This document shows positions 1-60,188 of a stretch of 60,188 nt of DNA, one piece after another. A program made the position numbers and the translations under genes. Under the pieces are notes generated by a model. The model was not told the origin of the DNA. It saw nothing but the letters and a program-made list of their open reading frames with translations, and made no database searches. The DNA comes from a virus. Taxonomy: Duplodnaviria; Caudoviricetes. Location: IMG/VR virus record IMGVR_UViG_3300020074_002050, positions 1-60,188 of that record, one strand, 5' to 3'. The first letter of the stretch is position 1, and every line of letters begins with the position of its first letter.

Positions 1-129
1 TTCGGAACTTCCGCTGGTTTAGCAACAAATATACCAAATTATATAAATGAAGTAAATAACACAATATCTTCATTAAGTAGTGGATATAAAGTTAATGAAG
101 TTGATTTAAGTGGATTTAAAATGTATTGA
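1..129 (+). CDS. 3' end of a truncated hypothetical protein
   Basis: Open frame 1 FGTSAGLATN...GFKMY ending TGA at 127-129. Confidence 0.5.
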   Translation, partial: FGTSAGLATNIPNYINEVNNTISSLSSGYKVNEVDLSGFKMY

Positions 130-136
130 AAGATGA

Positions 137-207
137 CTCCAGAGAAAGGATTCGAACCTCTAACACGCGCATTAAAGTGCGCTACTCTACCGTTGAGCTA
201 CTCTGGA
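137..207 (-). tRNA. Atypical tRNA with 6-nt anticodon loop (CTTTAA); identity undetermined; CCA not encoded
   Basis: Acceptor TCCAGAG/CTCTGGA, D-arm GCTC-AACGGTA-GAGT, stem GCGCA/TGCGC around CTTTAA, T-arm AGAGG-TTCGAAT-CCTTT. Confidence 0.75.
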
Positions 208-214
208 ACTAAAT

Positions 215-297
215 TGGCGTTCCCGACAGGATTCGAACCTGTATTTTCAGCTCCATTTACGATGACGGAGGTAGAAGCTCCGCTCGGCTACGGGAAC
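215..297 (-). ncRNA. Rearranged tRNA-like RNA with a TCT (Arg) anticodon-like arm and encoded CCA
   Basis: Acceptor GTTCCCG/CGGGAAC+G+CCA, T-arm ACAGG-TTCGAAT-CCTGT, hairpin CGGAG-CTTCTAC-CTCCG only 8 nt after the acceptor strand. Confidence 0.7.
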
Positions 298-327
298 GTT
301 AAAATTTTAAAAAGGAAAAATCTTTTG

Positions 328-723
328 CTATCTAAAATTTTTTTTATAATCTTCTAAAGCTGCTTGTAATGCTTCTTCAGCCAAAACACTACAGTGAATT
401 TTTACAGGTGGTAAACCTCCAAGAGCTTCTACTATTTGATCGTTATTAAAATTCTTTTGCAAATCATCTATAGTTCTGCCTTTTATTAATTCTGTAGCCA
501 TGCTAGAAGCTGCTATCGCGCTTCCACACCCAAATGTTTTAAACTTAGCATCAATAACTGTATTAGTTTTATCGTCTATTTTTAGACTAATTTTCATTAT
601 GTCGCCGCAAGCTGCCGCACCAACCTCACCAATTGCATTTGCATCTGCTAAATCCCCCATGTTGCGAGGATTTATAAAATGATCCATCACTGTGTTATTG
701 TATAAGGTGTATGAATCACTCAT
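328..723 (-). CDS. iscU: Fe-S cluster scaffold protein IscU/NifU
   Basis: MDHFINPRNMG, CGDIM, FKTFGCGSAIA, LPPVKIHC motifs. Confidence 0.95.
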   Translation of the reverse strand: MSDSYTLYNNTVMDHFINPRNMGDLADANAIGEVGAAACGDIMKISLKIDDKTNTVIDAKFKTFGCGSAIAASSMATELIKGRTIDDLQKNFNNDQIVEALGGLPPVKIHCSVLAEEALQAALEDYKKNFR

Positions 724-734
724 ATATAATTATA

Positions 735-740
735 TTACAC
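735..740 (-). promoter_or_regulatory. GTGTAA motif (putative phage late promoter) upstream of iscU
   Basis: GTGTAATATAATTATATATG; same motif precedes about 12 other starts. Confidence 0.55.
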
Positions 741-761
741 TTTTTTATTATTACAATAAAA

Positions 762-837
762 TGGTGGCTTAGGTGGGATTCGAACCCACACTTTGCAGAT
801 TTTAAGTCTGTTGACTCTGCCGTTGGTCTACTAAGCC
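762..837 (-). tRNA. tRNA-Leu(TAA), short variable loop
   Basis: GGCTTAG/CTAAGCC acceptor, loop CTTAAAA, TTCGAAT T-loop, CCA. Confidence 0.9.
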
Positions 838-856
838 GTTTGAAAATAACAAAAAT

Positions 857-931
857 TGGTAGCCCATGAGGGTATCGATCCCTCTTTCCCAGATTGAAAA
901 TCTGATGTCCTAGCCAGTAGACGAATGGGCC
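857..931 (-). tRNA. tRNA-Glu(TTC)
   Basis: GGCCCAT/ATGGGCT acceptor, loop TTTTCAA, variant T-loop ATCGATA, CCA. Confidence 0.88.
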
Positions 932-937
932 ATATCA

Positions 938-1009
938 TAGTCCAAGCGGGATTCGAACCCACAACTTCACCCTTATAAAGAGTTTACTCTGCCGTTGAGT
1001 TATTGGACT
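938..1009 (-). tRNA. tRNA-Ile(TAT); CCA not encoded
   Basis: AGTCCAA/TTGGACT acceptor, loop TTTATAA, TTCGAAT T-loop. Confidence 0.82.
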
Positions 1010-1033
1010 ATAATAAATATGCAATAGTCTCTG

Positions 1034-1106
1034 TGGGCCGTGCTGGACTTGAACCAGCAACCGACGAATTATGAGTTCGCTGCACAAACCATTATGCTAA
1101 CGGCCC
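1034..1106 (-). tRNA. tRNA with CAT anticodon (Ile2 or Met); CCA not encoded
   Basis: GGGCCGT/ACGGCCC acceptor, loop CTCATAA, T-loop TTCAAGT. Confidence 0.85.
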
Positions 1107-1132
1107 ATAGAAACTACTACATATTAAATTAA

Positions 1133-1205
1133 TTAAGCAGCGGGGAACGTATTCCCGTCTTATATTACTAACACACGTTAGATATAAGTGAACCTCACTG
1201 CTTAA
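1133..1205 (-). ncRNA. Structured three-way-junction RNA in the tRNA cluster
   Basis: P1 TTAAGCAGTG/CGCTGCTTAA, P2 CTTATAT.CTAAC-GTGT-GTTAG.TA.ATATAAG, P3 GGGAA-TACG-TTCCC. Confidence 0.55.
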
Positions 1206-1217
1206 AATCTGAAAAAA

Positions 1218-1292
1218 TGGTGCGTCCGGTGGAATTCGAATCCACAACCACCGGCTTAAAAGGCCGATGCTCTACCGTTGAGCTACGAACGC
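1218..1292 (-). tRNA. tRNA-Lys(TTT)
   Basis: Canonical cloverleaf, loop CTTTTAA, CCA. Confidence 0.93.
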
Positions 1293-1312
1293 ATTATTTA
1301 AAGAACATCGAC

Positions 1313-1340
1313 AACCTATTATATTTTCACCGATTGTCAA
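1313..1340 (-). promoter_or_regulatory. sigma70-type promoter for the tRNA cluster
   Basis: TTGACA-N16-TAGGTT. Confidence 0.6.
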
Positions 1341-1352
1341 GGAGAAATCTAA

Positions 1353-1424
1353 AGCCTCTCCAGAGACTTGAACTCTGCTCTGGGGTTTACAAAACCCCTG
1401 CATCGCCATCTATGCTTGAGAGGC
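1353..1424 (-). tRNA. tRNA-Thr(TGT); CCA not encoded
   Basis: GCCTCTC/GAGAGGC acceptor, GGGGT-TTTGTAA-ACCCC, T-loop TTCAAGT; A at position 8. Confidence 0.85.
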
Positions 1425-1439
1425 AACATACATACTTTC

Positions 1440-2363
1440 TTACTTACTTATACTTTCTAATACTTTACAACCATGAACAGTAATATGTCGCAATACATCA
1501 ATATTGATAAGTCCTTTTCTAATCAAAAATAATTCAAAATCTTTTTGTATAGCGGATCTTGACAAGCCAGTTTTTGCAGCCAACATTGATAGACTACAAC
1601 TACCTTCTTTACGCAATATATTTAGTATCTGCCATTCAATTCTATTTAAACCGTGAGGTAACACTCCTAGAATATGAAACAAATTAATTGCGTCGTTTTT
1701 TGTAAATTTATTCGCTGAAAGTCGGTCAGTATAAATTTTTACATCTCTTGCGCGGAGGACGCAAGAGCGAGCATTACCACGACTAGTTTGAGCTAGAATA
1801 TGTAATGCTTCATCATCAAATTGTATATCTGGCAATGATATTCTAAATATTTGCTGCAAATCATCTTCAGTGTAATCTGAAAATTCAATGAAAGTCAATC
1901 TATCGCGCAACGGAATAAATAAATCTTGCGACTCAGTTGTTGCAAATATAAAATGATGTTTTTTGAAATCAAAACTGTATACATTATCGCCAGCAGTGTA
2001 TTCTACTTTATTATCTTTTTCTGTATTGAGAATAGTCAGTAAAGCATATACAAAATCTGTTGGTAACGCATGACATTCATCAAAGAAGACAATAACTTCT
2101 TGATCGTTGATATGGGGCAGAAAAACTTGTTCAAAAAACTGTTTGCCCGATTTTATACTGCTGCTGTTGAGCGACAGTAGCGGTTTCTTACGTCCATTGG
2201 AACCAATGATGTTCTTGGAGAACTCTTGGGCAAACTTTGATTTGCCAAGACCTCTAGCTCCAATGAAATTAAGAAACGGAAAAGATCCAGTAACTTTGTA
2301 AGCTTCAATATAAAATTGTAGCTTGCGTTTTACAGCATCTTGCCCGACAAGTTCATTAAACAT
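1440..2363 (-). CDS. ruvB: Holliday junction branch migration ATPase RuvB-like
   Basis: FNELVGQ, Walker A GARGLGKS, Walker B FFDECH, ATTE..LRDR, RGNAR, RuvB-like C-terminal wHTH. Confidence 0.85.
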   Translation of the reverse strand: MFNELVGQDAVKRKLQFYIEAYKVTGSFPFLNFIGARGLGKSKFAQEFSKNIIGSNGRKKPLLSLNSSSIKSGKQFFEQVFLPHINDQEVIVFFDECHALPTDFVYALLTILNTEKDNKVEYTAGDNVYSFDFKKHHFIFATTESQDLFIPLRDRLTFIEFSDYTEDDLQQIFRISLPDIQFDDEALHILAQTSRGNARSCVLRARDVKIYTDRLSANKFTKNDAINLFHILGVLPHGLNRIEWQILNILRKEGSCSLSMLAAKTGLSRSAIQKDFELFLIRKGLINIDVLRHITVHGCKVLESISK

Positions 2364-2368
2364 ATTTA

Positions 2369-2629
2369 TCAGGAAATTACGAACTCGACTTTCGAATCCT
2401 CTTCCTTCGTATCTTGAAGCTGCTCCTGAATTTCGGGAGGCAGCGCATCACCATCTTGCGAAGAGGTCGCAGGAACGCTCTTGTACTTCGCGTACCAAGT
2501 GCGACCAACTTGCACGATTGCGTTTGGATCGTTGTTGAGCTTGGCAAGCAAGTCAGCCAACGTGATTTCAATGGTACTGGTCGATCCCTTCGGACGACCA
2601 CGGCCAGTCTTTTGTGATGGGTTATCCAT
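2369..2629 (-). CDS. Small AT-hook DNA-binding protein (start reassigned to 2629)
   Basis: GRGRPKGS AT-hook; ATG 8 nt downstream of a -10 box. Confidence 0.7.
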   Translation of the reverse strand: MDNPSQKTGRGRPKGSTSTIEITLADLLAKLNNDPNAIVQVGRTWYAKYKSVPATSSQDGDALPPEIQEQLQDTKEEDSKVEFVIS

Positions 2630-2637
2630 ACGCGATG

Positions 2638-2665
2638 AATTTAGCAGGTTTCTGAGGGTTGTCAA
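2638..2665 (-). promoter_or_regulatory. sigma70-type promoter, near-leaderless
   Basis: TTGACA-N16-TAAATT with upstream TG, 8 nt to ATG. Confidence 0.7.
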
Positions 2666-2709
2666 GGGGTCGATGCAAGATTTTTTGAGAAAGTTGGGGG
2701 TATGGGACG

Positions 2710-2753
2710 AAAAAAAGCCCGATTTGAAACACGGTTTCATGCGCTTCGGGCTT
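2710..2753 (-). terminator. Intrinsic terminator / long hairpin
   Basis: AAGCCCGA...TCGGGCTT followed by a T-run. Confidence 0.65.
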
Positions 2754-2819
2754 AACTGGATTTTGATAATTTATCAAATTTTATCCAGCATATATTTGCG
2801 CTAATATATATTACACTAT

Positions 2820-2981
2820 TTATTCTTCTTCGCGAGAATATTCTTCATCTTCTACATAAGTATTATCTAATTCATCTGCATAATCTTCGTAACAAAATGC
2901 ACAGACAATTTTCTTACCTACCTTTTGATAATCATCGTTTTCAACATCTATAAATTCATCACAGTATAAACACTTTTTCAT
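2820..2981 (-). CDS. Small acidic Zn-finger protein (53 aa, not in ORF track)
   Basis: MKKCLYC...VCAFCYEDY, two CxxC. Confidence 0.6.
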   Translation of the reverse strand: MKKCLYCDEFIDVENDDYQKVGKKIVCAFCYEDYADELDNTYVEDEEYSREEE

Positions 2982-3069
2982 ATATTGTATTTGTACATAT
3001 CATAACCAATATTGTGAAAAAATAAATAAAAAAAATCTTTTTTTTTGTTATTATAGTGTAGAGATTATT

Positions 3070-3714
3070 ATGAGCAATGATTTTCAAAATTTATGGCGTG
3101 TCGGAGTGATGGAATGTTATCCACAATTTAGTGGCGAAACAGATTATGTATTTACAGTTCACTGGGACTGTTTAGCTTATTATTCTGGTGGCAGCGGTGG
3201 ACCTTTTTATGGCAGAACTTATTCTTCAACTGCAATACCTGCCACAACAGGTGAATTCATTCCATATCAAAATTTAACTGAACCTGAAGTGCTAAGTTGG
3301 GTCTGGAATCAAATCGGTCAAGATCAGAAAAATCAATATGAAAGTGGAGCAATGCAACAAATTTATAATCAACTAGTTCCACCTGTTGTACAACCTCCTT
3401 TGCCTTGGACACCTGATGTATTCCCTGTTATTGCTCCTAGCATATCAACACAACCTCAGAATGTTTCTGGATATCTTGGAGGAAATGCTTCATTTGTAGT
3501 GACAGCAAATGGTCAACCTTTAAATTATCAATGGAGAAAAGATTCAGTAAATATTCCTAATGCAACTAATTATATTTATAATATATCTGGTATACAAAAT
3601 AACGATGCTGGTTCCTACGATGTTTATATCTACAATTCTACAGGTAATGTATTCAGTAATTCAGCTTCACTAATATTGCCATCACCCACAGAATGCGAGT
3701 GCAATTCTTGCTGA
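3070..3714 (+). CDS. Phage protein with C-terminal immunoglobulin domain
   Basis: APSISTQPQ...YQWRKD...DAGSYDV Ig pattern; Pro-rich linker; GTGTA motif at 3056. Confidence 0.8.
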   Translation: MSNDFQNLWRVGVMECYPQFSGETDYVFTVHWDCLAYYSGGSGGPFYGRTYSSTAIPATTGEFIPYQNLTEPEVLSWVWNQIGQDQKNQYESGAMQQIYNQLVPPVVQPPLPWTPDVFPVIAPSISTQPQNVSGYLGGNASFVVTANGQPLNYQWRKDSVNIPNATNYIYNISGIQNNDAGSYDVYIYNSTGNVFSNSASLILPSPTECECNSC

Positions 3715-3788
3715 AGTCGCTGCTAAACGTTCAGCTTAAATAACAGTATTGCCATAACCTACGGGAGTTTAAAATAACATAAAAATAT

Positions 3789-3816
3789 AACCCTCTATGA
3801 AAATAGAGGGTTTTTT
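3789..3816 (+). terminator. Intrinsic terminator between convergent genes
   Basis: AACCCTCTAT-GAAA-ATAGAGGGTT+TTTT. Confidence 0.75.
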
Positions 3817-4060
3817 ATTGACTTTCTTGAGTGTACATATCTAAAATTATGATTTTGTCATCACACTGATCTAAATAACCTTCATCTTTTAGAAATTTTA
3901 TGATATGATCGCGGCAGCAATTGTTTTGAGAGTCACATTTATTAGGATGTTTTAAGGTTATTAATTGTTTATTAAAACCTATTATATTATGACCGCGAAA
4001 GTCTAATTTAAAAAGAGGGTCGAAATATTTTTCATCGCCTAACGTGTCTCGTAAATTCAT
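3815..4060 (-). CDS. Hypothetical protein
   Basis: ORF coupled by ATGA overlap. Confidence 0.6.
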   Translation of the reverse strand: MNLRDTLGDEKYFDPLFKLDFRGHNIIGFNKQLITLKHPNKCDSQNNCCRDHIIKFLKDEGYLDQCDDKIIILDMYTQESQ

Positions 4061-4323
4061 TTCTTTACAAACTTATTATACACAAGTTTTCCTAAATTGG
4101 CTGCAAATTTTCTTGCTTTGTATTCTGGCATCTCAAAAAAATGAGCGTGAAATACTTCTTCTATTAGTACATTAAGTTGGCGACGAGTTAACAATCGCGG
4201 ATCAATATGTATTTGAGGATACTTTAGATGTGGAGGATCGCATAAACCAGAAGCGTTCTGTCTACCTAATGGTTTATTATAATTAACAGTATACTCTATT
4301 TTTTCGAAATTTTTAAATTTCAT
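4057..4323 (-). CDS. Hypothetical protein, zincin-like (EExxH)
   Basis: GLCD...VLIEEVFHAHF. Confidence 0.5.
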   Translation of the reverse strand: MKFKNFEKIEYTVNYNKPLGRQNASGLCDPPHLKYPQIHIDPRLLTRRQLNVLIEEVFHAHFFEMPEYKARKFAANLGKLVYNKFVKK

Positions 4324-4850
4324 AGTTCTTTCATTTTTGATAATGGAACAACATAATTGTCAGGATTATATTGTCCATATCTTTTTTTTATTTTCTCTCT
4401 TTCGAAATCAGAACGACATATTTCCGCTAATAATTCTACTTCTAAAGTTTTTTGAGAATCGGAATTGAGTGCTTTTAAAATATTATCTTTGTTTGTCCGC
4501 GCCAATATATATTTTGATGGTTTTTTATTATTGTACTCTTGAACTTTGACTTTTAGTTCTGGCTCGCCTGAGCCATAATAAGTAATTGTTTTTACTTCTT
4601 CCCCATTAAAGTCTTCGTCATCTCGTATTTCATAAATAGTTTCATCAATATTTTTATTTGTATGTTTAGCCCAAGCGTATTCGCCAACGATTCCAATAAA
4701 ATGCGGTAAATAATTTTCCAAAGGATTGTTAAGATTTCTATTTATAAGAATTCCAGAATTTTTTATATTAGAAGGTTTAGCGTCATGCCGCTTTTTAGCT
4801 AAAGATAATATATAATTTATTTCTTTATTTTTAATTGTAATAGTAATCAT
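4320..4850 (-). CDS. Hypothetical protein, possible PD-(D/E)XK fold
   Basis: GIVGEYA...D...EVKT pattern. Confidence 0.5.
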   Translation of the reverse strand: MITITIKNKEINYILSLAKKRHDAKPSNIKNSGILINRNLNNPLENYLPHFIGIVGEYAWAKHTNKNIDETIYEIRDDEDFNGEEVKTITYYGSGEPELKVKVQEYNNKKPSKYILARTNKDNILKALNSDSQKTLEVELLAEICRSDFEREKIKKRYGQYNPDNYVVPLSKMKEL

Positions 4851-4900
4851 TTAGACCTATTGCTGTGTTTTTAATAAAAAAAATGCATTTATAAAATAAA

Positions 4901-5482
4901 TCATATTTTGATTTTATTCTCTATTGTATGTAAAATACGAGATAAATCACTAAGTATCTTACTAGTTTTGCGAAATATAAAACTAATAGTCTTATTATAT
5001 GGTTTAACAAAATACTTATATCTCAAAGACTTTGTAAACTCATAATTTCGTTTTAGCTTTAGATCAAATTCAATATCTCTTTTTTTTCTATCAGCATTGT
5101 CGTTTGCTTCGAACGATATTAAATTAACCGAAGTTATTTTACCATTAACAAATACCGCTTCATATTCTATATAATAATCATAATCAGTATTATTTGATGA
5201 TAGATAATCATAAAATACAATAGTTGCGGTAGTTTTTAATTCTTCAAGCCACTTCTTAGTAACGTTAAGATAACCAAATTTTCCAATGAAGCTTTCAGAA
5301 TCTTTATTCCCTTCAACCCATTCGCGTTCAAAACGATGAAGAAATAATCTACCATTTTCATCAATATCGTATGATTCAAGAGCTAAATCAAAATCTTTAG
5401 TTTGAAAATCATGAGAACCAGTATAACCTTTTGGGTCATCTGGCATTGGCAATGGATATTTGCAAAATATAGTATCGTACAT
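4901..5482 (-). CDS. Conserved phage hypothetical protein
   Basis: MYDTIFCKYPLP...FQTKD...YDIDENGRL pattern. Confidence 0.65.
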   Translation of the reverse strand: MYDTIFCKYPLPMPDDPKGYTGSHDFQTKDFDLALESYDIDENGRLFLHRFEREWVEGNKDSESFIGKFGYLNVTKKWLEELKTTATIVFYDYLSSNNTDYDYYIEYEAVFVNGKITSVNLISFEANDNADRKKRDIEFDLKLKRNYEFTKSLRYKYFVKPYNKTISFIFRKTSKILSDLSRILHTIENKIKI

Positions 5483-5508
5483 TCCGATAGATTTACCCTC
5501 CCTTTCTT

Positions 5509-5745
5509 TTACTTGTTGTACTTAGCCTCTTTATGATCTAGGATATCCTCAATAAATTTAAGAAAAGCGAGATAATCAACTCTATCTGGCTCTGGCAAAT
5601 TTTTATGATCTACATGAGCCAAATAATCATGAATAACGCCAGCATAATATGATGGAATAATAATATTCTTCCCATCATATTTAAGATCGTCACTTTGAAT
5701 AACTACATTCTCGTTAGGATTCTTCATATATAAATCTTTCTTCAT
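5509..5745 (-). CDS. Hypothetical protein
   Basis: ORF with its own promoter. Confidence 0.65.
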   Translation of the reverse strand: MKKDLYMKNPNENVVIQSDDLKYDGKNIIIPSYYAGVIHDYLAHVDHKNLPEPDRVDYLAFLKFIEDILDHKEAKYNK

Positions 5746-5752
5746 CGTGTTT

Positions 5753-5780
5753 ATACTAAGTTCTAGGTGGTATAAGTCAA
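5753..5780 (-). promoter_or_regulatory. sigma70-type promoter, near-leaderless
   Basis: TTGACT-N16-TAGTAT, 7 nt to ATG. Confidence 0.65.
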
Positions 5781-5788
5781 TGGTTTTT

Positions 5789-6175
5789 TCATAATTTTTC
5801 TATCTTACCTTCGGTATTCGAAAAGTAAACATCATACAGACCATACGATTTAATAAGACTAAGGCAACCGGGACAAGGTTTGCTATTGGCAAGTTGCTTT
5901 TTTCTATCAACCCGCAAAACAATCATACTGTGATCGTGCAAATCTTGTTTGCCAGATTTAAGAATAACATCTAGCTCAGCATGAGTGCCGACATATCCAT
6001 CATGATATGGATGTTTTACAATTTCTGGATGTGTACGTTTTCTATTCCAGCCAATCTTAGTAATCTTATTCTTTTTGACGAGAAATGCAATATGTGAATT
6101 ATTGACATCTTTCCAATTGACAGGACAAAGCGCATGAGCAGTTTCTATTGCGCGTTTCAATATTCGCGGTTTCAT
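5789..6175 (-). CDS. Zn-dependent cytidine/dCMP deaminase-fold protein
   Basis: HAE...KPCPGC motifs; start at ATGA overlap. Confidence 0.75.
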   Translation of the reverse strand: MKPRILKRAIETAHALCPVNWKDVNNSHIAFLVKKNKITKIGWNRKRTHPEIVKHPYHDGYVGTHAELDVILKSGKQDLHDHSMIVLRVDRKKQLANSKPCPGCLSLIKSYGLYDVYFSNTEGKIEKL

Positions 6176-6462
6176 CGCCACGTTCGATGTTTTTCTCCAA
6201 TCCACTCACTACCAGAACAACCAAAAATAGACCATTCGATATCATCTGGAATGTCTACGATTTTTAAATCTGCATCAATTCCATTTGCTTTCTTTTTTAA
6301 TTTTTTTACTGCTTCGATCAAAAGATAATTAGTTCGATCACCATCAAATGAATAAGGACCAATTGTTTTTTTAGCATTCTTATCTTTTATTTTCTTTTTT
6401 ATAAATTCTACAGCTTCAGAACTAATAGAAAAGGTTCCTGAAAGGTTAATTACGACTTGCAT
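6172..6462 (-). CDS. Phage hypothetical protein
   Basis: VVIN..G.FSIS...LKIVDIPDDIEW...GSEWIGEKHRTW. Confidence 0.7.
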   Translation of the reverse strand: MQVVINLSGTFSISSEAVEFIKKKIKDKNAKKTIGPYSFDGDRTNYLLIEAVKKLKKKANGIDADLKIVDIPDDIEWSIFGCSGSEWIGEKHRTWR

Positions 6463-6616
6463 ATATACAAATTAATTTTTCGAGTTCATCACAGATATTT
6501 TTAATATCTTCAGTAAGTTGATTAGGTATAATACCAACTTCATCCATTGTGCGATCATCTTCGCCTGTGCGCCATTTGTTGTAAACGCGAAGACGTTCTA
6601 TAGCTTTTTCAATCAT
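6446..6616 (-). CDS. Hypothetical protein (56 aa, not in ORF track)
   Basis: MIEKAIERLRVYNKWRTGED..., fills the gap between coupled ORFs. Confidence 0.6.
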   Translation of the reverse strand: MIEKAIERLRVYNKWRTGEDDRTMDEVGIIPNQLTEDIKNICDELEKLICIYASRN

Positions 6617-6791
6617 GATTTGTAGAAACGCTGACGACTTTGACGGTTATGCCGTTTTTGCCATCATGTTTTGATCCATAATGACGCTTATCTTCAAGGA
6701 AGTCAAGAACATCGTCGCGAATTTTTTCAGCATCTTGTCTACTGAAATTTTTTGGCAAATCCAAAGTTAAATAAAAATTAGAATTATTCAT
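6609..6791 (-). CDS. Hypothetical protein
   Basis: Overlapping operon ORF. Confidence 0.55.
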   Translation of the reverse strand: MNNSNFYLTLDLPKNFSRQDAEKIRDDVLDFLEDKRHYGSKHDGKNGITVKVVSVSTNHD

Positions 6792-7000
6792 TTTATTGAA
6801 TTTATTCTATCTTCAATTTTATCTATTGATCCATATTCGTTATAAATATAATCAAACATCCAATCTTCGGCATGAAAAGGAATATCTAACGATTTAATAA
6901 GATCATCGTACAACTTATGTTGTTGTCGATTTAATTCTAATATCTTATCGCGAGTTTTATTTATATGCGCGTATTGCTCAGAGGTAAATTTCATTCCCAT
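6788..7000 (-). CDS. Hypothetical protein
   Basis: Overlapping operon ORF. Confidence 0.6.
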   Translation of the reverse strand: MGMKFTSEQYAHINKTRDKILELNRQQHKLYDDLIKSLDIPFHAEDWMFDYIYNEYGSIDKIEDRINSIK

Positions 7001-7329
7001 AATATTTGAAGCATGACTATGCTAACGCATAATATTAACAAAGTCAATGTTTTTATAGTAAATTTTTCACCGAAATGACAAGCTGTAAGTATAGTAAAAA
7101 ATACAATACCAATTGTAAAAGTTAATATTCTGTTAGGCCAAATAAGACCATTAAAATGCTCATTTATTAATTTTATTGCGCGAATAGACAATAAAGTTGA
7201 TGGCACACTTATCCAAATAAGATAATATTCATATTTTTTAAACCAATTCCACAAAAATTGACCGTGAATTTGATACCACCCGACAATATAAACTAAACTT
7301 AGCAAACACACCGCTAAAATTAATTTCAT
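6991..7329 (-). CDS. Small 4-TM membrane protein (DMT/SMR-like size)
   Basis: Four hydrophobic segments in 112 aa. Confidence 0.6.
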   Translation of the reverse strand: MKLILAVCLLSLVYIVGWYQIHGQFLWNWFKKYEYYLIWISVPSTLLSIRAIKLINEHFNGLIWPNRILTFTIGIVFFTILTACHFGEKFTIKTLTLLILCVSIVMLQILWE

Positions 7330-7493
7330 TATCGACTGGGATTATCAAGTTCAGCAGCGCAAGTAGGACATAATTGTCCCGCTCCTTCGATGTAATTATC
7401 TCTTAGAGTTATGTCTTTGTAAATAGGCTCATTAGTTAATTGACCGCAACTAATGCATTTATCGTATTTGATTTCTTTTTCTTTTACATCCAT
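7329..7493 (-). CDS. Small Zn-finger protein (54 aa, not in ORF track)
   Basis: KCISCG...YIEGAGQLCPTC. Confidence 0.65.
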   Translation of the reverse strand: MDVKEKEIKYDKCISCGQLTNEPIYKDITLRDNYIEGAGQLCPTCAAELDNPSR

Positions 7494-8143
7494 AAAATAT
7501 CAGAGTGTTGAGCGAAAAGTATTAAACCATTCTTTTTGCGAGCTTCAAACTCTTTGCTCTCTTGTACATATTTGTCCAAACAAATTTTTTCTTCAAGTGT
7601 TTTTTCTCTATTAAAGTAATTTTTTTCTTTGAATAATATCACAGGGTAAGGCAGATATTTGTCAGGATCAATAATATAATCAAAAGCAAAAATCATTTCA
7701 TCAATAATATAATTCATTTCTTTTTCGCCAATTTGTTCAGCCTTTTTCATATCTTCTTCTGATAAATCATAATAATTAGAAGGCATAAATTTACAAGGAA
7801 CACCAAGTTTACCTTTGTTTTTTAGATATTTAAGGCGGGGAACAATATATTTAGCAATATTAACTTCTAAACAATAAATATCATCATCAGAAACACCGTA
7901 ACGAATCTTTTGATATTTACATTTAATCCACCAACGTAAATCAAACCAATTATGTTTGAATCCCCAACCTAATCTATAAGGAAGTAAATCTATAAATCCA
8001 TCAACATATTTATTATAAAAATAATAATTGTCGCTGTCTTTATCAAACATTTTGTCTATTTTTTCTTGTTGATCTGCGTAATCTTTAAAACGCTTTTCTT
8101 TATCTTCTGGCGTTTCGAAGTCGAATTCGAATTGATAGTTCAT
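7484..8143 (-). CDS. Phage hypothetical protein
   Basis: IVPRLKYLK...IIDEMIFAF...GLILFAQH..LW. Confidence 0.65.
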   Translation of the reverse strand: MNYQFEFDFETPEDKEKRFKDYADQQEKIDKMFDKDSDNYYFYNKYVDGFIDLLPYRLGWGFKHNWFDLRWWIKCKYQKIRYGVSDDDIYCLEVNIAKYIVPRLKYLKNKGKLGVPCKFMPSNYYDLSEEDMKKAEQIGEKEMNYIIDEMIFAFDYIIDPDKYLPYPVILFKEKNYFNREKTLEEKICLDKYVQESKEFEARKKNGLILFAQHSDILWM

Positions 8144-8161
8144 AATGTTTTATTACAAAAG

Positions 8162-8809
8162 TTAATATAAAACCTTTTTTTCGTGTTTAACTATAACTTC
8201 GGGATGCACCCAAACGTCCATATTTTGTTCTTTTGCTAGATGGCAGAAACTTACGTCTTCCATAGTAAATTCAGTAACATTGCCAAACTTTTTCCATAAT
8301 GGTCTAAACCACGGATATTTAAGTTTTTCAAATACTCCTTTCTTTATTAATATAAAGCCAAAACCTGTATAGTCAACTTTAAATGGTGTATTTTTATTAA
8401 TCAAATGTTGTGGAGACAAAAATTCAAAAAATCCTGTTTTATTAAAAAATTCTTCATCCCAATGTTCGACGGTTGCATATTGCTGTCCATTGCTCATCAA
8501 ATATAAGCCTGATGCAATATCTTTTTGTAATTTATATAATTTTACGAAACTTTCTACACTAAATATTATATCACTGTCAATCCATAACATATAATCATAA
8601 TCAACATTACCTTGAAATGGTTTTTGATCTTCACCACTTGTTGAGTTACCGCCCAGACACATATTGCGAACATAGTATATATTACATGATTCTCTTCTTG
8701 ATAGAAGAACCGTGATTTTGTTAGCGTTGCACCAATTATAAAAATTAAGCAGACTATCCAAAAAGACGCCTGAGAAATTATTACCCGGTATGCAAAGAAT
8801 CAATCTCAT
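8162..8809 (-). CDS. GT-A fold glycosyltransferase-like protein
   Basis: YMLWIDSDI, TGFGFILIKKGVFE, MEDVSFC. Confidence 0.75.
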   Translation of the reverse strand: MRLILCIPGNNFSGVFLDSLLNFYNWCNANKITVLLSRRESCNIYYVRNMCLGGNSTSGEDQKPFQGNVDYDYMLWIDSDIIFSVESFVKLYKLQKDIASGLYLMSNGQQYATVEHWDEEFFNKTGFFEFLSPQHLINKNTPFKVDYTGFGFILIKKGVFEKLKYPWFRPLWKKFGNVTEFTMEDVSFCHLAKEQNMDVWVHPEVIVKHEKKVLY

Positions 8810-9459
8810 ATAACTTTATTTACCCATCCTAGTGCTTCACTAATAATTGGAAATTCGTTTATAAATATATTTTTAATACCTATTGCAATTTCTCTGTGTT
8901 CTTTTTGAGTGTCTTCTTTAGCTCTCAATTCGATATAATGAATCCAACTACGAAGCGTTCCAGTCATGTATATGGTAGTTTGCGTAGTTAATGGCAATAT
9001 CATTCTAGCACACTCTTTGGCAATCCCAGATTCAATCAGTATATCATAAGCTTTGAGACTATTAGTAAGAGCTTGATTAACTAATTCGATTTTTTCTGGC
9101 GACAAATTTACTTCAGCGTCACCAACTTGTCTATTGGTTTTACCTTGCATTCGCCATTGAATATCTTCTAATTTTGTGGCTGCACTATATCTTTGACTAA
9201 ATTCTTGAAAAGCAAAAGATCTATGCCTTAGAATTTGTGAGGCAATAGCTCTGCTTGTAACAATTTCTACTGTAGCACTTGCCATCTCAAATGGACTCCA
9301 ATGTTGATGCTTGATTAAATATTTTAGAAGTCTTGGCGCGGTTTCAGTATTCATCTGATTAGATGGATTACTTACTCTCGCGCAATATGATACAATATCT
9401 TCAGCACTACTTAATCCTCCGATTTTTGGTGAAGTTATAGCTACAAGTTTGACATTCAT
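8806..9459 (-). CDS. thyX: FAD-dependent thymidylate synthase
   Basis: HWSPFE, RHRSFAFQEFSQRY, TQKEHR. Confidence 0.95.
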   Translation of the reverse strand: MNVKLVAITSPKIGGLSSAEDIVSYCARVSNPSNQMNTETAPRLLKYLIKHQHWSPFEMASATVEIVTSRAIASQILRHRSFAFQEFSQRYSAATKLEDIQWRMQGKTNRQVGDAEVNLSPEKIELVNQALTNSLKAYDILIESGIAKECARMILPLTTQTTIYMTGTLRSWIHYIELRAKEDTQKEHREIAIGIKNIFINEFPIISEALGWVNKVI

Positions 9460-10202
9460 AGATCTTTATAATCTTTAATTTCTATTTTTCTATTTGTGAT
9501 AGTTAGCCATTGATTGAGCGAAGTGTCGATACAATAGTTTTCTGTTTTCGCGTATTTAGTAATTTTACTGTCTTTGCGAGGAGTGTGGCCGACAATTTGT
9601 TTTAGTCCTTGTATAGGTGCGAATTCACTATCAAAATCTAACCAGAGTATTCCTCCTCTGGGAAAATGTCCATTTCTAGCTTGACCAGCCATATAAAACC
9701 AATGGTCGGAGCCTGAAATTAATCTAATATTGGCGCGTTCCTTTTCTTTGATTAGAAAAAGATTAATATCAGAATTATTTTTAGCAGTTGGATTTATAAA
9801 ACTAGAATGTAATCCAGCATGAGTACATAAATAATTATCAACCCATGCAAACCACTCAAATTTATTTAGCACATAGTTTTTATCGCTTTTTAAAACATCA
9901 TTGATAGCATTCCACTTTCGATCTTCATAACCACTGCAAATTGCATAAGTATTATATACAAGATAATGCGTATCATGGTTACCCCATAATGTATAATTAT
10001 TAGGAGCAGACAAGTAACGAATTAAATAATCAGCAGTAATTTTATAATCTTCATCCTTATCATAATAAAAACTATCAAACCAGTCGCCCAACACAATATT
10101 TATGTCAGCGGCTTCGTGCCTAATAATCTTATTTAATTTACCAACTTGATTATGAATGTCGGAAATTATTAGTATTTTTTTATTATGACTATCGAATGTC
10201 AT
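9456..10202 (-). CDS. Calcineurin-like metallophosphoesterase
   Basis: DIH, LGDWFD, GNHD, THAG, VGHT. Confidence 0.9.
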   Translation of the reverse strand: MTFDSHNKKILIISDIHNQVGKLNKIIRHEAADINIVLGDWFDSFYYDKDEDYKITADYLIRYLSAPNNYTLWGNHDTHYLVYNTYAICSGYEDRKWNAINDVLKSDKNYVLNKFEWFAWVDNYLCTHAGLHSSFINPTAKNNSDINLFLIKEKERANIRLISGSDHWFYMAGQARNGHFPRGGILWLDFDSEFAPIQGLKQIVGHTPRKDSKITKYAKTENYCIDTSLNQWLTITNRKIEIKDYKDL

Positions 10203-10557
10203 GAGGAATTGAGCTAAAAAGATTAGTTTGTGGCTTTGAGACCACAATGCAAGGGTGAGACTCATCATTTTTAACGTCTAGCCATTTTATTTTAAAATCT
10301 CCATTTTCTGTGCCAGACATTTCCAATCTTCGATCATTAATATGAAAAACAATACCAGAAACATGAAGCACTTGTTTAGGAGTATTAGTTCCTAAGCGAA
10401 TATCTCCACTTGTATCAATTCTTAAAGCTTCTCCACTAAGTGATAAATCTTTTGATGCTTGAGGCTTATCTTCAGCTTTGACTAAAGATGGCACGGTAGA
10501 GGCAGCAATAAAGCCTCCGAATAAAGTCTTAAAAAAACCTTTTCGATTCATGCTCAT
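10189..10557 (-). CDS. Protein with Tat-like signal peptide
   Basis: MNRKGFFKTL...VKA; tail-fiber-like LRIDTSGDIRLGTNTP. Confidence 0.55.
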   Translation of the reverse strand: MSMNRKGFFKTLFGGFIAASTVPSLVKAEDKPQASKDLSLSGEALRIDTSGDIRLGTNTPKQVLHVSGIVFHINDRRLEMSGTENGDFKIKWLDVKNDESHPCIVVSKPQTNLFSSIPHDIR

Positions 10558-10563
10558 ATTATA

Positions 10564-11142
10564 TCAATCTTCCTTTGGTTCAGCAAATTTTTGATCTGGA
10601 TGGTATACGAATTCTGGTCCAGTATAACCATAACCGCTGTCTCCAAAATCATTAAAATCATCAGGATGTTCGCCGTCATAAATTAAATCTTCAAGATATT
10701 TATTGCCATCTTGATCAACACCATATTGCACCTGTAATTTTTTTGGATCAAATTCACTTACATTAGTCCAATAATAAACAGCATTGAACTTCATGTCATG
10801 ATACCACCAAATATTTACCTTGCCAACTTCATCTGGTTCTTGAGGGATATAATTAACACCGCCGCCTTTTACAAACTCAAAGTCTTCCCAATTAGATGTA
10901 ACATACACAGGCTTTTCATTATTTTTGATGTTATCGTCGCCTCCTAAATATACATCAATAGAATCTCTCTTCTCAAAGTTAAAATATGGACAAAGCTCCC
11001 AAACATCTCCTTCGCAGAAACACTCACCGCTTTCTCTATAAGCTTCTTCAAACTCTTCTTGGGTTTGATCAGGAGTTGGGCCGGGGATAGTGTGGCGGCT
11101 ATATTCATTGGTGCCGCGCATCCAGACTTGAATTTTTAACAT
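10564..11142 (-). CDS. Acidic hypothetical protein
   Basis: 192-aa ORF. Confidence 0.65.
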   Translation of the reverse strand: MLKIQVWMRGTNEYSRHTIPGPTPDQTQEEFEEAYRESGECFCEGDVWELCPYFNFEKRDSIDVYLGGDDNIKNNEKPVYVTSNWEDFEFVKGGGVNYIPQEPDEVGKVNIWWYHDMKFNAVYYWTNVSEFDPKKLQVQYGVDQDGNKYLEDLIYDGEHPDDFNDFGDSGYGYTGPEFVYHPDQKFAEPKED

Positions 11143-11146
11143 ATAA

Positions 11147-11563
11147 TTATTTATCGTAGTTTATTTTTCCAATGACGTTTATACGAAAAGTGTTTGTAAC
11201 TTTTCCATCATTTGAACTTGTTACAATATAGCTTTCTTCAACCGTTCCGTCAAGAAAAAAAATAATTTTTGTTGCAGATGATTCGATTATTTTTAAATCA
11301 TTAGTTATTGCCGCCAATAAATCGGAATCTTCTGATGAATTTATCGTATAATCTTCAGAGAAAGATAATTCTATGTCTTTTTGGTGATATGCTGCCTGTG
11401 TGCGTTTATTAATTAAGAATGTTTTAAGATTTTCTCGGGCTTCCGCATATCTATTAGCTTGTAAAGAATCAAAGTTAATAACAAGTGCGGCGATCAATGA
11501 TAATAATATCACTGTCGCCAACACTATTTCTATAAGAGTAAATGCTTTCGATTTACCAGTCAT
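11147..11563 (-). CDS. Prepilin-type N-terminal cleavage/methylation domain protein (pseudopilin-like)
   Basis: KAFTLIEIVLATVILLSLIAAL; C-terminal IIFFLDG...FRINVIGKI. Confidence 0.8.
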   Translation of the reverse strand: MTGKSKAFTLIEIVLATVILLSLIAALVINFDSLQANRYAEARENLKTFLINKRTQAAYHQKDIELSFSEDYTINSSEDSDLLAAITNDLKIIESSATKIIFFLDGTVEESYIVTSSNDGKVTNTFRINVIGKINYDK

Positions 11564-11840
11564 TATATTTTGGTAATTTTTTAGCCTCTTTTTCTCTTTG
11601 AATCGCTCTTTTAATTATGGTACGCAATTCTGTCAATGCTGTTTCATAAGAATCACAAGCGATTTCTATATCATCAGTAATATAACCATTATGCAACACT
11701 CGAAACTCAGGTTGCTCGCCATAAGACCAGCGTGTTTCTATATACCAATGGCAGTCTTTATCTTTATGATGATTGCCACTAATAAGTTCATACCATTGCT
11801 CAGTTAATTGAATTATTTCTTTTTGTACATCAGCAGTCAT
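11553..11840 (-). CDS. Hypothetical protein
   Basis: HHKDKDCHWYI...HNGY; coupled ORF. Confidence 0.65.
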   Translation of the reverse strand: MTADVQKEIIQLTEQWYELISGNHHKDKDCHWYIETRWSYGEQPEFRVLHNGYITDDIEIACDSYETALTELRTIIKRAIQREKEAKKLPKYNDW

Positions 11841-12514
11841 ATATATTTATGCGTCAAATTTAAAAGTTGTTCACCAATGTATTTAGTATAAGCAGGTGGA
11901 ATGGCTTCTGTCAATTCCCAGCCTCGTCCAGCCCAAGGCATTCCCATAATATTACGCCAAGTGTCAATAGAACCTTTGCGACGACTCTTGCCTGTCACAC
12001 TCATATCACGGTAGTCAATTCCATTATCTTCGGCATATTTTTTAGAATATCCACGTTTAGTGATATTTTTTAACTGCGCTACTGGAAAGTTACATTCAAA
12101 ATATCTAGTTCGTTCAATCGGCATACCAAACATATAACCAGTTAATTTAAAAGGCTCTATAAGATGATCTTTAGCACCAGCGACATTTTCAATAATGTAA
12201 TATTTTTTAGTCTTAATTAATGCATCGCGAACCGGCTCAATTAACTTTGGAGTATCTTTGCCTTGTGAATAATGAACATAAATTGAATCAGGCTTAGTTG
12301 CGTTGCTGTATCCTTGGCATGGAGGTGAAGCATGAATAGCATCAAAAGAATTCAGAAAATCTTTATCTTTTAATATTTCTAAAACATCGGATCTAATGAA
12401 TTTAAAAGGATAACTAGGTTGATCTTTTATATCAACACCAGTTACTTCAAATCCAGCTTGGCTGTAACCCATGCTTGCGCCACCAGCGCAACAAAATAAA
12501 TCTAATAATTTCAT
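11837..12514 (-). CDS. DNA cytosine-C5 methyltransferase (compact phage type)
   Basis: LDLFCCAGG, ASPPCQ, IENV, ERTRYF, EAIPPAYT. Confidence 0.85.
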   Translation of the reverse strand: MKLLDLFCCAGGASMGYSQAGFEVTGVDIKDQPSYPFKFIRSDVLEILKDKDFLNSFDAIHASPPCQGYSNATKPDSIYVHYSQGKDTPKLIEPVRDALIKTKKYYIIENVAGAKDHLIEPFKLTGYMFGMPIERTRYFECNFPVAQLKNITKRGYSKKYAEDNGIDYRDMSVTGKSRRKGSIDTWRNIMGMPWAGRGWELTEAIPPAYTKYIGEQLLNLTHKYI

Positions 12515-12580
12515 AATTTTTGTAAAGATAAAGTAAAATTTGTACCCAAAAGTACTTTTCCAGTGTCATTTATATTTGAT

Positions 12581-12847
12581 ATGAAATATCTATTCTCAAT
12601 ATTCGCGTTGACCCTCAGTCTCAACGCTCAAGTTAAACCAGAACATACTCCCGGTCAAGGAGGAAATCATCGCAGACCTCCAGAGGTTAGCAAGGAAATT
12701 CGTCAAAAAATGTTAAAAAAATACGATCTCAATAAAGATGGTAAATTAGATCGCGAAGAAAGAAGTAAAATATCAAAAGAAGATCGAAAAAAGATGCATC
12801 CACCTCGTAAAGGACCGAAAGATTCGCCTCCTACAGAAAAAGGCTAA
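12581..12847 (+). CDS. Secreted EF-hand protein
   Basis: Signal peptide MKYLFSIFALTLSLNA; DLNKDGKLDREE loop. Confidence 0.7.
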   Translation: MKYLFSIFALTLSLNAQVKPEHTPGQGGNHRRPPEVSKEIRQKMLKKYDLNKDGKLDREERSKISKEDRKKMHPPRKGPKDSPPTEKG

Positions 12848-12852
12848 CAAAT

Positions 12853-12876
12853 AAACCCTCCAAAAATGGAGGGTTT
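12853..12876. terminator. Bidirectional terminator
   Basis: AAACCCTCCA-AAAA-TGGAGGGTTT between convergent genes. Confidence 0.7.
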
Positions 12877-13588
12877 ACGTTTTTTTAGCCGTTTCAATCC
12901 ATTTGTTAAAATCTCCTTTGAAACCATACCATCCCCAATGAGTTAGTTTAATATCAGAGCGAGCATATACTTTTTCACCTATATTTCTCCAAAGATGACA
13001 AAATCCCCAATCTTCACTATCATAAGTTCTTGTTCTAGGATTGATGCCTACTTTGAAAAAATCCCACATTTTCTTTCCAGAACCATAACCATCGATATCA
13101 TTAATATATGTAAGATTTTTGTTGAACATCAAGATCTTTTCAAAAACTTGACGTTTGATAAGTAAAAAACCAGTTGCAACACTGTCTATTTCATAGATAT
13201 TTTTATCTAACTCAATCAGGGTGCCTCCGACAGCGAAATCAACAATTTCTTTGTTTTTTTGATTTGCGTTTTCTAATTTAATGTATTTTTTTGGATAAGG
13301 AGAACAAATAACTTCTTTGTTGCTATCAATCAACTTTTGAACATCTTCAGACTCAAAGGCTATATCGCTATCAATAAATAAAATATGAGTCGCATCACTT
13401 CTTAAAAATTCTGCAACCGCAGCATTGCGTCCTCTTGAGATAAGACTCTCAAAAAAAATCGGATAAAATATTGCATTTATATTTGATCTGTGAAAGTAAG
13501 AAACAAGATGCAAGATTGACATCATGTAATCTGCATGACAGTTTCTGTTGTAACAGATTAACGGTACAAAAATTTTACAATTATTCAT
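12875..13588 (-). CDS. GT-A fold glycosyltransferase-like protein
   Basis: ESLISRGRN, LFIDSDI, ATGFLLIKR, SEDWGFC. Confidence 0.75.
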   Translation of the reverse strand: MNNCKIFVPLICYNRNCHADYMMSILHLVSYFHRSNINAIFYPIFFESLISRGRNAAVAEFLRSDATHILFIDSDIAFESEDVQKLIDSNKEVICSPYPKKYIKLENANQKNKEIVDFAVGGTLIELDKNIYEIDSVATGFLLIKRQVFEKILMFNKNLTYINDIDGYGSGKKMWDFFKVGINPRTRTYDSEDWGFCHLWRNIGEKVYARSDIKLTHWGWYGFKGDFNKWIETAKKT

Positions 13589-13724
13589 CGTTTCTATCTT
13601 TTTTATTCAAATCAAATAGGTCATTTTCTTGATCTTCTAATTCACCAAGACAATCCATGCATACAGAACAATAATCTAAATCTTCTAAAAACGCTGTCTT
13701 TTTACCACAATAATCGCAGTTCAT
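13581..13724 (-). CDS. Small Cys-rich acidic protein (47 aa, not in ORF track)
   Basis: MNCDYCG...VCMDC. Confidence 0.55.
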   Translation of the reverse strand: MNCDYCGKKTAFLEDLDYCSVCMDCLGELEDQENDLFDLNKKDRNDE

Positions 13725-13942
13725 TATTTTGAAACTAATTTTAAAATATCATCTAAACTTTCTTTAACTCTTATGGGATGCGTTGCGTTGTTTTTCGTAA
13801 AAATTAAGCTGTGTATATGAGATTGTTCAATGTTTACAACCATATCAAGATTGATAAGTTGAAAATTATAGTGCCTGTTTATTGTATTAGAAATTTCATC
13901 GTGACCGGGATCTAATACATGAAGTTTAAGAAAATGAGCCAT
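13724..13942 (-). CDS. FlbD-like small protein
   Basis: LINLDMVVNIE...RVKESLDDI. Confidence 0.55.
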   Translation of the reverse strand: MAHFLKLHVLDPGHDEISNTINRHYNFQLINLDMVVNIEQSHIHSLIFTKNNATHPIRVKESLDDILKLVSK

Positions 13943-13975
13943 AAAATAAATGCGGTTTTGAGGATAACCGCAAAC
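13943..13975 (-). terminator. Intrinsic terminator
   Basis: TGCGGTT...AACCGCA+TTTATTTT on minus strand. Confidence 0.55.
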
Positions 13976-13986
13976 CTTTATTATCA

Positions 13987-14175
13987 CTAAGATCGACGAT
14001 TTTCAGGAGTGCGAAAAACCTCTTCCTCTTTTTCTCCTTCGGAATAATAAATAACACCATTGACAGACTTCGCGCATTGCATGGCCCAATCATACGCTTT
14101 CTTTTTTCCTAGCGCAAGATTATAGGCTGACTGATACGTTCCATCTTTATCTCTAACAATGTAACGTTTATTCAT
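13987..14175 (-). CDS. Hypothetical protein
   Basis: ORF downstream of rIIB. Confidence 0.6.
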   Translation of the reverse strand: MNKRYIVRDKDGTYQSAYNLALGKKKAYDWAMQCAKSVNGVIYYSEGEKEEEVFRTPENRRS

Positions 14176-14176
14176 T

Positions 14177-14440
14177 TTAAGAATTCTTAATTAGTGTATC
14201 ATGAATCAGATGACGAGTCTTATAATCCAAAATACGACCTGTTTCATCCTTCGGCAGATCAGTAAGTATCTTGTCAAAATCAAGCCCAAGTACAGAACTC
14301 ATGCACTTTATTTTGCGATAAATACCGATTTCCTTATACTTCAATATTGACCACAATGTGTCAACTTGCTCTGGAGTTGCCTTTGTAATAGCATTTAAAA
14401 AGACAACTGGTTGTGTTGTAACAGAAGTTATTTCACTCAT
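14177..14440 (-). CDS. Hypothetical protein
   Basis: ORF downstream of rIIB. Confidence 0.6.
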   Translation of the reverse strand: MSEITSVTTQPVVFLNAITKATPEQVDTLWSILKYKEIGIYRKIKCMSSVLGLDFDKILTDLPKDETGRILDYKTRHLIHDTLIKNS

Positions 14441-14449
14441 ATTTTATAA

Positions 14450-15544
14450 TTACTGATCATTTGAATCTGAACTACCTGAAACAATACAATTGCTCAATGC
14501 AGTATCATCATCTTTCTGAACTGTAAATCCTAGTTCCAAACAAAGATCATAGATCTCTTGGCAAGAGATATGAATTCCCTTTAGTCGGGATTGAATGGAC
14601 TTGAGGGTAGGAGGCGATCCAGCCTCAATACGACCCTCAACATAATTTTTTATAGCGAGATAAGTAGAATCACTATAGTTGTAACCCTCATTTACATTAC
14701 AACCGCTATTGTCAGTACAATCGCTTTCATCTTCAATATCAATTTCTTTATCAGTATTATAATAAAGTTCATTCAATGGAGCTTCATCCTTGATACGCTC
14801 GAAAGGAACCTCACCAATAACCTTGTATTTAGAAACACGAAGTTTCTGGAAGCTGCAATCAGTAGGAACACTAACAGCATCAGAAGGATCAAACTCAACC
14901 ATCATAAGATGGCCGTTATTGCCAGCCCAATCCTTGGCATAATCATAGCTACCAACGTGCAAACCATGAGAACAATGATTATCCTTGTTGTCATCGACGC
15001 TATTACGAGCGACTTCAATAGTCTCACCAATGGTATTTAGAATGCGACCATTTTTATGAACCTTACCAGTAATAACAATTGTATTCTTGTTACCATGTTT
15101 TGAATAATAATCAGCATCAACACCTTTATATCCAATAACATTGCCAGTTTCAGTCAATGGCAAAGTCTTATACGAAAGAAAAGTGTAAAGTTGATCGACG
15201 CTATTCTTACTTGGATTAAACATAAGCTTCTCAATAAAATTGAGAATAGGTTGAGCGTCCTTTGCTCCAGAGCGCAAAAAATCAAGCAGTTTATCAATCA
15301 CAAAACCCTTGAGTTCATAATTGCCATAATAAACCTTTTCGGCAACAACTTTAATACTACCGTGAGTAAAATCTTCAATCTGCTTCTTGATGTCAAGAAA
15401 GTGACCAATGTTATCGTATTCTGCATTTAGCAGAGCATTCTTCAACCCGTGATAATTTGGATTATCAATGTTGACAGTGTACGGCTGACCTTCGTAGATC
15501 ACCGTGATTGCGTTGTTCGTAACAATATATGCTGGCTTGCTCAT
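14450..15544 (-). CDS. rIIB: rIIB-like protein
   Basis: NPSKNSVDQLYTFL, GYKGV, CSHGLHVGS, VSVPTD..KLRVSKYKV; follows rIIA. Confidence 0.85.
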   Translation of the reverse strand: MSKPAYIVTNNAITVIYEGQPYTVNIDNPNYHGLKNALLNAEYDNIGHFLDIKKQIEDFTHGSIKVVAEKVYYGNYELKGFVIDKLLDFLRSGAKDAQPILNFIEKLMFNPSKNSVDQLYTFLSYKTLPLTETGNVIGYKGVDADYYSKHGNKNTIVITGKVHKNGRILNTIGETIEVARNSVDDNKDNHCSHGLHVGSYDYAKDWAGNNGHLMMVEFDPSDAVSVPTDCSFQKLRVSKYKVIGEVPFERIKDEAPLNELYYNTDKEIDIEDESDCTDNSGCNVNEGYNYSDSTYLAIKNYVEGRIEAGSPPTLKSIQSRLKGIHISCQEIYDLCLELGFTVQKDDDTALSNCIVSGSSDSNDQ

Positions 15545-15581
15545 AATATTTTTTACACCGTAATTGTTTGTTTATGCTAAC

Positions 15582-17783
15582 TCAAATTTTCGAAACGTCA
15601 ACAGAATTCTGCTGATTGATGAAAGAAATGTACTCCTTAAATTTTGCTTCATTTTTGTCGCGATCAGAATGCCAAAGATCGCGGTGAACTTCAAGCATGG
15701 GATAATTTTTATAAATTTCTTCAGTGACTTGATTTAAATATTTTGCACAAATAGAAACTGGAGTTTCATTGTCGTGGGACATATTAATTTTAAGATTCTC
15801 CAATACATGTCGCCATTTTTTAATAAAAATAGCGAATTCAAACATATTTAATTTCTTAAGAAGTTCTGAACAACATTTCAGTTTGTAATGATATTTCTGA
15901 CAAGTAATAATATCTGCAACCGTGGCAGTAAAAGTCATAATATTATATTCGTCATCAGTATTGCAAGAAATATATTCAAGAATCAACGACTTAACTTCAT
16001 CAGTGCAATTATTCCATTTATCTTGGACATACTTGACAACATCAACGAAGTCGGCGCGATTTTTAAATTTAGTAGTCGCAACTACATTATTTGACACTCC
16101 ATAAATAGGCACCTCAAACAATGCGTCTAATTCACTAAAAAAACGACTATTAAGTTTATTCTTTTCACGATAAAATTGTGAATACTGATTAATAGGCTTT
16201 CCATCAGAGATGGGAAAATAAAGCTTCGTAATAGCAGCGTCGTTGATTTCTTGAGTAAAAGAAGTTGAAGAGTGAAAAGCGGAACCTTGAATCTTATAAA
16301 AATAATTAGGAGTATATGAGCCACTAGCAGAAGGCTTTCTGTTAGAAGGAAGCTTTACTGGAGTCAATTCACTAAGATTGCAAAAACCAGACTTGACAAG
16401 ATCAAATCGATGAATTTCCTTAAACTTATCAATTCCATTGACAACATCAGAACCAACGATAGATGAATCATGACTGATAACAATGACATTGGTATATTTT
16501 TTAGCCAGATTAAATAAACGAGGAACAACCTTTGTATTTTCAGCAAGATCGTTAAAAACAATATAAGAATTTTTCTCATTACTAATTGTATAACCTCTAC
16601 TAATACTTACACGATCATTATTAATTAAAGTGTAAGTTTTAGAACTAACAGGAATTCGATACTGTTTATTGTCTACTTCGTAAGTGGCGCGATTAAAATT
16701 GCTAGCAGTAATCTTATATCCCTTAAACGTAAAAACACCTCTTGATTCAAGTTTATCAAAAATATTACTAGGAAATATATTCTTAATTTCTTTGAAATAA
16801 TTCATAGCATCGCGCAAACAATCAAATTGCTCGACATTACTCTTGATTGAATTAGTAAACTCTTCGCAAAAAGTTTTATAACGAGACTTTAGATAAGACT
16901 TTGTAGTCTTGTTGTATTCAAGAGCTTCGCGGGAATGATGCAATGAAACGCTACCAATATCAGCAAAAAAAACTAATTTAGTGATATGTTTAGTCCAAGC
17001 ATAATAATTGTCTTCGCTTTTGAAATCAAGGAGTTCTGCATTGATGGGATAATAAATGCCTCCTATTATAATACCTTGTCCACTATTTACATAAGGATTA
17101 TAAATAGTAGAAGTTATGCGAATCTGCCAACCATTGCCAGAGATAAGAATCTTTGGCTTATCAATCTCAGTCTGAACGTTTAGAAACTTCGGCAATACTT
17201 CAAAATTACTAAAGAAAGTCGAGATTTCACTATTGAATTTAGTGATGTCATTCTTAGAAACTCCAACAGTAATACAAATACCATTCTTTTCAGAAGTAGG
17301 ATCGCTGAATATCTCATCGATCTTCGTATCATTTTCTTCTGAGATATAAATAGAATAAATAGTCTTTACTCCGTTATGATAAGAAGTAACAGTAAAACTA
17401 TCTTTGTAAGAAAGAGGAGCAAAGCGTCCAATTCCAAAGCCGCCGATTGAAAGATCAGATCCGCGCTTTGTAGATTTGCCAAACTTGCTATACAGATTAA
17501 AAATTTGATCGCGACTCAAACCCGCACCAAAATCACGAACAGAAAAAGTCTGATCAAAACTAGTAGGACACTTGATTTCAATCGATTCGGGACTAAAACC
17601 GTTTTCGCTGTTTGCGTCTACGGCGTTTGCGTAAGTCTCGCGAATCGTCGCAAGAATTGTGTTTGAATAATTGTTGCGAAGAAGAGAGGAAATGTACCTC
17701 ATGTCTTCAGCATCAATCGAACAATTTACGGAGGGAAAATCGTGCGAGGTCGCAACGACTTTATCGGCAACAAGGATCTTCAT
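15582..17783 (-). CDS. rIIA: rIIA-like protein (N-terminal GHKL ATPase)
   Basis: IRETYANAVDA, VRDFGAGL, STKR, GGFGIG. Confidence 0.85.
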   Translation of the reverse strand: MKILVADKVVATSHDFPSVNCSIDAEDMRYISSLLRNNYSNTILATIRETYANAVDANSENGFSPESIEIKCPTSFDQTFSVRDFGAGLSRDQIFNLYSKFGKSTKRGSDLSIGGFGIGRFAPLSYKDSFTVTSYHNGVKTIYSIYISEENDTKIDEIFSDPTSEKNGICITVGVSKNDITKFNSEISTFFSNFEVLPKFLNVQTEIDKPKILISGNGWQIRITSTIYNPYVNSGQGIIIGGIYYPINAELLDFKSEDNYYAWTKHITKLVFFADIGSVSLHHSREALEYNKTTKSYLKSRYKTFCEEFTNSIKSNVEQFDCLRDAMNYFKEIKNIFPSNIFDKLESRGVFTFKGYKITASNFNRATYEVDNKQYRIPVSSKTYTLINNDRVSISRGYTISNEKNSYIVFNDLAENTKVVPRLFNLAKKYTNVIVISHDSSIVGSDVVNGIDKFKEIHRFDLVKSGFCNLSELTPVKLPSNRKPSASGSYTPNYFYKIQGSAFHSSTSFTQEINDAAITKLYFPISDGKPINQYSQFYREKNKLNSRFFSELDALFEVPIYGVSNNVVATTKFKNRADFVDVVKYVQDKWNNCTDEVKSLILEYISCNTDDEYNIMTFTATVADIITCQKYHYKLKCCSELLKKLNMFEFAIFIKKWRHVLENLKINMSHDNETPVSICAKYLNQVTEEIYKNYPMLEVHRDLWHSDRDKNEAKFKEYISFINQQNSVDVSKI

Positions 17784-17791
17784 GCGTGGTC

Positions 17792-17819
17792 AGTATGGCA
17801 GGTTATTCTGGGTTGTCAA
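17792..17819 (-). promoter_or_regulatory. sigma70-type promoter of rIIA, near-leaderless
   Basis: TTGACA-N16-CATACT, 8 nt to ATG. Confidence 0.7.
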
Positions 17820-17823
17820 GGGG

Positions 17824-17847
17824 TTCTTCGAAAAAATTTTCGAAGAA
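17824..17847. repeat. Perfect 11-bp inverted repeat just upstream of the -35 box
   Basis: TTCTTCGAAAA-AA-TTTTCGAAGAA. Confidence 0.75.
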
Positions 17848-18092
17848 GCCATCGTTTAATTCAAGGTAAAAAATGATACTGTTTTTGTTTTCAAATATTT
17901 TGATTTTACTAGCAATGTTTTGAGAACATTTATAAAATAATTCATTGTGATATTTATTTGCTGATTGTTTTTCATCGACTAATGCTCTGATAACATCTAA
18001 AACAAGTATCCGTAAATAAAAATTATTGTTGTTTTGTATTTTATAATAAAAATATTTTTCAATTATAACTGCAAATTTATGCGTCATAAAAA

Positions 18093-18166
18093 TGGAGCAT
18101 CATATCGGTACTGCCCCGATTTGACCTGTTTGGAAGACAGGGACATTACTTTTATGCTAATGATGC
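18093..18166 (-). tRNA. tRNA-Gly(TCC) with non-canonical D- and T-loops
   Basis: GCATCAT/ATGATGC+T+CCA, CCTGT-CTTCCAA-ACAGG; D-loop AAAAGTA, T-loop GGCAGTA. Confidence 0.8.
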
Positions 18167-18172
18167 TTTAAA

Positions 18173-18472
18173 TTATGGATTAATTATCTTTTCTAAATCG
18201 CAAACAGGTTTTAATCTTAATAAAGCTTTGCCGCCGTGTTCATTGTCATGTTGTATAGCGAAACAATGAATATAAATATATTCACCAATGAATCTTACAT
18301 CAATTAATTGTATGCTATGCTGATTGCCATCATTGGTTTTTAAAATAGCAAGTGGCGGCGAATTAACTTCTATATTTTTATATAAAGATTCTATATTTAC
18401 TTCTTGTCCAATGTAGTTTTCCAAAAACTTACCGCCATTATTTGTGCCATCTACATTGAGTGTGTATTTCAT
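18173..18472 (-). CDS. Hypothetical protein
   Basis: 99-aa ORF. Confidence 0.6.
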   Translation of the reverse strand: MKYTLNVDGTNNGGKFLENYIGQEVNIESLYKNIEVNSPPLAILKTNDGNQHSIQLIDVRFIGEYIYIHCFAIQHDNEHGGKALLRLKPVCDLEKIINP

Positions 18473-18642
18473 AGATCGATAGTATCTATGATTTCAGTTT
18501 TGGGATTATTTAATACTTGACGAAGTATACCAATAATTAAATGATCTTGCCGTGCTTGAGGCTTGAAATCAGCTTCTTTGTCAAAAATTTCAGCAATATC
18601 CTTTAAATCATCATCCCCGATATTAATAGTAACATGCTTCAT
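18469..18642 (-). CDS. Hypothetical protein (57 aa, not in ORF track)
   Basis: MKHVTINIGDDDLK...; ATGA overlap with next gene. Confidence 0.6.
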   Translation of the reverse strand: MKHVTINIGDDDLKDIAEIFDKEADFKPQARQDHLIIGILRQVLNNPKTEIIDTIDL

Positions 18643-18672
18643 GTACTAATTATAATATATAAAGTTATGTTT

Positions 18673-19617
18673 TCAATTAGGAAAACGTTTGATGTAATGA
18701 ACAAAAGCTTTATCTTTGCCTTTAACTTCAATCTCCCAAGTAACATCAAGGCCCATATCAGGTGGCGGCACAGTAAGATTTTTGGAATGATTGCGTTTCG
18801 TACCATCTTCAGCTTCAGACCAATGAAATACAGGAGAAACATTCCATGTCTGATAAAAACGCATAAAATTCTTCTCAAAAGGCACAACAGTACCATCAGC
18901 TAGTACAGATGGATTTGCGGTATCGTGCAAATTATCATAAGTAAGAGGAAAATGAAAATTATAAACCTGCTTCATGTAATTATGAAAGTAGTCATACAAA
19001 TTACTGCAAGTCCAAAAACCTTTGTCTTCGTTCTCCAAGACTAGTCTGTTACGAACTCCAATATCGCATCGAAAGAAGTTACGAATAAATTTATCTACAA
19101 ACTTTTCCGCTGATTCAAATGTAGAAAGACTAGGATGAATGTTCATGGGACATTCATAAGTCTGCGGCATCTTCATCTGATTCAAAACCCATGCATGAAA
19201 ATTAAGTTCAGCAATAGATTTGGCACAAACATCATCTGAATCTGAACCAAGAACAACAAATTGATCAGGATGAATAGAAATAGAAATATTGAGTTCTCGC
19301 GCAACACGACCTACTTCCATTAATTTCTGTTCAATAATGTTCCAATGTGGCAAAAGTTCTGCTTGAAGGTTAAGGGTCGGATCAGTTATTAAAGGAAATA
19401 GTTTGCAGGAAAGCCGATAATGCTTGATACCTACTTCCTTACAATGTTTGAGCGTTTCAATCGTAACCGTAAGGTTATGAGAAATACGTCGAGAAAGCTC
19501 TGCGATAGATTCATCTCGATTTTTTTTATGAAATTGAGCGCGAGTCATGATTTTGAAAGCCAAATCAGGATTTTTCTCTCGCAGTAATTCAGAAATGCAA
19601 ACTAGTCCGTATTTCAT
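18673..19617 (-). CDS. uvsE: UV damage endonuclease
   Basis: YGLVC, YRLS..LFP, SIHPDQF, RLVLENED, YDNLHD, FHWSE, IEVKGKD. Confidence 0.9.
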   Translation of the reverse strand: MKYGLVCISELLREKNPDLAFKIMTRAQFHKKNRDESIAELSRRISHNLTVTIETLKHCKEVGIKHYRLSCKLFPLITDPTLNLQAELLPHWNIIEQKLMEVGRVARELNISISIHPDQFVVLGSDSDDVCAKSIAELNFHAWVLNQMKMPQTYECPMNIHPSLSTFESAEKFVDKFIRNFFRCDIGVRNRLVLENEDKGFWTCSNLYDYFHNYMKQVYNFHFPLTYDNLHDTANPSVLADGTVVPFEKNFMRFYQTWNVSPVFHWSEAEDGTKRNHSKNLTVPPPDMGLDVTWEIEVKGKDKAFVHYIKRFPN

Positions 19618-19624
19618 CTTGGTC

Positions 19625-19652
19625 AGTTTAGGGGGTTTTTCAAAAATGTCAA
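19625..19652 (-). promoter_or_regulatory. sigma70-type promoter of uvsE, near-leaderless
   Basis: TTGACA-N16-TAAACT, 7 nt to ATG. Confidence 0.7.
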
Positions 19653-19657
19653 GGAAC

Positions 19658-19683
19658 AAAAAGCCCCCATTTCTGGGGGCTTT
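19658..19683 (-). terminator. Intrinsic terminator
   Basis: AAAGCCCCCA...TGGGGGCTTT with T-run on minus strand. Confidence 0.75.
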
Positions 19684-19686
19684 GAC

Positions 19687-20010
19687 TTACATTGGGATAC
19701 CATCATCATCCTCAGCACTCGCGGGTTGAGGCACTTTCTTTGGAGGCGCAGTCTTTACTGCCTTAGATGCAGCCGTAGCTTCAGGATTATCTTGCTCATT
19801 CGACAAATAAATAATAAAGTCAGGAGACTTTTCATTATTTTTAGTTTTATTAGCAAACATAATTACACGTTGCTTAATTTTAGCACCAAGTTCGTCTGTA
19901 ACGAGATATCCCGTGCAATACGAACTCTTTCCGTTGGCAGCAGCTTTCTTCCAAAGCGCACCAACTTCACGATTCTTCCAGTCTGTCTGCTTATCTGTAG
20001 TATTACTCAT
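19687..20010 (-). CDS. DUF736-like protein with acidic tail (candidate ssDNA-binding protein)
   Basis: EVGALWKK...GY...FANK.K..EKSPDF; ends EDDDGIPM. Confidence 0.6.
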   Translation of the reverse strand: MSNTTDKQTDWKNREVGALWKKAAANGKSSYCTGYLVTDELGAKIKQRVIMFANKTKNNEKSPDFIIYLSNEQDNPEATAASKAVKTAPPKKVPQPASAEDDDGIPM

Positions 20011-20110
20011 ATTTTTTATTGTGGTTTATAACTAAAACTAACGAAACTAATATTATAATTAATAGTAGCACTCATTTTTATTTAAAATTCGCAATTCTTT
20101 GCGCGAGAAG

Positions 20111-20138
20111 AACTTACCATGTTTTCGGTGGCTGTCAA
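20111..20138 (-). promoter_or_regulatory. sigma70-type promoter with ~95-nt leader
   Basis: TTGACA-N16-TAAGTT. Confidence 0.65.
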
Positions 20139-20146
20139 GAGGTTTT

Positions 20147-20335
20147 TCAAAAATTTGAGTGATCGTCTAACATCTTAACTTCCAACTGCAATCTATTTTT
20201 AAGAGCAAATATTTGTTTCAAATATTTATTACGTTGTTTTGCATTTTTAGCGGTGGAGATGTTGGTGATTACTTTATCAACTTCTTTATTAAAAAAATCA
20301 GCAGAATCTTCTAAAATTTTTTTATGGTTTATCAT
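20147..20335 (-). CDS. Hypothetical protein
   Basis: Overlapping operon ORF. Confidence 0.55.
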   Translation of the reverse strand: MINHKKILEDSADFFNKEVDKVITNISTAKNAKQRNKYLKQIFALKNRLQLEVKMLDDHSNF

Positions 20336-20840
20336 GAAGAGATTGTAAAAAATCTTGATCTTTTTTTATCCAATACAAGATTTTGTTAATACTATTATTA
20401 TTGATCTGAATGCAATTTATTCCATAAAATTTAAAAATTTGTTCGTATTTCAAGTCTGGTTGTTGCTCTGAATTTTTAAAATATTGTTTAATAAAAAACA
20501 CGCTTTTTATTTTCGATGCGGCGATTGTTTTGGCGCAATGAATGCATGGACTATAAACCATGCAAGCGTAGTATGGTTGCCTTGATGCATACAATATAGC
20601 ATTGATTTCGGCGTGATTAATTAAACAAGATTTTGTTTCCCTGTCTTTGAAAATGCTTTCATCGGGTATGTAACCGGGACCGAAACCGTTAAAGCCAGTA
20701 GATACTGTGCGCCATTCATCATCAAATAACGCAACACCTACTTGTGTGTGAGGATCTTCAGATCGGGATCTAGCAGACAACGCTAAATAGCATCCGTATT
20801 CAGGTTTTGATAGTCTAGGGCTATTCGGATTGAAACTCAT
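20322..20840 (-). CDS. dCMP deaminase
   Basis: RSEDPHTQVG, TGFNG, HAEINA, SPCIHC. Confidence 0.9.
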   Translation of the reverse strand: MSFNPNSPRLSKPEYGCYLALSARSRSEDPHTQVGVALFDDEWRTVSTGFNGFGPGYIPDESIFKDRETKSCLINHAEINAILYASRQPYYACMVYSPCIHCAKTIAASKIKSVFFIKQYFKNSEQQPDLKYEQIFKFYGINCIQINNNSINKILYWIKKDQDFLQSLHDKP

Positions 20841-21465
20841 AATACATTAATTCTTCATCTCCTGCGGTCCATTTGTGAGCAAGACCTTCACAGGAAAATT
20901 CTTTTGAAAATGGCTTCCAAGTTTTTGATTCTGGAGGAAGTTTACATGATATCCATGCTCCGCTGTCTCTAAAAATTATTCTGTTATTAGGTTGGGCGAA
21001 CATTTGTCCACCTTCGCCCCAAAAAATATGAGCGCATTTATGACCAGCAGATATTTCAGAATATCCTAAATTATAGTCTTCGCCATTACACCAATCAATT
21101 GTAAACAAATATTTAGCAACGTGCATTTTTTTATCTTTAAGATAAATATAAGCACTAACATTTTTTAGATACTCAAATCTTTGAACTGTAAAATAATAAC
21201 TAAAACAATCCCAAAGCTGTAACCAATCTAATGCATATTTAGTTATAGGTTGTTCACTATTGGTTAAATAATGAATAGGAACACGCGCAAATTGTGCGCC
21301 GTACTCGCTCATTACGTTGAACATTAAACATCGTCTAGGAATTGATACAACTGAAAATATTTCTACAGGAATGTATTTATCAGTTGTTCTTGGCGGACTG
21401 TCGCATAAAAATGATGTATCTAAATAGCCTATCTGCGTAGGTATATTTGTAGAAAGATAGCTCAC
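20821..21465 (-). CDS. Conserved phage hypothetical protein
   Basis: MSYLSTNIP...LQLWDCFSY...YLFTIDW...HKCAH...AQPNNRI. Confidence 0.7.
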   Translation of the reverse strand: MSYLSTNIPTQIGYLDTSFLCDSPPRTTDKYIPVEIFSVVSIPRRCLMFNVMSEYGAQFARVPIHYLTNSEQPITKYALDWLQLWDCFSYYFTVQRFEYLKNVSAYIYLKDKKMHVAKYLFTIDWCNGEDYNLGYSEISAGHKCAHIFWGEGGQMFAQPNNRIIFRDSGAWISCKLPPESKTWKPFSKEFSCEGLAHKWTAGDEELMYYEFQSE

Positions 21466-21650
21466 TATTCTCCTTTTTTAAATGTATCCATTAATTCGTT
21501 GACAGCTTTTAACATAGAGTCAAGAGTGGCAATACGGTTTGAATATAAATTCTCAGTTTTAATTTGTTCTTCTTGAATTAATTTTTTTAGCTCATTAATT
21601 TTTCTAAAAGTATTAATAGGTTTAGATCTTTCAAATTCAGATATGTTCAT
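21465..21650 (-). CDS. Hypothetical protein
   Basis: Coupled ORF. Confidence 0.55.
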   Translation of the reverse strand: MNISEFERSKPINTFRKINELKKLIQEEQIKTENLYSNRIATLDSMLKAVNELMDTFKKGE

Positions 21651-22240
21651 AATTTTTTATAAATGAAAAACTTACGCCATTCTTCTCTAGTGTTTAAGGG
21701 TTTACTAGGCAAGATGGGTATAGGCATAGGGACAGATTTTATATCGCGATTTTTGTGATCAAAGAATGGATACATATCCTTCTTTATCTGATTACACCGC
21801 GCACAAGTCAAGGTGATATTTTCGATTTCTCTTGTCCCTCCTTTCGAACGAGGAAATATATGCTCGACGGTAAGATCGCGTTTGTCAAATTTTTCGTAGC
21901 AAATCTGACAGGTAGAATCAAAAATTGTACACAATTTTAATAAACTCAGAGTGCGTGGTATCTTTTTTTTTCTTGAATAGAAAGAAGATTTTAATACGGC
22001 TGTCGTTGGTAAAAACCATATTTTATTTTTAGAAGTCAAAAATGGTTGATCGTTATAAAATTTTATATTCTCATTAGAAAACCATTGCAAATTATTGTCT
22101 ATTAAGTTTTCATTTGCATCAAAACATTTAATGTTATTCTTTATTAGATGCAAAAAAGTCGATCTGCCATTCAGAAAAGTATAAGGCATGAATAAGCTAT
22201 CTAATAGTAAAGTAGTTATCTGATAAGAATAACTCGACAT
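21647..22240 (-). CDS. HNH endonuclease (McrA-like)
   Basis: CQIC...TVEHIFPRSKGG...NITLTCARCN. Confidence 0.85.
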   Translation of the reverse strand: MSSYSYQITTLLLDSLFMPYTFLNGRSTFLHLIKNNIKCFDANENLIDNNLQWFSNENIKFYNDQPFLTSKNKIWFLPTTAVLKSSFYSRKKKIPRTLSLLKLCTIFDSTCQICYEKFDKRDLTVEHIFPRSKGGTREIENITLTCARCNQIKKDMYPFFDHKNRDIKSVPMPIPILPSKPLNTREEWRKFFIYKKL

Positions 22241-22246
22241 TGAACA

Positions 22247-22274
22247 ATTTTAACAAAAAAGCTCAAGATGTCAA
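22247..22274 (-). promoter_or_regulatory. sigma70-type promoter, leaderless
   Basis: TTGACA-N16-TAAAAT, 6 nt to ATG. Confidence 0.75.
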
Positions 22275-22276
22275 CG

Positions 22277-22304
22277 AAAAACCGCCAACTTTCGTTGGCG
22301 GTTT
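22277..22304 (-). terminator. Intrinsic terminator
   Basis: AAACCGCCAAC-TTTC-GTTGGCGGTTT. Confidence 0.75.
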
Positions 22305-22327
22305 ATTTGCTTAAATATAGGTCACTA

Positions 22328-23032
22328 TTAGAACGACCAACGCATACCTGCTACAGTAACAATGTCACCGCTGAACTCTCTAGTGGCAATATTATATTTT
22401 GATGGACTAAAATTATTGTCGTACCAACCAACCTCAACATAAGGAGTAAGATGATTAAAAAAGGTACGAGATACACCAATTTTGGCGGCTACAACTTCAT
22501 AATCTGTGAACTTGCCATACTCAATGCTTGGATTGAGACTGAACCAACCAAAAACATCAGTTGGACGCTCAAAACCAGCAATGTAACCAGATTGCTTTAA
22601 ATTAAAATCATGAGATCCGCGAAGGAACGGAGTGATATATGGATTTACTAAGGCAATTTTTGGAGCAATTTCAATTGAGTTACGACCACCGGGAATCGCG
22701 CTTTGATGACGTAGTCCTTGCAAATCAACACGGAGACTACACTTTTCAAGAATTTGAATTGACTTTCCGACACCAACATTCCAGTGCGATTCATCTAATC
22801 CATTTGAATCTGGCAGAACAATGCCGCCGAGATAAACATCGGCTCCAAAATATGAAGTACCGATATTGAAGCTGCCGAACCCTTGCCCTTCAGTTTTTGC
22901 TAAACCATTTATAATATAATGATTGTTATAGCCAGCTGAAACGTTGGCTGTGATTGGAACTTCATTATCCGCAGCAAAAACTGCGACTGAAGTTAGAATT
23001 GAAACGATGTATTTTTTAATATGATTGATCAT
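22328..23032 (-). CDS. Outer-membrane beta-barrel protein
   Basis: Signal peptide, amphipathic beta-strands, C-terminal GMRWSF. Confidence 0.7.
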   Translation of the reverse strand: MINHIKKYIVSILTSVAVFAADNEVPITANVSAGYNNHYIINGLAKTEGQGFGSFNIGTSYFGADVYLGGIVLPDSNGLDESHWNVGVGKSIQILEKCSLRVDLQGLRHQSAIPGGRNSIEIAPKIALVNPYITPFLRGSHDFNLKQSGYIAGFERPTDVFGWFSLNPSIEYGKFTDYEVVAAKIGVSRTFFNHLTPYVEVGWYDNNFSPSKYNIATREFSGDIVTVAGMRWSF

Positions 23033-23041
23033 ACGCAAATA

Positions 23042-23069
23042 ATTTTACACGATAATTTGCATAAGTCAA
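23042..23069 (-). promoter_or_regulatory. Overlapping sigma70-type promoter and GTGTAA motif
   Basis: TTGACT-N16-TAAAAT containing GTGTAA. Confidence 0.6.
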
Positions 23070-23689
23070 CAGATTTTTTCATGATCTTTAAGCTCTTTAA
23101 TATTTGTGAACTTACCCATATAAATTCCATCATCTTGTCTAACAGCGTGACATTTAACAGAAAAAGCTCTATTTTTGCCATCTATGATTATTATTTCATG
23201 TTCAAAATTTCTTTTATTTTCTATTGCTGATTGCCACCTTTCATTCACTTGATCTCTTATTTTTTCGCATAATGCATTTATCCAATTATTATTTTCCAAA
23301 TCTTTAAATAATCTATCAGTCAAACGAATGAGAGCATCATTTGCCCATGTAAAATTTCCTTTTTCATCTGTTTCAAATATTGGTTCTTCCATGCTTTCTA
23401 AAATCCATCGTTGGCGATATAAAATTATTTTTGTTGATGATTGAAGATCGCTGACTTGATCTTTTAGACTTTTACCGTTATTGGGTTTTAATTCTTTAGA
23501 TATAGTAGCAACTTCTGTTTTTAAAACAGCAATATCGTCTGTAACAGATATATATGGTTTTATTTTTCTTGTAAAATTCATCAAATAACCACCATATAGA
23601 ATTAAAGCTGCAATTGTGGCGTTTGCCAATGTCAAATAATCATTTATATTTTTTGTGGCTTGAACGACTTCTAAAACCGCATTTGTCAT
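23066..23689 (-). CDS. Membrane-anchored coiled-coil protein with C-terminal PAS domain
   Basis: One TM; ELKPNNGKSLKDQV; IFETDEKGNFTWANDA...W...FEHE PAS pattern. Confidence 0.7.
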   Translation of the reverse strand: MTNAVLEVVQATKNINDYLTLANATIAALILYGGYLMNFTRKIKPYISVTDDIAVLKTEVATISKELKPNNGKSLKDQVSDLQSSTKIILYRQRWILESMEEPIFETDEKGNFTWANDALIRLTDRLFKDLENNNWINALCEKIRDQVNERWQSAIENKRNFEHEIIIIDGKNRAFSVKCHAVRQDDGIYMGKFTNIKELKDHEKIC

Positions 23690-23804
23690 AAATATATATT
23701 AATATACACAAAAATACTTATATATTGAACTGCGAATTATTTTATATACAAAGCTGATATGTATTACATACTCGCAAAAATATTGTTTTGTTTTAATTCT
23801 TTTT

Positions 23805-24755
23805 TTATTTTTTCCACTTCAATTCTTTCAATATACTATCTACTAGGTCTTTCTCGCCTCTATCCATATCTTTATCTAGTTGATCAAAAATATATTGTAT
23901 CTTGAATGGTTTATCGGGATTATCTTTGTGTTTTTCTTTGAAATCTTGTATAACATCTACAATTTTAATCAACGGTGCCTTATATTGATCAAATTTATCT
24001 TTACTAATCAAATTGCTTATTTCAAAAGCTTTTGGAGTTAAACCTTTAAATACAGATATGACCATTGAACCAATCATATCAAATATGGAAAACGCTGCCC
24101 CGGCAACAGGGTTAATAGTAGCAAGCAATCGTAATATAATAAATATTACAGTAAATATTATTATTGCAGTTATAGCACTAAAAAAGAATTTCTTTAAACC
24201 CCAAAATACAGCATTTAATCCAAACATACCGCTCATGCTGTCAAGTGTAGCTTTATTTGAATCTGCTTGTTTAGCTATTTCTTTAGCTTTTTCATTCATA
24301 TCCCACATCTGATTGTCGTATTGTTCTTTCAATTCGGATGTTTCTTTTTGCAATTTATTAATAATTTCATCTTTTTCCGCTAACATTTTTTCACCGCGTT
24401 TACGTTCTTCAATTATTGCTGAATTTAACAAATCAACCATTTGTTTTACTTTATTCAGTTCGTCTATATGTGGTGTACCAACTATAGAAATAACGCGTTC
24501 ATTCAAGTCTTTAGCGGTTTTTACTTGTGTAGGAGGATTGGTTACGGCCAATAATGAATGTTGAATACCCGCTGCTAATGTAGCTGTTTGTATTTTCTTT
24601 TGTTTAGTGTTTTTTTCCAAATCTTCGATTGTATTTTCAACTTTTTTTTCTTCTTTAGCAATATTTTTTTGATTATCGTCAATTTGTTTAGCTGGTTTAA
24701 TTGAAGAAAAACAACCAGTTAAAATCAAAAAGAACAGAAGAAACGCTTTTTTCAT
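23805..24755 (-). CDS. Lipoprotein with long coiled coil and C-terminal TM segments
   Basis: MKKAFLLFFLILTG-C lipobox; hydrophobic FFSAITAIIIFTVIFIILRLL. Confidence 0.7.
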   Translation of the reverse strand: MKKAFLLFFLILTGCFSSIKPAKQIDDNQKNIAKEEKKVENTIEDLEKNTKQKKIQTATLAAGIQHSLLAVTNPPTQVKTAKDLNERVISIVGTPHIDELNKVKQMVDLLNSAIIEERKRGEKMLAEKDEIINKLQKETSELKEQYDNQMWDMNEKAKEIAKQADSNKATLDSMSGMFGLNAVFWGLKKFFFSAITAIIIFTVIFIILRLLATINPVAGAAFSIFDMIGSMVISVFKGLTPKAFEISNLISKDKFDQYKAPLIKIVDVIQDFKEKHKDNPDKPFKIQYIFDQLDKDMDRGEKDLVDSILKELKWKK

Positions 24756-24801
24756 ACACATATCTTTACACGGATTAATTAAATTGTGCTTATTTAAAAA
24801 A

Positions 24802-24981
24802 TTATCGTTCACCTTTAACCATAAATTCATAACCGCAAGATGGGCAAACTTTAAAATTATTTTTTAAATCATATTTGCATTCAGGACATTTAAATTTTCT
24901 GTTCCAAATTATTGTATCGTAATTGGATTTATATTTTTTACTAAAACAATTTCTAGGTTTGTCTCCTTTACCAGCACTCAT
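24802..24981 (-). CDS. Small Zn-ribbon protein (59 aa, not in ORF track)
   Basis: MSAGKGDKPR...CPEC...CPSCG. Confidence 0.6.
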   Translation of the reverse strand: MSAGKGDKPRNCFSKKYKSNYDTIIWNRKFKCPECKYDLKNNFKVCPSCGYEFMVKGER

Positions 24982-25171
24982 AATCTTTTTTTAATTGTTT
25001 ATTTGGCTTAAGATCGTTCATTATTGATAATCTTTCACTTTCTTTATAAAAAGACCAGTCTCTGATTTGTTGCCAAGTTCGACCACAGCCAATGCAATTA
25101 TCATTAAGTAAATTACATTTTCTAATACAAGGAGTGGAGATTTTAACAGCAGTGTCCTCGTTTGTTGCCAT
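24968..25171 (-). CDS. DUF1289-like predicted Fe-S protein
   Basis: STPCIRKC...CIGCGRT..QI.DW. Confidence 0.7.
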   Translation of the reverse strand: MATNEDTAVKISTPCIRKCNLLNDNCIGCGRTWQQIRDWSFYKESERLSIMNDLKPNKQLKKDYECW

Positions 25172-25337
25172 TCAGAGGTTTATACACTGAATTTTGTTCT
25201 CTATATTTATAAAGTTGAGAATACGCTTCTTGAACATGCTTATCAATATCTTTGACAAGATAAGGAATAGATTTATTAGAATCTACTAATTTAATAGATC
25301 TAATTAGATTATTTATAATATTATCTACTTCATGCAT
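25143..25337 (-). CDS. Hypothetical protein
   Basis: ORF downstream of tRNA-Gln. Confidence 0.5.
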   Translation of the reverse strand: MHEVDNIINNLIRSIKLVDSNKSIPYLVKDIDKHVQEAYSQLYKYREQNSVYKPLNGNKRGHCC

Positions 25338-25345
25338 TATTAAAA

Positions 25346-25419
25346 TGGCTGTCCGAACAGGATTTGAACCTATACAAAGAGAGTCAAAGTCTCTTGTGCT
25401 ACCGTTACACCATCGGACA
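25346..25419 (-). tRNA. tRNA-Gln(TTG)
   Basis: Cloverleaf, loop CTTTGAC, CCA. Confidence 0.93.
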
Positions 25420-25427
25420 ATTTAATT

Positions 25428-25518
25428 TGGCGGTGAGGGAAGGATTTGAACCTTCGGTACTCTTTTGAAGTACGGGGCTTTAGCAAAGCCCTGCATTAGA
25501 CCACTCTGCCACCTCACC
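25428..25518 (-). tRNA. tRNA-Ser(GCT)
   Basis: Loop TTGCTAA, long variable arm, G73, CCA; first 5 nt overlap the upstream stop codon. Confidence 0.93.
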
Positions 25519-25792
25519 CAAGATTTTCTACTTCAAAACATCCAAAACCAGCTTGATGTTCAAATGTTAACAATCCGCATCTTTTACTCTTCTTATTTGC
25601 ACAGACTCCGAAGTCCATATCTGCATCTTTGTATTTTTCATTGTACAAAGGAATAAAATGCTTACAACCGCAGCTACAATCATTGCGGTTATAAGTATCA
25701 ACCCAGCGAGAAATTTTGCCTCCATAATCTATATAATCAGTGTCTAAAATCTTACAAAGATCTAGTAAACTTTGATCTCTGTTTGTTTTCAT
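25514..25792 (-). CDS. Cys-rich hypothetical protein
   Basis: DCSCGCKHF...FGVCAN...CGLLTFEH..GC. Confidence 0.65.
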   Translation of the reverse strand: MKTNRDQSLLDLCKILDTDYIDYGGKISRWVDTYNRNDCSCGCKHFIPLYNEKYKDADMDFGVCANKKSKRCGLLTFEHQAGFGCFEVENLG

Positions 25793-26070
25793 CGTCTATT
25801 CTTTTTCTTTGGCTGATTAGATATTGTACGCAATCCATAATTTAAATCTAACCATGCTGTTTCAATTGTTGCCTTATCTTTTGTAAGCTTCATTTTATCG
25901 CGAAGATAATTAATTGTCCAATTCTTCCATTTTTCATTTTCTTCTTCTGAATATGCATGTTCTTTATACCAATTTGGAATTTGATTTTCGCAAACGTCTT
26001 CATATCTAAGATCAAGTTTAGCGATCTTAAATTGTTTATCGATTATTTTTTTTATGTGTTTACTGTTCAT
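25789..26070 (-). CDS. Phage hypothetical protein
   Basis: Coupled ORF, W..LNYGL motif. Confidence 0.65.
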   Translation of the reverse strand: MNSKHIKKIIDKQFKIAKLDLRYEDVCENQIPNWYKEHAYSEEENEKWKNWTINYLRDKMKLTKDKATIETAWLDLNYGLRTISNQPKKKNRR

Positions 26071-26507
26071 ACTCCTGTAGATCCAAATCCTCCTGCTTCT
26101 CTTAGCGTGTTTTCAAGTTTATCAGACATTATAAACGTGGCTGTGTGACAGCTTTCAAAAATAATCTGAGCGATTCGATCTCCTTTCTTTATATTAAATT
26201 CTGAATCATTATCTGTATTATACAGAATAACCCCGATATCTCCACGATAGTCAGAATCAATTACACCAGCTAGAATATCAATACCGTTCTTATAAGCCAA
26301 ACCTGAGCGAGGAGCAATGCGACCATAATAACCGGGAGTTATTTCCATCGAAATATTTGTCTTAACTAGCTTTCTGCTACCACAACAAATTTTAGTATCT
26401 TCTGCCGCATATAAATCGTATCCAGCAGCAAAATCAGTCCCTCTAGTAGGAATTGTTGCGTTTTCGGAAAGCTTTTTAATATTAATATATAAGGTTTCTT
26501 TATGCAT
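26067..26507 (-). CDS. dut: dUTPase (trimeric)
   Basis: AGYDL, PRSGLA, GVIDSDYRG, GDRIAQ, GGFGSTG. Confidence 0.96.
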   Translation of the reverse strand: MHKETLYINIKKLSENATIPTRGTDFAAGYDLYAAEDTKICCGSRKLVKTNISMEITPGYYGRIAPRSGLAYKNGIDILAGVIDSDYRGDIGVILYNTDNDSEFNIKKGDRIAQIIFESCHTATFIMSDKLENTLREAGGFGSTGV

Positions 26508-26515
26508 ATTTATAT

Positions 26516-27268
26516 TTATTTATCTTTTAAAATTGACATTAAAATTCTAGCTTCTTTTGCAGGAATATCATCATAAGAAGTCCAAACTTTTGCTTCAGCG
26601 TTTTTATAAACGCCTAGTTTCCAAGCTTCTCGCAGGTACTCTTGAAATTCTGTAAATGACAGCATCCCTGAATTTTTTGCGGACTTCTCTAACATTCCTT
26701 GAGAAGAAGGCAGAGCTACTTCATTGTCATCTTCGAATACAGATATAGCACCTTTTTTTGAAGCATCAATTTCATCGCTACCAACGATGTGTACATTAAG
26801 AAAATTTCTTACAGCCCGAACAAATGCGCGATTAGCCGCAATCGTCTCCAAGAATTTGACAGCGAAATCCGAAGTATTATTAACTGTAGCATTTGCGACA
26901 TCTTCATAATAACTTTCATATTGTGACTCATAATTAGGAATCCAAGTTATACCACACTTAACAGCAACGTAGTGCGTTTCGCATTTTATGATATCATATT
27001 TTACACTTGTATATCCTCTAAGTTTAGCGAGTTCTTTGATACCAGCAAGCTTGATAAGTAATTGACTATCACTAAGACCTTCAATCGAAGTAGGCATTTG
27101 TTGCTTGCGCGCCTCAAACCATCCACGATTAGGGAATAAATGCTCTGGCTTAACCATCGCTCGCCAGTTGATTGATCCATCTTCATTGGTTTTATATTCT
27201 ACGTCTTCAATTAAACCCCAAGTGTTACGCGACTGAGGTGCTAGATGTAAATTGTTCTTGTCGTTCAT
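26516..27268 (-). CDS. Putative Rad52/Sak-like ssDNA-annealing protein
   Basis: IAANRAFVRAVRNFLN...SDEI helix pattern. Confidence 0.5.
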   Translation of the reverse strand: MNDKNNLHLAPQSRNTWGLIEDVEYKTNEDGSINWRAMVKPEHLFPNRGWFEARKQQMPTSIEGLSDSQLLIKLAGIKELAKLRGYTSVKYDIIKCETHYVAVKCGITWIPNYESQYESYYEDVANATVNNTSDFAVKFLETIAANRAFVRAVRNFLNVHIVGSDEIDASKKGAISVFEDDNEVALPSSQGMLEKSAKNSGMLSFTEFQEYLREAWKLGVYKNAEAKVWTSYDDIPAKEARILMSILKDK

Positions 27269-28421
27269 TGTAGATTTTAAAAAATTCTATTTCTTGTTCG
27301 AATTCTTTGCATAGTATGACATTTTCTTCGGTCTTGTCAAGATGTTTGTTTGCGAGATAATTAGCCTTGCAAGAAAATTGTTTACCTTTAGAAATTAAAA
27401 TTTTAGAACTTATAAATTTAGAAGATTCAGAAAAATTGTTAATAGTTTCTATTTTTTTATTATCGTCAAAATCTTTATTAATTTCCCAATCTAAAAATTT
27501 AAATCTGTATTCATTTAATTTTTCTTTATCATCGCAAAAAATTTTTATTTGTATACCTGAATTTTTACACAGCTTCAAAAAATTTTCAGAGATATTCGGT
27601 GACATCATAATTGTTAATAATAAGATGTTATTTTTATATGGAGTCAGTAAAGAAACATTAATATCTTTGTCAGTAATAATGTTTACTTTTCTATTTGACA
27701 CCCAATAGTGAAAAACCGAAGCATTCAAGTTTTTAATGTAATCTAATCGCAAATTTATAGATCTATGTTTCATGAAATCTTCAGAAGATATAAAGTCTGG
27801 TACAATTTCAATAATTTTTTGATTGTAACTTTTACCTAAATGTACTAGTTCATATTTTCCAAGATTATTTTCTATGTTTAAATTGTCTAAAATATTCTTT
27901 GCAACTTTATATGGGCTGATAAAATTTATCGTTTTTGGACTTTCTTTCAATTGACCGTAAGATGGTAAATTGCCATCTCTGTCAGATTCTAAAATTATTT
28001 GAGAAGATTTATTCCATACTGGTCTTGTATTCTTTGAATCATACAAAGAATATAAACCTATTGACTTTATATTGAAAACAGATGCTACATGCAAAGTATA
28101 ATTTTGATTGGCTATTAGAATCTTAGCTTTAGAAATTAAATAGTTTTCTTGTTTTTTATTTAAAGAAATAAATAATTTATTACAATTTAATTTAGCGTTT
28201 TTTTCGGTAGCTAATTGAAATATTTCGATTTTTGATTTATTTAAATATGGTTTAATTAGGTCAATTACATCATTAAAGTAATCATATTCACCATATGGAT
28301 TTTTACTTCTTGTGTCAAAAATTATAAAATTATCATTTTTAAGAGGCAAAAAATATTTATCTAAATATGGTTTTGATATTTTGACTCCGCAGTCCAAGGC
28401 CATTTTTTCAGTTAGATTCAT
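27225..28421 (-). CDS. Hypothetical protein with GT9-like N-terminal region
   Basis: YLISKAKILIA...LHVASVFNIKSIGLY pattern. Confidence 0.5.
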   Translation of the reverse strand: MNLTEKMALDCGVKISKPYLDKYFLPLKNDNFIIFDTRSKNPYGEYDYFNDVIDLIKPYLNKSKIEIFQLATEKNAKLNCNKLFISLNKKQENYLISKAKILIANQNYTLHVASVFNIKSIGLYSLYDSKNTRPVWNKSSQIILESDRDGNLPSYGQLKESPKTINFISPYKVAKNILDNLNIENNLGKYELVHLGKSYNQKIIEIVPDFISSEDFMKHRSINLRLDYIKNLNASVFHYWVSNRKVNIITDKDINVSLLTPYKNNILLLTIMMSPNISENFLKLCKNSGIQIKIFCDDKEKLNEYRFKFLDWEINKDFDDNKKIETINNFSESSKFISSKILISKGKQFSCKANYLANKHLDKTEENVILCKEFEQEIEFFKIYNERQEQFTSSTSVA

Positions 28422-30303
28422 AAATACTATATTCTAGAATATCTTCGGAATTTCGATAGTAATTATTATTTATCGATAAATATGGTGCAAATACTATGTC
28501 AAAATATTTGGGACAATTACCTTTGCCTTCAAAAAATAAAGGATCGTTCATTTTGTCAAAATAGTTTAAAACTTTTTTGATATCTGGATGCGAATTTATC
28601 AAATCAAAATTTTCCGCTTTTGTAAAAAAGTAGATATCATGATTAGGGTAAAGTTTTTTTATAGAAGTGATTAAACATGTTGAAATTATAATTTCTTCTG
28701 CACCGTCTGGCTGAATAAAAGCAATTCTTTTATTTGTATCAGCATTTTTTAAAGATTGCAACATTTCATCTAAAAACAAACTTTGATTTTCATTTAAGGC
28801 AACTTTGCGAAAATAATTAATTACATCAACTCTTTTTAAATCAGTTTTTAATCTGTTTATCCAATGATCTACCCCGGCTAAATCGATTTTCATTAATATA
28901 TTGCTATATAATGATTCAACCCATTCTTTATCGTTTAAATTAGTATCTGGTTCATAAAATGGATTAAGTTTTGATTTTTTATTTTCATAATCATAATTTA
29001 TTTTGGGTAAACTATCGAATAGATCTTCAAAATATTTTCCGACAACTTCTATGCTAAAATTATCTATAACAAATTGTCTTGCAGTTTTTCCCATTTGCTG
29101 CCGTGCATCATCTGCTAGATTATAAACATATTGTAATTGTGTATATATACTATTAGGTAACGTAGATGCTTTGATGAATTGAGTTCCAGGCTCTCTGTAT
29201 TCAGCCCATTCTAAAGGTAATCCGCCGCTTTCTTCAGTACAACAATCTTCACCGCAACTATAATTCGTGACAAGAGTAATAAGCTCTGCTAGTTTGGCTT
29301 CTTGAACTGGAATTTCTTGACCGCCGGATGTAAATGGATGACAATACACATCCATTAAATTATATATTTCATTTAATTGAGTTTCATTGACTCCAGTTTT
29401 TACATTGCTAGTTTCGCAACTATTTTGAGCTTTACAGACGTCGCAATTTATAACATGACCGCAAAAAGGTTTGACACTGTATGACCCACAATTCTTACAT
29501 ACATAAGTGGTGAGAACATTTTTAACATCTATTTCTTTTTCTTTTAAAAGTTTTAATATATCCCAACCCTCATTCCATGATGTATGCAAAAGTAATTTTG
29601 CATTTGCTTCTGGATTGTTTTTTTGAAACATCTTAAAACCGTCTAATAAATTTGGTACTGATTTTCGCAATTGATTTCTAAAAACAAATCCAATTATATA
29701 ATTATTTTGTAGTTTAAATTTATTGCGAAGTTTATTTCTATCATCGCTTGATATTTTATAGAATGATGAAGTGTCTAATGTTCCACGAACAGTTTTTACA
29801 TGTGTATGGCCTAATTTATGCATTGCTTTTTCTGCGAACGAGGCCCAAACAAAATAGTTTTTTATTTTAGGTGCCATTGTAACGGCATCAGGCAAGATCG
29901 GTAAACTATCTAATGTGGTGTGAACAATACAATGAACTTTATTCCACCATTCTTTATCAGTAAAACCGTTGAAAGCCCAAATATCCTCTATGCCTAAATA
30001 AATATCTGGTTTTAATTCTTTTATAGCATGATCTATCATTTCTGCACCATAACCTGATGCATTTTTTCTTCTTTCATCAATAGAAATTTCTTTGAGAACT
30101 TCAACGTCTTCTGGTAAAGATCCATAAGATTCCCAAGGCATGAACTTTAATTGTTCTGAATTCCAAGTATATCCGTTGCTCAATTCAATAATTCTATACT
30201 TACCAGTTTTATATAAATAAGATAATAAATTTTTTTTATGCTTACCAAATCCAGTAAACATTTTGCAAAAATTGCTATGAATTAAAACTGTCTTTTTAAG
30301 CAT
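28408..30303 (-). CDS. GT-B (GT4-like) glycosyltransferase with Zn-finger insert and GT9-like C-terminus
   Basis: TGFG, FRNQLRK, YNLMDVYCHPFTSGGQEIPVQEA, CKNC..CDVC. Confidence 0.75.
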   Translation of the reverse strand: MLKKTVLIHSNFCKMFTGFGKHKKNLLSYLYKTGKYRIIELSNGYTWNSEQLKFMPWESYGSLPEDVEVLKEISIDERRKNASGYGAEMIDHAIKELKPDIYLGIEDIWAFNGFTDKEWWNKVHCIVHTTLDSLPILPDAVTMAPKIKNYFVWASFAEKAMHKLGHTHVKTVRGTLDTSSFYKISSDDRNKLRNKFKLQNNYIIGFVFRNQLRKSVPNLLDGFKMFQKNNPEANAKLLLHTSWNEGWDILKLLKEKEIDVKNVLTTYVCKNCGSYSVKPFCGHVINCDVCKAQNSCETSNVKTGVNETQLNEIYNLMDVYCHPFTSGGQEIPVQEAKLAELITLVTNYSCGEDCCTEESGGLPLEWAEYREPGTQFIKASTLPNSIYTQLQYVYNLADDARQQMGKTARQFVIDNFSIEVVGKYFEDLFDSLPKINYDYENKKSKLNPFYEPDTNLNDKEWVESLYSNILMKIDLAGVDHWINRLKTDLKRVDVINYFRKVALNENQSLFLDEMLQSLKNADTNKRIAFIQPDGAEEIIISTCLITSIKKLYPNHDIYFFTKAENFDLINSHPDIKKVLNYFDKMNDPLFFEGKGNCPKYFDIVFAPYLSINNNYYRNSEDILEYSIYESN

Positions 30304-30890
30304 TAGAAATCCATTTCTTCAGAATTGGCAGCAACCGACTCCAACTTCTTGGTTTTTGCAGTTTCTACTTGAGCTATTGGTTCTTTCTTATTTGTTGGCT
30401 TATCGTTCTTTGGAACTAACTTGCGAGAATCATCAAGAAGCGAATAATACTTATTGATAAAAGCGATCAATCTAACAGCTTCTCCCGGTTCTAACGGGAT
30501 CTTGAAAGTATCTACGCCATTACGAGTAAAAGACAACCCAAAAGCTGTATACTTAATAACATACTCGCCAGTTCCCTTTGTCTTATCGTAAGGAGCAAGC
30601 TTAATTTGTGTCTTGCTTGCTTCGCTTGAATGGAAAGTGGAGTAAGAAGTTTTCTGTTGAAAAGCGTTAATAATCTCGCCAAGCTCAAATTCATTGAATT
30701 TGATGGCAATAGTCTTGGAAGGATTAATTCTACTCTCTGCAAATGAACCAGTTTTTGTCTGATCATTCCATGAATGTTGAGCGATACAGTTGACATAAAA
30801 CTGCGGTTCGCTATTTGGCTTATGAGAAATTTGAAAACTAATTGCACAACCCTGATTTTTAGAGTTGGGCTTGTAAATCTGAAGATTCAT
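30303..30890 (-). CDS. Hypothetical protein with acidic tail (candidate Whirly/PC4-like ssDNA-binding protein)
   Basis: Two beta-sheet+helix repeats, low-complexity linker, ends EEMDF. Confidence 0.55.
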   Translation of the reverse strand: MNLQIYKPNSKNQGCAISFQISHKPNSEPQFYVNCIAQHSWNDQTKTGSFAESRINPSKTIAIKFNEFELGEIINAFQQKTSYSTFHSSEASKTQIKLAPYDKTKGTGEYVIKYTAFGLSFTRNGVDTFKIPLEPGEAVRLIAFINKYYSLLDDSRKLVPKNDKPTNKKEPIAQVETAKTKKLESVAANSEEMDF

Positions 30891-30921
30891 ATCGCAGAAT
30901 AATAGCATTATTCTGCGATAT
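30889..30921. repeat. Perfect 15-bp inverted repeat with 3-nt loop over promoter/start codon
   Basis: ATATCGCAGAATAAT-AGC-ATTATTCTGCGATAT. Confidence 0.85.
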
Positions 30922-30931
30922 TTCTAATAAA

Positions 30932-31150
30932 TTAAGCTAAATAATAGAAGATAGTTTTAGCAGTCGCAGAAGTAATGTCTGTAGTTACTTTAAATGGAAC
31001 TGGAAAACTAATTGGAGCAGAAATAGTAATAGCTTGGCCCAAAGCTGTAAAGCCAGCGGTAGCGGCTACAACATATATATTTTTGCCGGATGGACATGTA
31101 ATAGAAGTAGCAGTGTTAATAGTGCAAAATTGAGGAAGTTGATTATTCAT
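30932..31150 (-). CDS. Small hypothetical protein
   Basis: 72 aa, GTGTAA motif 17 nt upstream. Confidence 0.6.
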   Translation of the reverse strand: MNNQLPQFCTINTATSITCPSGKNIYVVAATAGFTALGQAITISAPISFPVPFKVTTDITSATAKTIFYYLA

Positions 31151-31167
31151 TGTATTTAATATTACAC

Positions 31168-32316
31168 TTATTGGCTTGCTTTTAGAAGAGCCTCCAACTT
31201 GCCAATTGGAGTTGTTATTCCTCCAATGGCTGTAAATATAGACAATCCTTCTTTCGCGCCTTTGTAAACACCTTGATGAACAGTACTATTAGTTTTTAAA
31301 GTTCTGTTGAGTTGATTAAAAGCATTATCTAAATATTCTTGGGGAATGCTGTCTAACGTCTTTTCGTCACCGATAGCGACAGCAGCAGCTGTGCTACCAG
31401 TAGAAAGATCAAGTTCACCGCAAAGCACATTTCTTTTAAGATTTTCACGGACTGCTTTACTAATCTCGGCTTCATTGCTATAATTAGTAATATTAGCTGC
31501 GCCAAAAACCATAATTCCAGAATCTAGGACAGTTCTAAAATCATTTGTATCGAATGTTGTATATTGGCTATTTTTTGTTATAATATTATTAAATAGATGA
31601 AACAGAGAACAAATATTAGCATTAGCTACTTGCCAAAACTTATTAATTGATAGTTTAGGATATAAACTATTAATTCTTTCATTGTCGAGAATAATAAGTG
31701 GAGAGACAATCTTTTGTTTGACTAATTCACAAGCCTCTTCTAAAGTCTCATAAGCATTTTGACTTACTTTCTTTCCTTCTGATAATTTGGGCAAAGCAAC
31801 AATAAGACCAACATATGGTGAAGTAGCTTTTACTGTTGACTGGTATTCTTTAATAGTTTTTATTAATTCAGAACAAACACCTGCGCCAGTTCCACCACCA
31901 GCACCAACAGTAACAAAAATACGATCAATATCAGTACCAATAGAAGTCTTAATAAAATCTACAACATCTTCTTTACAATTTAAGAATGCTTGCTTGGCAA
32001 AATCTCTATTCTTACCTGCACCTTGCTGTTCTCCAAACTTCATTTTATTTGGAACATTAATTGTCGCAAGATCTTGATCTGCTGTATTTATTACGCCAAC
32101 TCTAGCATATCCAATTTGAGAAAAAGTTTCTGCCAATTTTCCTCCACCTTGACCAGCACCAATAAAACCAAATTTAAAACCAACTGCATCTCTATCTTTT
32201 GGTTCTACCTTTTCAGACTGAGGAGGCTCAGGAATATCTGGCATTGCGAAATCAAACGTATCGTTTGAAGCTGAAGAATTTGTATTCACGTTATAAAGTG
32301 GATTGTGTTGATTCAT
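31168..32316 (-). CDS. Tubulin/FtsZ-family GTPase (PhuZ/TubZ-like)
   Basis: IGAGQGGGK, INT...D, GAGK, GAGGGTGAG signature, LDNE, FDTNDF. Confidence 0.9.
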   Translation of the reverse strand: MNQHNPLYNVNTNSSASNDTFDFAMPDIPEPPQSEKVEPKDRDAVGFKFGFIGAGQGGGKLAETFSQIGYARVGVINTADQDLATINVPNKMKFGEQQGAGKNRDFAKQAFLNCKEDVVDFIKTSIGTDIDRIFVTVGAGGGTGAGVCSELIKTIKEYQSTVKATSPYVGLIVALPKLSEGKKVSQNAYETLEEACELVKQKIVSPLIILDNERINSLYPKLSINKFWQVANANICSLFHLFNNIITKNSQYTTFDTNDFRTVLDSGIMVFGAANITNYSNEAEISKAVRENLKRNVLCGELDLSTGSTAAAVAIGDEKTLDSIPQEYLDNAFNQLNRTLKTNSTVHQGVYKGAKEGLSIFTAIGGITTPIGKLEALLKASQ

Positions 32317-32317
32317 T

Positions 32318-32521
32318 TTAAATAATATTTAAACTATCACCTATTCTAACATCATCCCAGCTAGTTTCGCCTTTAGATTTATAGCGAATTTTATACTGAG
32401 AATAACAAACAGCAACACGTTGTTTTTGATCTTTGAAATCTTTTAACATCATGTCGTCCCCCATGCAACGGTTAATAAATTCTTGTTCTGTTTCTTTTTT
32501 TGAGGGTTTGGGTAATGGCAT
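32318..32521 (-). CDS. Small phage protein (MPLP.P...FI.RCM...R.AVC motif)
   Basis: Recurrent phage motif; GTGTAA upstream. Confidence 0.65.
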   Translation of the reverse strand: MPLPKPSKKETEQEFINRCMGDDMMLKDFKDQKQRVAVCYSQYKIRYKSKGETSWDDVRIGDSLNII

Positions 32522-32525
32522 ATAT

Positions 32526-34934
32526 CTATATTACACAAATATTGCCATCTTTTACAGAAATTTCCAATTCTAACTTTTTATTTGAATCTAGCATTTTTTC
32601 AGCCACTTGAGTTTGAAGTTCTCGCTGAATAGTTTTAATAACTTGTCTGGCTCCAAAATTGTCGAACTGAAGCTTATTAAAAATAAGATCAATTATTTCT
32701 TTGGAGTATTTGAGAGCAATACCTCGACTAGACAAATCATTTTCAAATATTTTAAGCTCTTTATTTATTATCTGTTTCAAGTTTTCTTCATCAAGCTGAT
32801 TAAAAATTACTACTTCATCTATTCTGTTTAATAAATCAGCAGGAAAGAATTTCTTAATTGAACCAAGAACGTCTTGCTTGCTCGCTTTCTGCTTGCCAAA
32901 TCCAATAGAAGAATGATTGATAATATCTGCACCAACATTTGTAGTCATAACTATAATCGTGTTTGAAAAATCCACGATCTTGCCAGATGAATCTGTGACT
33001 TTGCCTTCTTCTAAAATTTGCAACAAAGAATACAAAACATCTTGATCAGCTTTTTGAATTTCATCAAATAGTATTAATGAATATGGATTTTTACGAACCC
33101 GCTCTGTTAAAACACCACCTTTATCAAAACCGATATAACCCGGATTAGATCCGAATAGTTTATTAACAGCTGTCTTGTCAGTATATTCTGACATGTCTAT
33201 ATTAATAAAGTTATTTTTATTAGGGAACAATGTTTCAGCTATAAATTTAGCAGTCATTGTTTTGCCAACACCTGTAGGACCGACGTATAGCATAGAACAT
33301 ATAGGTTTATTAAAATTTCTAAAACCAGCTTTAGCTCGGATAAGAGTTTTATAAATATGATCTATTTGAGTGTCTTGACCGAACATCTCAGTTTGTAATT
33401 TTTGTTTCAATAATTTTACTTTATCGAAGTCTTGCATTTTTAAATCTTCAATAGGTATGTTCGTTTTATCTGAAATAACTTCTAAGATGTCGTTGTTTGA
33501 TACTTTATACTTATTATTTCGCCAATTATCAATCATTTTTCGAGTTGAATTCTCATATTCAGAAAGAAGCTCTTGTAAACAAACTGTTTTTTTAGATTGT
33601 ATGTTATTTTGATTTGTTTGAATCAACCTACTTATTTTTTTCTCAATCTTAATCATTTCAAAAGACTTGGCAAAAGTCTTTATTTTTAATTTTGCTCCTA
33701 CTTGATCGATTATGTCTAAAGCTTTATCTGGAAATCTACCTTCAATATATTTTTCTGCAGATTCGATAATAAATTTAAGAACATCATCGGAGAAATCAAT
33801 AATGTGAAAACTCTCATAGCTATTTTTGATATTTTTAATAAGATTAAATGTCTGTTCCTTATTTGGTTCTTCAATCTTTATTATTTGAAAACGCCTTGAT
33901 AATGCTGGATCACCTGCAATTGTTTTTCTATACTCATTGAAAGTTGTTGCGCCAATGCAGCTAATTTCGCCTCTGGCTAAATAAGGCTTAAGAATATTAG
34001 CAACATCGTTACCATTTTCGGGATTGCCAGCACCAATTATAGTATGAATCTCATCAATAAATAGAACAATATAAGGATCATCAGTTATTTCTTTAAGAAG
34101 ATTTTTAATTTTTTCTTCAAATTCGCCACGATACTTGCAGCCAGCAATCATCATCGGAATATCTAAATTATATATTTGCTTTAAGCTCAGTAAATCTGAC
34201 GCTTTATTATTAACTATAGCCTGAGCAAGAGATTCTACTAATGCTGTTTTGCCAACACCGGCTTCGCCAACAATAAGCGGATTATTTTTATTTTTACGGC
34301 AAAGAACTTCGGAGATCTTTTGAATAAGTTCTTTGTTGATATGCAAATTATTGATTTTACCATTTGAAACTTGTAAATTAAGATTAGTAGCATAGATATT
34401 TAATACTTTATATTTTTTGATATTGAAAGTTTCTTTAGCTGGTTTTGTTTCGCAAATATCTTCATCAGATCCAATTGGAAGCATATCATCTTCTTCTAAC
34501 TTTTTTTCAACATAATCTACAACTTTAGCAAAATTATAATCATTACTCATTAAAAATAATGAAAACATCTCATTCTGGATTTCAAATAAACTGATAAAAA
34601 TATGTTCTAATCCAATATACTTGTGATCAAATTTAGAAGATATAGTTTTAGCGCATTTAAATATATTCTTAAGATCATCATTAAGTAAAGGCTTGATCGT
34701 TCCCTTTTTCTGGGAAGATATTTTGGACTTAATAAAAGATGTGGCCGTAGATTTAATTTTAACAACATCAAAACCAAAATTGCTGAAAGCTTCTTCGATT
34801 TGACTTTGTTTTAAATTAAAAAAACTTATCAATAAATGCAAATGAGTTATTTCATTCTGTTTGAGATCAAGGGCAATTTTATATGCCTCTTTTATTAGTT
34901 TTTGCGCTCTTGGTGTAAGATTTAAATTTTTCAT
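32526..34934 (-). CDS. clpC: ClpA/ClpC-type AAA+ unfoldase
   Basis: Clp N repeats, KNNPLIVGEAGVGKT, FIDEIH, GPTGVGKT, DMSEY, IGF loop. Confidence 0.85.
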   Translation of the reverse strand: MKNLNLTPRAQKLIKEAYKIALDLKQNEITHLHLLISFFNLKQSQIEEAFSNFGFDVVKIKSTATSFIKSKISSQKKGTIKPLLNDDLKNIFKCAKTISSKFDHKYIGLEHIFISLFEIQNEMFSLFLMSNDYNFAKVVDYVEKKLEEDDMLPIGSDEDICETKPAKETFNIKKYKVLNIYATNLNLQVSNGKINNLHINKELIQKISEVLCRKNKNNPLIVGEAGVGKTALVESLAQAIVNNKASDLLSLKQIYNLDIPMMIAGCKYRGEFEEKIKNLLKEITDDPYIVLFIDEIHTIIGAGNPENGNDVANILKPYLARGEISCIGATTFNEYRKTIAGDPALSRRFQIIKIEEPNKEQTFNLIKNIKNSYESFHIIDFSDDVLKFIIESAEKYIEGRFPDKALDIIDQVGAKLKIKTFAKSFEMIKIEKKISRLIQTNQNNIQSKKTVCLQELLSEYENSTRKMIDNWRNNKYKVSNNDILEVISDKTNIPIEDLKMQDFDKVKLLKQKLQTEMFGQDTQIDHIYKTLIRAKAGFRNFNKPICSMLYVGPTGVGKTMTAKFIAETLFPNKNNFINIDMSEYTDKTAVNKLFGSNPGYIGFDKGGVLTERVRKNPYSLILFDEIQKADQDVLYSLLQILEEGKVTDSSGKIVDFSNTIIVMTTNVGADIINHSSIGFGKQKASKQDVLGSIKKFFPADLLNRIDEVVIFNQLDEENLKQIINKELKIFENDLSSRGIALKYSKEIIDLIFNKLQFDNFGARQVIKTIQRELQTQVAEKMLDSNKKLELEISVKDGNICVI

Positions 34935-37483
34935 TCTACGTCAGATAGTTTCATATATATCTTATCATCTAAGATACCAATACCCTCAATCCATAACACA
35001 TCTTCACCTTTTCTGCCAGTGAAAACCACAATATTTTCTTTTTCTGGTATCTTAAGACCATCTTCAAGATATTCTGTTAATTTTTGATGTTTTCCACCAT
35101 CTAAAAACATTGCACTTACACTGCCAACTTCGTCTTTTAACTGAAAACGATAGAATGTCGAATTAGACTTCTTAGTCTTACCTTTATAAACCTCATCAAT
35201 AACCCCAACCATTTTAATACGATCTTCTTTATAAACAGAATGAAATTCTAAAGTATCAGTAAAACTATATTCTGACTGTTTAAAAATAGTTTTTAATCTT
35301 ATTGATGGCGTATAGCCAAGAAGCTTGTTTTCAAAAACCCAGTTGGCAAATTTTTCATGGTTTTTGTTTTGTTCGTATATCTTCTTATACTCGTCATATT
35401 TTTTCTTAAAAGTACTCTTTCTCTTTTCGGTCATGAATGGCTTGCCGTTTTCATTAAGACAAACTCCCTTAAAAGCACATTCACTAACAATGTTTAGAAT
35501 ATCATAATTATATTTTAATGCTACAGAATATGCAAATTTCTTTTCTTTATCGGACAGTAGATTGAATGTTTGAGCTTCAAGAACTAATCGTGAACGTCTA
35601 TGCGTATATGAACTTAAAGTTCCAGCTTGAATAAGAGATGATAATAAACCAATATTAATACCAGCTTGCTTTGCAGCAATAAATATGTCGAACTTAGTTG
35701 GAGTGTTAGTTTCGCGAAAATTCTGTAGAGACTGTAAAGTTTTTTCAGATACACCTTTGATAGAGTTAAGACCGAATCGAATATTATTCTCTTCAATCTT
35801 AAAATCTAATGCAGACTTAGCTAAATCCGGCGGTAAAAGAATGATATTAAAGTGCAAAAGCTCTTTTGATATTTTACTAATTTCATGATGAGAATCTGGC
35901 TCATGCTTAGATAATCTTAGCAAAGCTAGAAAAAACTCATGAGGGTACTTAAATTTAAGATAAATAGTCCAAGCAGCAAGAATTGCATACGAGATTGAAT
36001 GAGATTTATTAAATGAGTAATTAGCTGAATCTTCGGCAACTTTCCACAACACATCACCAATTGCAGGATCTAAATTCTGCTCAGATACTTTCTGACGAAT
36101 TTTACCTTGCCACGCTGGCATCTGATCCACTTTTTTCTTACCTACGATTCGGCGCAACTGTTCTGACTCATCTAAAGTAAATCCAACACGAACTGCCATC
36201 TTCATCAACTGTTCTTGATACAAAGGAATGCCTCCAGTATATGAAAGCTCTTCTTTAAAGAAGTCATGTACTAATTGAAATACGCCTGACGCAGAATAGG
36301 TGGCATATTGATCGGCAAAGTCCAAAGCACCGGGACGAGCAATAGCAACGACTGCACTGAGTTGTTCCAAAGACTTTGGCCTGACCTTGCGACAGACTTT
36401 AAAGTTAGTTTCTGCTTCAATCTGAAATAAACCTTGAGGGGTACGAAGATTTTGGAGACTCTCATAAATAAAAGGATCTTCAGGATCAATAGAAGTCATT
36501 TCAATATTTAGTCTTTTACATACCTCGTTTACGACAGTTAAAGTACGAAGACCAAGAACATCGAATTTAACCATAAGTTCAGCTACATAATTCATGTCGT
36601 AGCCACTAACTAAATCGCCATCAGAAGTTTTTTGAACAGGACAAACTTCTTCAATCTTATAGTAAGAAATAGCAATGCCTGATGGGTGAACACCTGTATT
36701 TTTATTTAAACCTTCAATCTTTTTAGCGATCTCAAAGAGATTTTTATTTTGATCTACCCATTGTTTAAACTTTTCATTTTCTTTGTAAGCTTCTTCTAGC
36801 TCAAATACACGGCCAAATAGTTTTGGAATATTATCACTGACTTCGTTAACTTCTGTTTCTGAATATGAGCTAACGATTTTGCCGCATTCTTTGATACAAA
36901 GTTTACTTGATAGAGTATTTAAAGTAAGAATTTTAGATGTCTTACCAAGATGTTTTTTTTCAATATATGAAATAACTTCTGCACGACGATCATAACTAAT
37001 ATCATTATCTACATCGGGTAACAGCGATCCATCAAGATAAGTAATGTCATCTTTAATTATTTTCTTAGCGCGAGAACGACTCACAAATCGTTCAAAAAAT
37101 AAACCGTATTTGATTGGGTCTACTTTCGTAACACCTACAAGATACAAGACCAAAGAACCTGCGGCACTACCACGACCAGCACCAGTAGGAATATTGTTTT
37201 CATGACAGAATTTAAGAATGTCCCAGTTGAGTAGTACATAATCAACGAAGTCAAGTTCTTTGAAGATGTCTAGCTCCATCTCCAAACGCTCAATGTACTG
37301 ATTATTGTTTAATTGTAGATTGTTTAAACTTCTATAGCAAAGTGTCTTTAGAAATGTAAAGTTGTCAGATGAAATGGGTATTTGCAACTGATCGTAATAT
37401 TTACCTTCAATAGAAATTTGAGGTAATCGAACGCCGGGAAGCATGGCGTTATCGTAAGGTTTGATATCTTCTAAAAAATTCAT
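34931..37483 (-). CDS. dnaE: DNA polymerase III alpha, catalytic part (no PHP domain)
   Basis: GRGSAAGS, PDVDND, HPSG, KFDVLGL, YQEQLM, YSFNKSHS. Confidence 0.92.
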   Translation of the reverse strand: MNFLEDIKPYDNAMLPGVRLPQISIEGKYYDQLQIPISSDNFTFLKTLCYRSLNNLQLNNNQYIERLEMELDIFKELDFVDYVLLNWDILKFCHENNIPTGAGRGSAAGSLVLYLVGVTKVDPIKYGLFFERFVSRSRAKKIIKDDITYLDGSLLPDVDNDISYDRRAEVISYIEKKHLGKTSKILTLNTLSSKLCIKECGKIVSSYSETEVNEVSDNIPKLFGRVFELEEAYKENEKFKQWVDQNKNLFEIAKKIEGLNKNTGVHPSGIAISYYKIEEVCPVQKTSDGDLVSGYDMNYVAELMVKFDVLGLRTLTVVNEVCKRLNIEMTSIDPEDPFIYESLQNLRTPQGLFQIEAETNFKVCRKVRPKSLEQLSAVVAIARPGALDFADQYATYSASGVFQLVHDFFKEELSYTGGIPLYQEQLMKMAVRVGFTLDESEQLRRIVGKKKVDQMPAWQGKIRQKVSEQNLDPAIGDVLWKVAEDSANYSFNKSHSISYAILAAWTIYLKFKYPHEFFLALLRLSKHEPDSHHEISKISKELLHFNIILLPPDLAKSALDFKIEENNIRFGLNSIKGVSEKTLQSLQNFRETNTPTKFDIFIAAKQAGINIGLLSSLIQAGTLSSYTHRRSRLVLEAQTFNLLSDKEKKFAYSVALKYNYDILNIVSECAFKGVCLNENGKPFMTEKRKSTFKKKYDEYKKIYEQNKNHEKFANWVFENKLLGYTPSIRLKTIFKQSEYSFTDTLEFHSVYKEDRIKMVGVIDEVYKGKTKKSNSTFYRFQLKDEVGSVSAMFLDGGKHQKLTEYLEDGLKIPEKENIVVFTGRKGEDVLWIEGIGILDDKIYMKLSDVE

Positions 37484-38109
37484 ATCTCAATTTGCCATAA
37501 CTGCTTCTGAAAAATCTTAAAATTCATCTGAACGTCGTACATTGAATTATGAAGCATGTTCTCGTCGAAGTCAATCTTATAATCTTTTAACTGAGCTTTG
37601 ATACTTGTCTTCAAGCCTTTTTGTCGAAAATCATTCAATCGATATTGCCAAAAGGTAAAATCCGTATCCTTCTGGGGCTTAAGATCTTTTTTTATAGCTT
37701 TGGCTATACAATTCGTATCTATAATTCTTTTTATATAAGAAAAATCAGTTTTTTGTCCTAAAAGTTTGCGATAGATATTGTGAATATAAACATCAAATCC
37801 AAGAAGATTCTGTCCAATGATTAAATAATCTTCATCATAAATATATGATTCAAAAGTAAATAAAACTTCTTTAGGATCTGCTGCTAGTGAATGATATTTA
37901 CGTTCGTCAAAGTGTGTAACAAGTTTGGCACCTTCAGATAGTTTTAAATTAGGCCAGTAAATATAATTATCAACCTCTTTTACTATGTTGTTTCCTTTGG
38001 CAATAATATAACTTAGCTGCCAAGGTTTATTACTATCATCTAAAAGATTTAGATGACATGTTTCAAAATCAAAACAAATGTACTTTTGTTCTTTATTAAA
38101 TCGTAACAT
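37480..38109 (-). CDS. DEDDh 3'-5' exonuclease (epsilon-like)
   Basis: FDFET, GQN..GFD, IDT, HNSMYDV. Confidence 0.85.
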   Translation of the reverse strand: MLRFNKEQKYICFDFETCHLNLLDDSNKPWQLSYIIAKGNNIVKEVDNYIYWPNLKLSEGAKLVTHFDERKYHSLAADPKEVLFTFESYIYDEDYLIIGQNLLGFDVYIHNIYRKLLGQKTDFSYIKRIIDTNCIAKAIKKDLKPQKDTDFTFWQYRLNDFRQKGLKTSIKAQLKDYKIDFDENMLHNSMYDVQMNFKIFQKQLWQIEI

Positions 38110-38854
38110 TTTCTTCCTTCCATGCCTCAAAGCTGAATTTATCGCTGCAAAAATGAGGTAGCTCTGGTTTTTCTAATGATCTCTCTTTACCGAATGATCT
38201 ATTGCAAATAATCTTGTAAGTCATAAAAGCTTTGACATCTGACTTTTTATTGTAATAAATAGTGCGGACTTTAACGACAGGAATGTCATTATTTGTTGCG
38301 AACTCGTTCACTTTTTCCTCTAAAAGATGATCCAATGCTAATGCATTATTCTCCAAGAATAAACTTGGTTTAGTAAATGATATATCAGGAACTGCGTTTC
38401 CAAAAGCAAAATTATTGATATAAATAAAAGAATCGTAGAATGGAATGGCAAGCTTTAAATGTTCATTGTTCCACAATTCTTTCAAATCTGTGTAATCCAA
38501 GAATCCAGTATTCGTGCAAAAAGCTCTCGAATATATTTTATTGAGAAGTTTGCATCCGTCGCTATCTTTGGCGAACACAATAACCTTATGTTCGCTTTGA
38601 GAATCTTCTGGTAATGCAGAATTCCTCATTGAGATTCTTAGTCCAAAAATGAGTTGAATACCCATTTCTTTACTGCGTTTATACGCTTCAAAGAATCCAA
38701 TGAGAGTATCTTCTACGAGTATTATCTGTTTTAAATTATTATCTTTAGCGATCTTAAAGATGCTATCTGATCCACCTTCGGTTACTTTCTTTGGATCATC
38801 TAAAGTAAGTATAGATTTTCCTATACTAAAGTGAGATTTAAACAACGGCAGCAT
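38096..38854 (-). CDS. Stand-alone DnaE-type PHP domain
   Basis: KSHFS..KS, IFGL, VFAKDSDG..LNKIYS; metal ligands partly degenerate. Confidence 0.8.
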   Translation of the reverse strand: MLPLFKSHFSIGKSILTLDDPKKVTEGGSDSIFKIAKDNNLKQIILVEDTLIGFFEAYKRSKEMGIQLIFGLRISMRNSALPEDSQSEHKVIVFAKDSDGCKLLNKIYSRAFCTNTGFLDYTDLKELWNNEHLKLAIPFYDSFIYINNFAFGNAVPDISFTKPSLFLENNALALDHLLEEKVNEFATNNDIPVVKVRTIYYNKKSDVKAFMTYKIICNRSFGKERSLEKPELPHFCSDKFSFEAWKEENVTI

Positions 38855-38863
38855 AGTTCGTTC

Positions 38864-38891
38864 ATCCTAACACGAAATTAGAACTTGTCAA
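38864..38891 (-). promoter_or_regulatory. sigma70-type promoter of the PHP-exo-dnaE operon
   Basis: TTGACA-N16-TAGGAT, 9 nt to ATG. Confidence 0.65.
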
Positions 38892-39921
38892 GATCAAAAG
38901 GATCGATGATTTCAGCAGATTTAAAACAGGGACAACCATAATATTTCTTTTTTATTATTTTTTCTCCATCAAATAATTTAATTCCCGCCAATTCTTTTTT
39001 TGTAAATGCTGATTTTTTGATCTTTTCATCTTTATCTACTATGGCAAAATAGTCAAATCCAAATTTATATGTGCAATACCACATTGGAGTTCCGTCTTTC
39101 TTTAATTGATCACGCTCCTTAGCGAATCCGCACAAGAGTTTTCCGGCAAAACTGCCGTCTTTAGGTATGCCTTGATTCGCCGCCATGTTTGATGTAGCAG
39201 TTTTTTCATTAAATGAATCAGCGTATTTTTGGTAGCCTGTTAGTTCATGTTCAAAACCAATTAATTCATACTTGGTTTTTGTTTGCATGGGCATTACAGC
39301 ATTATCATTTAAATCTTGCTTTAAAAACAAGAATTCCATTTTGATGTTCTTGAGTTCTGGATAAAGTTTTCTAATCGCAAGAGTGTAAATATAATCTTGC
39401 AAATTGTCAGAAATTTCTTTACCTTCATACTTCTTTTTATTAGTTTTGAAGTCACGAATAAGAACTAGGCTGATGTTTTTATAGATATATAATTTATCTA
39501 TAAACCCTTTGACTTTGTATTGAATATCTTCTTGTTCTACGGTAAGCTCGAAATCTTTTTCTGAAATTATTTGAGATGGTTCGCCGTATTGCTTGCCAAA
39601 AAAGTCATACATCAAACCATTTAATGTCATGACGCAAATATCATTTATTTGATTTTTTTCATTAAGATTTTTATGTTTAGCGTGTTTATAGACAAGTCTT
39701 TTAACAGCTTTAGAAGCAAAAATATTTTTTTTCGCAAGTATTTTAGTATAATGTTTTTTGTGCCTTGGCGCACCAAGACACTCAAGAACAATATGCACAG
39801 TATCGCCAATCAACGCTCCAGAATTAGTTTTATCTGGTAGCTTTAATATGTATTTGCACCAATACTGCCATGAGCAGGATTTAAGTGTTTTAATTTTACT
39901 GGCAGATAATGTCTCCTTCAA
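38878..39921 (-). CDS. PD-(D/E)XK nuclease, AddB/RecB/Cas4-like
   Basis: LSASKI...C, G..VH..LE, GFIDKL, DFKT, Q..IY; C-terminal Cys residues. Confidence 0.85.
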   Translation of the reverse strand: MKETLSASKIKTLKSCSWQYWCKYILKLPDKTNSGALIGDTVHIVLECLGAPRHKKHYTKILAKKNIFASKAVKRLVYKHAKHKNLNEKNQINDICVMTLNGLMYDFFGKQYGEPSQIISEKDFELTVEQEDIQYKVKGFIDKLYIYKNISLVLIRDFKTNKKKYEGKEISDNLQDYIYTLAIRKLYPELKNIKMEFLFLKQDLNDNAVMPMQTKTKYELIGFEHELTGYQKYADSFNEKTATSNMAANQGIPKDGSFAGKLLCGFAKERDQLKKDGTPMWYCTYKFGFDYFAIVDKDEKIKKSAFTKKELAGIKLFDGEKIIKKKYYGCPCFKSAEIIDPFDLDKF

Positions 39922-40997
39922 AGCTTCAAACTTTCTAGATAATTTTTTAATATAGAAATAGATTTCTTATCTTTGTCGGTATTATATACATAATCTAGTA
40001 TATATTCTATTTGGGTGATTCTATTTCTTGTTTTGTTCTCCCATTGTTCTAAACTTATTCCTTTTTCAAGCATTTCTCCAAAATCTTTACAGATAGGAAG
40101 TTTTATTTTAACTTTATCGATATCAATATATTTAATGAGTTTAAGAAAAATTTTTATGGCGGCTTGAAGTCCACGATTGTCGGTTTTGTTGCGATCATTA
40201 TTGGTAGCAATTATGACTTCATCAACAGATAAGGACATGAGATATGACAATTGCTTAGAGCTGATTTCTAATCCAAAAACCACAAGATGATTATGATATC
40301 CTTGCTGTGATAAGGCAAGACTATCACCGATACCTTCAACTAAAATTATACTGCGTTTTTTTTCAATAGTTTTAGAAAAAATATTGTCTTCTTGAGACTG
40401 TATATTAATTGGATATATCCAACCAGTTTTCTTGCCTAAATGTTTCCATTTTGGAAAACTAGAATTTGTTTTCCATAATAAATGTCTGCCGCTTATACCA
40501 ATAACTTTTTTATTTTCATCAAAGATTGGAAACACAAAACGGCCATTCATTCTACCTGACATTGAAAATCCGCAACGATAAAGTTCAAGAATAGCTGTAT
40601 CTATGCCTTTCTTATTATAATAATCATAATGAGGTAAAAGAGTTTTTATTTCGTCATGATCAAAGAATTGTTCTGTTTCCATTTTTGGAGTCCTAATTGA
40701 TTCTGTGAATGATTCGTTATTATTTTTGATAGAAACAAGTATTTCTTCTATTTTAGAATCGTCGTTGCAGCTTAATTCTAATAATCTTTTGAATGGCTGA
40801 TAAGAAGTATTAGCCACAAAATCGCGCCAAATACCAGTGTCTTTCCAAATTTGTAATGCCGTGCGGTTATCACCGTTTCTGTATACAGCGTTGCATTGCC
40901 AGTATTTACCGCGATCAGATAAATTATAACCAAGATCAATTAAGATCTTTTCAATCTGATTTACTTGATTATTAATCGAGGTTAGGTACGTCGTCAT
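39918..40997 (-). CDS. DNA primase (TOPRIM)
   Basis: RFVFPI...GISGR, PKWKH, LVEGIGD, KDFGEM. Confidence 0.85.
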   Translation of the reverse strand: MTTYLTSINNQVNQIEKILIDLGYNLSDRGKYWQCNAVYRNGDNRTALQIWKDTGIWRDFVANTSYQPFKRLLELSCNDDSKIEEILVSIKNNNESFTESIRTPKMETEQFFDHDEIKTLLPHYDYYNKKGIDTAILELYRCGFSMSGRMNGRFVFPIFDENKKVIGISGRHLLWKTNSSFPKWKHLGKKTGWIYPINIQSQEDNIFSKTIEKKRSIILVEGIGDSLALSQQGYHNHLVVFGLEISSKQLSYLMSLSVDEVIIATNNDRNKTDNRGLQAAIKIFLKLIKYIDIDKVKIKLPICKDFGEMLEKGISLEQWENKTRNRITQIEYILDYVYNTDKDKKSISILKNYLESLKL

Positions 40998-42486
40998 TAT
41001 TGTCCTTGGCTACAGTTGCGGTTGTCGAAATATTGTCCACAATGTCTCTGTAATCACCTTTTTCAGTAACACAAAAATTAACAATTTCTAAATTAACAAA
41101 ATTTTTCTTTAAAGTACCATCTGAAAGTTTTACTGGATTGATTGCGCCAGCTATGTCTTTGCCAAGATGGCGAGCTTTAACATTAATAAATTTATGAGTT
41201 CCATAGCCAACTTCATTCTGTAATTCATCAAAAGTCTTCTGACGAAGAATGAACATATGAGATGAGAATTGAGTAATTCTATCTGACAAAGAAACGATAC
41301 TTTCGTCATCAGTTACATTCGCGGCACTCTTATTTGTTACAATACCTGCGCGATTTGACTGAACAGATGTCATCATTGATATACATGGCCCTTTATCACT
41401 TTTAATATCTTTTTGAATGCATCGCTTGTATTTATCTACCATTTCACCAACAAGTTGCCATTCGGTTTTATTGCTAGTATGTTCACTTGTAGTTTTGATA
41501 TAATCAAAACTAAAAATAAGAGGATTTCCACGGCCTATTCTAGAATAATAGAATCTCTTTAAAACACTTATTTGTGCATCAATACTCATTCCACCGACAT
41601 TATAATAATAAAGATGCTTGTATTGTTTTTTTATAGTCTTCCAAGCAAGACGAACATTTTCAACAATTTCTGTACCTGCTTTACGCCAATTTCCGCTTTC
41701 CAGTAGATGCATCGGTACTTTAGTCATGGCGGCACATTGTCTAAATATCAATTCATCTTTACTCATTTCTCCGTTATCAAAATGAAGGACTGGAACTTCA
41801 TATCTTTCTGAAACTTTCGTTGTAAAATCTAAACAAAATTGAGTTTTACCTACACCTGAACGAGCTACGATTACGGTAATATTTCCAGGTCTTAGCAAAG
41901 ATCCATACATGTCTTGAACTTTAGGATGAGGACCAGCAAAACCGAATTCTGTTACTGGATTGTTGCCACGCTCTTCAATAAGAGCTTCCATTTCAGCAAA
42001 AATATCTTCTGGTTGATCTGCGCCTGTTTCATATAAATTTATTTGATCATTATATAATTTATCCGCAGTTTCAACAATTGTTTTATAATCAGAAGATGGA
42101 GATATCGACTTCATCTTCTTATTTATATCAGCAGCGCATAAAGATATTTCGCGACGGATTGTATATTTCTTTAATTCTTTAGCTACGCTGATAATAGACT
42201 CAGGAGAAATTTTCTTTAACGATAATGATTCAATATAATCTGATGGATTAATATTGTCTTCGAAAGTTACTCCATAATTTTTAACTCTTTGAGAGATAAC
42301 TACGTCGTCAATTTTCTCGCCATTGTCTATGGCTTGACGAAGTACGCAAAAAATAGTACGGTTAATTTTAGAACTTTCGCTCCAAAAGTCTTTCTCGGTT
42401 ACAAATGACGCAACTTCAGCATAACGATCTGGATATTTAATCAATCCAGCAAGCAATTGCGTCTCTAAATCATATGAATAAATCAT
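40972..42486 (-). CDS. dnaB: Replicative helicase DnaB-like
   Basis: ARSGVGKT, NGEM, FDYIK, QSNR, KARH. Confidence 0.9.
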   Translation of the reverse strand: MIYSYDLETQLLAGLIKYPDRYAEVASFVTEKDFWSESSKINRTIFCVLRQAIDNGEKIDDVVISQRVKNYGVTFEDNINPSDYIESLSLKKISPESIISVAKELKKYTIRREISLCAADINKKMKSISPSSDYKTIVETADKLYNDQINLYETGADQPEDIFAEMEALIEERGNNPVTEFGFAGPHPKVQDMYGSLLRPGNITVIVARSGVGKTQFCLDFTTKVSERYEVPVLHFDNGEMSKDELIFRQCAAMTKVPMHLLESGNWRKAGTEIVENVRLAWKTIKKQYKHLYYYNVGGMSIDAQISVLKRFYYSRIGRGNPLIFSFDYIKTTSEHTSNKTEWQLVGEMVDKYKRCIQKDIKSDKGPCISMMTSVQSNRAGIVTNKSAANVTDDESIVSLSDRITQFSSHMFILRQKTFDELQNEVGYGTHKFINVKARHLGKDIAGAINPVKLSDGTLKKNFVNLEIVNFCVTEKGDYRDIVDNISTTATVAKDNNDDVPNLD

Positions 42487-42495
42487 GCCAAAACC

Positions 42496-42524
42496 ACCGT
42501 ATCAGGTTTCTTCGCTGATGTCAA
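42496..42524 (-). promoter_or_regulatory. sigma70-type promoter of dnaB
   Basis: TTGACA-N17-TACGGT, 9 nt to ATG. Confidence 0.5.
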
Positions 42525-42762
42525 TGGAATCTTGACTGTTATTCACTTCATTTAAATATTTTTCTAAAGCTTTAACCAATCCCATTTCTACGATTGCATT
42601 CGCCACCTTAGTATAAATTGTCGGACAACCATCTTGCGAAACATAAGCGACTATAAAACCCTTGGAAGATTCATCAGATCCAGTAAACTCATACAATTTA
42701 TTAAAATAATTTTCAGGAATTTTAAATTGCTTAAAATTCTCTGATTGCGAATCTTTTTTCAT
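42502..42762 (-). CDS. Hypothetical protein
   Basis: 86-aa ORF with GTGTAA motif. Confidence 0.65.
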   Translation of the reverse strand: MKKDSQSENFKQFKIPENYFNKLYEFTGSDESSKGFIVAYVSQDGCPTIYTKVANAIVEMGLVKALEKYLNEVNNSQDSIDISEET

Positions 42763-42763
42763 T

Positions 42764-43177
42764 TTATAATATTACACCTTGACTTTCAAAAAGATGTTTA
42801 TTTATTATATCATTTTCATAAATTGTTACAAGTTTAATCTTATTAAGTTCACAAAATCGTTCTTTTTTCTTATCTCTATTTAACTGATGTAGAAAATTCA
42901 TTCTATTTTGATGAAAAAATTCAACATAACCAGTATGTTGTCTGCCTTGGACTTCTATGGCTATTTTTTTATTAGCATTATAAAAGTCCAAACTTAGACG
43001 AGTCCCAACAATAGGAAATTCTTCAAATACAATATTATGAAGCCAATAGTTTCGTAAAAATTTTTTGACCTCTGTTTGAAATTTACTACGGCTATCGATT
43101 GTCCAGTTGATAATATAATCGCGAGCGTTCTTACAACGTTTTTTTTTATTATTGAGTGATAGAAATTCCATCGCCAA
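42764..43177 (-). CDS. DUF559/Vsr-like endonuclease
   Basis: SLDFY..IAIEVQGRQH...RDKKK..FC. Confidence 0.75.
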   Translation of the reverse strand: MAMEFLSLNNKKKRCKNARDYIINWTIDSRSKFQTEVKKFLRNYWLHNIVFEEFPIVGTRLSLDFYNANKKIAIEVQGRQHTGYVEFFHQNRMNFLHQLNRDKKKERFCELNKIKLVTIYENDIINKHLFESQGVIL

Positions 43178-44318
43178 AATTTAGTAAATTTTCACTGATA
43201 TACTTATAGAAGAAGTTCTTAAGCTTTTCATTGTCATTAACAATTTGTTCAAACTTAGCAGATCCTTGAATTTGAGCAGGAAACTCTGTGAATCCAGCTT
43301 CTTTTAAAGTATTAAGAAAGTCTTCGTCAAAACTAATCCAAGCTCCCTTCTTAATTGCAATTTCCCACATAGTTAGAAAATCAAAAATTTCCTTTTCCAC
43401 CCAATTCGAAGTACCATTCTTTCGTCCATATTTAATTGGATATCGAATAGTACAATTAGTGCGTTCGTTTGGAGACTTCTTTACAACAATCTTAACAAAA
43501 TGTCCAAGATAAGGATTCTTTTGTTCGTCATAAGAAGCGTTAGGATCTTCAAGAATCAAATCACCCTTGAAACGAGAATCAAATTCGAAAATCCAATTTG
43601 CAAAATGTAGCAAAGCATTACCACCGGTTGCGGTAGTTTGGCGAATAGGAGCTTTGCTGTATGGATCTAGTTTAATGTCGGCACGAACCTGAGAAATAAA
43701 TATTGCAATATGACCGCGCTTCTGAAGCGCAATCGAAATGCGTTTCATTAGATCTGCTGCAATTACTGCGCCACCAGCAACTTTTTGAGATTCTTCAAAA
43801 GTCTTGTCAAGATCTCCCTTTCTGATAAGACCATCTACAGAATCTAATAAAAAGAAATATTGAATCTTTTCATCATTCTTACCGACAAGTTCTCTCATTG
43901 CATCAAATACGGTTTCATGAATGTTTGATTCAAAAACAAAACAAGTGCCTTCAACCCATTGATCCTCATCAAATACAAATTTAACTCCAGATCGTTCAAT
44001 CATTTCTTTACTCAAACGACCCTCTGCTTTTATATAAAATCCCTTACGCTTTTTTGACTGATCTAAAAAATTCTTCATGAACTGAAGGGCACAGCTGGTC
44101 TTGCCGCCTTCATTTATACCACAGAATCTATGAAGTCCCGTTCCTAAACCACCAGTAAGAAAATAATCAAGCAATAAACTGCTACTTGAAACTTTATAGT
44201 CGATACTCGGCTCAAAATTGTAATGTGAATCTTTATTATTCTTCAAGAAGCTTTTTAGTTGCTCTTGAGAAGTTGTAATTTTATTTGTGTCTGTATCTTC
44301 TTTAATTTTTCTACTCAT
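43149..44318 (-). CDS. recA: RecA/UvsX-like recombinase
   Basis: GINEGGKTS, LDSV, FISQVR, TGGNALLHFA. Confidence 0.85.
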   Translation of the reverse strand: MSRKIKEDTDTNKITTSQEQLKSFLKNNKDSHYNFEPSIDYKVSSSSLLLDYFLTGGLGTGLHRFCGINEGGKTSCALQFMKNFLDQSKKRKGFYIKAEGRLSKEMIERSGVKFVFDEDQWVEGTCFVFESNIHETVFDAMRELVGKNDEKIQYFFLLDSVDGLIRKGDLDKTFEESQKVAGGAVIAADLMKRISIALQKRGHIAIFISQVRADIKLDPYSKAPIRQTTATGGNALLHFANWIFEFDSRFKGDLILEDPNASYDEQKNPYLGHFVKIVVKKSPNERTNCTIRYPIKYGRKNGTSNWVEKEIFDFLTMWEIAIKKGAWISFDEDFLNTLKEAGFTEFPAQIQGSAKFEQIVNDNEKLKNFFYKYISENLLNFGDGISITQ

Positions 44319-44635
44319 TTTAAAAAATCTTTAATTGTTCTCGGTTTTACCTTTATATTGTAATCATCGCCTAGCTTGTCGCCAAGTTTAATTTCGGGGT
44401 TTTTGAATTCAGGTTGAAAAATAAATCTCTTATATTTATCCGCTATTCCATTCGCATCTTCACCAGCATATAACGTCAAACAATCAACTTTGTCAACAGA
44501 AAGTTGATCCCAAAATTTAGGGTCTGGAAATTTCTTCAGAAGACTATTTAATAGTCTAAATTGCATACCCCAAAAATGTTTTGGATTTTTTTGAGGTATA
44601 TGCAAAAGCTTTTTCAGAAGCTCTCGTTTGTTCAC
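44315..44635 (-). CDS. Hypothetical protein (GTG start)
   Basis: First ORF of the recA operon. Confidence 0.65.
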   Translation of the reverse strand: MNKRELLKKLLHIPQKNPKHFWGMQFRLLNSLLKKFPDPKFWDQLSVDKVDCLTLYAGEDANGIADKYKRFIFQPEFKNPEIKLGDKLGDDYNIKVKPRTIKDFLK

Positions 44636-44642
44636 GCTATGG

Positions 44643-44670
44643 ACGATAACATGAAAAATGGAACTGTCAA
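44643..44670 (-). promoter_or_regulatory. sigma70-type promoter, near-leaderless
   Basis: TTGACA-N16-TATCGT, 7 nt to GTG. Confidence 0.7.
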
Positions 44671-44674
44671 GATG

Positions 44675-44700
44675 AAAAAACCGCTAGTTGCCTAGCGGTT
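44675..44700 (-). terminator. Intrinsic terminator
   Basis: AACCGCTAG-4nt-CTAGCGGTT with T-run on minus strand. Confidence 0.75.
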
Positions 44701-44706
44701 AAAATA

Positions 44707-45237
44707 TTAAGCTTTTGGATCGAACGTTGAGCTTTGTAACTGTGGATTTTTAGGAGCAGATGAATTCTGTTCAGCTTTTAGCTTTTCGTCTATTTTAATT
44801 CCTTCGTTTGTTAAGTGAATATTAATTTCTGCAGTTGAAGGCGCTGATTCTTGTGGAAACACGGCGATTTGAGCGGCTTCAGACTTTTCGCCTTCAGGTG
44901 ATTCACCTGCTTCTTTTTTACCTTGATCATTCAACTTGCCTTCTTTACGCATTTTATTCAAAATAGCTTTTTGAAGAGCAGGAGGTAAAGTTTTTTGCTT
45001 TTCAGTCAGTTGACCGGACATCTCGTTTAGCATTGATCTATTTTTCATATATGACATACCGCACATATATTTAGCATCGCTGCTGGACATACCTGCTGTA
45101 TTTACAAATGCATCGTCTTTCAACATGCACTCGCTCATATATTCACTATGCATTTCTGTTTCATCATCTTCAATTACATTAGATAATGAAATCTCTGCTA
45201 CTAAATTTTTGTTGTCGAATTTAAATGTTGTTTTCAT
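44707..45237 (-). CDS. Hypothetical protein, possibly head-associated
   Basis: LTEKQKTLPPALQKAI motif; low complexity. Confidence 0.6.
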   Translation of the reverse strand: MKTTFKFDNKNLVAEISLSNVIEDDETEMHSEYMSECMLKDDAFVNTAGMSSSDAKYMCGMSYMKNRSMLNEMSGQLTEKQKTLPPALQKAILNKMRKEGKLNDQGKKEAGESPEGEKSEAAQIAVFPQESAPSTAEINIHLTNEGIKIDEKLKAEQNSSAPKNPQLQSSTFDPKA

Positions 45238-45239
45238 TG

Positions 45240-46241
45240 TTATTTATAGTTACCGCCTCTTTTCTGACGCTCACAATAATTTTTTTGAGAAAATCCTTTA
45301 GGGTTATCGCAATCAATTGATTTTTTATATTTCATGCTCCATCTAGATTTCATGTCTTTTTTTGGAGAATTATAAGCACCTTCTAAAGAGACAATTTGAT
45401 CTAATGTTTTTGTTAAAATATCACCTTCTTTGAAGTTTTCACCTTTGTTAATAACTTCGTAAGAAACTATTTTTCCCATATTATCAGGTAAATCTTTAAT
45501 TTCTTTGACAATACCTTCACTGTTATAATGTAAACATGAAGGGTTAATATTAATTATTCTCATTCCCGCTTTAATTTCTTCTTGATTATCTTCGTTGTCG
45601 TTTTCAATTTCATGAGAATATACTAAATAATTATAAACAGAAAATAAATAATCTTCCATAATGGTTATTTTGCTTTGAACCCACGGTTCAATTTTTTCTG
45701 CCATTGATGGATTAGTGCGAAGCTTTTCTAATAAATCTTTAGAATGATCAGCGATATAGGCTAATTGCGCCATAGCCATTTCGGCAGCTTCTTCATTAGT
45801 TTTTTCAGTGTTTGTTTCGATTTCTTCAGTAGTTTCTTGAGCATTTGATAAATAAGGTGTTAGTTTTAAAAGATCTGCTTCTTCCCATAAAGTAATTCCA
45901 TCCCATTGATGAACAATATCATCGATAGAACCTTTACTAGTGTAATCTGTAACTGACTTTTTAGATTCCCACATTTTGCAAGACCAATATCTAGCCTTCC
46001 AACGAGGGCCAGGGTTTGTATCGCATTGATGACGAGCGCGAAAATTTTTGCGGCGAGCAGGATCATCGCGTTTGATTTCCATATTTGGGTCACCGAAATT
46101 CACCTTTACAATATTTCCATTCTCATTTTTTACATAGACAGAGAATTTTTTTGGACCTTTAGGTGTTCTAAACGGCTTATTAAGGACTTTTTTGTCCTTA
46201 GAGGCGCGAATTTCATTACTTAGATTGACCGATATGTTCAT
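45240..46241 (-). CDS. Modular phage protein, possibly head-associated
   Basis: KKFSVYVK...FGDPNM...FRARHQC...ARYWSC; EPWVQSKIT; KYKKSIDCDNPKGFSQK. Confidence 0.7.
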   Translation of the reverse strand: MNISVNLSNEIRASKDKKVLNKPFRTPKGPKKFSVYVKNENGNIVKVNFGDPNMEIKRDDPARRKNFRARHQCDTNPGPRWKARYWSCKMWESKKSVTDYTSKGSIDDIVHQWDGITLWEEADLLKLTPYLSNAQETTEEIETNTEKTNEEAAEMAMAQLAYIADHSKDLLEKLRTNPSMAEKIEPWVQSKITIMEDYLFSVYNYLVYSHEIENDNEDNQEEIKAGMRIININPSCLHYNSEGIVKEIKDLPDNMGKIVSYEVINKGENFKEGDILTKTLDQIVSLEGAYNSPKKDMKSRWSMKYKKSIDCDNPKGFSQKNYCERQKRGGNYK

Positions 46242-46285
46242 TTTTTTGCTTCAGATTAATAAATCTTTAATTTAATTAACTGATT

Positions 46286-46435
46286 TTACTGTTCATCTGT
46301 TTCTTCTATATTAACAAAGTTTAAATTTAGTTCATCTTCTTTTACACCAAATTGTTGAAGATCAGAAAGAGCTTGTTGAAAATCTTCCTCTTCGTAATCA
46401 TTATAACCGAAAATATCAACTTCAATCGTATTCAT
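46286..46435 (-). CDS. Small acidic protein (49 aa, not in ORF track)
   Basis: MNTIEVDIFGYNDYEEEDF... Confidence 0.55.
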   Translation of the reverse strand: MNTIEVDIFGYNDYEEEDFQQALSDLQQFGVKEDELNLNFVNIEETDEQ

Positions 46436-46437
46436 AA

Positions 46438-46908
46438 TTAACTATTTGCGATATCTTGATCTGCACGACGATATGCGTCTTTGACTTTGCCGCCACTCTG
46501 CATTCTTAAAAATGTATTAACTCTTGCCATAGCCCAAGACGCTCTTGATTGTCCAGGTCTATGACTAGCACTAAAGGCTCCCAAACCTCTACGATAAACT
46601 TTCTTTAATTGACCTAAAGTTACTTTCTTGGAATGTTTGGCGTTATGATTTTTAACTTTGGTCTTTAAAGCGTTAATTACTTTTTCGCTAAAAGTTATTT
46701 CTGCTTTACTAACAAGTTGCTTATCATCTTTTCTTTTTAGAACTTCTTTTGCACGTTCCTTTGCGTCTGGAGATGTTCCAGCAGATCCCGGTTCATTGAC
46801 GCTAGACCCTTTTTTACGCTCGTCTGGTTTTGCTGGAGTTTGTGCAGAGCTTTTTGGGCCTTGCCTTTTTTTAGCAATAAGCTCAGATAAATCTACTAAT
46901 ATGTTCAT
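46438..46908 (-). CDS. Basic phage protein (DUF5824-like)
   Basis: LKKVYRRGLGAF..SHRPG...WAMARVN. Confidence 0.7.
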   Translation of the reverse strand: MNILVDLSELIAKKRQGPKSSAQTPAKPDERKKGSSVNEPGSAGTSPDAKERAKEVLKRKDDKQLVSKAEITFSEKVINALKTKVKNHNAKHSKKVTLGQLKKVYRRGLGAFSASHRPGQSRASWAMARVNTFLRMQSGGKVKDAYRRADQDIANS

Positions 46909-46948
46909 AAATAAAATTACACATAATTGTAAATAGATAGAAAAAATG

Positions 46949-46972
46949 AAAGCCGCTTTTTAGGGCGGCTTT
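46949..46972 (-). terminator. Intrinsic terminator
   Basis: AAAGCCGC...GCGGCTTT. Confidence 0.6.
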
Positions 46973-46989
46973 CTTGGGTTTATTTTTTA

Positions 46990-47094
46990 TTACTTCTTCT
47001 TGCCACCACTTGGCTTTGCTGGAGCGGCTGGCTTTGCGGCTGATTTTGCGGTCTTGGTTGAAGCTGTAAATGTCCTTGCTGATGTCTTGTTCAT
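46990..47094 (-). CDS. 34-aa Lys/Ala/Pro-rich basic peptide
   Basis: MNKTSART...AAKPAAPAKPSGGKKK; promoter TTGAAA-N16-TAACAT at 47114-47141; own terminator. Confidence 0.55.
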   Translation of the reverse strand: MNKTSARTFTASTKTAKSAAKPAAPAKPSGGKKK

Positions 47095-47147
47095 ATTATT
47101 GTATATGTGATTTATGTTATATTTGAGTGAAAATATTTCAACTTTTT

Positions 47148-49130
47148 TTATCGAATTGGACAAGCTCCAGTAGAGCATTCGGCTATATCAAGCATTTCAT
47201 TACTGTTTGAGGAGCTTGTTATCAATGGCTTGACTTTGCTGATGGCGGCAAGATATGTAGATTCATCAATTTCTTGATATGGGGCTTGCTTGAACCCGTG
47301 ATCTTTAAATAGCAAAAAGCTAACGCTCTTGATATTATGCTCGTAATTATTCTTAAGCCAAGCTTTCAAATCGTTTAACTCTTCTGGCTTGTAATAAGCG
47401 GTAACTGAAACAGCATTATCAGACCAGACAGTTTGAAGCTTCTTGACCATATCTAGCTGTTTAATTACATCCATATCTTTTGTAAGAATTGATCCTTCGG
47501 GAGTCTTGCATGGAAAATAAACAACAACTGTATCGCGATTCTCAGTGCCATCAAAATTAACTAAAAATTCTACATGATAACCCATGTCTTTGCAAATCTG
47601 TACTAAAGCATCGCTGCTGGACATGCGTACAGTTCGCATATAATATTTAGAGAATGCTGGATGAACACCGGGAGTAGCGCCACCAAGTAAACTTAGCGTT
47701 CCACTAGGCTTTACTGTGGTAAGTTTAATGCTTTCAGACCATCCACGCTTTGCGCTCCATTCTTTGTCGAACTTGCGTAAAGAGACGTAACAGTCATCAA
47801 GCCAATCAAGCTTATCAAGAGACTGGCAAACGCCAGTAACGCCAAGACCAAGACGCATATTCTTGTGAACGATACGATTGGTTTCTTCATGAATAAAAGG
47901 AAGCGCAGCGATAGCTTTTTGAGTCTTATAAAGTAGTTTTGCACAATCAATCAACTCTTCTTTCGAAGTAATATTATTAAGATACAGTTCACAAAGATTG
48001 CAGCACTCATAATTAGAAAGACTTATTTCAGCGCAAGGATTGGTCATCTCACAATTGTCTATATCTGTTGGATAAAGTAGATTCTGTGAGATTGGCCCAT
48101 CCTTAATGCGACCAAACTTTTGAGAAAGGGGAAGATTAAATAATCCATAAGGTTCACCGTTTGCATAGCCAGAATCTTTATTGATCTCATATCCATTCTT
48201 CCAAATCTCATCAAGAACGTGATCGAAACTATCAGCATAAATAGTATTGTTACTCATCGCTCGCCAATTTGGCACGTTTCCAGAACCCCAATTCTTAGCG
48301 CGAAGATAGAGAATATCATCTGGATCACCGAGAGCGATTTCAGCACTACGACGAACGTTGCCAGCTACAACAATACTACCAATAATATTACAAATATCTA
48401 AAACATCGATTGAACGAAGTTTCTTACCTTCTCTAGCTTGGAAAATTTTTGTAATTTTATCGATTCCATCAATAAGGATTTGTGGACCACTAGCCTTTCC
48501 GCCAAAACCTTTGATTGACTCACCATAACCTCTGATGAGAATTGTGGAATAAGAAAACGATTTACCAGTGACGTAAAACGCGTCCAAAACTTTAGAAAGA
48601 AGGTTAACCCAGCCTTCACGCTTGTCAGGTACGATGATATCGGCATCTTTAGTAGCTTCATGAATGACATTTACACCTTTTTTAATCTTGGGAAGTTCGT
48701 GAACGTCTTCGCGACGAATACTATAACCAACACCGCCACCAAGCATCAAATTTTCAAAAAGAAACAAAAATGCTTTTGGCTCACGCATTGCTGTCGCCCA
48801 GCAATTTAAAAGTGAATTAGCGCCAAAACGATCCACGGTTGATGTGCCAAGCTGCCACAACATTCGACCAGCAAAATTGCATTTCAAATTAAAAACGTAA
48901 TCATATATACGTTCGGCTTCTTCTCTTGTGTATCCTGCGCCAATTTTTTGCGCGCCATTTATACAACGCTCGACTGTTTCAAACCATTCTTCGGTAGTAC
49001 CGTCATCTTTTAAACGAGCATATGTTCTTTTATAGACTATATATCCTAATCCATTGAAACCCCAGTTGGGTTGCTTGTTTTTATAATTTGATAAAAATTC
49101 TGGCGTGAGAAGCGGTAAATGATTGCTCAT
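47148..49130 (-). CDS. nrdJ: Class II (B12-dependent, monomeric-type) ribonucleotide reductase
   Basis: YKRTYAR, LLNC, GNVRRSA, TNPCAE, CNL, TVKPSGT, C-terminal CSTGACPIR. Confidence 0.92.
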   Translation of the reverse strand: MSNHLPLLTPEFLSNYKNKQPNWGFNGLGYIVYKRTYARLKDDGTTEEWFETVERCINGAQKIGAGYTREEAERIYDYVFNLKCNFAGRMLWQLGTSTVDRFGANSLLNCWATAMREPKAFLFLFENLMLGGGVGYSIRREDVHELPKIKKGVNVIHEATKDADIIVPDKREGWVNLLSKVLDAFYVTGKSFSYSTILIRGYGESIKGFGGKASGPQILIDGIDKITKIFQAREGKKLRSIDVLDICNIIGSIVVAGNVRRSAEIALGDPDDILYLRAKNWGSGNVPNWRAMSNNTIYADSFDHVLDEIWKNGYEINKDSGYANGEPYGLFNLPLSQKFGRIKDGPISQNLLYPTDIDNCEMTNPCAEISLSNYECCNLCELYLNNITSKEELIDCAKLLYKTQKAIAALPFIHEETNRIVHKNMRLGLGVTGVCQSLDKLDWLDDCYVSLRKFDKEWSAKRGWSESIKLTTVKPSGTLSLLGGATPGVHPAFSKYYMRTVRMSSSDALVQICKDMGYHVEFLVNFDGTENRDTVVVYFPCKTPEGSILTKDMDVIKQLDMVKKLQTVWSDNAVSVTAYYKPEELNDLKAWLKNNYEHNIKSVSFLLFKDHGFKQAPYQEIDESTYLAAISKVKPLITSSSNSNEMLDIAECSTGACPIR

Positions 49131-49148
49131 GGTAAATTTAATTATACA

Positions 49149-50204
49149 CTAGATTTTAAAATTATCTATGTCGTACTTTACCATACGTTCTACGAGGTTG
49201 TCAAAGGAAATTTTCGGCTTCCAACCTAATTCTTCTCTCGCCAAATTTGAGTCACCGAGAAGGAGTTCAACTTCTGCTGGTCTATAAAATTTAGGATTAA
49301 TTTTTACCAAAACAGATGAACAAACTTCATGTTCCTCCATTATATAATTAGGTAGACTCAATTCTTCATTTGTACCTTGACCGTGCCAAATACCATCAAC
49401 ATTAGCTACAGTAAACGCTTTATTAATAAATTCTCTGATCGTATGAGTCTCATTTGAAGAAAGAATGTAATCTTTTGGTTTTTGTTGGTTCAGCATTTTC
49501 CATACTCCATCGACGAAATCTTCAGAATCTGACCAGTCTCTCTTCGCGTCCAAATTTCCTAATTCAATCGGAGCGAATGGTTTTCTATTTCTAATGCTAT
49601 GTTTTATGCGAGCTACACCTTTCGTAATTTTTCTAGTTACAAATTCTTCGCCTCGTTTTGTTCCTTCGTGATTAAAAAGAATACCATGAACGGCATATAA
49701 ATTATAAGATTCGCGATAAACTTTAACAAGATGTCGAGCGGCAGCTTTACTTGCGCCGTAAGGACTTCTAGGTCTAACTGGATGTAAAACGTCTTGAGGA
49801 CTGTATTGTACGTCTCCAAACTCTTCGCTGGACCCAGCGGAATAAAAACGACACTTTGGTTGAAAACGGCGAATAGCTTCAAGACACCTAACTACGCCAG
49901 TAGCATTTGCATCAAATGTTTGCAAAGGTATTTCCCAACTGCATCCAACAAATGATTGTGCTCCGAAATTTATAAAATAATCAGGTTTAATTTCATTCAC
50001 TAAACTATCTAAACTAACGCTGTCAGTTAAATCGCCATATATAAATCGAAATCTCTTATTATCTATAAAGTTTGTACAATTTATAAAATTAGGATTAGCG
50101 GTTCTACGCATCATTCCGAAAATATTCGCATCAGTATTTTGAAGCAAATATTCTACCATGTTTGCTCCATCTTGGCCTAGAATGCCTGTTACTATTACTT
50201 TCAT
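49149..50204 (-). CDS. gmd: GDP-mannose 4,6-dehydratase
   Basis: TGILGQDG, AQSFV, SSEEFG, PRSPYGASK, LFNHE, FVTRKIT, LGNLDAKRDW. Confidence 0.95.
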   Translation of the reverse strand: MKVIVTGILGQDGANMVEYLLQNTDANIFGMMRRTANPNFINCTNFIDNKRFRFIYGDLTDSVSLDSLVNEIKPDYFINFGAQSFVGCSWEIPLQTFDANATGVVRCLEAIRRFQPKCRFYSAGSSEEFGDVQYSPQDVLHPVRPRSPYGASKAAARHLVKVYRESYNLYAVHGILFNHEGTKRGEEFVTRKITKGVARIKHSIRNRKPFAPIELGNLDAKRDWSDSEDFVDGVWKMLNQQKPKDYILSSNETHTIREFINKAFTVANVDGIWHGQGTNEELSLPNYIMEEHEVCSSVLVKINPKFYRPAEVELLLGDSNLAREELGWKPKISFDNLVERMVKYDIDNFKI

Positions 50205-50205
50205 A

Positions 50206-51357
50206 TTATAGATTGTTTAAATAATTAGTTAATTTTATAATATTTTCTTTTGTTACTTTTGAATGTAGTCCTACATAAAAAGAGTTATTGTGTAAATATT
50301 CGCTATTTTTAAAGTTCTTGTAGTCGTCATATTGTTTATAGCAGGTCTGCTTCAAAAGGTTACCAGAAATAATTGGGCGGCTTTCTATTTCATTATCATT
50401 GCAGAACTTGATTGCTAGATTTCTTTTTTCTGAATTTTCACAAAATATGGGAAAACAAAATGGAACATGACCAAACTTATTAGTTATATTAGGTAGATAT
50501 AAAGAATTATTTAATGATTGTTTGTATATGTTATATAGATTAATTCTTTTATTAGTAAGCTCTTCGATTCTGTTAAAATCCAATAAACCAATGAAAGCAT
50601 TTATATCTGTGTTTCTAAAATTGCTTCCTAGAAAATAGAAATCAAATCTACTATCAACATCTTTATTAATATATTTTTCTGGATTCTTGACACTTCTTGT
50701 CATTCCATGATTACGAGCCATTAAAAAATATTCGTATTCTTCATCATCGTTTGTAAATATAAATCCGCCTTCTACACTCTGTAATTGGTGGCCGAAATAT
50801 GTGCTTGTGGTACTAGTAAAAAATGATGAAACATTTTTTAAATAAAACTTACCAAAAGTATTTTCGCAATTGTCCATCATGATTTTTACTTTATGATTTT
50901 CAGCGATATGCGATAATTTATCCATATCTGGAACAAAACCTATTAAACTCGTTATAAAAACACATGATACTGAATCGCGCTCTTTCTCTAAAACTAAATC
51001 TAATAAATCTAAATCCATAGCAAAATCTTTGAGCGAGACATCAATGAACAAAGGTTCAAACCCTTCTCTCAGAAATGGAGCAATTGAAGTGGTCCAAGTG
51101 GTAGATGGAAAAATAATCTTCTTTTTTTGTTCGGTGTAAAACTTGTCTTTTAAATGCATTGCCAAAATAGTATTGGCAGTCGATCCACTAGATACGAAAA
51201 CGGCGTGTTTACATCCAATGTATGCAGCCATTTTCTTTTCGAAAGAAGTAACTTGTTTACTCATCGTCCAAAAGTTATTTGGGTTTAGTATAAACTTAGC
51301 AATTTTTAGTCTATCTAAAAAAGAAAAGTTAGAATCATTTAGTTTCCAAGCACTCAT
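50206..51357 (-). CDS. PLP-dependent ColD-like GDP-4-keto-6-deoxymannose 3-dehydratase
   Basis: DegT fold; FGHQLQSVEGG has His at the catalytic Lys position; RNHGMTR. Confidence 0.75.
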   Translation of the reverse strand: MSAWKLNDSNFSFLDRLKIAKFILNPNNFWTMSKQVTSFEKKMAAYIGCKHAVFVSSGSTANTILAMHLKDKFYTEQKKKIIFPSTTWTTSIAPFLREGFEPLFIDVSLKDFAMDLDLLDLVLEKERDSVSCVFITSLIGFVPDMDKLSHIAENHKVKIMMDNCENTFGKFYLKNVSSFFTSTTSTYFGHQLQSVEGGFIFTNDDEEYEYFLMARNHGMTRSVKNPEKYINKDVDSRFDFYFLGSNFRNTDINAFIGLLDFNRIEELTNKRINLYNIYKQSLNNSLYLPNITNKFGHVPFCFPIFCENSEKRNLAIKFCNDNEIESRPIISGNLLKQTCYKQYDDYKNFKNSEYLHNNSFYVGLHSKVTKENIIKLTNYLNNL

Positions 51358-52259
51358 TTGTATTTGATATTATAAGTTTTTTGTATTCCTTCAAATAACG
51401 AAGTAAATTTAAAATCAGGAAAATCATTTAAAAACTTAACAGATGAAGCGTCTTTTCTAAATTGACCATCTGGCTTTGATCTGTCCCATTTAATTTTTAG
51501 ATGTTCAGCATCACAAGCTTTCAACGCTATTTTAGCAATTTGTTCGATGTTTTTATTTTCAGGAGTACAAATATTATAATTATAAGCATTTTTTTTATTG
51601 ATTGTTTTTATAATCGCTTCAGCAAGATCTCCAGCGTACATAAATTGTCTTAACGGTTTTCCAGAACCAAACAACTGAATATATTTTTCATTATTTATTT
51701 TAGCATTATGAATTTTATTGATAAGACTAGACAGAAAATGAGCCTTGTCGCCTTCAAAATGATCATGTTCGGAATATAGATTACAAGGAATTAAAGAACT
51801 GTATTCTGTTTTATTTTGTTTGTTATAAGCGTCTATTTGAACGGCTAAACATCTTTTTGCATATCCATAAGCGAAATTTGTTGGTGTTGGAGGTCCATTA
51901 TGAAGCATTTCTTCATTAATTGGATATTCACTTTTCTTTAATTTGTCAGGATAAATACATGTGCTAAGGACTCCAATAAATTTAGAAGCTCCGCATTCAT
52001 ATGTGGCTTTTACAGTGTTGGTATTAATTAGTATGTTATCATCAAAAAAACCTACTGGATTTTTGATATTATCCATAATACCGCCAACTTTTGCGGCCAA
52101 ATGAATAACTGCTTGAGGCTTTACCTGTTTAAAAAGCTTAGATGTTTGTTCAAAATTTTGAAGATCACATTCTTTACTGCTTAAATATATAGCTTTCGGC
52201 AAAACTTTTTGTAAATGTTTGCCGACCATGCTTGATCCGCCAGTAACTAGAATTGTCAT
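51354..52259 (-). CDS. GDP-L-fucose/colitose synthase (Fcl/ColC-like)
   Basis: HLAAKVGGI, STCIYP, YGYAKR, PCNLY, GSGKPLRQF, KPDGQ. Confidence 0.88.
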   Translation of the reverse strand: MTILVTGGSSMVGKHLQKVLPKAIYLSSKECDLQNFEQTSKLFKQVKPQAVIHLAAKVGGIMDNIKNPVGFFDDNILINTNTVKATYECGASKFIGVLSTCIYPDKLKKSEYPINEEMLHNGPPTPTNFAYGYAKRCLAVQIDAYNKQNKTEYSSLIPCNLYSEHDHFEGDKAHFLSSLINKIHNAKINNEKYIQLFGSGKPLRQFMYAGDLAEAIIKTINKKNAYNYNICTPENKNIEQIAKIALKACDAEHLKIKWDRSKPDGQFRKDASSVKFLNDFPDFKFTSLFEGIQKTYNIKYK

Positions 52260-53140
52260 ATAGTAAATTTTTCTTTAAAGAAATTTCCACAATTACATTC
52301 GTTTGTGAAAAAATCTTTTGTTTGTTGGTTGAAGCCGTTTTCAATCCAACAATTTATAATTTTTTCAAAATCTGTTTCTGATAATATACTGGATAGTCCT
52401 TCGCAATAATGCCAGAGTTTTATTTGTTTAGATTTTAAACAATTTTCATGAACGCTAGTATAAAGTTTTTTATCTTGAACTTCAAATAAATTAGTATATT
52501 TAAACCAAGGTTTTTCGCCTGACTTTTCCGTAGTATTACCTTTAGACCTTGTATTATAAACTATATTTGAATTTTCATAATCTCCATCAACTATTTTATT
52601 AGTATATTTATTTTGTATATTACATATATAATTTAAAGCGCCTTGTTCAGCATATTCATTAGTCATCCATCTGCTACAGTTTAGTGTTTCTTCTAAAGCT
52701 TTTATATTATTAAAACAAACTGCATCTGCGTTAATGTGATCGTTTTTTGAAAAAGATAAAGCGAGTGAAGAAATAGAATTTATAACGCCTTTACGGACTT
52801 GTTCGCAAGGTATAGTGTGCATACATAGTTGATAAGGATAATCAAGAGTTGACAAAATATCATATTCATTATTATCTAAAAACTCATCTAATCTTGAACA
52901 AGTTATAGTATCTGCTCCTAAAATAATTATTTTTTGTATATTTTCTTGAGAAGCAGCTAATTTTGCAAAAAGAAATTTTTTGTATCCGCTAGATATTTTT
53001 ATGTTTTCAAGCTGATTGTTTTGAGAACTGTATACACAAATAGGAATATCTGGATGAAATTTTTTAAAACTGTTAATAGCGCATTCTTGTAATTTGTCGT
53101 ATTTAGGAGAGTCTGAATATATGAAACATGCTGTTCTCAT
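52256..53140 (-). CDS. Glycosyltransferase-like protein (GT8-like)
   Basis: LGADT, INAD, EQGALN, WHY. Confidence 0.5.
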   Translation of the reverse strand: MRTACFIYSDSPKYDKLQECAINSFKKFHPDIPICVYSSQNNQLENIKISSGYKKFLFAKLAASQENIQKIIILGADTITCSRLDEFLDNNEYDILSTLDYPYQLCMHTIPCEQVRKGVINSISSLALSFSKNDHINADAVCFNNIKALEETLNCSRWMTNEYAEQGALNYICNIQNKYTNKIVDGDYENSNIVYNTRSKGNTTEKSGEKPWFKYTNLFEVQDKKLYTSVHENCLKSKQIKLWHYCEGLSSILSETDFEKIINCWIENGFNQQTKDFFTNECNCGNFFKEKFTI

Positions 53141-53958
53141 TTTATGTTAATTATAGTTTTTTGTATACCTGTTTCTAAACCTTGTAAATTTATAGGCAAA
53201 GAAAGTATTTTCTTGAAATCTCCATTGTAATTTAATCCTTGGGGATTTTGAATGACTATTTTGCTTTGAGATTTATTGAAATATATGATTTTTTTAGCAA
53301 TTTCAGATAACTTATTTTTATGCTCATAACTCAAGTTAATATCAGATACAGAATGATCAAAAAATAAAAAATGTTTTATGGTTGATATTAGATCGTTTAA
53401 ATAAAAAAAATCCATGATTTTATCTTCATGAACTATGATATCTTCGTTGTTGAAACTTTTTAAAATACAGCTTTTTATGAATCTAGTATTTAATTCATTT
53501 TCGTCAAAGCAACCAAATATTCTTAAATTTAAGAAATTATTCGTAGTTAATACTTTTTTAGCTATTATATTTTTAGATAAACCATAATAATCTTTGGGTA
53601 TTCTATTAAAAATAATTTCTTCATCCGCTAAATTGATGTCAGTTTGTCTGTCAAACTCCGCTCCAGAAGCTAGATTGATTACTTTATGTAATAAGTTTTT
53701 ACAATAATAAAGATTTTCAAAAATTAAAATATTATTGAAAAAAGTATTTGCATCATCAATTTTCAATCTGTTGCCACCTTCTATAGCGCAATGAATAATG
53801 GCGTCTATTTTATTTTCTTTAATAAAAGTTTTGACGCATTCTTTATCTAATAAATTTATTGTTTGTCTGTTTCCGTGAAAAAATACAACATTTGCAATTT
53901 TAGAATTTAAAATTGATTTCCCTATGTAACCATTTGATCCAGTTATTAATACATTCAT
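53137..53958 (-). CDS. NAD-dependent epimerase/reductase
   Basis: TGSNGYIG, SGAE, YGLSK. Confidence 0.85.
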   Translation of the reverse strand: MNVLITGSNGYIGKSILNSKIANVVFFHGNRQTINLLDKECVKTFIKENKIDAIIHCAIEGGNRLKIDDANTFFNNILIFENLYYCKNLLHKVINLASGAEFDRQTDINLADEEIIFNRIPKDYYGLSKNIIAKKVLTTNNFLNLRIFGCFDENELNTRFIKSCILKSFNNEDIIVHEDKIMDFFYLNDLISTIKHFLFFDHSVSDINLSYEHKNKLSEIAKKIIYFNKSQSKIVIQNPQGLNYNGDFKKILSLPINLQGLETGIQKTIINIK

Positions 53959-54431
53959 TTTTTTAAATTCATGTAAGATGGAAAATTATTATATAATAAA
54001 TCGATAGATTCTTCGTGCAGATTTTTTATATTTTCTGGTTTATAAAACTTAATATTATCAAAACATTTCATTACTTTTTCATCGTCTTCGGCCCAGTGAG
54101 AAAAACCTAAATATCCATAATCTTTATTTCTGCCGCCTCCAATTAATTTAACAGGAATTTTTTCATGATCTAAATAATTTCTAATAAATTCAAATGGTCT
54201 ATATAATAAAAAAGGAGTGATAGAATAACAAACAGGTATCTTTTTTTCCAAAGCTATTCCTACGGAAGCGCCAATCATCAATTGTTCGGAAGACATTACA
54301 TTATAAGATCTATCGGGAAAAGAGTTTCTTATCTCGTCCCATAAACCATAACCTAAGTCAGCGGTCAGAAAATAGATATTTTTATTTTTATGCATTTCTT
54401 GAAGCAATATATTACTAAAGTTTTTTCTCAT
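53955..54431 (-). CDS. Transketolase-like, pyrimidine-binding subunit
   Basis: TADLG, SEQLMIG, RPFEFIR, GFSH. Confidence 0.85.
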   Translation of the reverse strand: MRKNFSNILLQEMHKNKNIYFLTADLGYGLWDEIRNSFPDRSYNVMSSEQLMIGASVGIALEKKIPVCYSITPFLLYRPFEFIRNYLDHEKIPVKLIGGGRNKDYGYLGFSHWAEDDEKVMKCFDNIKFYKPENIKNLHEESIDLLYNNFPSYMNLKK

Positions 54432-55066
54432 GTAAGTATATCGTTGGCTATAGTATAATCATTTTCTGACATTATATGATAATGAGCATTAAGTTTTTTT
54501 AAAAATGGAAAAAAATCTCCGTTTGTTAAATGAAATTTTATTTCTGGTAAGAAAGAAACTAATCTTTGTTTTAAATATTCTGTATTTATATCGTCATAAG
54601 CAGCATATCCATTGCAAGAACAATGGATTTCGATATTTTGAATATTTTTTTCTTTTATAAACCGAAGAGATTCCCAAACAGAACCTTCAGCAGTTTCTCC
54701 GTCACTTATTAAACAATAAACTTTCCTATTGGGATTTGAAATAGCTCTTCCTATTGCAACTGTAATCCCCATTCCTAAACTTCCAGTTGAGCAATAAATT
54801 TTATTATCTTCGTCAAGATGTGGATGTCCGCCGTGTTTATCAAAAAGAAATTCGGCATTAATTCCATAATACTTTTCTATAACGCAATACAAAGCTAGAG
54901 ATGCGTGTCCACAAGATAAAATAAAAATATCGTCATTTTTTTTATTCTTGAAAATGTCATCTATAATATCTAAGCAAGAAAAATAACTTCCTAAATGACT
55001 TAATTTATATTTATAAGCTAAATTTATGATTCTTTTAACAAGTGTTTTATTATTTTCTGTTACCAT
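54428..55066 (-). CDS. Transketolase-like, TPP-binding subunit
   Basis: HLGS, LSCGH, STGSLG, SDGE..EGSVWE. Confidence 0.88.
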   Translation of the reverse strand: MVTENNKTLVKRIINLAYKYKLSHLGSYFSCLDIIDDIFKNKKNDDIFILSCGHASLALYCVIEKYYGINAEFLFDKHGGHPHLDEDNKIYCSTGSLGMGITVAIGRAISNPNRKVYCLISDGETAEGSVWESLRFIKEKNIQNIEIHCSCNGYAAYDDINTEYLKQRLVSFLPEIKFHLTNGDFFPFLKKLNAHYHIMSENDYTIANDILT

Positions 55067-56016
55067 ATAAAATTATTTTTATAATATTGTACTATTTCTT
55101 TTATTTCAGCATCGAATTTGCATATAGGTCTCCATCCAAGATTTTTTAACTTATTATCATTCAAAGCATATCTAACATCTTGACCTTCTCTTGAAATTGA
55201 TAAATCTAAATATTTTTCTTTATAATCGTCTGGAAGACTATCAAAATATTCAGAAATTATTTTTTCAACGGTCACAATATTGCTTTGTTCAAAACCACCA
55301 GCAATATTAAAAATTTCATTTTTGACTCCACTTTCGATGATTTTTATAACTGCATTAGCAGTATCTTTTGCATGAAGCCAATTTCTAAATGGAGAGCCTT
55401 GATTGTGCAACGGTATTTTTCGATTTAAAGCTAAGCACTTACATGCTTTTGGAATAAGTTTTTCTACATATTGTCCAATTCCATAATTATTTGTAGGACG
55501 AACAATAACATAGTTAATTTTATATGTTCTAGCCCATGCAAGAATCAATTGATCTGCTGCCGCTTTTGTAGCTGAATATGGATTGCTAGGTTTTAAAATA
55601 TCTGTTTCGATATGTTCTCCTTCAGAAATATCGCCATAAACTTCATCAGTGCTAAAATGAATTAATGTTGGAGTAATTATTCCTTCTCTCTTATAAGTCT
55701 TAAGCAATTCAACTATATTATAAACACCATTTATATTTGATTTAATAAAATCATCGCTTTTTCTTATTGAGTTATCAACATGCGTTTCAGCGGCGACATT
55801 GATGAAATAATCGCAATCAACAAGCCTATCAAGATTACAGATGTCTATCTGTTCGAATTTGAATCTCTTATATTTATAAAATTCACGCAATAAATCTGCT
55901 CTTGCAGCATAAGTTACTTTATCAATTCCAATTACATAGTAATTTTTTTCTAAGCAGATTCTTGTTAAATAAGATCCTATAAGCCCGAGACATCCGGTGA
56001 TATAAACCACTTTCAT
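55060..56016 (-). CDS. rfbB: NDP(dTDP)-glucose 4,6-dehydratase
   Basis: AAETHVD, STDEVYG, NPYSATKA, EKLIP. Confidence 0.88.
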   Translation of the reverse strand: MKVVYITGCLGLIGSYLTRICLEKNYYVIGIDKVTYAARADLLREFYKYKRFKFEQIDICNLDRLVDCDYFINVAAETHVDNSIRKSDDFIKSNINGVYNIVELLKTYKREGIITPTLIHFSTDEVYGDISEGEHIETDILKPSNPYSATKAAADQLILAWARTYKINYVIVRPTNNYGIGQYVEKLIPKACKCLALNRKIPLHNQGSPFRNWLHAKDTANAVIKIIESGVKNEIFNIAGGFEQSNIVTVEKIISEYFDSLPDDYKEKYLDLSISREGQDVRYALNDNKLKNLGWRPICKFDAEIKEIVQYYKNNFIW

Positions 56017-57338
56017 AATTCTGATATAAATAGATCTAAATTTTTCTTTATATAACAGATTTGTTCTTCAGTTATAACTGGGCTTGTGCCTAAGAAAAAT
56101 GTATCTGTTGTAATTTTACGAGCTATAGGAAATTTTTCAATAACATCTTTTGAATTCATAATTCCAGAATAAGCTGGCTGTAACATGATATTACCTGCAA
56201 AATATGGTCGAGTTTGAATTTTGGCGTTTTCGAAGTGTTGAACTATGTGTTTACGTTTAAATGGTGCGCCATCTTTAATTGTTACAGCGAACGCGAACCA
56301 ACTTGGATCAGCTAATTCAGTAGCTTTTGGAATAATAAAATATTTATCATATTGATTGAAAGCGTCACAAAGAAGAGCGTGATTGCGTTTTCTTAATCTG
56401 TGTATTTCAGGAAGTTTAGACATTTGAGCAAGACCCATAGATGCTTGTAGCTCCATTGGTTTTAAATTATATCCAATTTCATCATAAACATATTTATGAT
56501 CAAACTCTTCTTCTGGAAGTTCTGGAAGCCAATTTGAAAAACGTTTACCGCATGAACCATTCTTCAGTAGATTAGCTTTCTTGCCTACGCAATAGCAACC
56601 GCGACCCCATTCTCTAAAACTTCTTGTTACTATTTTTTGGAGATGGGTTTTACATGCCACAAATCCACCTTCGCCCATAGTCATATGATGAGCTGGATAA
56701 AAGCTGCAACTAGTAAGTTCGCCAAAACTACCAAGAGGTTTTCCATCATAAGTTGAGCCTAAAGCATCACAACAATCTTCAAGAAGAACAAGTGAATAAG
56801 TATTGATAATATCCATCAATCGATTCATGTTTGGAGGATTTCCAAGAACATGTGCAAAAGTAATGATTTTTGCTCCTTTCTTAGCCGCTTCTTCAACTTG
56901 ATCTAAATTCAAATTTAAAGTATCAAGATCAATATCTACAAAAACAGGCTCAAAACCCACTTGAAAAATAGGATTGATCGTTGTTGGAAAACCTGCAATC
57001 GGGGTAATTACTTTTGTGCCTTTTGGAAAATTATACAATCTTTTTGATGTCATTGAAGACATCATAATAAGATTAGAGCTACTACCGCTGTTGGTTAATA
57101 TGCCGTACTCTTTTCCAAGCTGTTGTGGAAATTTTGTTTCAAAAGTTATAGCATCTTGACCAAGAACTAGCCATCCGTTTAATAATGATTTTATCGAAGA
57201 AGTATATTCTTCAGAATTAAAATAAGGACCAGCATATTGAACCCAATCTTTGCCGGGAGTCCAATTTTTCTCTTTCTTGTCGATATAATTTTTTACTAGT
57301 TCTAAAATATTGTTTAATTCGTCCATTTTTGCCTCCAT
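56013..57338 (-). CDS. rfbH: CDP-4-keto-6-deoxyglucose 3-dehydrase (E1)
   Basis: EDCCDALG, FYPAHHMTMGEGG, WGRGCYC...C, DHKY. Confidence 0.88.
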   Translation of the reverse strand: MEAKMDELNNILELVKNYIDKKEKNWTPGKDWVQYAGPYFNSEEYTSSIKSLLNGWLVLGQDAITFETKFPQQLGKEYGILTNSGSSSNLIMMSSMTSKRLYNFPKGTKVITPIAGFPTTINPIFQVGFEPVFVDIDLDTLNLNLDQVEEAAKKGAKIITFAHVLGNPPNMNRLMDIINTYSLVLLEDCCDALGSTYDGKPLGSFGELTSCSFYPAHHMTMGEGGFVACKTHLQKIVTRSFREWGRGCYCVGKKANLLKNGSCGKRFSNWLPELPEEEFDHKYVYDEIGYNLKPMELQASMGLAQMSKLPEIHRLRKRNHALLCDAFNQYDKYFIIPKATELADPSWFAFAVTIKDGAPFKRKHIVQHFENAKIQTRPYFAGNIMLQPAYSGIMNSKDVIEKFPIARKITTDTFFLGTSPVITEEQICYIKKNLDLFISEL

Positions 57339-58042
57339 TTTCTTTGGATTATTTTGTCGTAATTAATTTTTGATTGATGCATTTGCCAAGTAGCTTGTTC
57401 TGGATTGATACGATAATAATAACCAATCCATTTTTCATAATTTTCTATTATAATATTCTTGTCAGCTATCTCGCAATATAAAGCATAATCATTTGCTCCT
57501 GAGAATTTAACTGGTTCGGTTTTAAGTTGCAAGTTCTTTTTAAAATCTTTTTTATAAAAAACAGTAGGCGTATTTACGCAACATTTTGTTAAAAGTTGAG
57601 ATTTGAAATCTTCGATGTTATCGTATTTGTAAGCGACTTCTCTTATAATTTTGTCTTCAGAGAACCAAACCAAAGAAGATTGAAAAAATAAAGGTTGATT
57701 TATAGACAATAATTTTACTACATTTTCAATGTAGGTTTCATGTATTACATCGTCAGATCCAATTATAGTATAATAGTCTCCAGAAATATATTTTTCTTCT
57801 GCAAGTTCTATGCATTCGTCCCAGCATTTAGGGTATATATTTTTAGCGGTATCAATAATAAAATTTGCATTATTCTGCTCTTTATATTTAGTAACTGTTT
57901 CTAAACTAGAATCGGAACTTTCATTATCGATAAATATTACTTCGATATTTTTATATGTTTGATTTAAACAAGAACGCAAACACTGTAAAACATATTTTTC
58001 TTTGTTATAATTAGGGATAACTATTGAGATTTTCATATACAA
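57314..58042 (-). CDS. GT2 glycosyltransferase
   Basis: ISIVIPNYN, IDNESSD, GSDD. Confidence 0.85.
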   Translation of the reverse strand: MYMKISIVIPNYNKEKYVLQCLRSCLNQTYKNIEVIFIDNESSDSSLETVTKYKEQNNANFIIDTAKNIYPKCWDECIELAEEKYISGDYYTIIGSDDVIHETYIENVVKLLSINQPLFFQSSLVWFSEDKIIREVAYKYDNIEDFKSQLLTKCCVNTPTVFYKKDFKKNLQLKTEPVKFSGANDYALYCEIADKNIIIENYEKWIGYYYRINPEQATWQMHQSKINYDKIIQRKWRQKWTN

Positions 58043-58935
58043 GATAGTAGTTGTTGAACTCTATTTATATAAGTGTGATTTTCAAGAATGACTTTTTGAT
58101 TTTTCTTTTTTATATTTATTAGTTCATCATTCTTTAGCGAGCATATTTGTTTAGCTTGCTCAACAAGATTTTTAAGATTATTATCAAAAAATGAAAAATT
58201 AAATAAATCTTTAGCTTGCTTTATATTGTCGGATACTAAGATTCCAGTACATCCAAGACTTTTGAAAGTTCTTTCATTTGTATCCAAACCAAGATATCTT
58301 TGATAGGCGTCGTGTATATTAAGAGCTATTTTAGATTGAAGAAGAATTTGATTTTCTTGTTCATGACTTAAATTTCTATCAACAGCAAATGCACATTTTA
58401 GACCTGAATTTTCAATGAAATAATTAAGAGTTTCTTGCATAATAATCACTTTTTCATTAAATCCATTATTAGCTATGCTACCAATAAAACAAATATCGTA
58501 TTCAAATGAATTTGGTATTGTATGATTATAATTTATATCATCAAAAGCGAGAGGAACTGAAATAATATTATTCCATTTTGTGTGATAAGGAAAAGAAAAA
58601 GCAAAATTCCATTTTAAAACATTTTTATAAGAATTCAATTCGTTTATCAAATAATCGCCAATAGAGCATTGAAAGTTTGGGTGATCACCCCAAGGTTTTG
58701 GAAAAGTATTTGGTTGTACGTACAGATATGTTATAATACTGTTTTTTAATATGTCGATGTTTTGTTTATTAACCTTAGAGTCGCAAATAAACAATTTATA
58801 TTGTTGATTTGTATTTACTTCAGAAAGATCGTTTATGAATTTTACTTCGTGATCTAAATATGTCCATGCATGAGCATAACCATTATAAATCCATTTCCCA
58901 GCATGTGAAGAATGGTCTTGTATATAAATTTTCAT
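58033..58935 (-). CDS. CgeB-like glycosyltransferase
   Basis: SKIALN, NERTF, HTYINRV. Confidence 0.75.
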   Translation of the reverse strand: MKIYIQDHSSHAGKWIYNGYAHAWTYLDHEVKFINDLSEVNTNQQYKLFICDSKVNKQNIDILKNSIITYLYVQPNTFPKPWGDHPNFQCSIGDYLINELNSYKNVLKWNFAFSFPYHTKWNNIISVPLAFDDINYNHTIPNSFEYDICFIGSIANNGFNEKVIIMQETLNYFIENSGLKCAFAVDRNLSHEQENQILLQSKIALNIHDAYQRYLGLDTNERTFKSLGCTGILVSDNIKQAKDLFNFSFFDNNLKNLVEQAKQICSLKNDELINIKKKNQKVILENHTYINRVQQLLSCI

Positions 58936-59840
58936 AATTTATTTATTTGCTCTATAAGTTTTGCCAATCTATTTTTAGATGTATGATCGCGAATGAATCG
59001 TTCTTGTCCTTTTTTGGCGATTCTTTCTCTTTCGATTTTATTATTAAGATAAAATTTAATTTTATCAGCAGCTTCTTCAGCGGTTTCATAAACAATAATC
59101 TCTTTATTTGCAATAAAATATTTATCTAAATTTTGAACGTTTTGAGTTACCATTAAAGAACCAGCGCAAGGTATTTCAAACAGCCTTTGTTTCATTTGAG
59201 TCTTCTTTTGAGGATCATTATCATTAATGGTCATATTGAATCCTATTTTACTCAACGAATATAATTCAAACATAGTTTCATAACAACAGCCAGAAAAAAT
59301 AGCTATCTTCGATTTAATAAAGTTAAGTGTATTTATTCTTTCAGTGCTTAATCCTCCGCAAAAACCAACTTCAAATTGTTTGATATTTGAGTTTGTAAGA
59401 TAGTTTTGATTTACATGCCATTGGCCTAATAAAATATTATTATAACCAATATCTTTGTATTTTTTTATACAATATTCTTCAGGTGTTGAACATGCAGTAA
59501 AATATGAACAAATTTGTTTAGAAAAGTTTTCAAATCTCCATGTGTCATCACAAAACCAATTAAAAGTTTTAATGTTGCCTTTTAATGTTAAATTTTTAAT
59601 TTGTTCAAGTGGTTCGTATGGGGCGACTGCTTTTTCTCCACAAAGAATGCTAAAAATCAGATCTGGGCAAAATGTTTCTACTATTTTATTAAAATTAGTC
59701 TCAATCGGATTTGTTGTATCATAAAAATAAACATGATGCCCCAATTCAAGAAAAGGTATATAAAAATTCCAATAAGCAGCATCTATTCTGTTTTTGCCTT
59801 CTCTGATTAAAGTTTTATTGGCAACTAATAGAATTTTCAT
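58932..59840 (-). CDS. CgeB-like glycosyltransferase
   Basis: SKIGFN, KQRLFEIP..G, HTSKNR. Confidence 0.8.
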   Translation of the reverse strand: MKILLVANKTLIREGKNRIDAAYWNFYIPFLELGHHVYFYDTTNPIETNFNKIVETFCPDLIFSILCGEKAVAPYEPLEQIKNLTLKGNIKTFNWFCDDTWRFENFSKQICSYFTACSTPEEYCIKKYKDIGYNNILLGQWHVNQNYLTNSNIKQFEVGFCGGLSTERINTLNFIKSKIAIFSGCCYETMFELYSLSKIGFNMTINDNDPQKKTQMKQRLFEIPCAGSLMVTQNVQNLDKYFIANKEIIVYETAEEAADKIKFYLNNKIERERIAKKGQERFIRDHTSKNRLAKLIEQINKL

Positions 59841-60025
59841 ACTTTATTCCAGAAAGTTAAAGATGCATTTTTACAATTTTCTTTAAAGTTATTATAATTA
59901 CCTTTGTTTTGCCAGATAAAAATATTTTTAGGTTGGAGAGTTTGATTTCCAATAGCATTATATTGCATTTTTAAAGCATGTGGTCTCTTATAACAATTGA
60001 AAATTACTGATATATCTTCTTTCAT
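59837..60025 (-). pseudogene. Chimeric remnant: GT2 N-terminus fused to a GT-B-type C-terminus
   Basis: ISVIFNCYKRP start; last 16 aa resemble the end of the upstream gene. Confidence 0.5.
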
Positions 60026-60188
60026 AATTTTTCCCAAAAATTTAAACCAGCTTTACTGCATTTTTCTCGAAAATTATCAATACCAACCTTTTCTATTTCA
60101 AGTAAACATCCAATTCTATCTTTGCAATTTGTCAATATTTGCATTCCACATAATGCAGCTTCTGCAACTGATCTGCAAAACGGTTCGT
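60022..60188 (-). CDS. 3' end of a GT-B glycosyltransferase (truncated by window)
   Basis: EPFCRSVAEAALCG motif; TGA at 60022. Confidence 0.75.
   Translation of the reverse strand, partial: EPFCRSVAEAALCGMQILTNCKDRIGCLLEIEKVGIDNFREKCSKAGLNFWEKL

What the first reader, a model, noticed from the sequence alone, without database searches (positions are those of the whole stretch)
215..297. tRNA-like RNA with the anticodon arm apparently transposed into the D-arm
Seen (minus strand): GTTCCCG TAGC CGAG [CGGAG CTTCTAC CTCCG] TCATCGTAAATGGA GCTG AAAAT [ACAGG TTCGAAT CCTGT] CGGGAAC G CCA. The acceptor stem, T-arm and CCA are perfect. A well-formed anticodon arm (C32, U33, UCU, A37) comes before the D-loop-like AAATGG. 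TAGC can pair with GCTG around both, and no arm lies between that helix and the T-arm. Inference: a topologically rearranged tRNA mimic that keeps the acceptor/elbow. It could be a decoy for anticodon nucleases, a non-ribosomal aminoacyl donor, or a splicing substrate. An alternative fold (CTCCGT/ATGGAG, 8-nt loop) is possible.
Basis: partly seen in the sequence, partly recalled or inferred. Interest (0 to 1): 0.78.

Follow-up and report, generated by a model that had tools for sequence, protein, structure and literature searches.

The report
Rewired arginine tRNA of phages
This phage gene encodes an arginine tRNA whose anticodon arm sits inside what is normally the D-arm, and it is one of more than a hundred such phage genes that standard tRNA finders and genome annotations mostly miss.

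Summary
The sequence is exactly as described at 215-297 (minus strand). It is not a one-off.

Covariation supports the acceptor stem, the anticodon stem, the T arm and the two unusual helices. In those, nt 10-11 pair with nt 47-48 and nt 12-14 pair with nt 36-38. Together they enclose the anticodon arm and flank an 8-nt bulge that looks like a D-loop and ends in GGA.

A further covarying pair (bulge nt 3 with the last nt before the T stem: A-T 104, G-G 9, G-C 5) resembles the canonical 15-48 tertiary pair.

116 of 118 anticodons are arginine anticodons.

In a related lake strain the same locus, with identical acceptor stem, T arm and flanks, holds an ordinary cloverleaf tRNA-Arg(UCU). In Microbacterium phage Pumpernickel the unannotated family member is the only UCU arginine tRNA beside 41 annotated tRNAs.

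My reading is a working arginine tRNA with a rewired core, not a decoy. Expression and charging are untested.

Seven literature searches found no description. Two earlier reports of this scan noted the same design on other DNA.

The parts
291..297 (-). acceptor stem, 5' strand (tRNA nt 1-7)
   Evidence: Pairs 7/7 with 219-225. All 7 pairs covary in 118 sequences, 98.5% paired.
287..290 (-). TAGC, nt 8-11: 5' strand of the D-stem-like helix H2
   Evidence: nt 10 and 11 covary with nt 48 and 47 (mutual information 1.31 and 0.81). T8 and A9 are 118/118 invariant although no search pattern fixed them.
284..286 (-). CGA, nt 12-14: 5' strand of helix H3
   Evidence: 12-38 is CG in 118/118. 13-37 is GC 98, AU 15, CG 4, GU 1. 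14-36 is paired in 67/118.
265..283 (-). anticodon arm, nt 15-33: 6-bp stem (G15.T33 plus 5 bp) and 7-nt loop CTTCTAC, anticodon UCU at 273-275
   Evidence: The 5 inner pairs covary at 86-99% paired per pair; the 6-pair helix is 92.2% paired. 15-33 is GU 66, AU 14, CG 6, GC 2, UG 1, other 29. RNAalifold predicts the 5-bp stem on its own.
263..264 (-). 2-nt bulge on the 3' strand (nt 34-35)
   Evidence: The first position is A in 116/118 homologues (C in the window); the second varies freely.
260..262 (-). TCG, nt 36-38: 3' strand of H3
   Evidence: See H3 above.
252..259 (-). TAAATGGA, nt 39-46: 8-nt bulge that stands in for the D-loop (A14-like, R15-like, GG, then A)
   Evidence: Bulge nt 3 covaries with nt 55: A-T 104, G-G 9, G-C 5, with no exceptions. 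This is the best pair outside the helices. With any base other than A after GG the pattern finds 3 viral contigs, against at least 117 with A.
248..251 (-). GCTG, nt 47-50: 3' strand of H2
   Evidence: See H2 above.
243..247 (-). AAAAT, nt 51-55: junction that stands in for the variable loop; its last nt partners the bulge
226..242 (-). T arm: ACAGG / TTCGAAT / CCTGT (nt 56-72)
215..225 (-). acceptor 3' strand (219-225), discriminator G (218), encoded CCA (215-217)
   Evidence: CCA is encoded in 68/118 homologues; the discriminator is G 52, T 34, A 32.
135..208 (-). neighbouring tRNA, 7 nt downstream: tRNA-Asn(GUU) with one base missing from the anticodon loop in this record
   Evidence: ARAGORN calls it '???' with a 6-nt loop. 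All 4 laid runs have one extra base behind 175. Relatives have tRNA-Asn(gtt) at this place.

Best explanation
Positions 215-297 (minus strand) encode a working tRNA-Arg(UCU) with a non-canonical core.

Structure. The acceptor stem, T arm and anticodon arm are standard. There is no D hairpin. Instead nt 8-20 form one continuous 5' strand. It pairs first with nt 47-50 (H2, the equivalent of D-stem pairs 10-25 and 11-24), then with nt 36-38 (H3), then with the 3' strand of the anticodon stem. The 3' strand carries a 2-nt bulge and an 8-nt bulge, TAAATGGA. The result is a three-way junction, not a four-way one.

Inferred tertiary contacts. The 8-nt bulge does the work of the D-loop. Its GG would contact the T loop. 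Its third base would pair with the last base before the T stem, as in the 15-48 pair. The A after GG would serve as the arginyl-tRNA synthetase identity base.

Inferred function. RNase P, the CCA enzyme and EF-Tu would see a normal acceptor/T minihelix. ArgRS would see C35, U36 and the A after GG. The 13-bp arm would place the anticodon about where a cloverleaf does, so the RNA would read AGA on the ribosome.

Shown: the sequence family, the helices, the tertiary covariation, the arginine anticodons and the genomic slot. Inferred: expression, charging, decoding and the 3D shape.
For: Family. Three pattern scans gave 19, 28 and at least 117 viral contigs, plus 16 contigs of GTDB species genomes. 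They yielded 126 distinct parsed sequences, of which 118 were aligned.

Structure. 95.4% of cells are paired against 65.0% in shuffles (0/500), and 39-48% in slid registers. All 19 pairs that vary outrank every pair outside the helices in mutual information, except 15-33.

Tertiary pair 43-57 (alignment columns): A-T 104, G-G 9, G-C 5.

Anticodons: UCU 78, ACG 22, UCG 10, CCU 4, GCG 1, CCG 1, which is 116/118 arginine.

Model separation. With the covariance model, 50 of the 107 matches and 94 of the 116 score 76 bits or more. Canonical tRNAs's loci score 36.4 bits or less; the window's gene scores 90.8.

Same slot as a canonical gene. A 1410-nt contig of run X3 lies on window 1-654. All of its 21 substitutions, and 6 of its 7 indels, fall inside 242-286. 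The resulting 79-nt allele is present as such in 13 of 33 metagenome contigs. ARAGORN calls it tRNA-Arg(tct), and it is followed after 7 nt by the same tRNA-Asn. L266 has the same array order.

Non-redundancy. Pumpernickel has 41 annotated tRNAs with Arg acg x2, ccg and cct but no tct; the family member (UCU) scores 68.4 bits at 100456-100533. In 124 of 135 instances the locus holds no canonical Arg tRNA with the same anticodon, and 117 of 135 lie beside other tRNAs.

Codon use. The window is 32% G+C, and AGA makes up 43% of 506 arginine codons.
Against: No RNA evidence: expression, end processing, charging and decoding are all untested.

RNAalifold predicts only the acceptor stem, anticodon stem and T arm, not H2 or H3. 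Those two helices rest on covariation alone.

Pair 14-36 is unpaired in 51/118, and 15-33 in 29/118.

T8.G50 and A9-T49 never vary. The columns GTA, GGA, TG, AA and the T loop were fixed by my patterns in most sequences, so their invariance is partly ascertainment.

Geometry is strained. Only one nucleotide links the GG to H2, where a cloverleaf has two, so a canonical elbow is not assured.

The window's own allele (this interior with this acceptor) has no second sighting. There were 0 other viral contigs. All 33 metagenome contigs with this acceptor and T arm are canonical. None of the four laid runs has a contig over 244-286 with the window's letters.

11 of 135 instances do have a canonical tRNA-Arg with the same anticodon nearby.
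Confidence: 0.72

Rival explanations
1. A working tRNA-Arg whose rewiring is selected at the DNA level. Homing endonucleases of phage tRNA clusters cut canonical tRNA-Arg genes, and the rewired gene lacks the target while keeping the function. It therefore spreads by gene conversion, with or without the endonuclease gene beside it.
For: Two earlier reports of this scan describe HNH cassettes that break or overwrite a canonical tRNA-Arg(UCU) gene and carry a rewired copy. Here a 12-member HNH cluster and a 4-member GIY-YIG cluster lie within 500 nt of family genes, and in L154 and L160 the HNH frame ends inside the tRNA's first 10-20 nt. The canonical and rewired alleles at one locus differ only in the interior 45 nt. 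The family occurs in phages of unrelated hosts.
Against: Adjacency is not specific. 15 of 117 family genes have such an endonuclease gene within 300 nt, against 58 of 573 canonical tRNAs in the same loci (Fisher p = 0.41), even though the seed proteins were picked beside family genes. No endonuclease gene lies within 1-723 of the window. No tRNA stub was found beside L154, L160 or L087. No cleavage site is known.
Confidence: 0.15
2. A working tRNA-Arg whose rewired core lets it escape a tRNA-directed defence nuclease, or a phage's own shut-off nuclease, that recognises the canonical D-arm and anticodon-stem hinge of arginine tRNAs.
For: Phage tRNAs are known to resist anticodon-arm nucleases through changes in the anticodon arm (PMC10264068, abstract in a search listing; PMC12445682, passages read). 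Some phages carry sets of rewired Arg isoacceptors side by side: L132 has 4, L127 has 3, L161 has 3-4 and L227 has 3. Canonical and rewired alleles coexist in one lake population.
Against: No arginine-specific antiphage nuclease turned up in the papers I read. The anticodon loop and 5-bp stem are ordinary. Nothing here tests resistance.
Confidence: 0.12
3. A decoy or non-translational tRNA mimic: a bait for anticodon nucleases, or an aminoacyl donor outside the ribosome.
For: The core is non-canonical, and ARAGORN overlaps only 18 of 135 instances. A tRNA-dependent DNA modification by a phage enzyme exists (PMC13219725, abstract in a search listing).
Against: Anticodon position 34 varies (U, A, C, G), so the family covers anticodons for all six arginine codons. 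These anticodons complement the canonical sets in the same arrays. The gene replaces a canonical tRNA-Arg(UCU) in a syntenic slot. The acceptor/T minihelix needed for EF-Tu is fully kept.
Confidence: 0.06
4. A dead recombination scar, a pseudogene or an assembly chimera.
For: The window's exact allele has no second sighting. The neighbouring tRNA-Asn in this record has a 1-nt deletion that all four laid runs lack.
Against: 118 distinct sequences keep every helix through compensatory changes. The window's interior is at most 90% identical to any other member, so it was not pasted from a known contig. The two alleles share only 11 nt on the 5' side, too few for a k-mer assembler to join without real reads (inference).
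Confidence: 0.04

Closest known systems
Canonical phage tRNA-Arg(UCU), for example the 79-nt allele at the same locus in related lake contigs (L242, L245, L248)
   Same: The acceptor stem, T arm, discriminator and CCA are identical. It has the same anticodon, the same U8 A9 G10 C11 start, a GG-containing loop and a 5-nt junction before the T stem. It sits in the same slot, 7 nt before tRNA-Asn.
   Different: The anticodon arm lies between the two halves of the D stem, not after it. The D-loop equivalent is a bulge on the 3' strand. The junction is three-way, not four-way. The gene is 4 nt longer. The family model scores 90.8 bits for the window and 21.4 bits for the canonical allele.
D-arm-lacking mitochondrial tRNAs (animal mt-tRNA-Ser(AGY), nematode and mite tRNAs)
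   Same: There is no D hairpin, and the acceptor connects almost directly to the anticodon helix.
   Different: Those are shortened tRNAs with a short replacement loop and degenerate T loops (PMC2797822 and PMC3326299, abstracts in search listings; the rest recalled). Here the RNA is longer than normal. It keeps a consensus T loop and a GG bulge, and it has a 15-48-like covarying pair. The hosts are bacteria.
Circularly permuted tRNA genes of the red alga Cyanidioschyzon merolae (recalled; seen in no call)
   Same: The order of tRNA segments in the gene differs from the cloverleaf order.
   Different: There the 3' half precedes the 5' half, and processing restores a normal tRNA. Here the gene's ends are the acceptor ends, with CCA encoded. 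The rearrangement is internal, so it would persist in the mature RNA.
allo-tRNAs and tRNA-Sec with 8/4 or 9/3 acceptor/T branches (PMC5389517, abstract in a search listing)
   Same: They are natural non-canonical tRNAs found in metagenomes and phages.
   Different: Those change helix lengths but keep the four-arm order. This family keeps 7/5 but changes the arm order.
Phage tRNAs that resist anticodon-arm nucleases (PMC10264068; PMC12445682)
   Same: They are phage-encoded substitutes for host tRNAs that carry altered bodies.
   Different: The reported changes are substitutions or a shorter anticodon stem within a normal cloverleaf (passages read), not a change of topology.

Membership tests
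Canonical elongator tRNA (Rfam RF00005) | 7-bp acceptor stem with discriminator (and CCA) | tested here: met
   98.5% of cells paired in 118 sequences.
Canonical elongator tRNA (Rfam RF00005) | 5-bp T stem with a 7-nt TTCGAAT-type loop | tested here: met
Canonical elongator tRNA (Rfam RF00005) | 5-bp anticodon stem and a 7-nt loop with T33 and a purine at 37 | tested here: met
   The loop is CTTCTAC. 116/118 homologues have T at loop position 2.
Canonical elongator tRNA (Rfam RF00005) | D hairpin between nt 9 and nt 26 | tested here: not met
   Rfam's alignment deletes 15 model positions. ARAGORN makes no call. nt 10-14 pair with segments 3' of the anticodon arm.
Canonical elongator tRNA (Rfam RF00005) | anticodon arm followed by a 4-5 nt variable loop (or an extra hairpin), then the T arm | tested here: not met
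   23 nt follow. They hold the H3 3' strand, the 8-nt bulge, the H2 3' strand and a 5-nt junction.
Canonical elongator tRNA (Rfam RF00005) | score at or above Rfam's gathering threshold | tested here: met
   36.0 bits against 29.
Canonical elongator tRNA (Rfam RF00005) | tertiary core: G18 G19 with the T loop, and the R15-Y48 pair | tested here: inconclusive
   GG is present in the bulge. Bulge nt 3 covaries with the last junction nt (A-T 104, G-G 9, G-C 5). No 3D test is possible with these tools.
Arginine identity (rules for bacterial ArgRS, recalled: C35, U36 or G36, A20) | C35 and U36/G36 | tested here: met
   116/118.
Arginine identity (rules for bacterial ArgRS, recalled: C35, U36 or G36, A20) | A directly 3' of G19 | tested here: inconclusive
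   A is present, and the pattern with a base other than A finds 3 contigs against at least 117. One of those 3 (L232) has GGT and a UGU anticodon; variants with Ile anticodons also have GGT. Whether ArgRS reads this A is untested.
Arginine identity | charged with arginine | not testable with these tools
   Needs an aminoacylation assay.
D-arm-lacking mitochondrial-type tRNA | short replacement loop with no D-loop equivalent, and a reduced T loop | tested here: not met
   An 8-nt GG bulge and a consensus T loop are present.
Intron-containing or permuted tRNA gene | removing one contiguous segment, or joining the ends, gives a cloverleaf | tested here: not met
   By inspection: the anticodon arm lies 5' of the D-loop equivalent, so no single excision restores the order. 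The acceptor ends are the gene's ends.

The most novel reading that the evidence does not exclude
The rewired core is an escape form of tRNA-Arg that circulates among unrelated phages. It keeps what RNase P, ArgRS, EF-Tu and the ribosome need. It abolishes the canonical D-hairpin and hinge at the RNA level, and its sequence at the DNA level, which is what a tRNA-directed defence nuclease or a homing endonuclease recognises. On this reading, the coexistence of a canonical and a rewired allele at one locus in one lake population is a live arms-race polymorphism. The same design, seen with Ile and Thr anticodons in a lower-scoring tier, would point to a general alternative tRNA architecture in phages.
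Probability: 0.3. Interest if true: 0.92.

Novelty: new variant of a known kind. Interest (0 to 1): 0.82.

Why it matters
The order of arms in the cloverleaf is among the most conserved features in biology. The exceptions I could find, outside organelles, change helix lengths and not topology.

If this is a widespread, conserved, bacterial-type tRNA in which the anticodon arm is nested in the D-stem, several things follow:
- The translation machinery tolerates a three-way-junction tRNA.
- There is a natural matched pair, with the same acceptor and T arm and a canonical or rewired core, for testing what the tRNA core is needed for.
- There is a gap in annotation. ARAGORN overlapped 18 of 135 instances, and none of the seven cultured-phage records I checked annotates the gene (one search confirmed five of them, the other two).
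- It gives a testable route into why phages carry their own tRNAs.

Tried and rejected
- Loci found through the neighbouring IscU-like protein: L002-L019 were the close relatives (73-89% identical, of 80 loci kept). 17 of the 18 have no tRNA at all, and none holds the RNA.
- The relative found through the AAA protein (L082) has a different tRNA array.
- My first pattern, with the window's acceptor fixed, found 0 viral contigs.
- The minimum-free-energy fold of the single sequence does not use the T arm and is not informative.
- RNAalifold did not recover H2 or H3.
- RNA evidence: no RNA holder was listed. The two runs labelled RNA-Seq are probably DNA, hold a small share, and show no contig over 244-286.
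- No laid run showed the window's own interior.
- A PHROGs scan of 6 frames around the Brucella haematophila copy gave nothing usable, so prophage context is unresolved.
- Homing-endonuclease linkage: 15/117 against 58/573, not enriched.
- No tRNA stubs were found beside three HNH-linked copies.
- The BLAST hits in Salmonella phage bobsandoy and Vibrio phage 1.250.O are other odd tRNAs, not this family.
- Seven full-text searches, and passages of PMC7609411 and PMC9897764, found no description of this design. Subscription journals and supplementary files were not searchable.

Full report
**What is there.** The window is a 60,188-base IMG/VR virus record, estimated about 32% complete and 32% G+C. 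On the minus strand, 1424 down to 135 holds a tRNA array: Thr, Lys, Met, Ile(UAU), Glu, Leu(UAA), an IscU-like gene (328-723), the RNA in question (297-215), and 7 nt later another tRNA. ARAGORN does not call it. Rfam's tRNA model reaches 36.0 bits (gathering score 29), but only by deleting the D-arm and inserting 20 nt before the T arm.

**Homologues.**
- Relatives found through the neighbouring proteins did not help.
- A pattern built from the anticodon arm and T loop with a long spacer found 19 viral contigs with the same spacing.
- A pattern free of the anticodon found 28.
Those were mostly metagenome-assembled, plus Brucella haematophila and an Ochrobactrum.
- A script parsed 126 distinct sequences. 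Eight were dropped because they were cut by a locus end or because my acceptor finder mis-parsed them. The other 118, of 78-82 nt and with at least 6 of 7 acceptor pairs, were aligned.
- Ascertainment: the fixed letters of these patterns cannot count as conserved. Columns 1-39 were free.

**Structure.** I tested this structure: acceptor; nt 8-11 with 47-50 (H2); nt 12-14 with 36-38 (H3); nt 15-20 with 28-33 (anticodon stem); T arm.
- 95.4% of 2948 cells are standard pairs, against 65.0% in shuffles (0 of 500 reach the observed value) and 39-48% when partners are slid by 1-3 columns.
- The new pairs covary:
  - 10-48: GC 62, AU 50, CG 3, UA 2, none unpaired.
  - 11-47: CG 82, UA 14, AU 10, UG 4, GC 1, other 6.
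  - 13-37: GC 98, AU 15, CG 4, GU 1.
  - 14-36: paired in 67/118.
  - 15-33: GU 66, AU 14, CG 6, GC 2, UG 1, other 29.
- T8, A9 and C12 are invariant (118/118) although unconstrained.
- T8.G50 and A9-T49 never vary and remain untested.
- By mutual information, every varying helix pair except 15-33 outranks all other column pairs.
- RNAalifold, run on the same alignment, returns only the acceptor stem, the 5-bp anticodon stem and the T arm. H2 and H3 therefore rest on covariation and not on energy.

So nt 8-20 are 13 consecutive paired bases. The opposite strand has a 2-nt bulge and the 8-nt bulge TAAATGGA (commonest forms TAATTGGA and TAACTGGA).

**A tertiary signal.** The strongest covariation outside the helices joins the third base of the 8-nt bulge to the last base before the T stem: A-T 104, G-G 9, G-C 5, with no mixed cases. 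That is the pattern of the canonical 15-48 pair; the canonical rule is recalled here, not tested. Read this way, the bulge is a D-loop: A14-like, R15-like, two variable bases, G18 G19, then A. The 5-nt junction is a variable loop. Aligned with the canonical allele described below, U8 A9 G10 C11, the GG loop, the G-C 3' half of the D stem and a 5-nt junction are all in place. Only the anticodon arm has moved.

**Identity.**
- Anticodons in the 118 are UCU 78, ACG 22, UCG 10, CCU 4, GCG 1, CCG 1. Two have an odd loop, CCTGTAA.
- With any base but A after GG, the same pattern finds 3 viral contigs, against at least 117 with A.
- One of those three has GGT and a Thr anticodon.
- A lower-scoring tier found by the covariance model (38-69 bits) has the same general layout with shorter H2. 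It carries Arg anticodons, or GGT together with Ile anticodons: UAU, GAU, and one CAU, which could also be Met.
- The link between this A and arginine fits the A20 identity rule of bacterial ArgRS (recalled) but is not a test of it.
- CCA is encoded in 68/118.

**Context.**
- 117 of 135 instances lie beside other tRNAs (median 5 in the locus). ARAGORN overlaps only 18 of 135: 8 as Arg, 7 of them with the right anticodon and none with the family gene's ends.
- In Microbacterium phage Pumpernickel all 41 annotated tRNAs lie in 82.9-102.1 kb. They include Arg acg x2, ccg and cct but no tct. The family member (UCU, 68.4 bits) sits unannotated at 100456-100533.
- L161 and L227 show the same complementarity.
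- 124 of 135 instances have no canonical Arg tRNA with the same anticodon in the locus; 11 do.
- Other cultured carriers are:
  - Pseudomonas phage PA11 (88.5 bits)
  - Caulobacter phage BL57 (81.6)
  - Microbacterium phage Zooman (72.8)
  - Rhizobium phage RHph_I1_18 (59.8)
  - Pectobacterium phage POP12 (43.4)
  - Vibrio phage D419 (85)

  None of these records annotates the gene as a tRNA.
- BLAST listed about 300 further Vibrio phage records with the same partial match; I did not check them.
- In the window AGA is the commonest arginine codon (43% of 506), and no other Arg tRNA is found in the 60 kb.

**A canonical allele at the same locus.**
- Window 1-3000 is held almost whole by 18 lake-water DNA runs.
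- When four runs were laid, a 1410-nt contig of X3 lay on 1-654. All 21 of its substitutions, and 6 of its 7 indels, fall within 242-286, the interior of this tRNA. The seventh indel is at 175.
- Worked out by hand, that allele has the same acceptor stem and T arm but an ordinary D hairpin, an anticodon arm with UCU and a 5-nt variable loop.
- A scan of metagenome contigs with the window's acceptor and T arm and a free interior then returned 33 contigs, all with 75-79-nt interiors. 13 carry exactly that allele.
- ARAGORN calls it tRNA-Arg(tct), followed after 7 nt by the same tRNA-Asn. L266 repeats the window's array order.
- The rewired gene thus stands in for a canonical tRNA-Arg(UCU).
- Caveat: the window's own combination has no second sighting in anything I could search, and the tools may withhold near-identical records.
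- Its interior is at most 90% identical to any other member, so it was not copied from a known contig.

**How it most likely works (inferred).** The acceptor/T minihelix, which RNase P, the CCA enzyme and EF-Tu use, is standard. ArgRS would find C35, U36 and the A after GG. The long arm (4 + 3 + 6 bp) is about as long as the D stem, nt 26 and the anticodon stem stacked in a cloverleaf. The GG bulge would hold the elbow.

One strain in this picture is that a single base links GG to H2, where a cloverleaf has two. The elbow may therefore differ. None of this is shown.

**Why rewire?** Two escape readings are open.
- Homing endonucleases. Earlier reports of this scan tie rewired tRNA-Arg genes to HNH homing-endonuclease cassettes that break canonical tRNA-Arg genes. 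Here HNH and GIY-YIG genes do sit next to some copies, twice overlapping the tRNA's 5' end. They are no more frequent there (15/117) than beside canonical tRNAs of the same loci (58/573; p = 0.41). None is near the window's copy.
- Defence nucleases. Escape from a tRNA-directed defence nuclease is plausible by analogy (PMC10264068, abstract only; PMC12445682, passages read) but untested.

**Comparison and novelty.** This is a tRNA by most defining features but fails two of them: the D hairpin and the arm order. It is not a D-arm-less mitochondrial type, a permuted gene or an intron-bearing gene. Seven full-text searches and two papers read in passages gave no description. Subscription journals and supplementary files were out of reach. 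The scan itself met the design twice before on other DNA.

Noticed in passing
window 135-208 (-): ARAGORN's 'tRNA-???' has a 6-nt anticodon loop. All four laid runs have one more base behind 175, which makes the loop CTGTTAA, and relatives have tRNA-Asn(gtt) at this place. This record therefore carries a 1-nt deletion or a sequencing error.
   Followed up: yes
L105 926-1007, L143 9652-9731, L155 11978-12058, L156 2238-2314, L104 7511-7591, L233 8097-8178, L160 692-772, L134 4321-4397, L232 3840-3919: A lower-scoring tier (38-79 bits with the family model) has the same nested layout but Ile (UAU, GAU), CAU or Thr (UGU) anticodons, and GGT in place of GGA in the bulge. The rewired architecture may not be limited to arginine.
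   Followed up: partly
L139 6333-6412 and L193 2352-2431: Two full family members have the loop CCTGTAA (C at position 33, nominal anticodon UGU). Both have an HNH gene 79-94 nt downstream.
   Followed up: no
L082 10194-10275: In the closest relative found (AAA protein 92% identical) another odd tRNA scores 28.4 bits with Rfam. It has D and T arms, but 29 nt stand where the anticodon arm should be.
   Followed up: no
L111 1952-2042: A family-like tRNA-Arg(ACG) of 91 nt carries an extra hairpin-sized insert between the GGA bulge and the T arm.
   Followed up: no
window 328-723 (-): A phage-encoded IscU/NifU-like iron-sulfur scaffold gene (Pfam NifU_N, E = 5.7e-47) sits inside the tRNA array. 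At least 599 viral stretches encode relatives, mostly in other contexts.
   Followed up: partly
L154 10574-11239, L160 1010-1690, L104 8290-8928 and others: HNH (12-member cluster) and GIY-YIG (4-member cluster) endonuclease genes are common throughout these phage tRNA arrays. About 10-13% of tRNA genes of either kind have one within 300 nt.
   Followed up: yes
L132 2769-2851; L108 1269-1349; L218 1223-1305: ARAGORN mis-calls some family members as tRNA-Val(aac), tRNA-Asp(atc) or tRNA-Thr(ggt). Wrong isotypes may therefore be in public annotations.
   Followed up: partly
window 937-1010 (-): A tRNA-Ile with anticodon UAU sits in the array, and ATA makes up 30% of Ile codons in the window.
   Followed up: no
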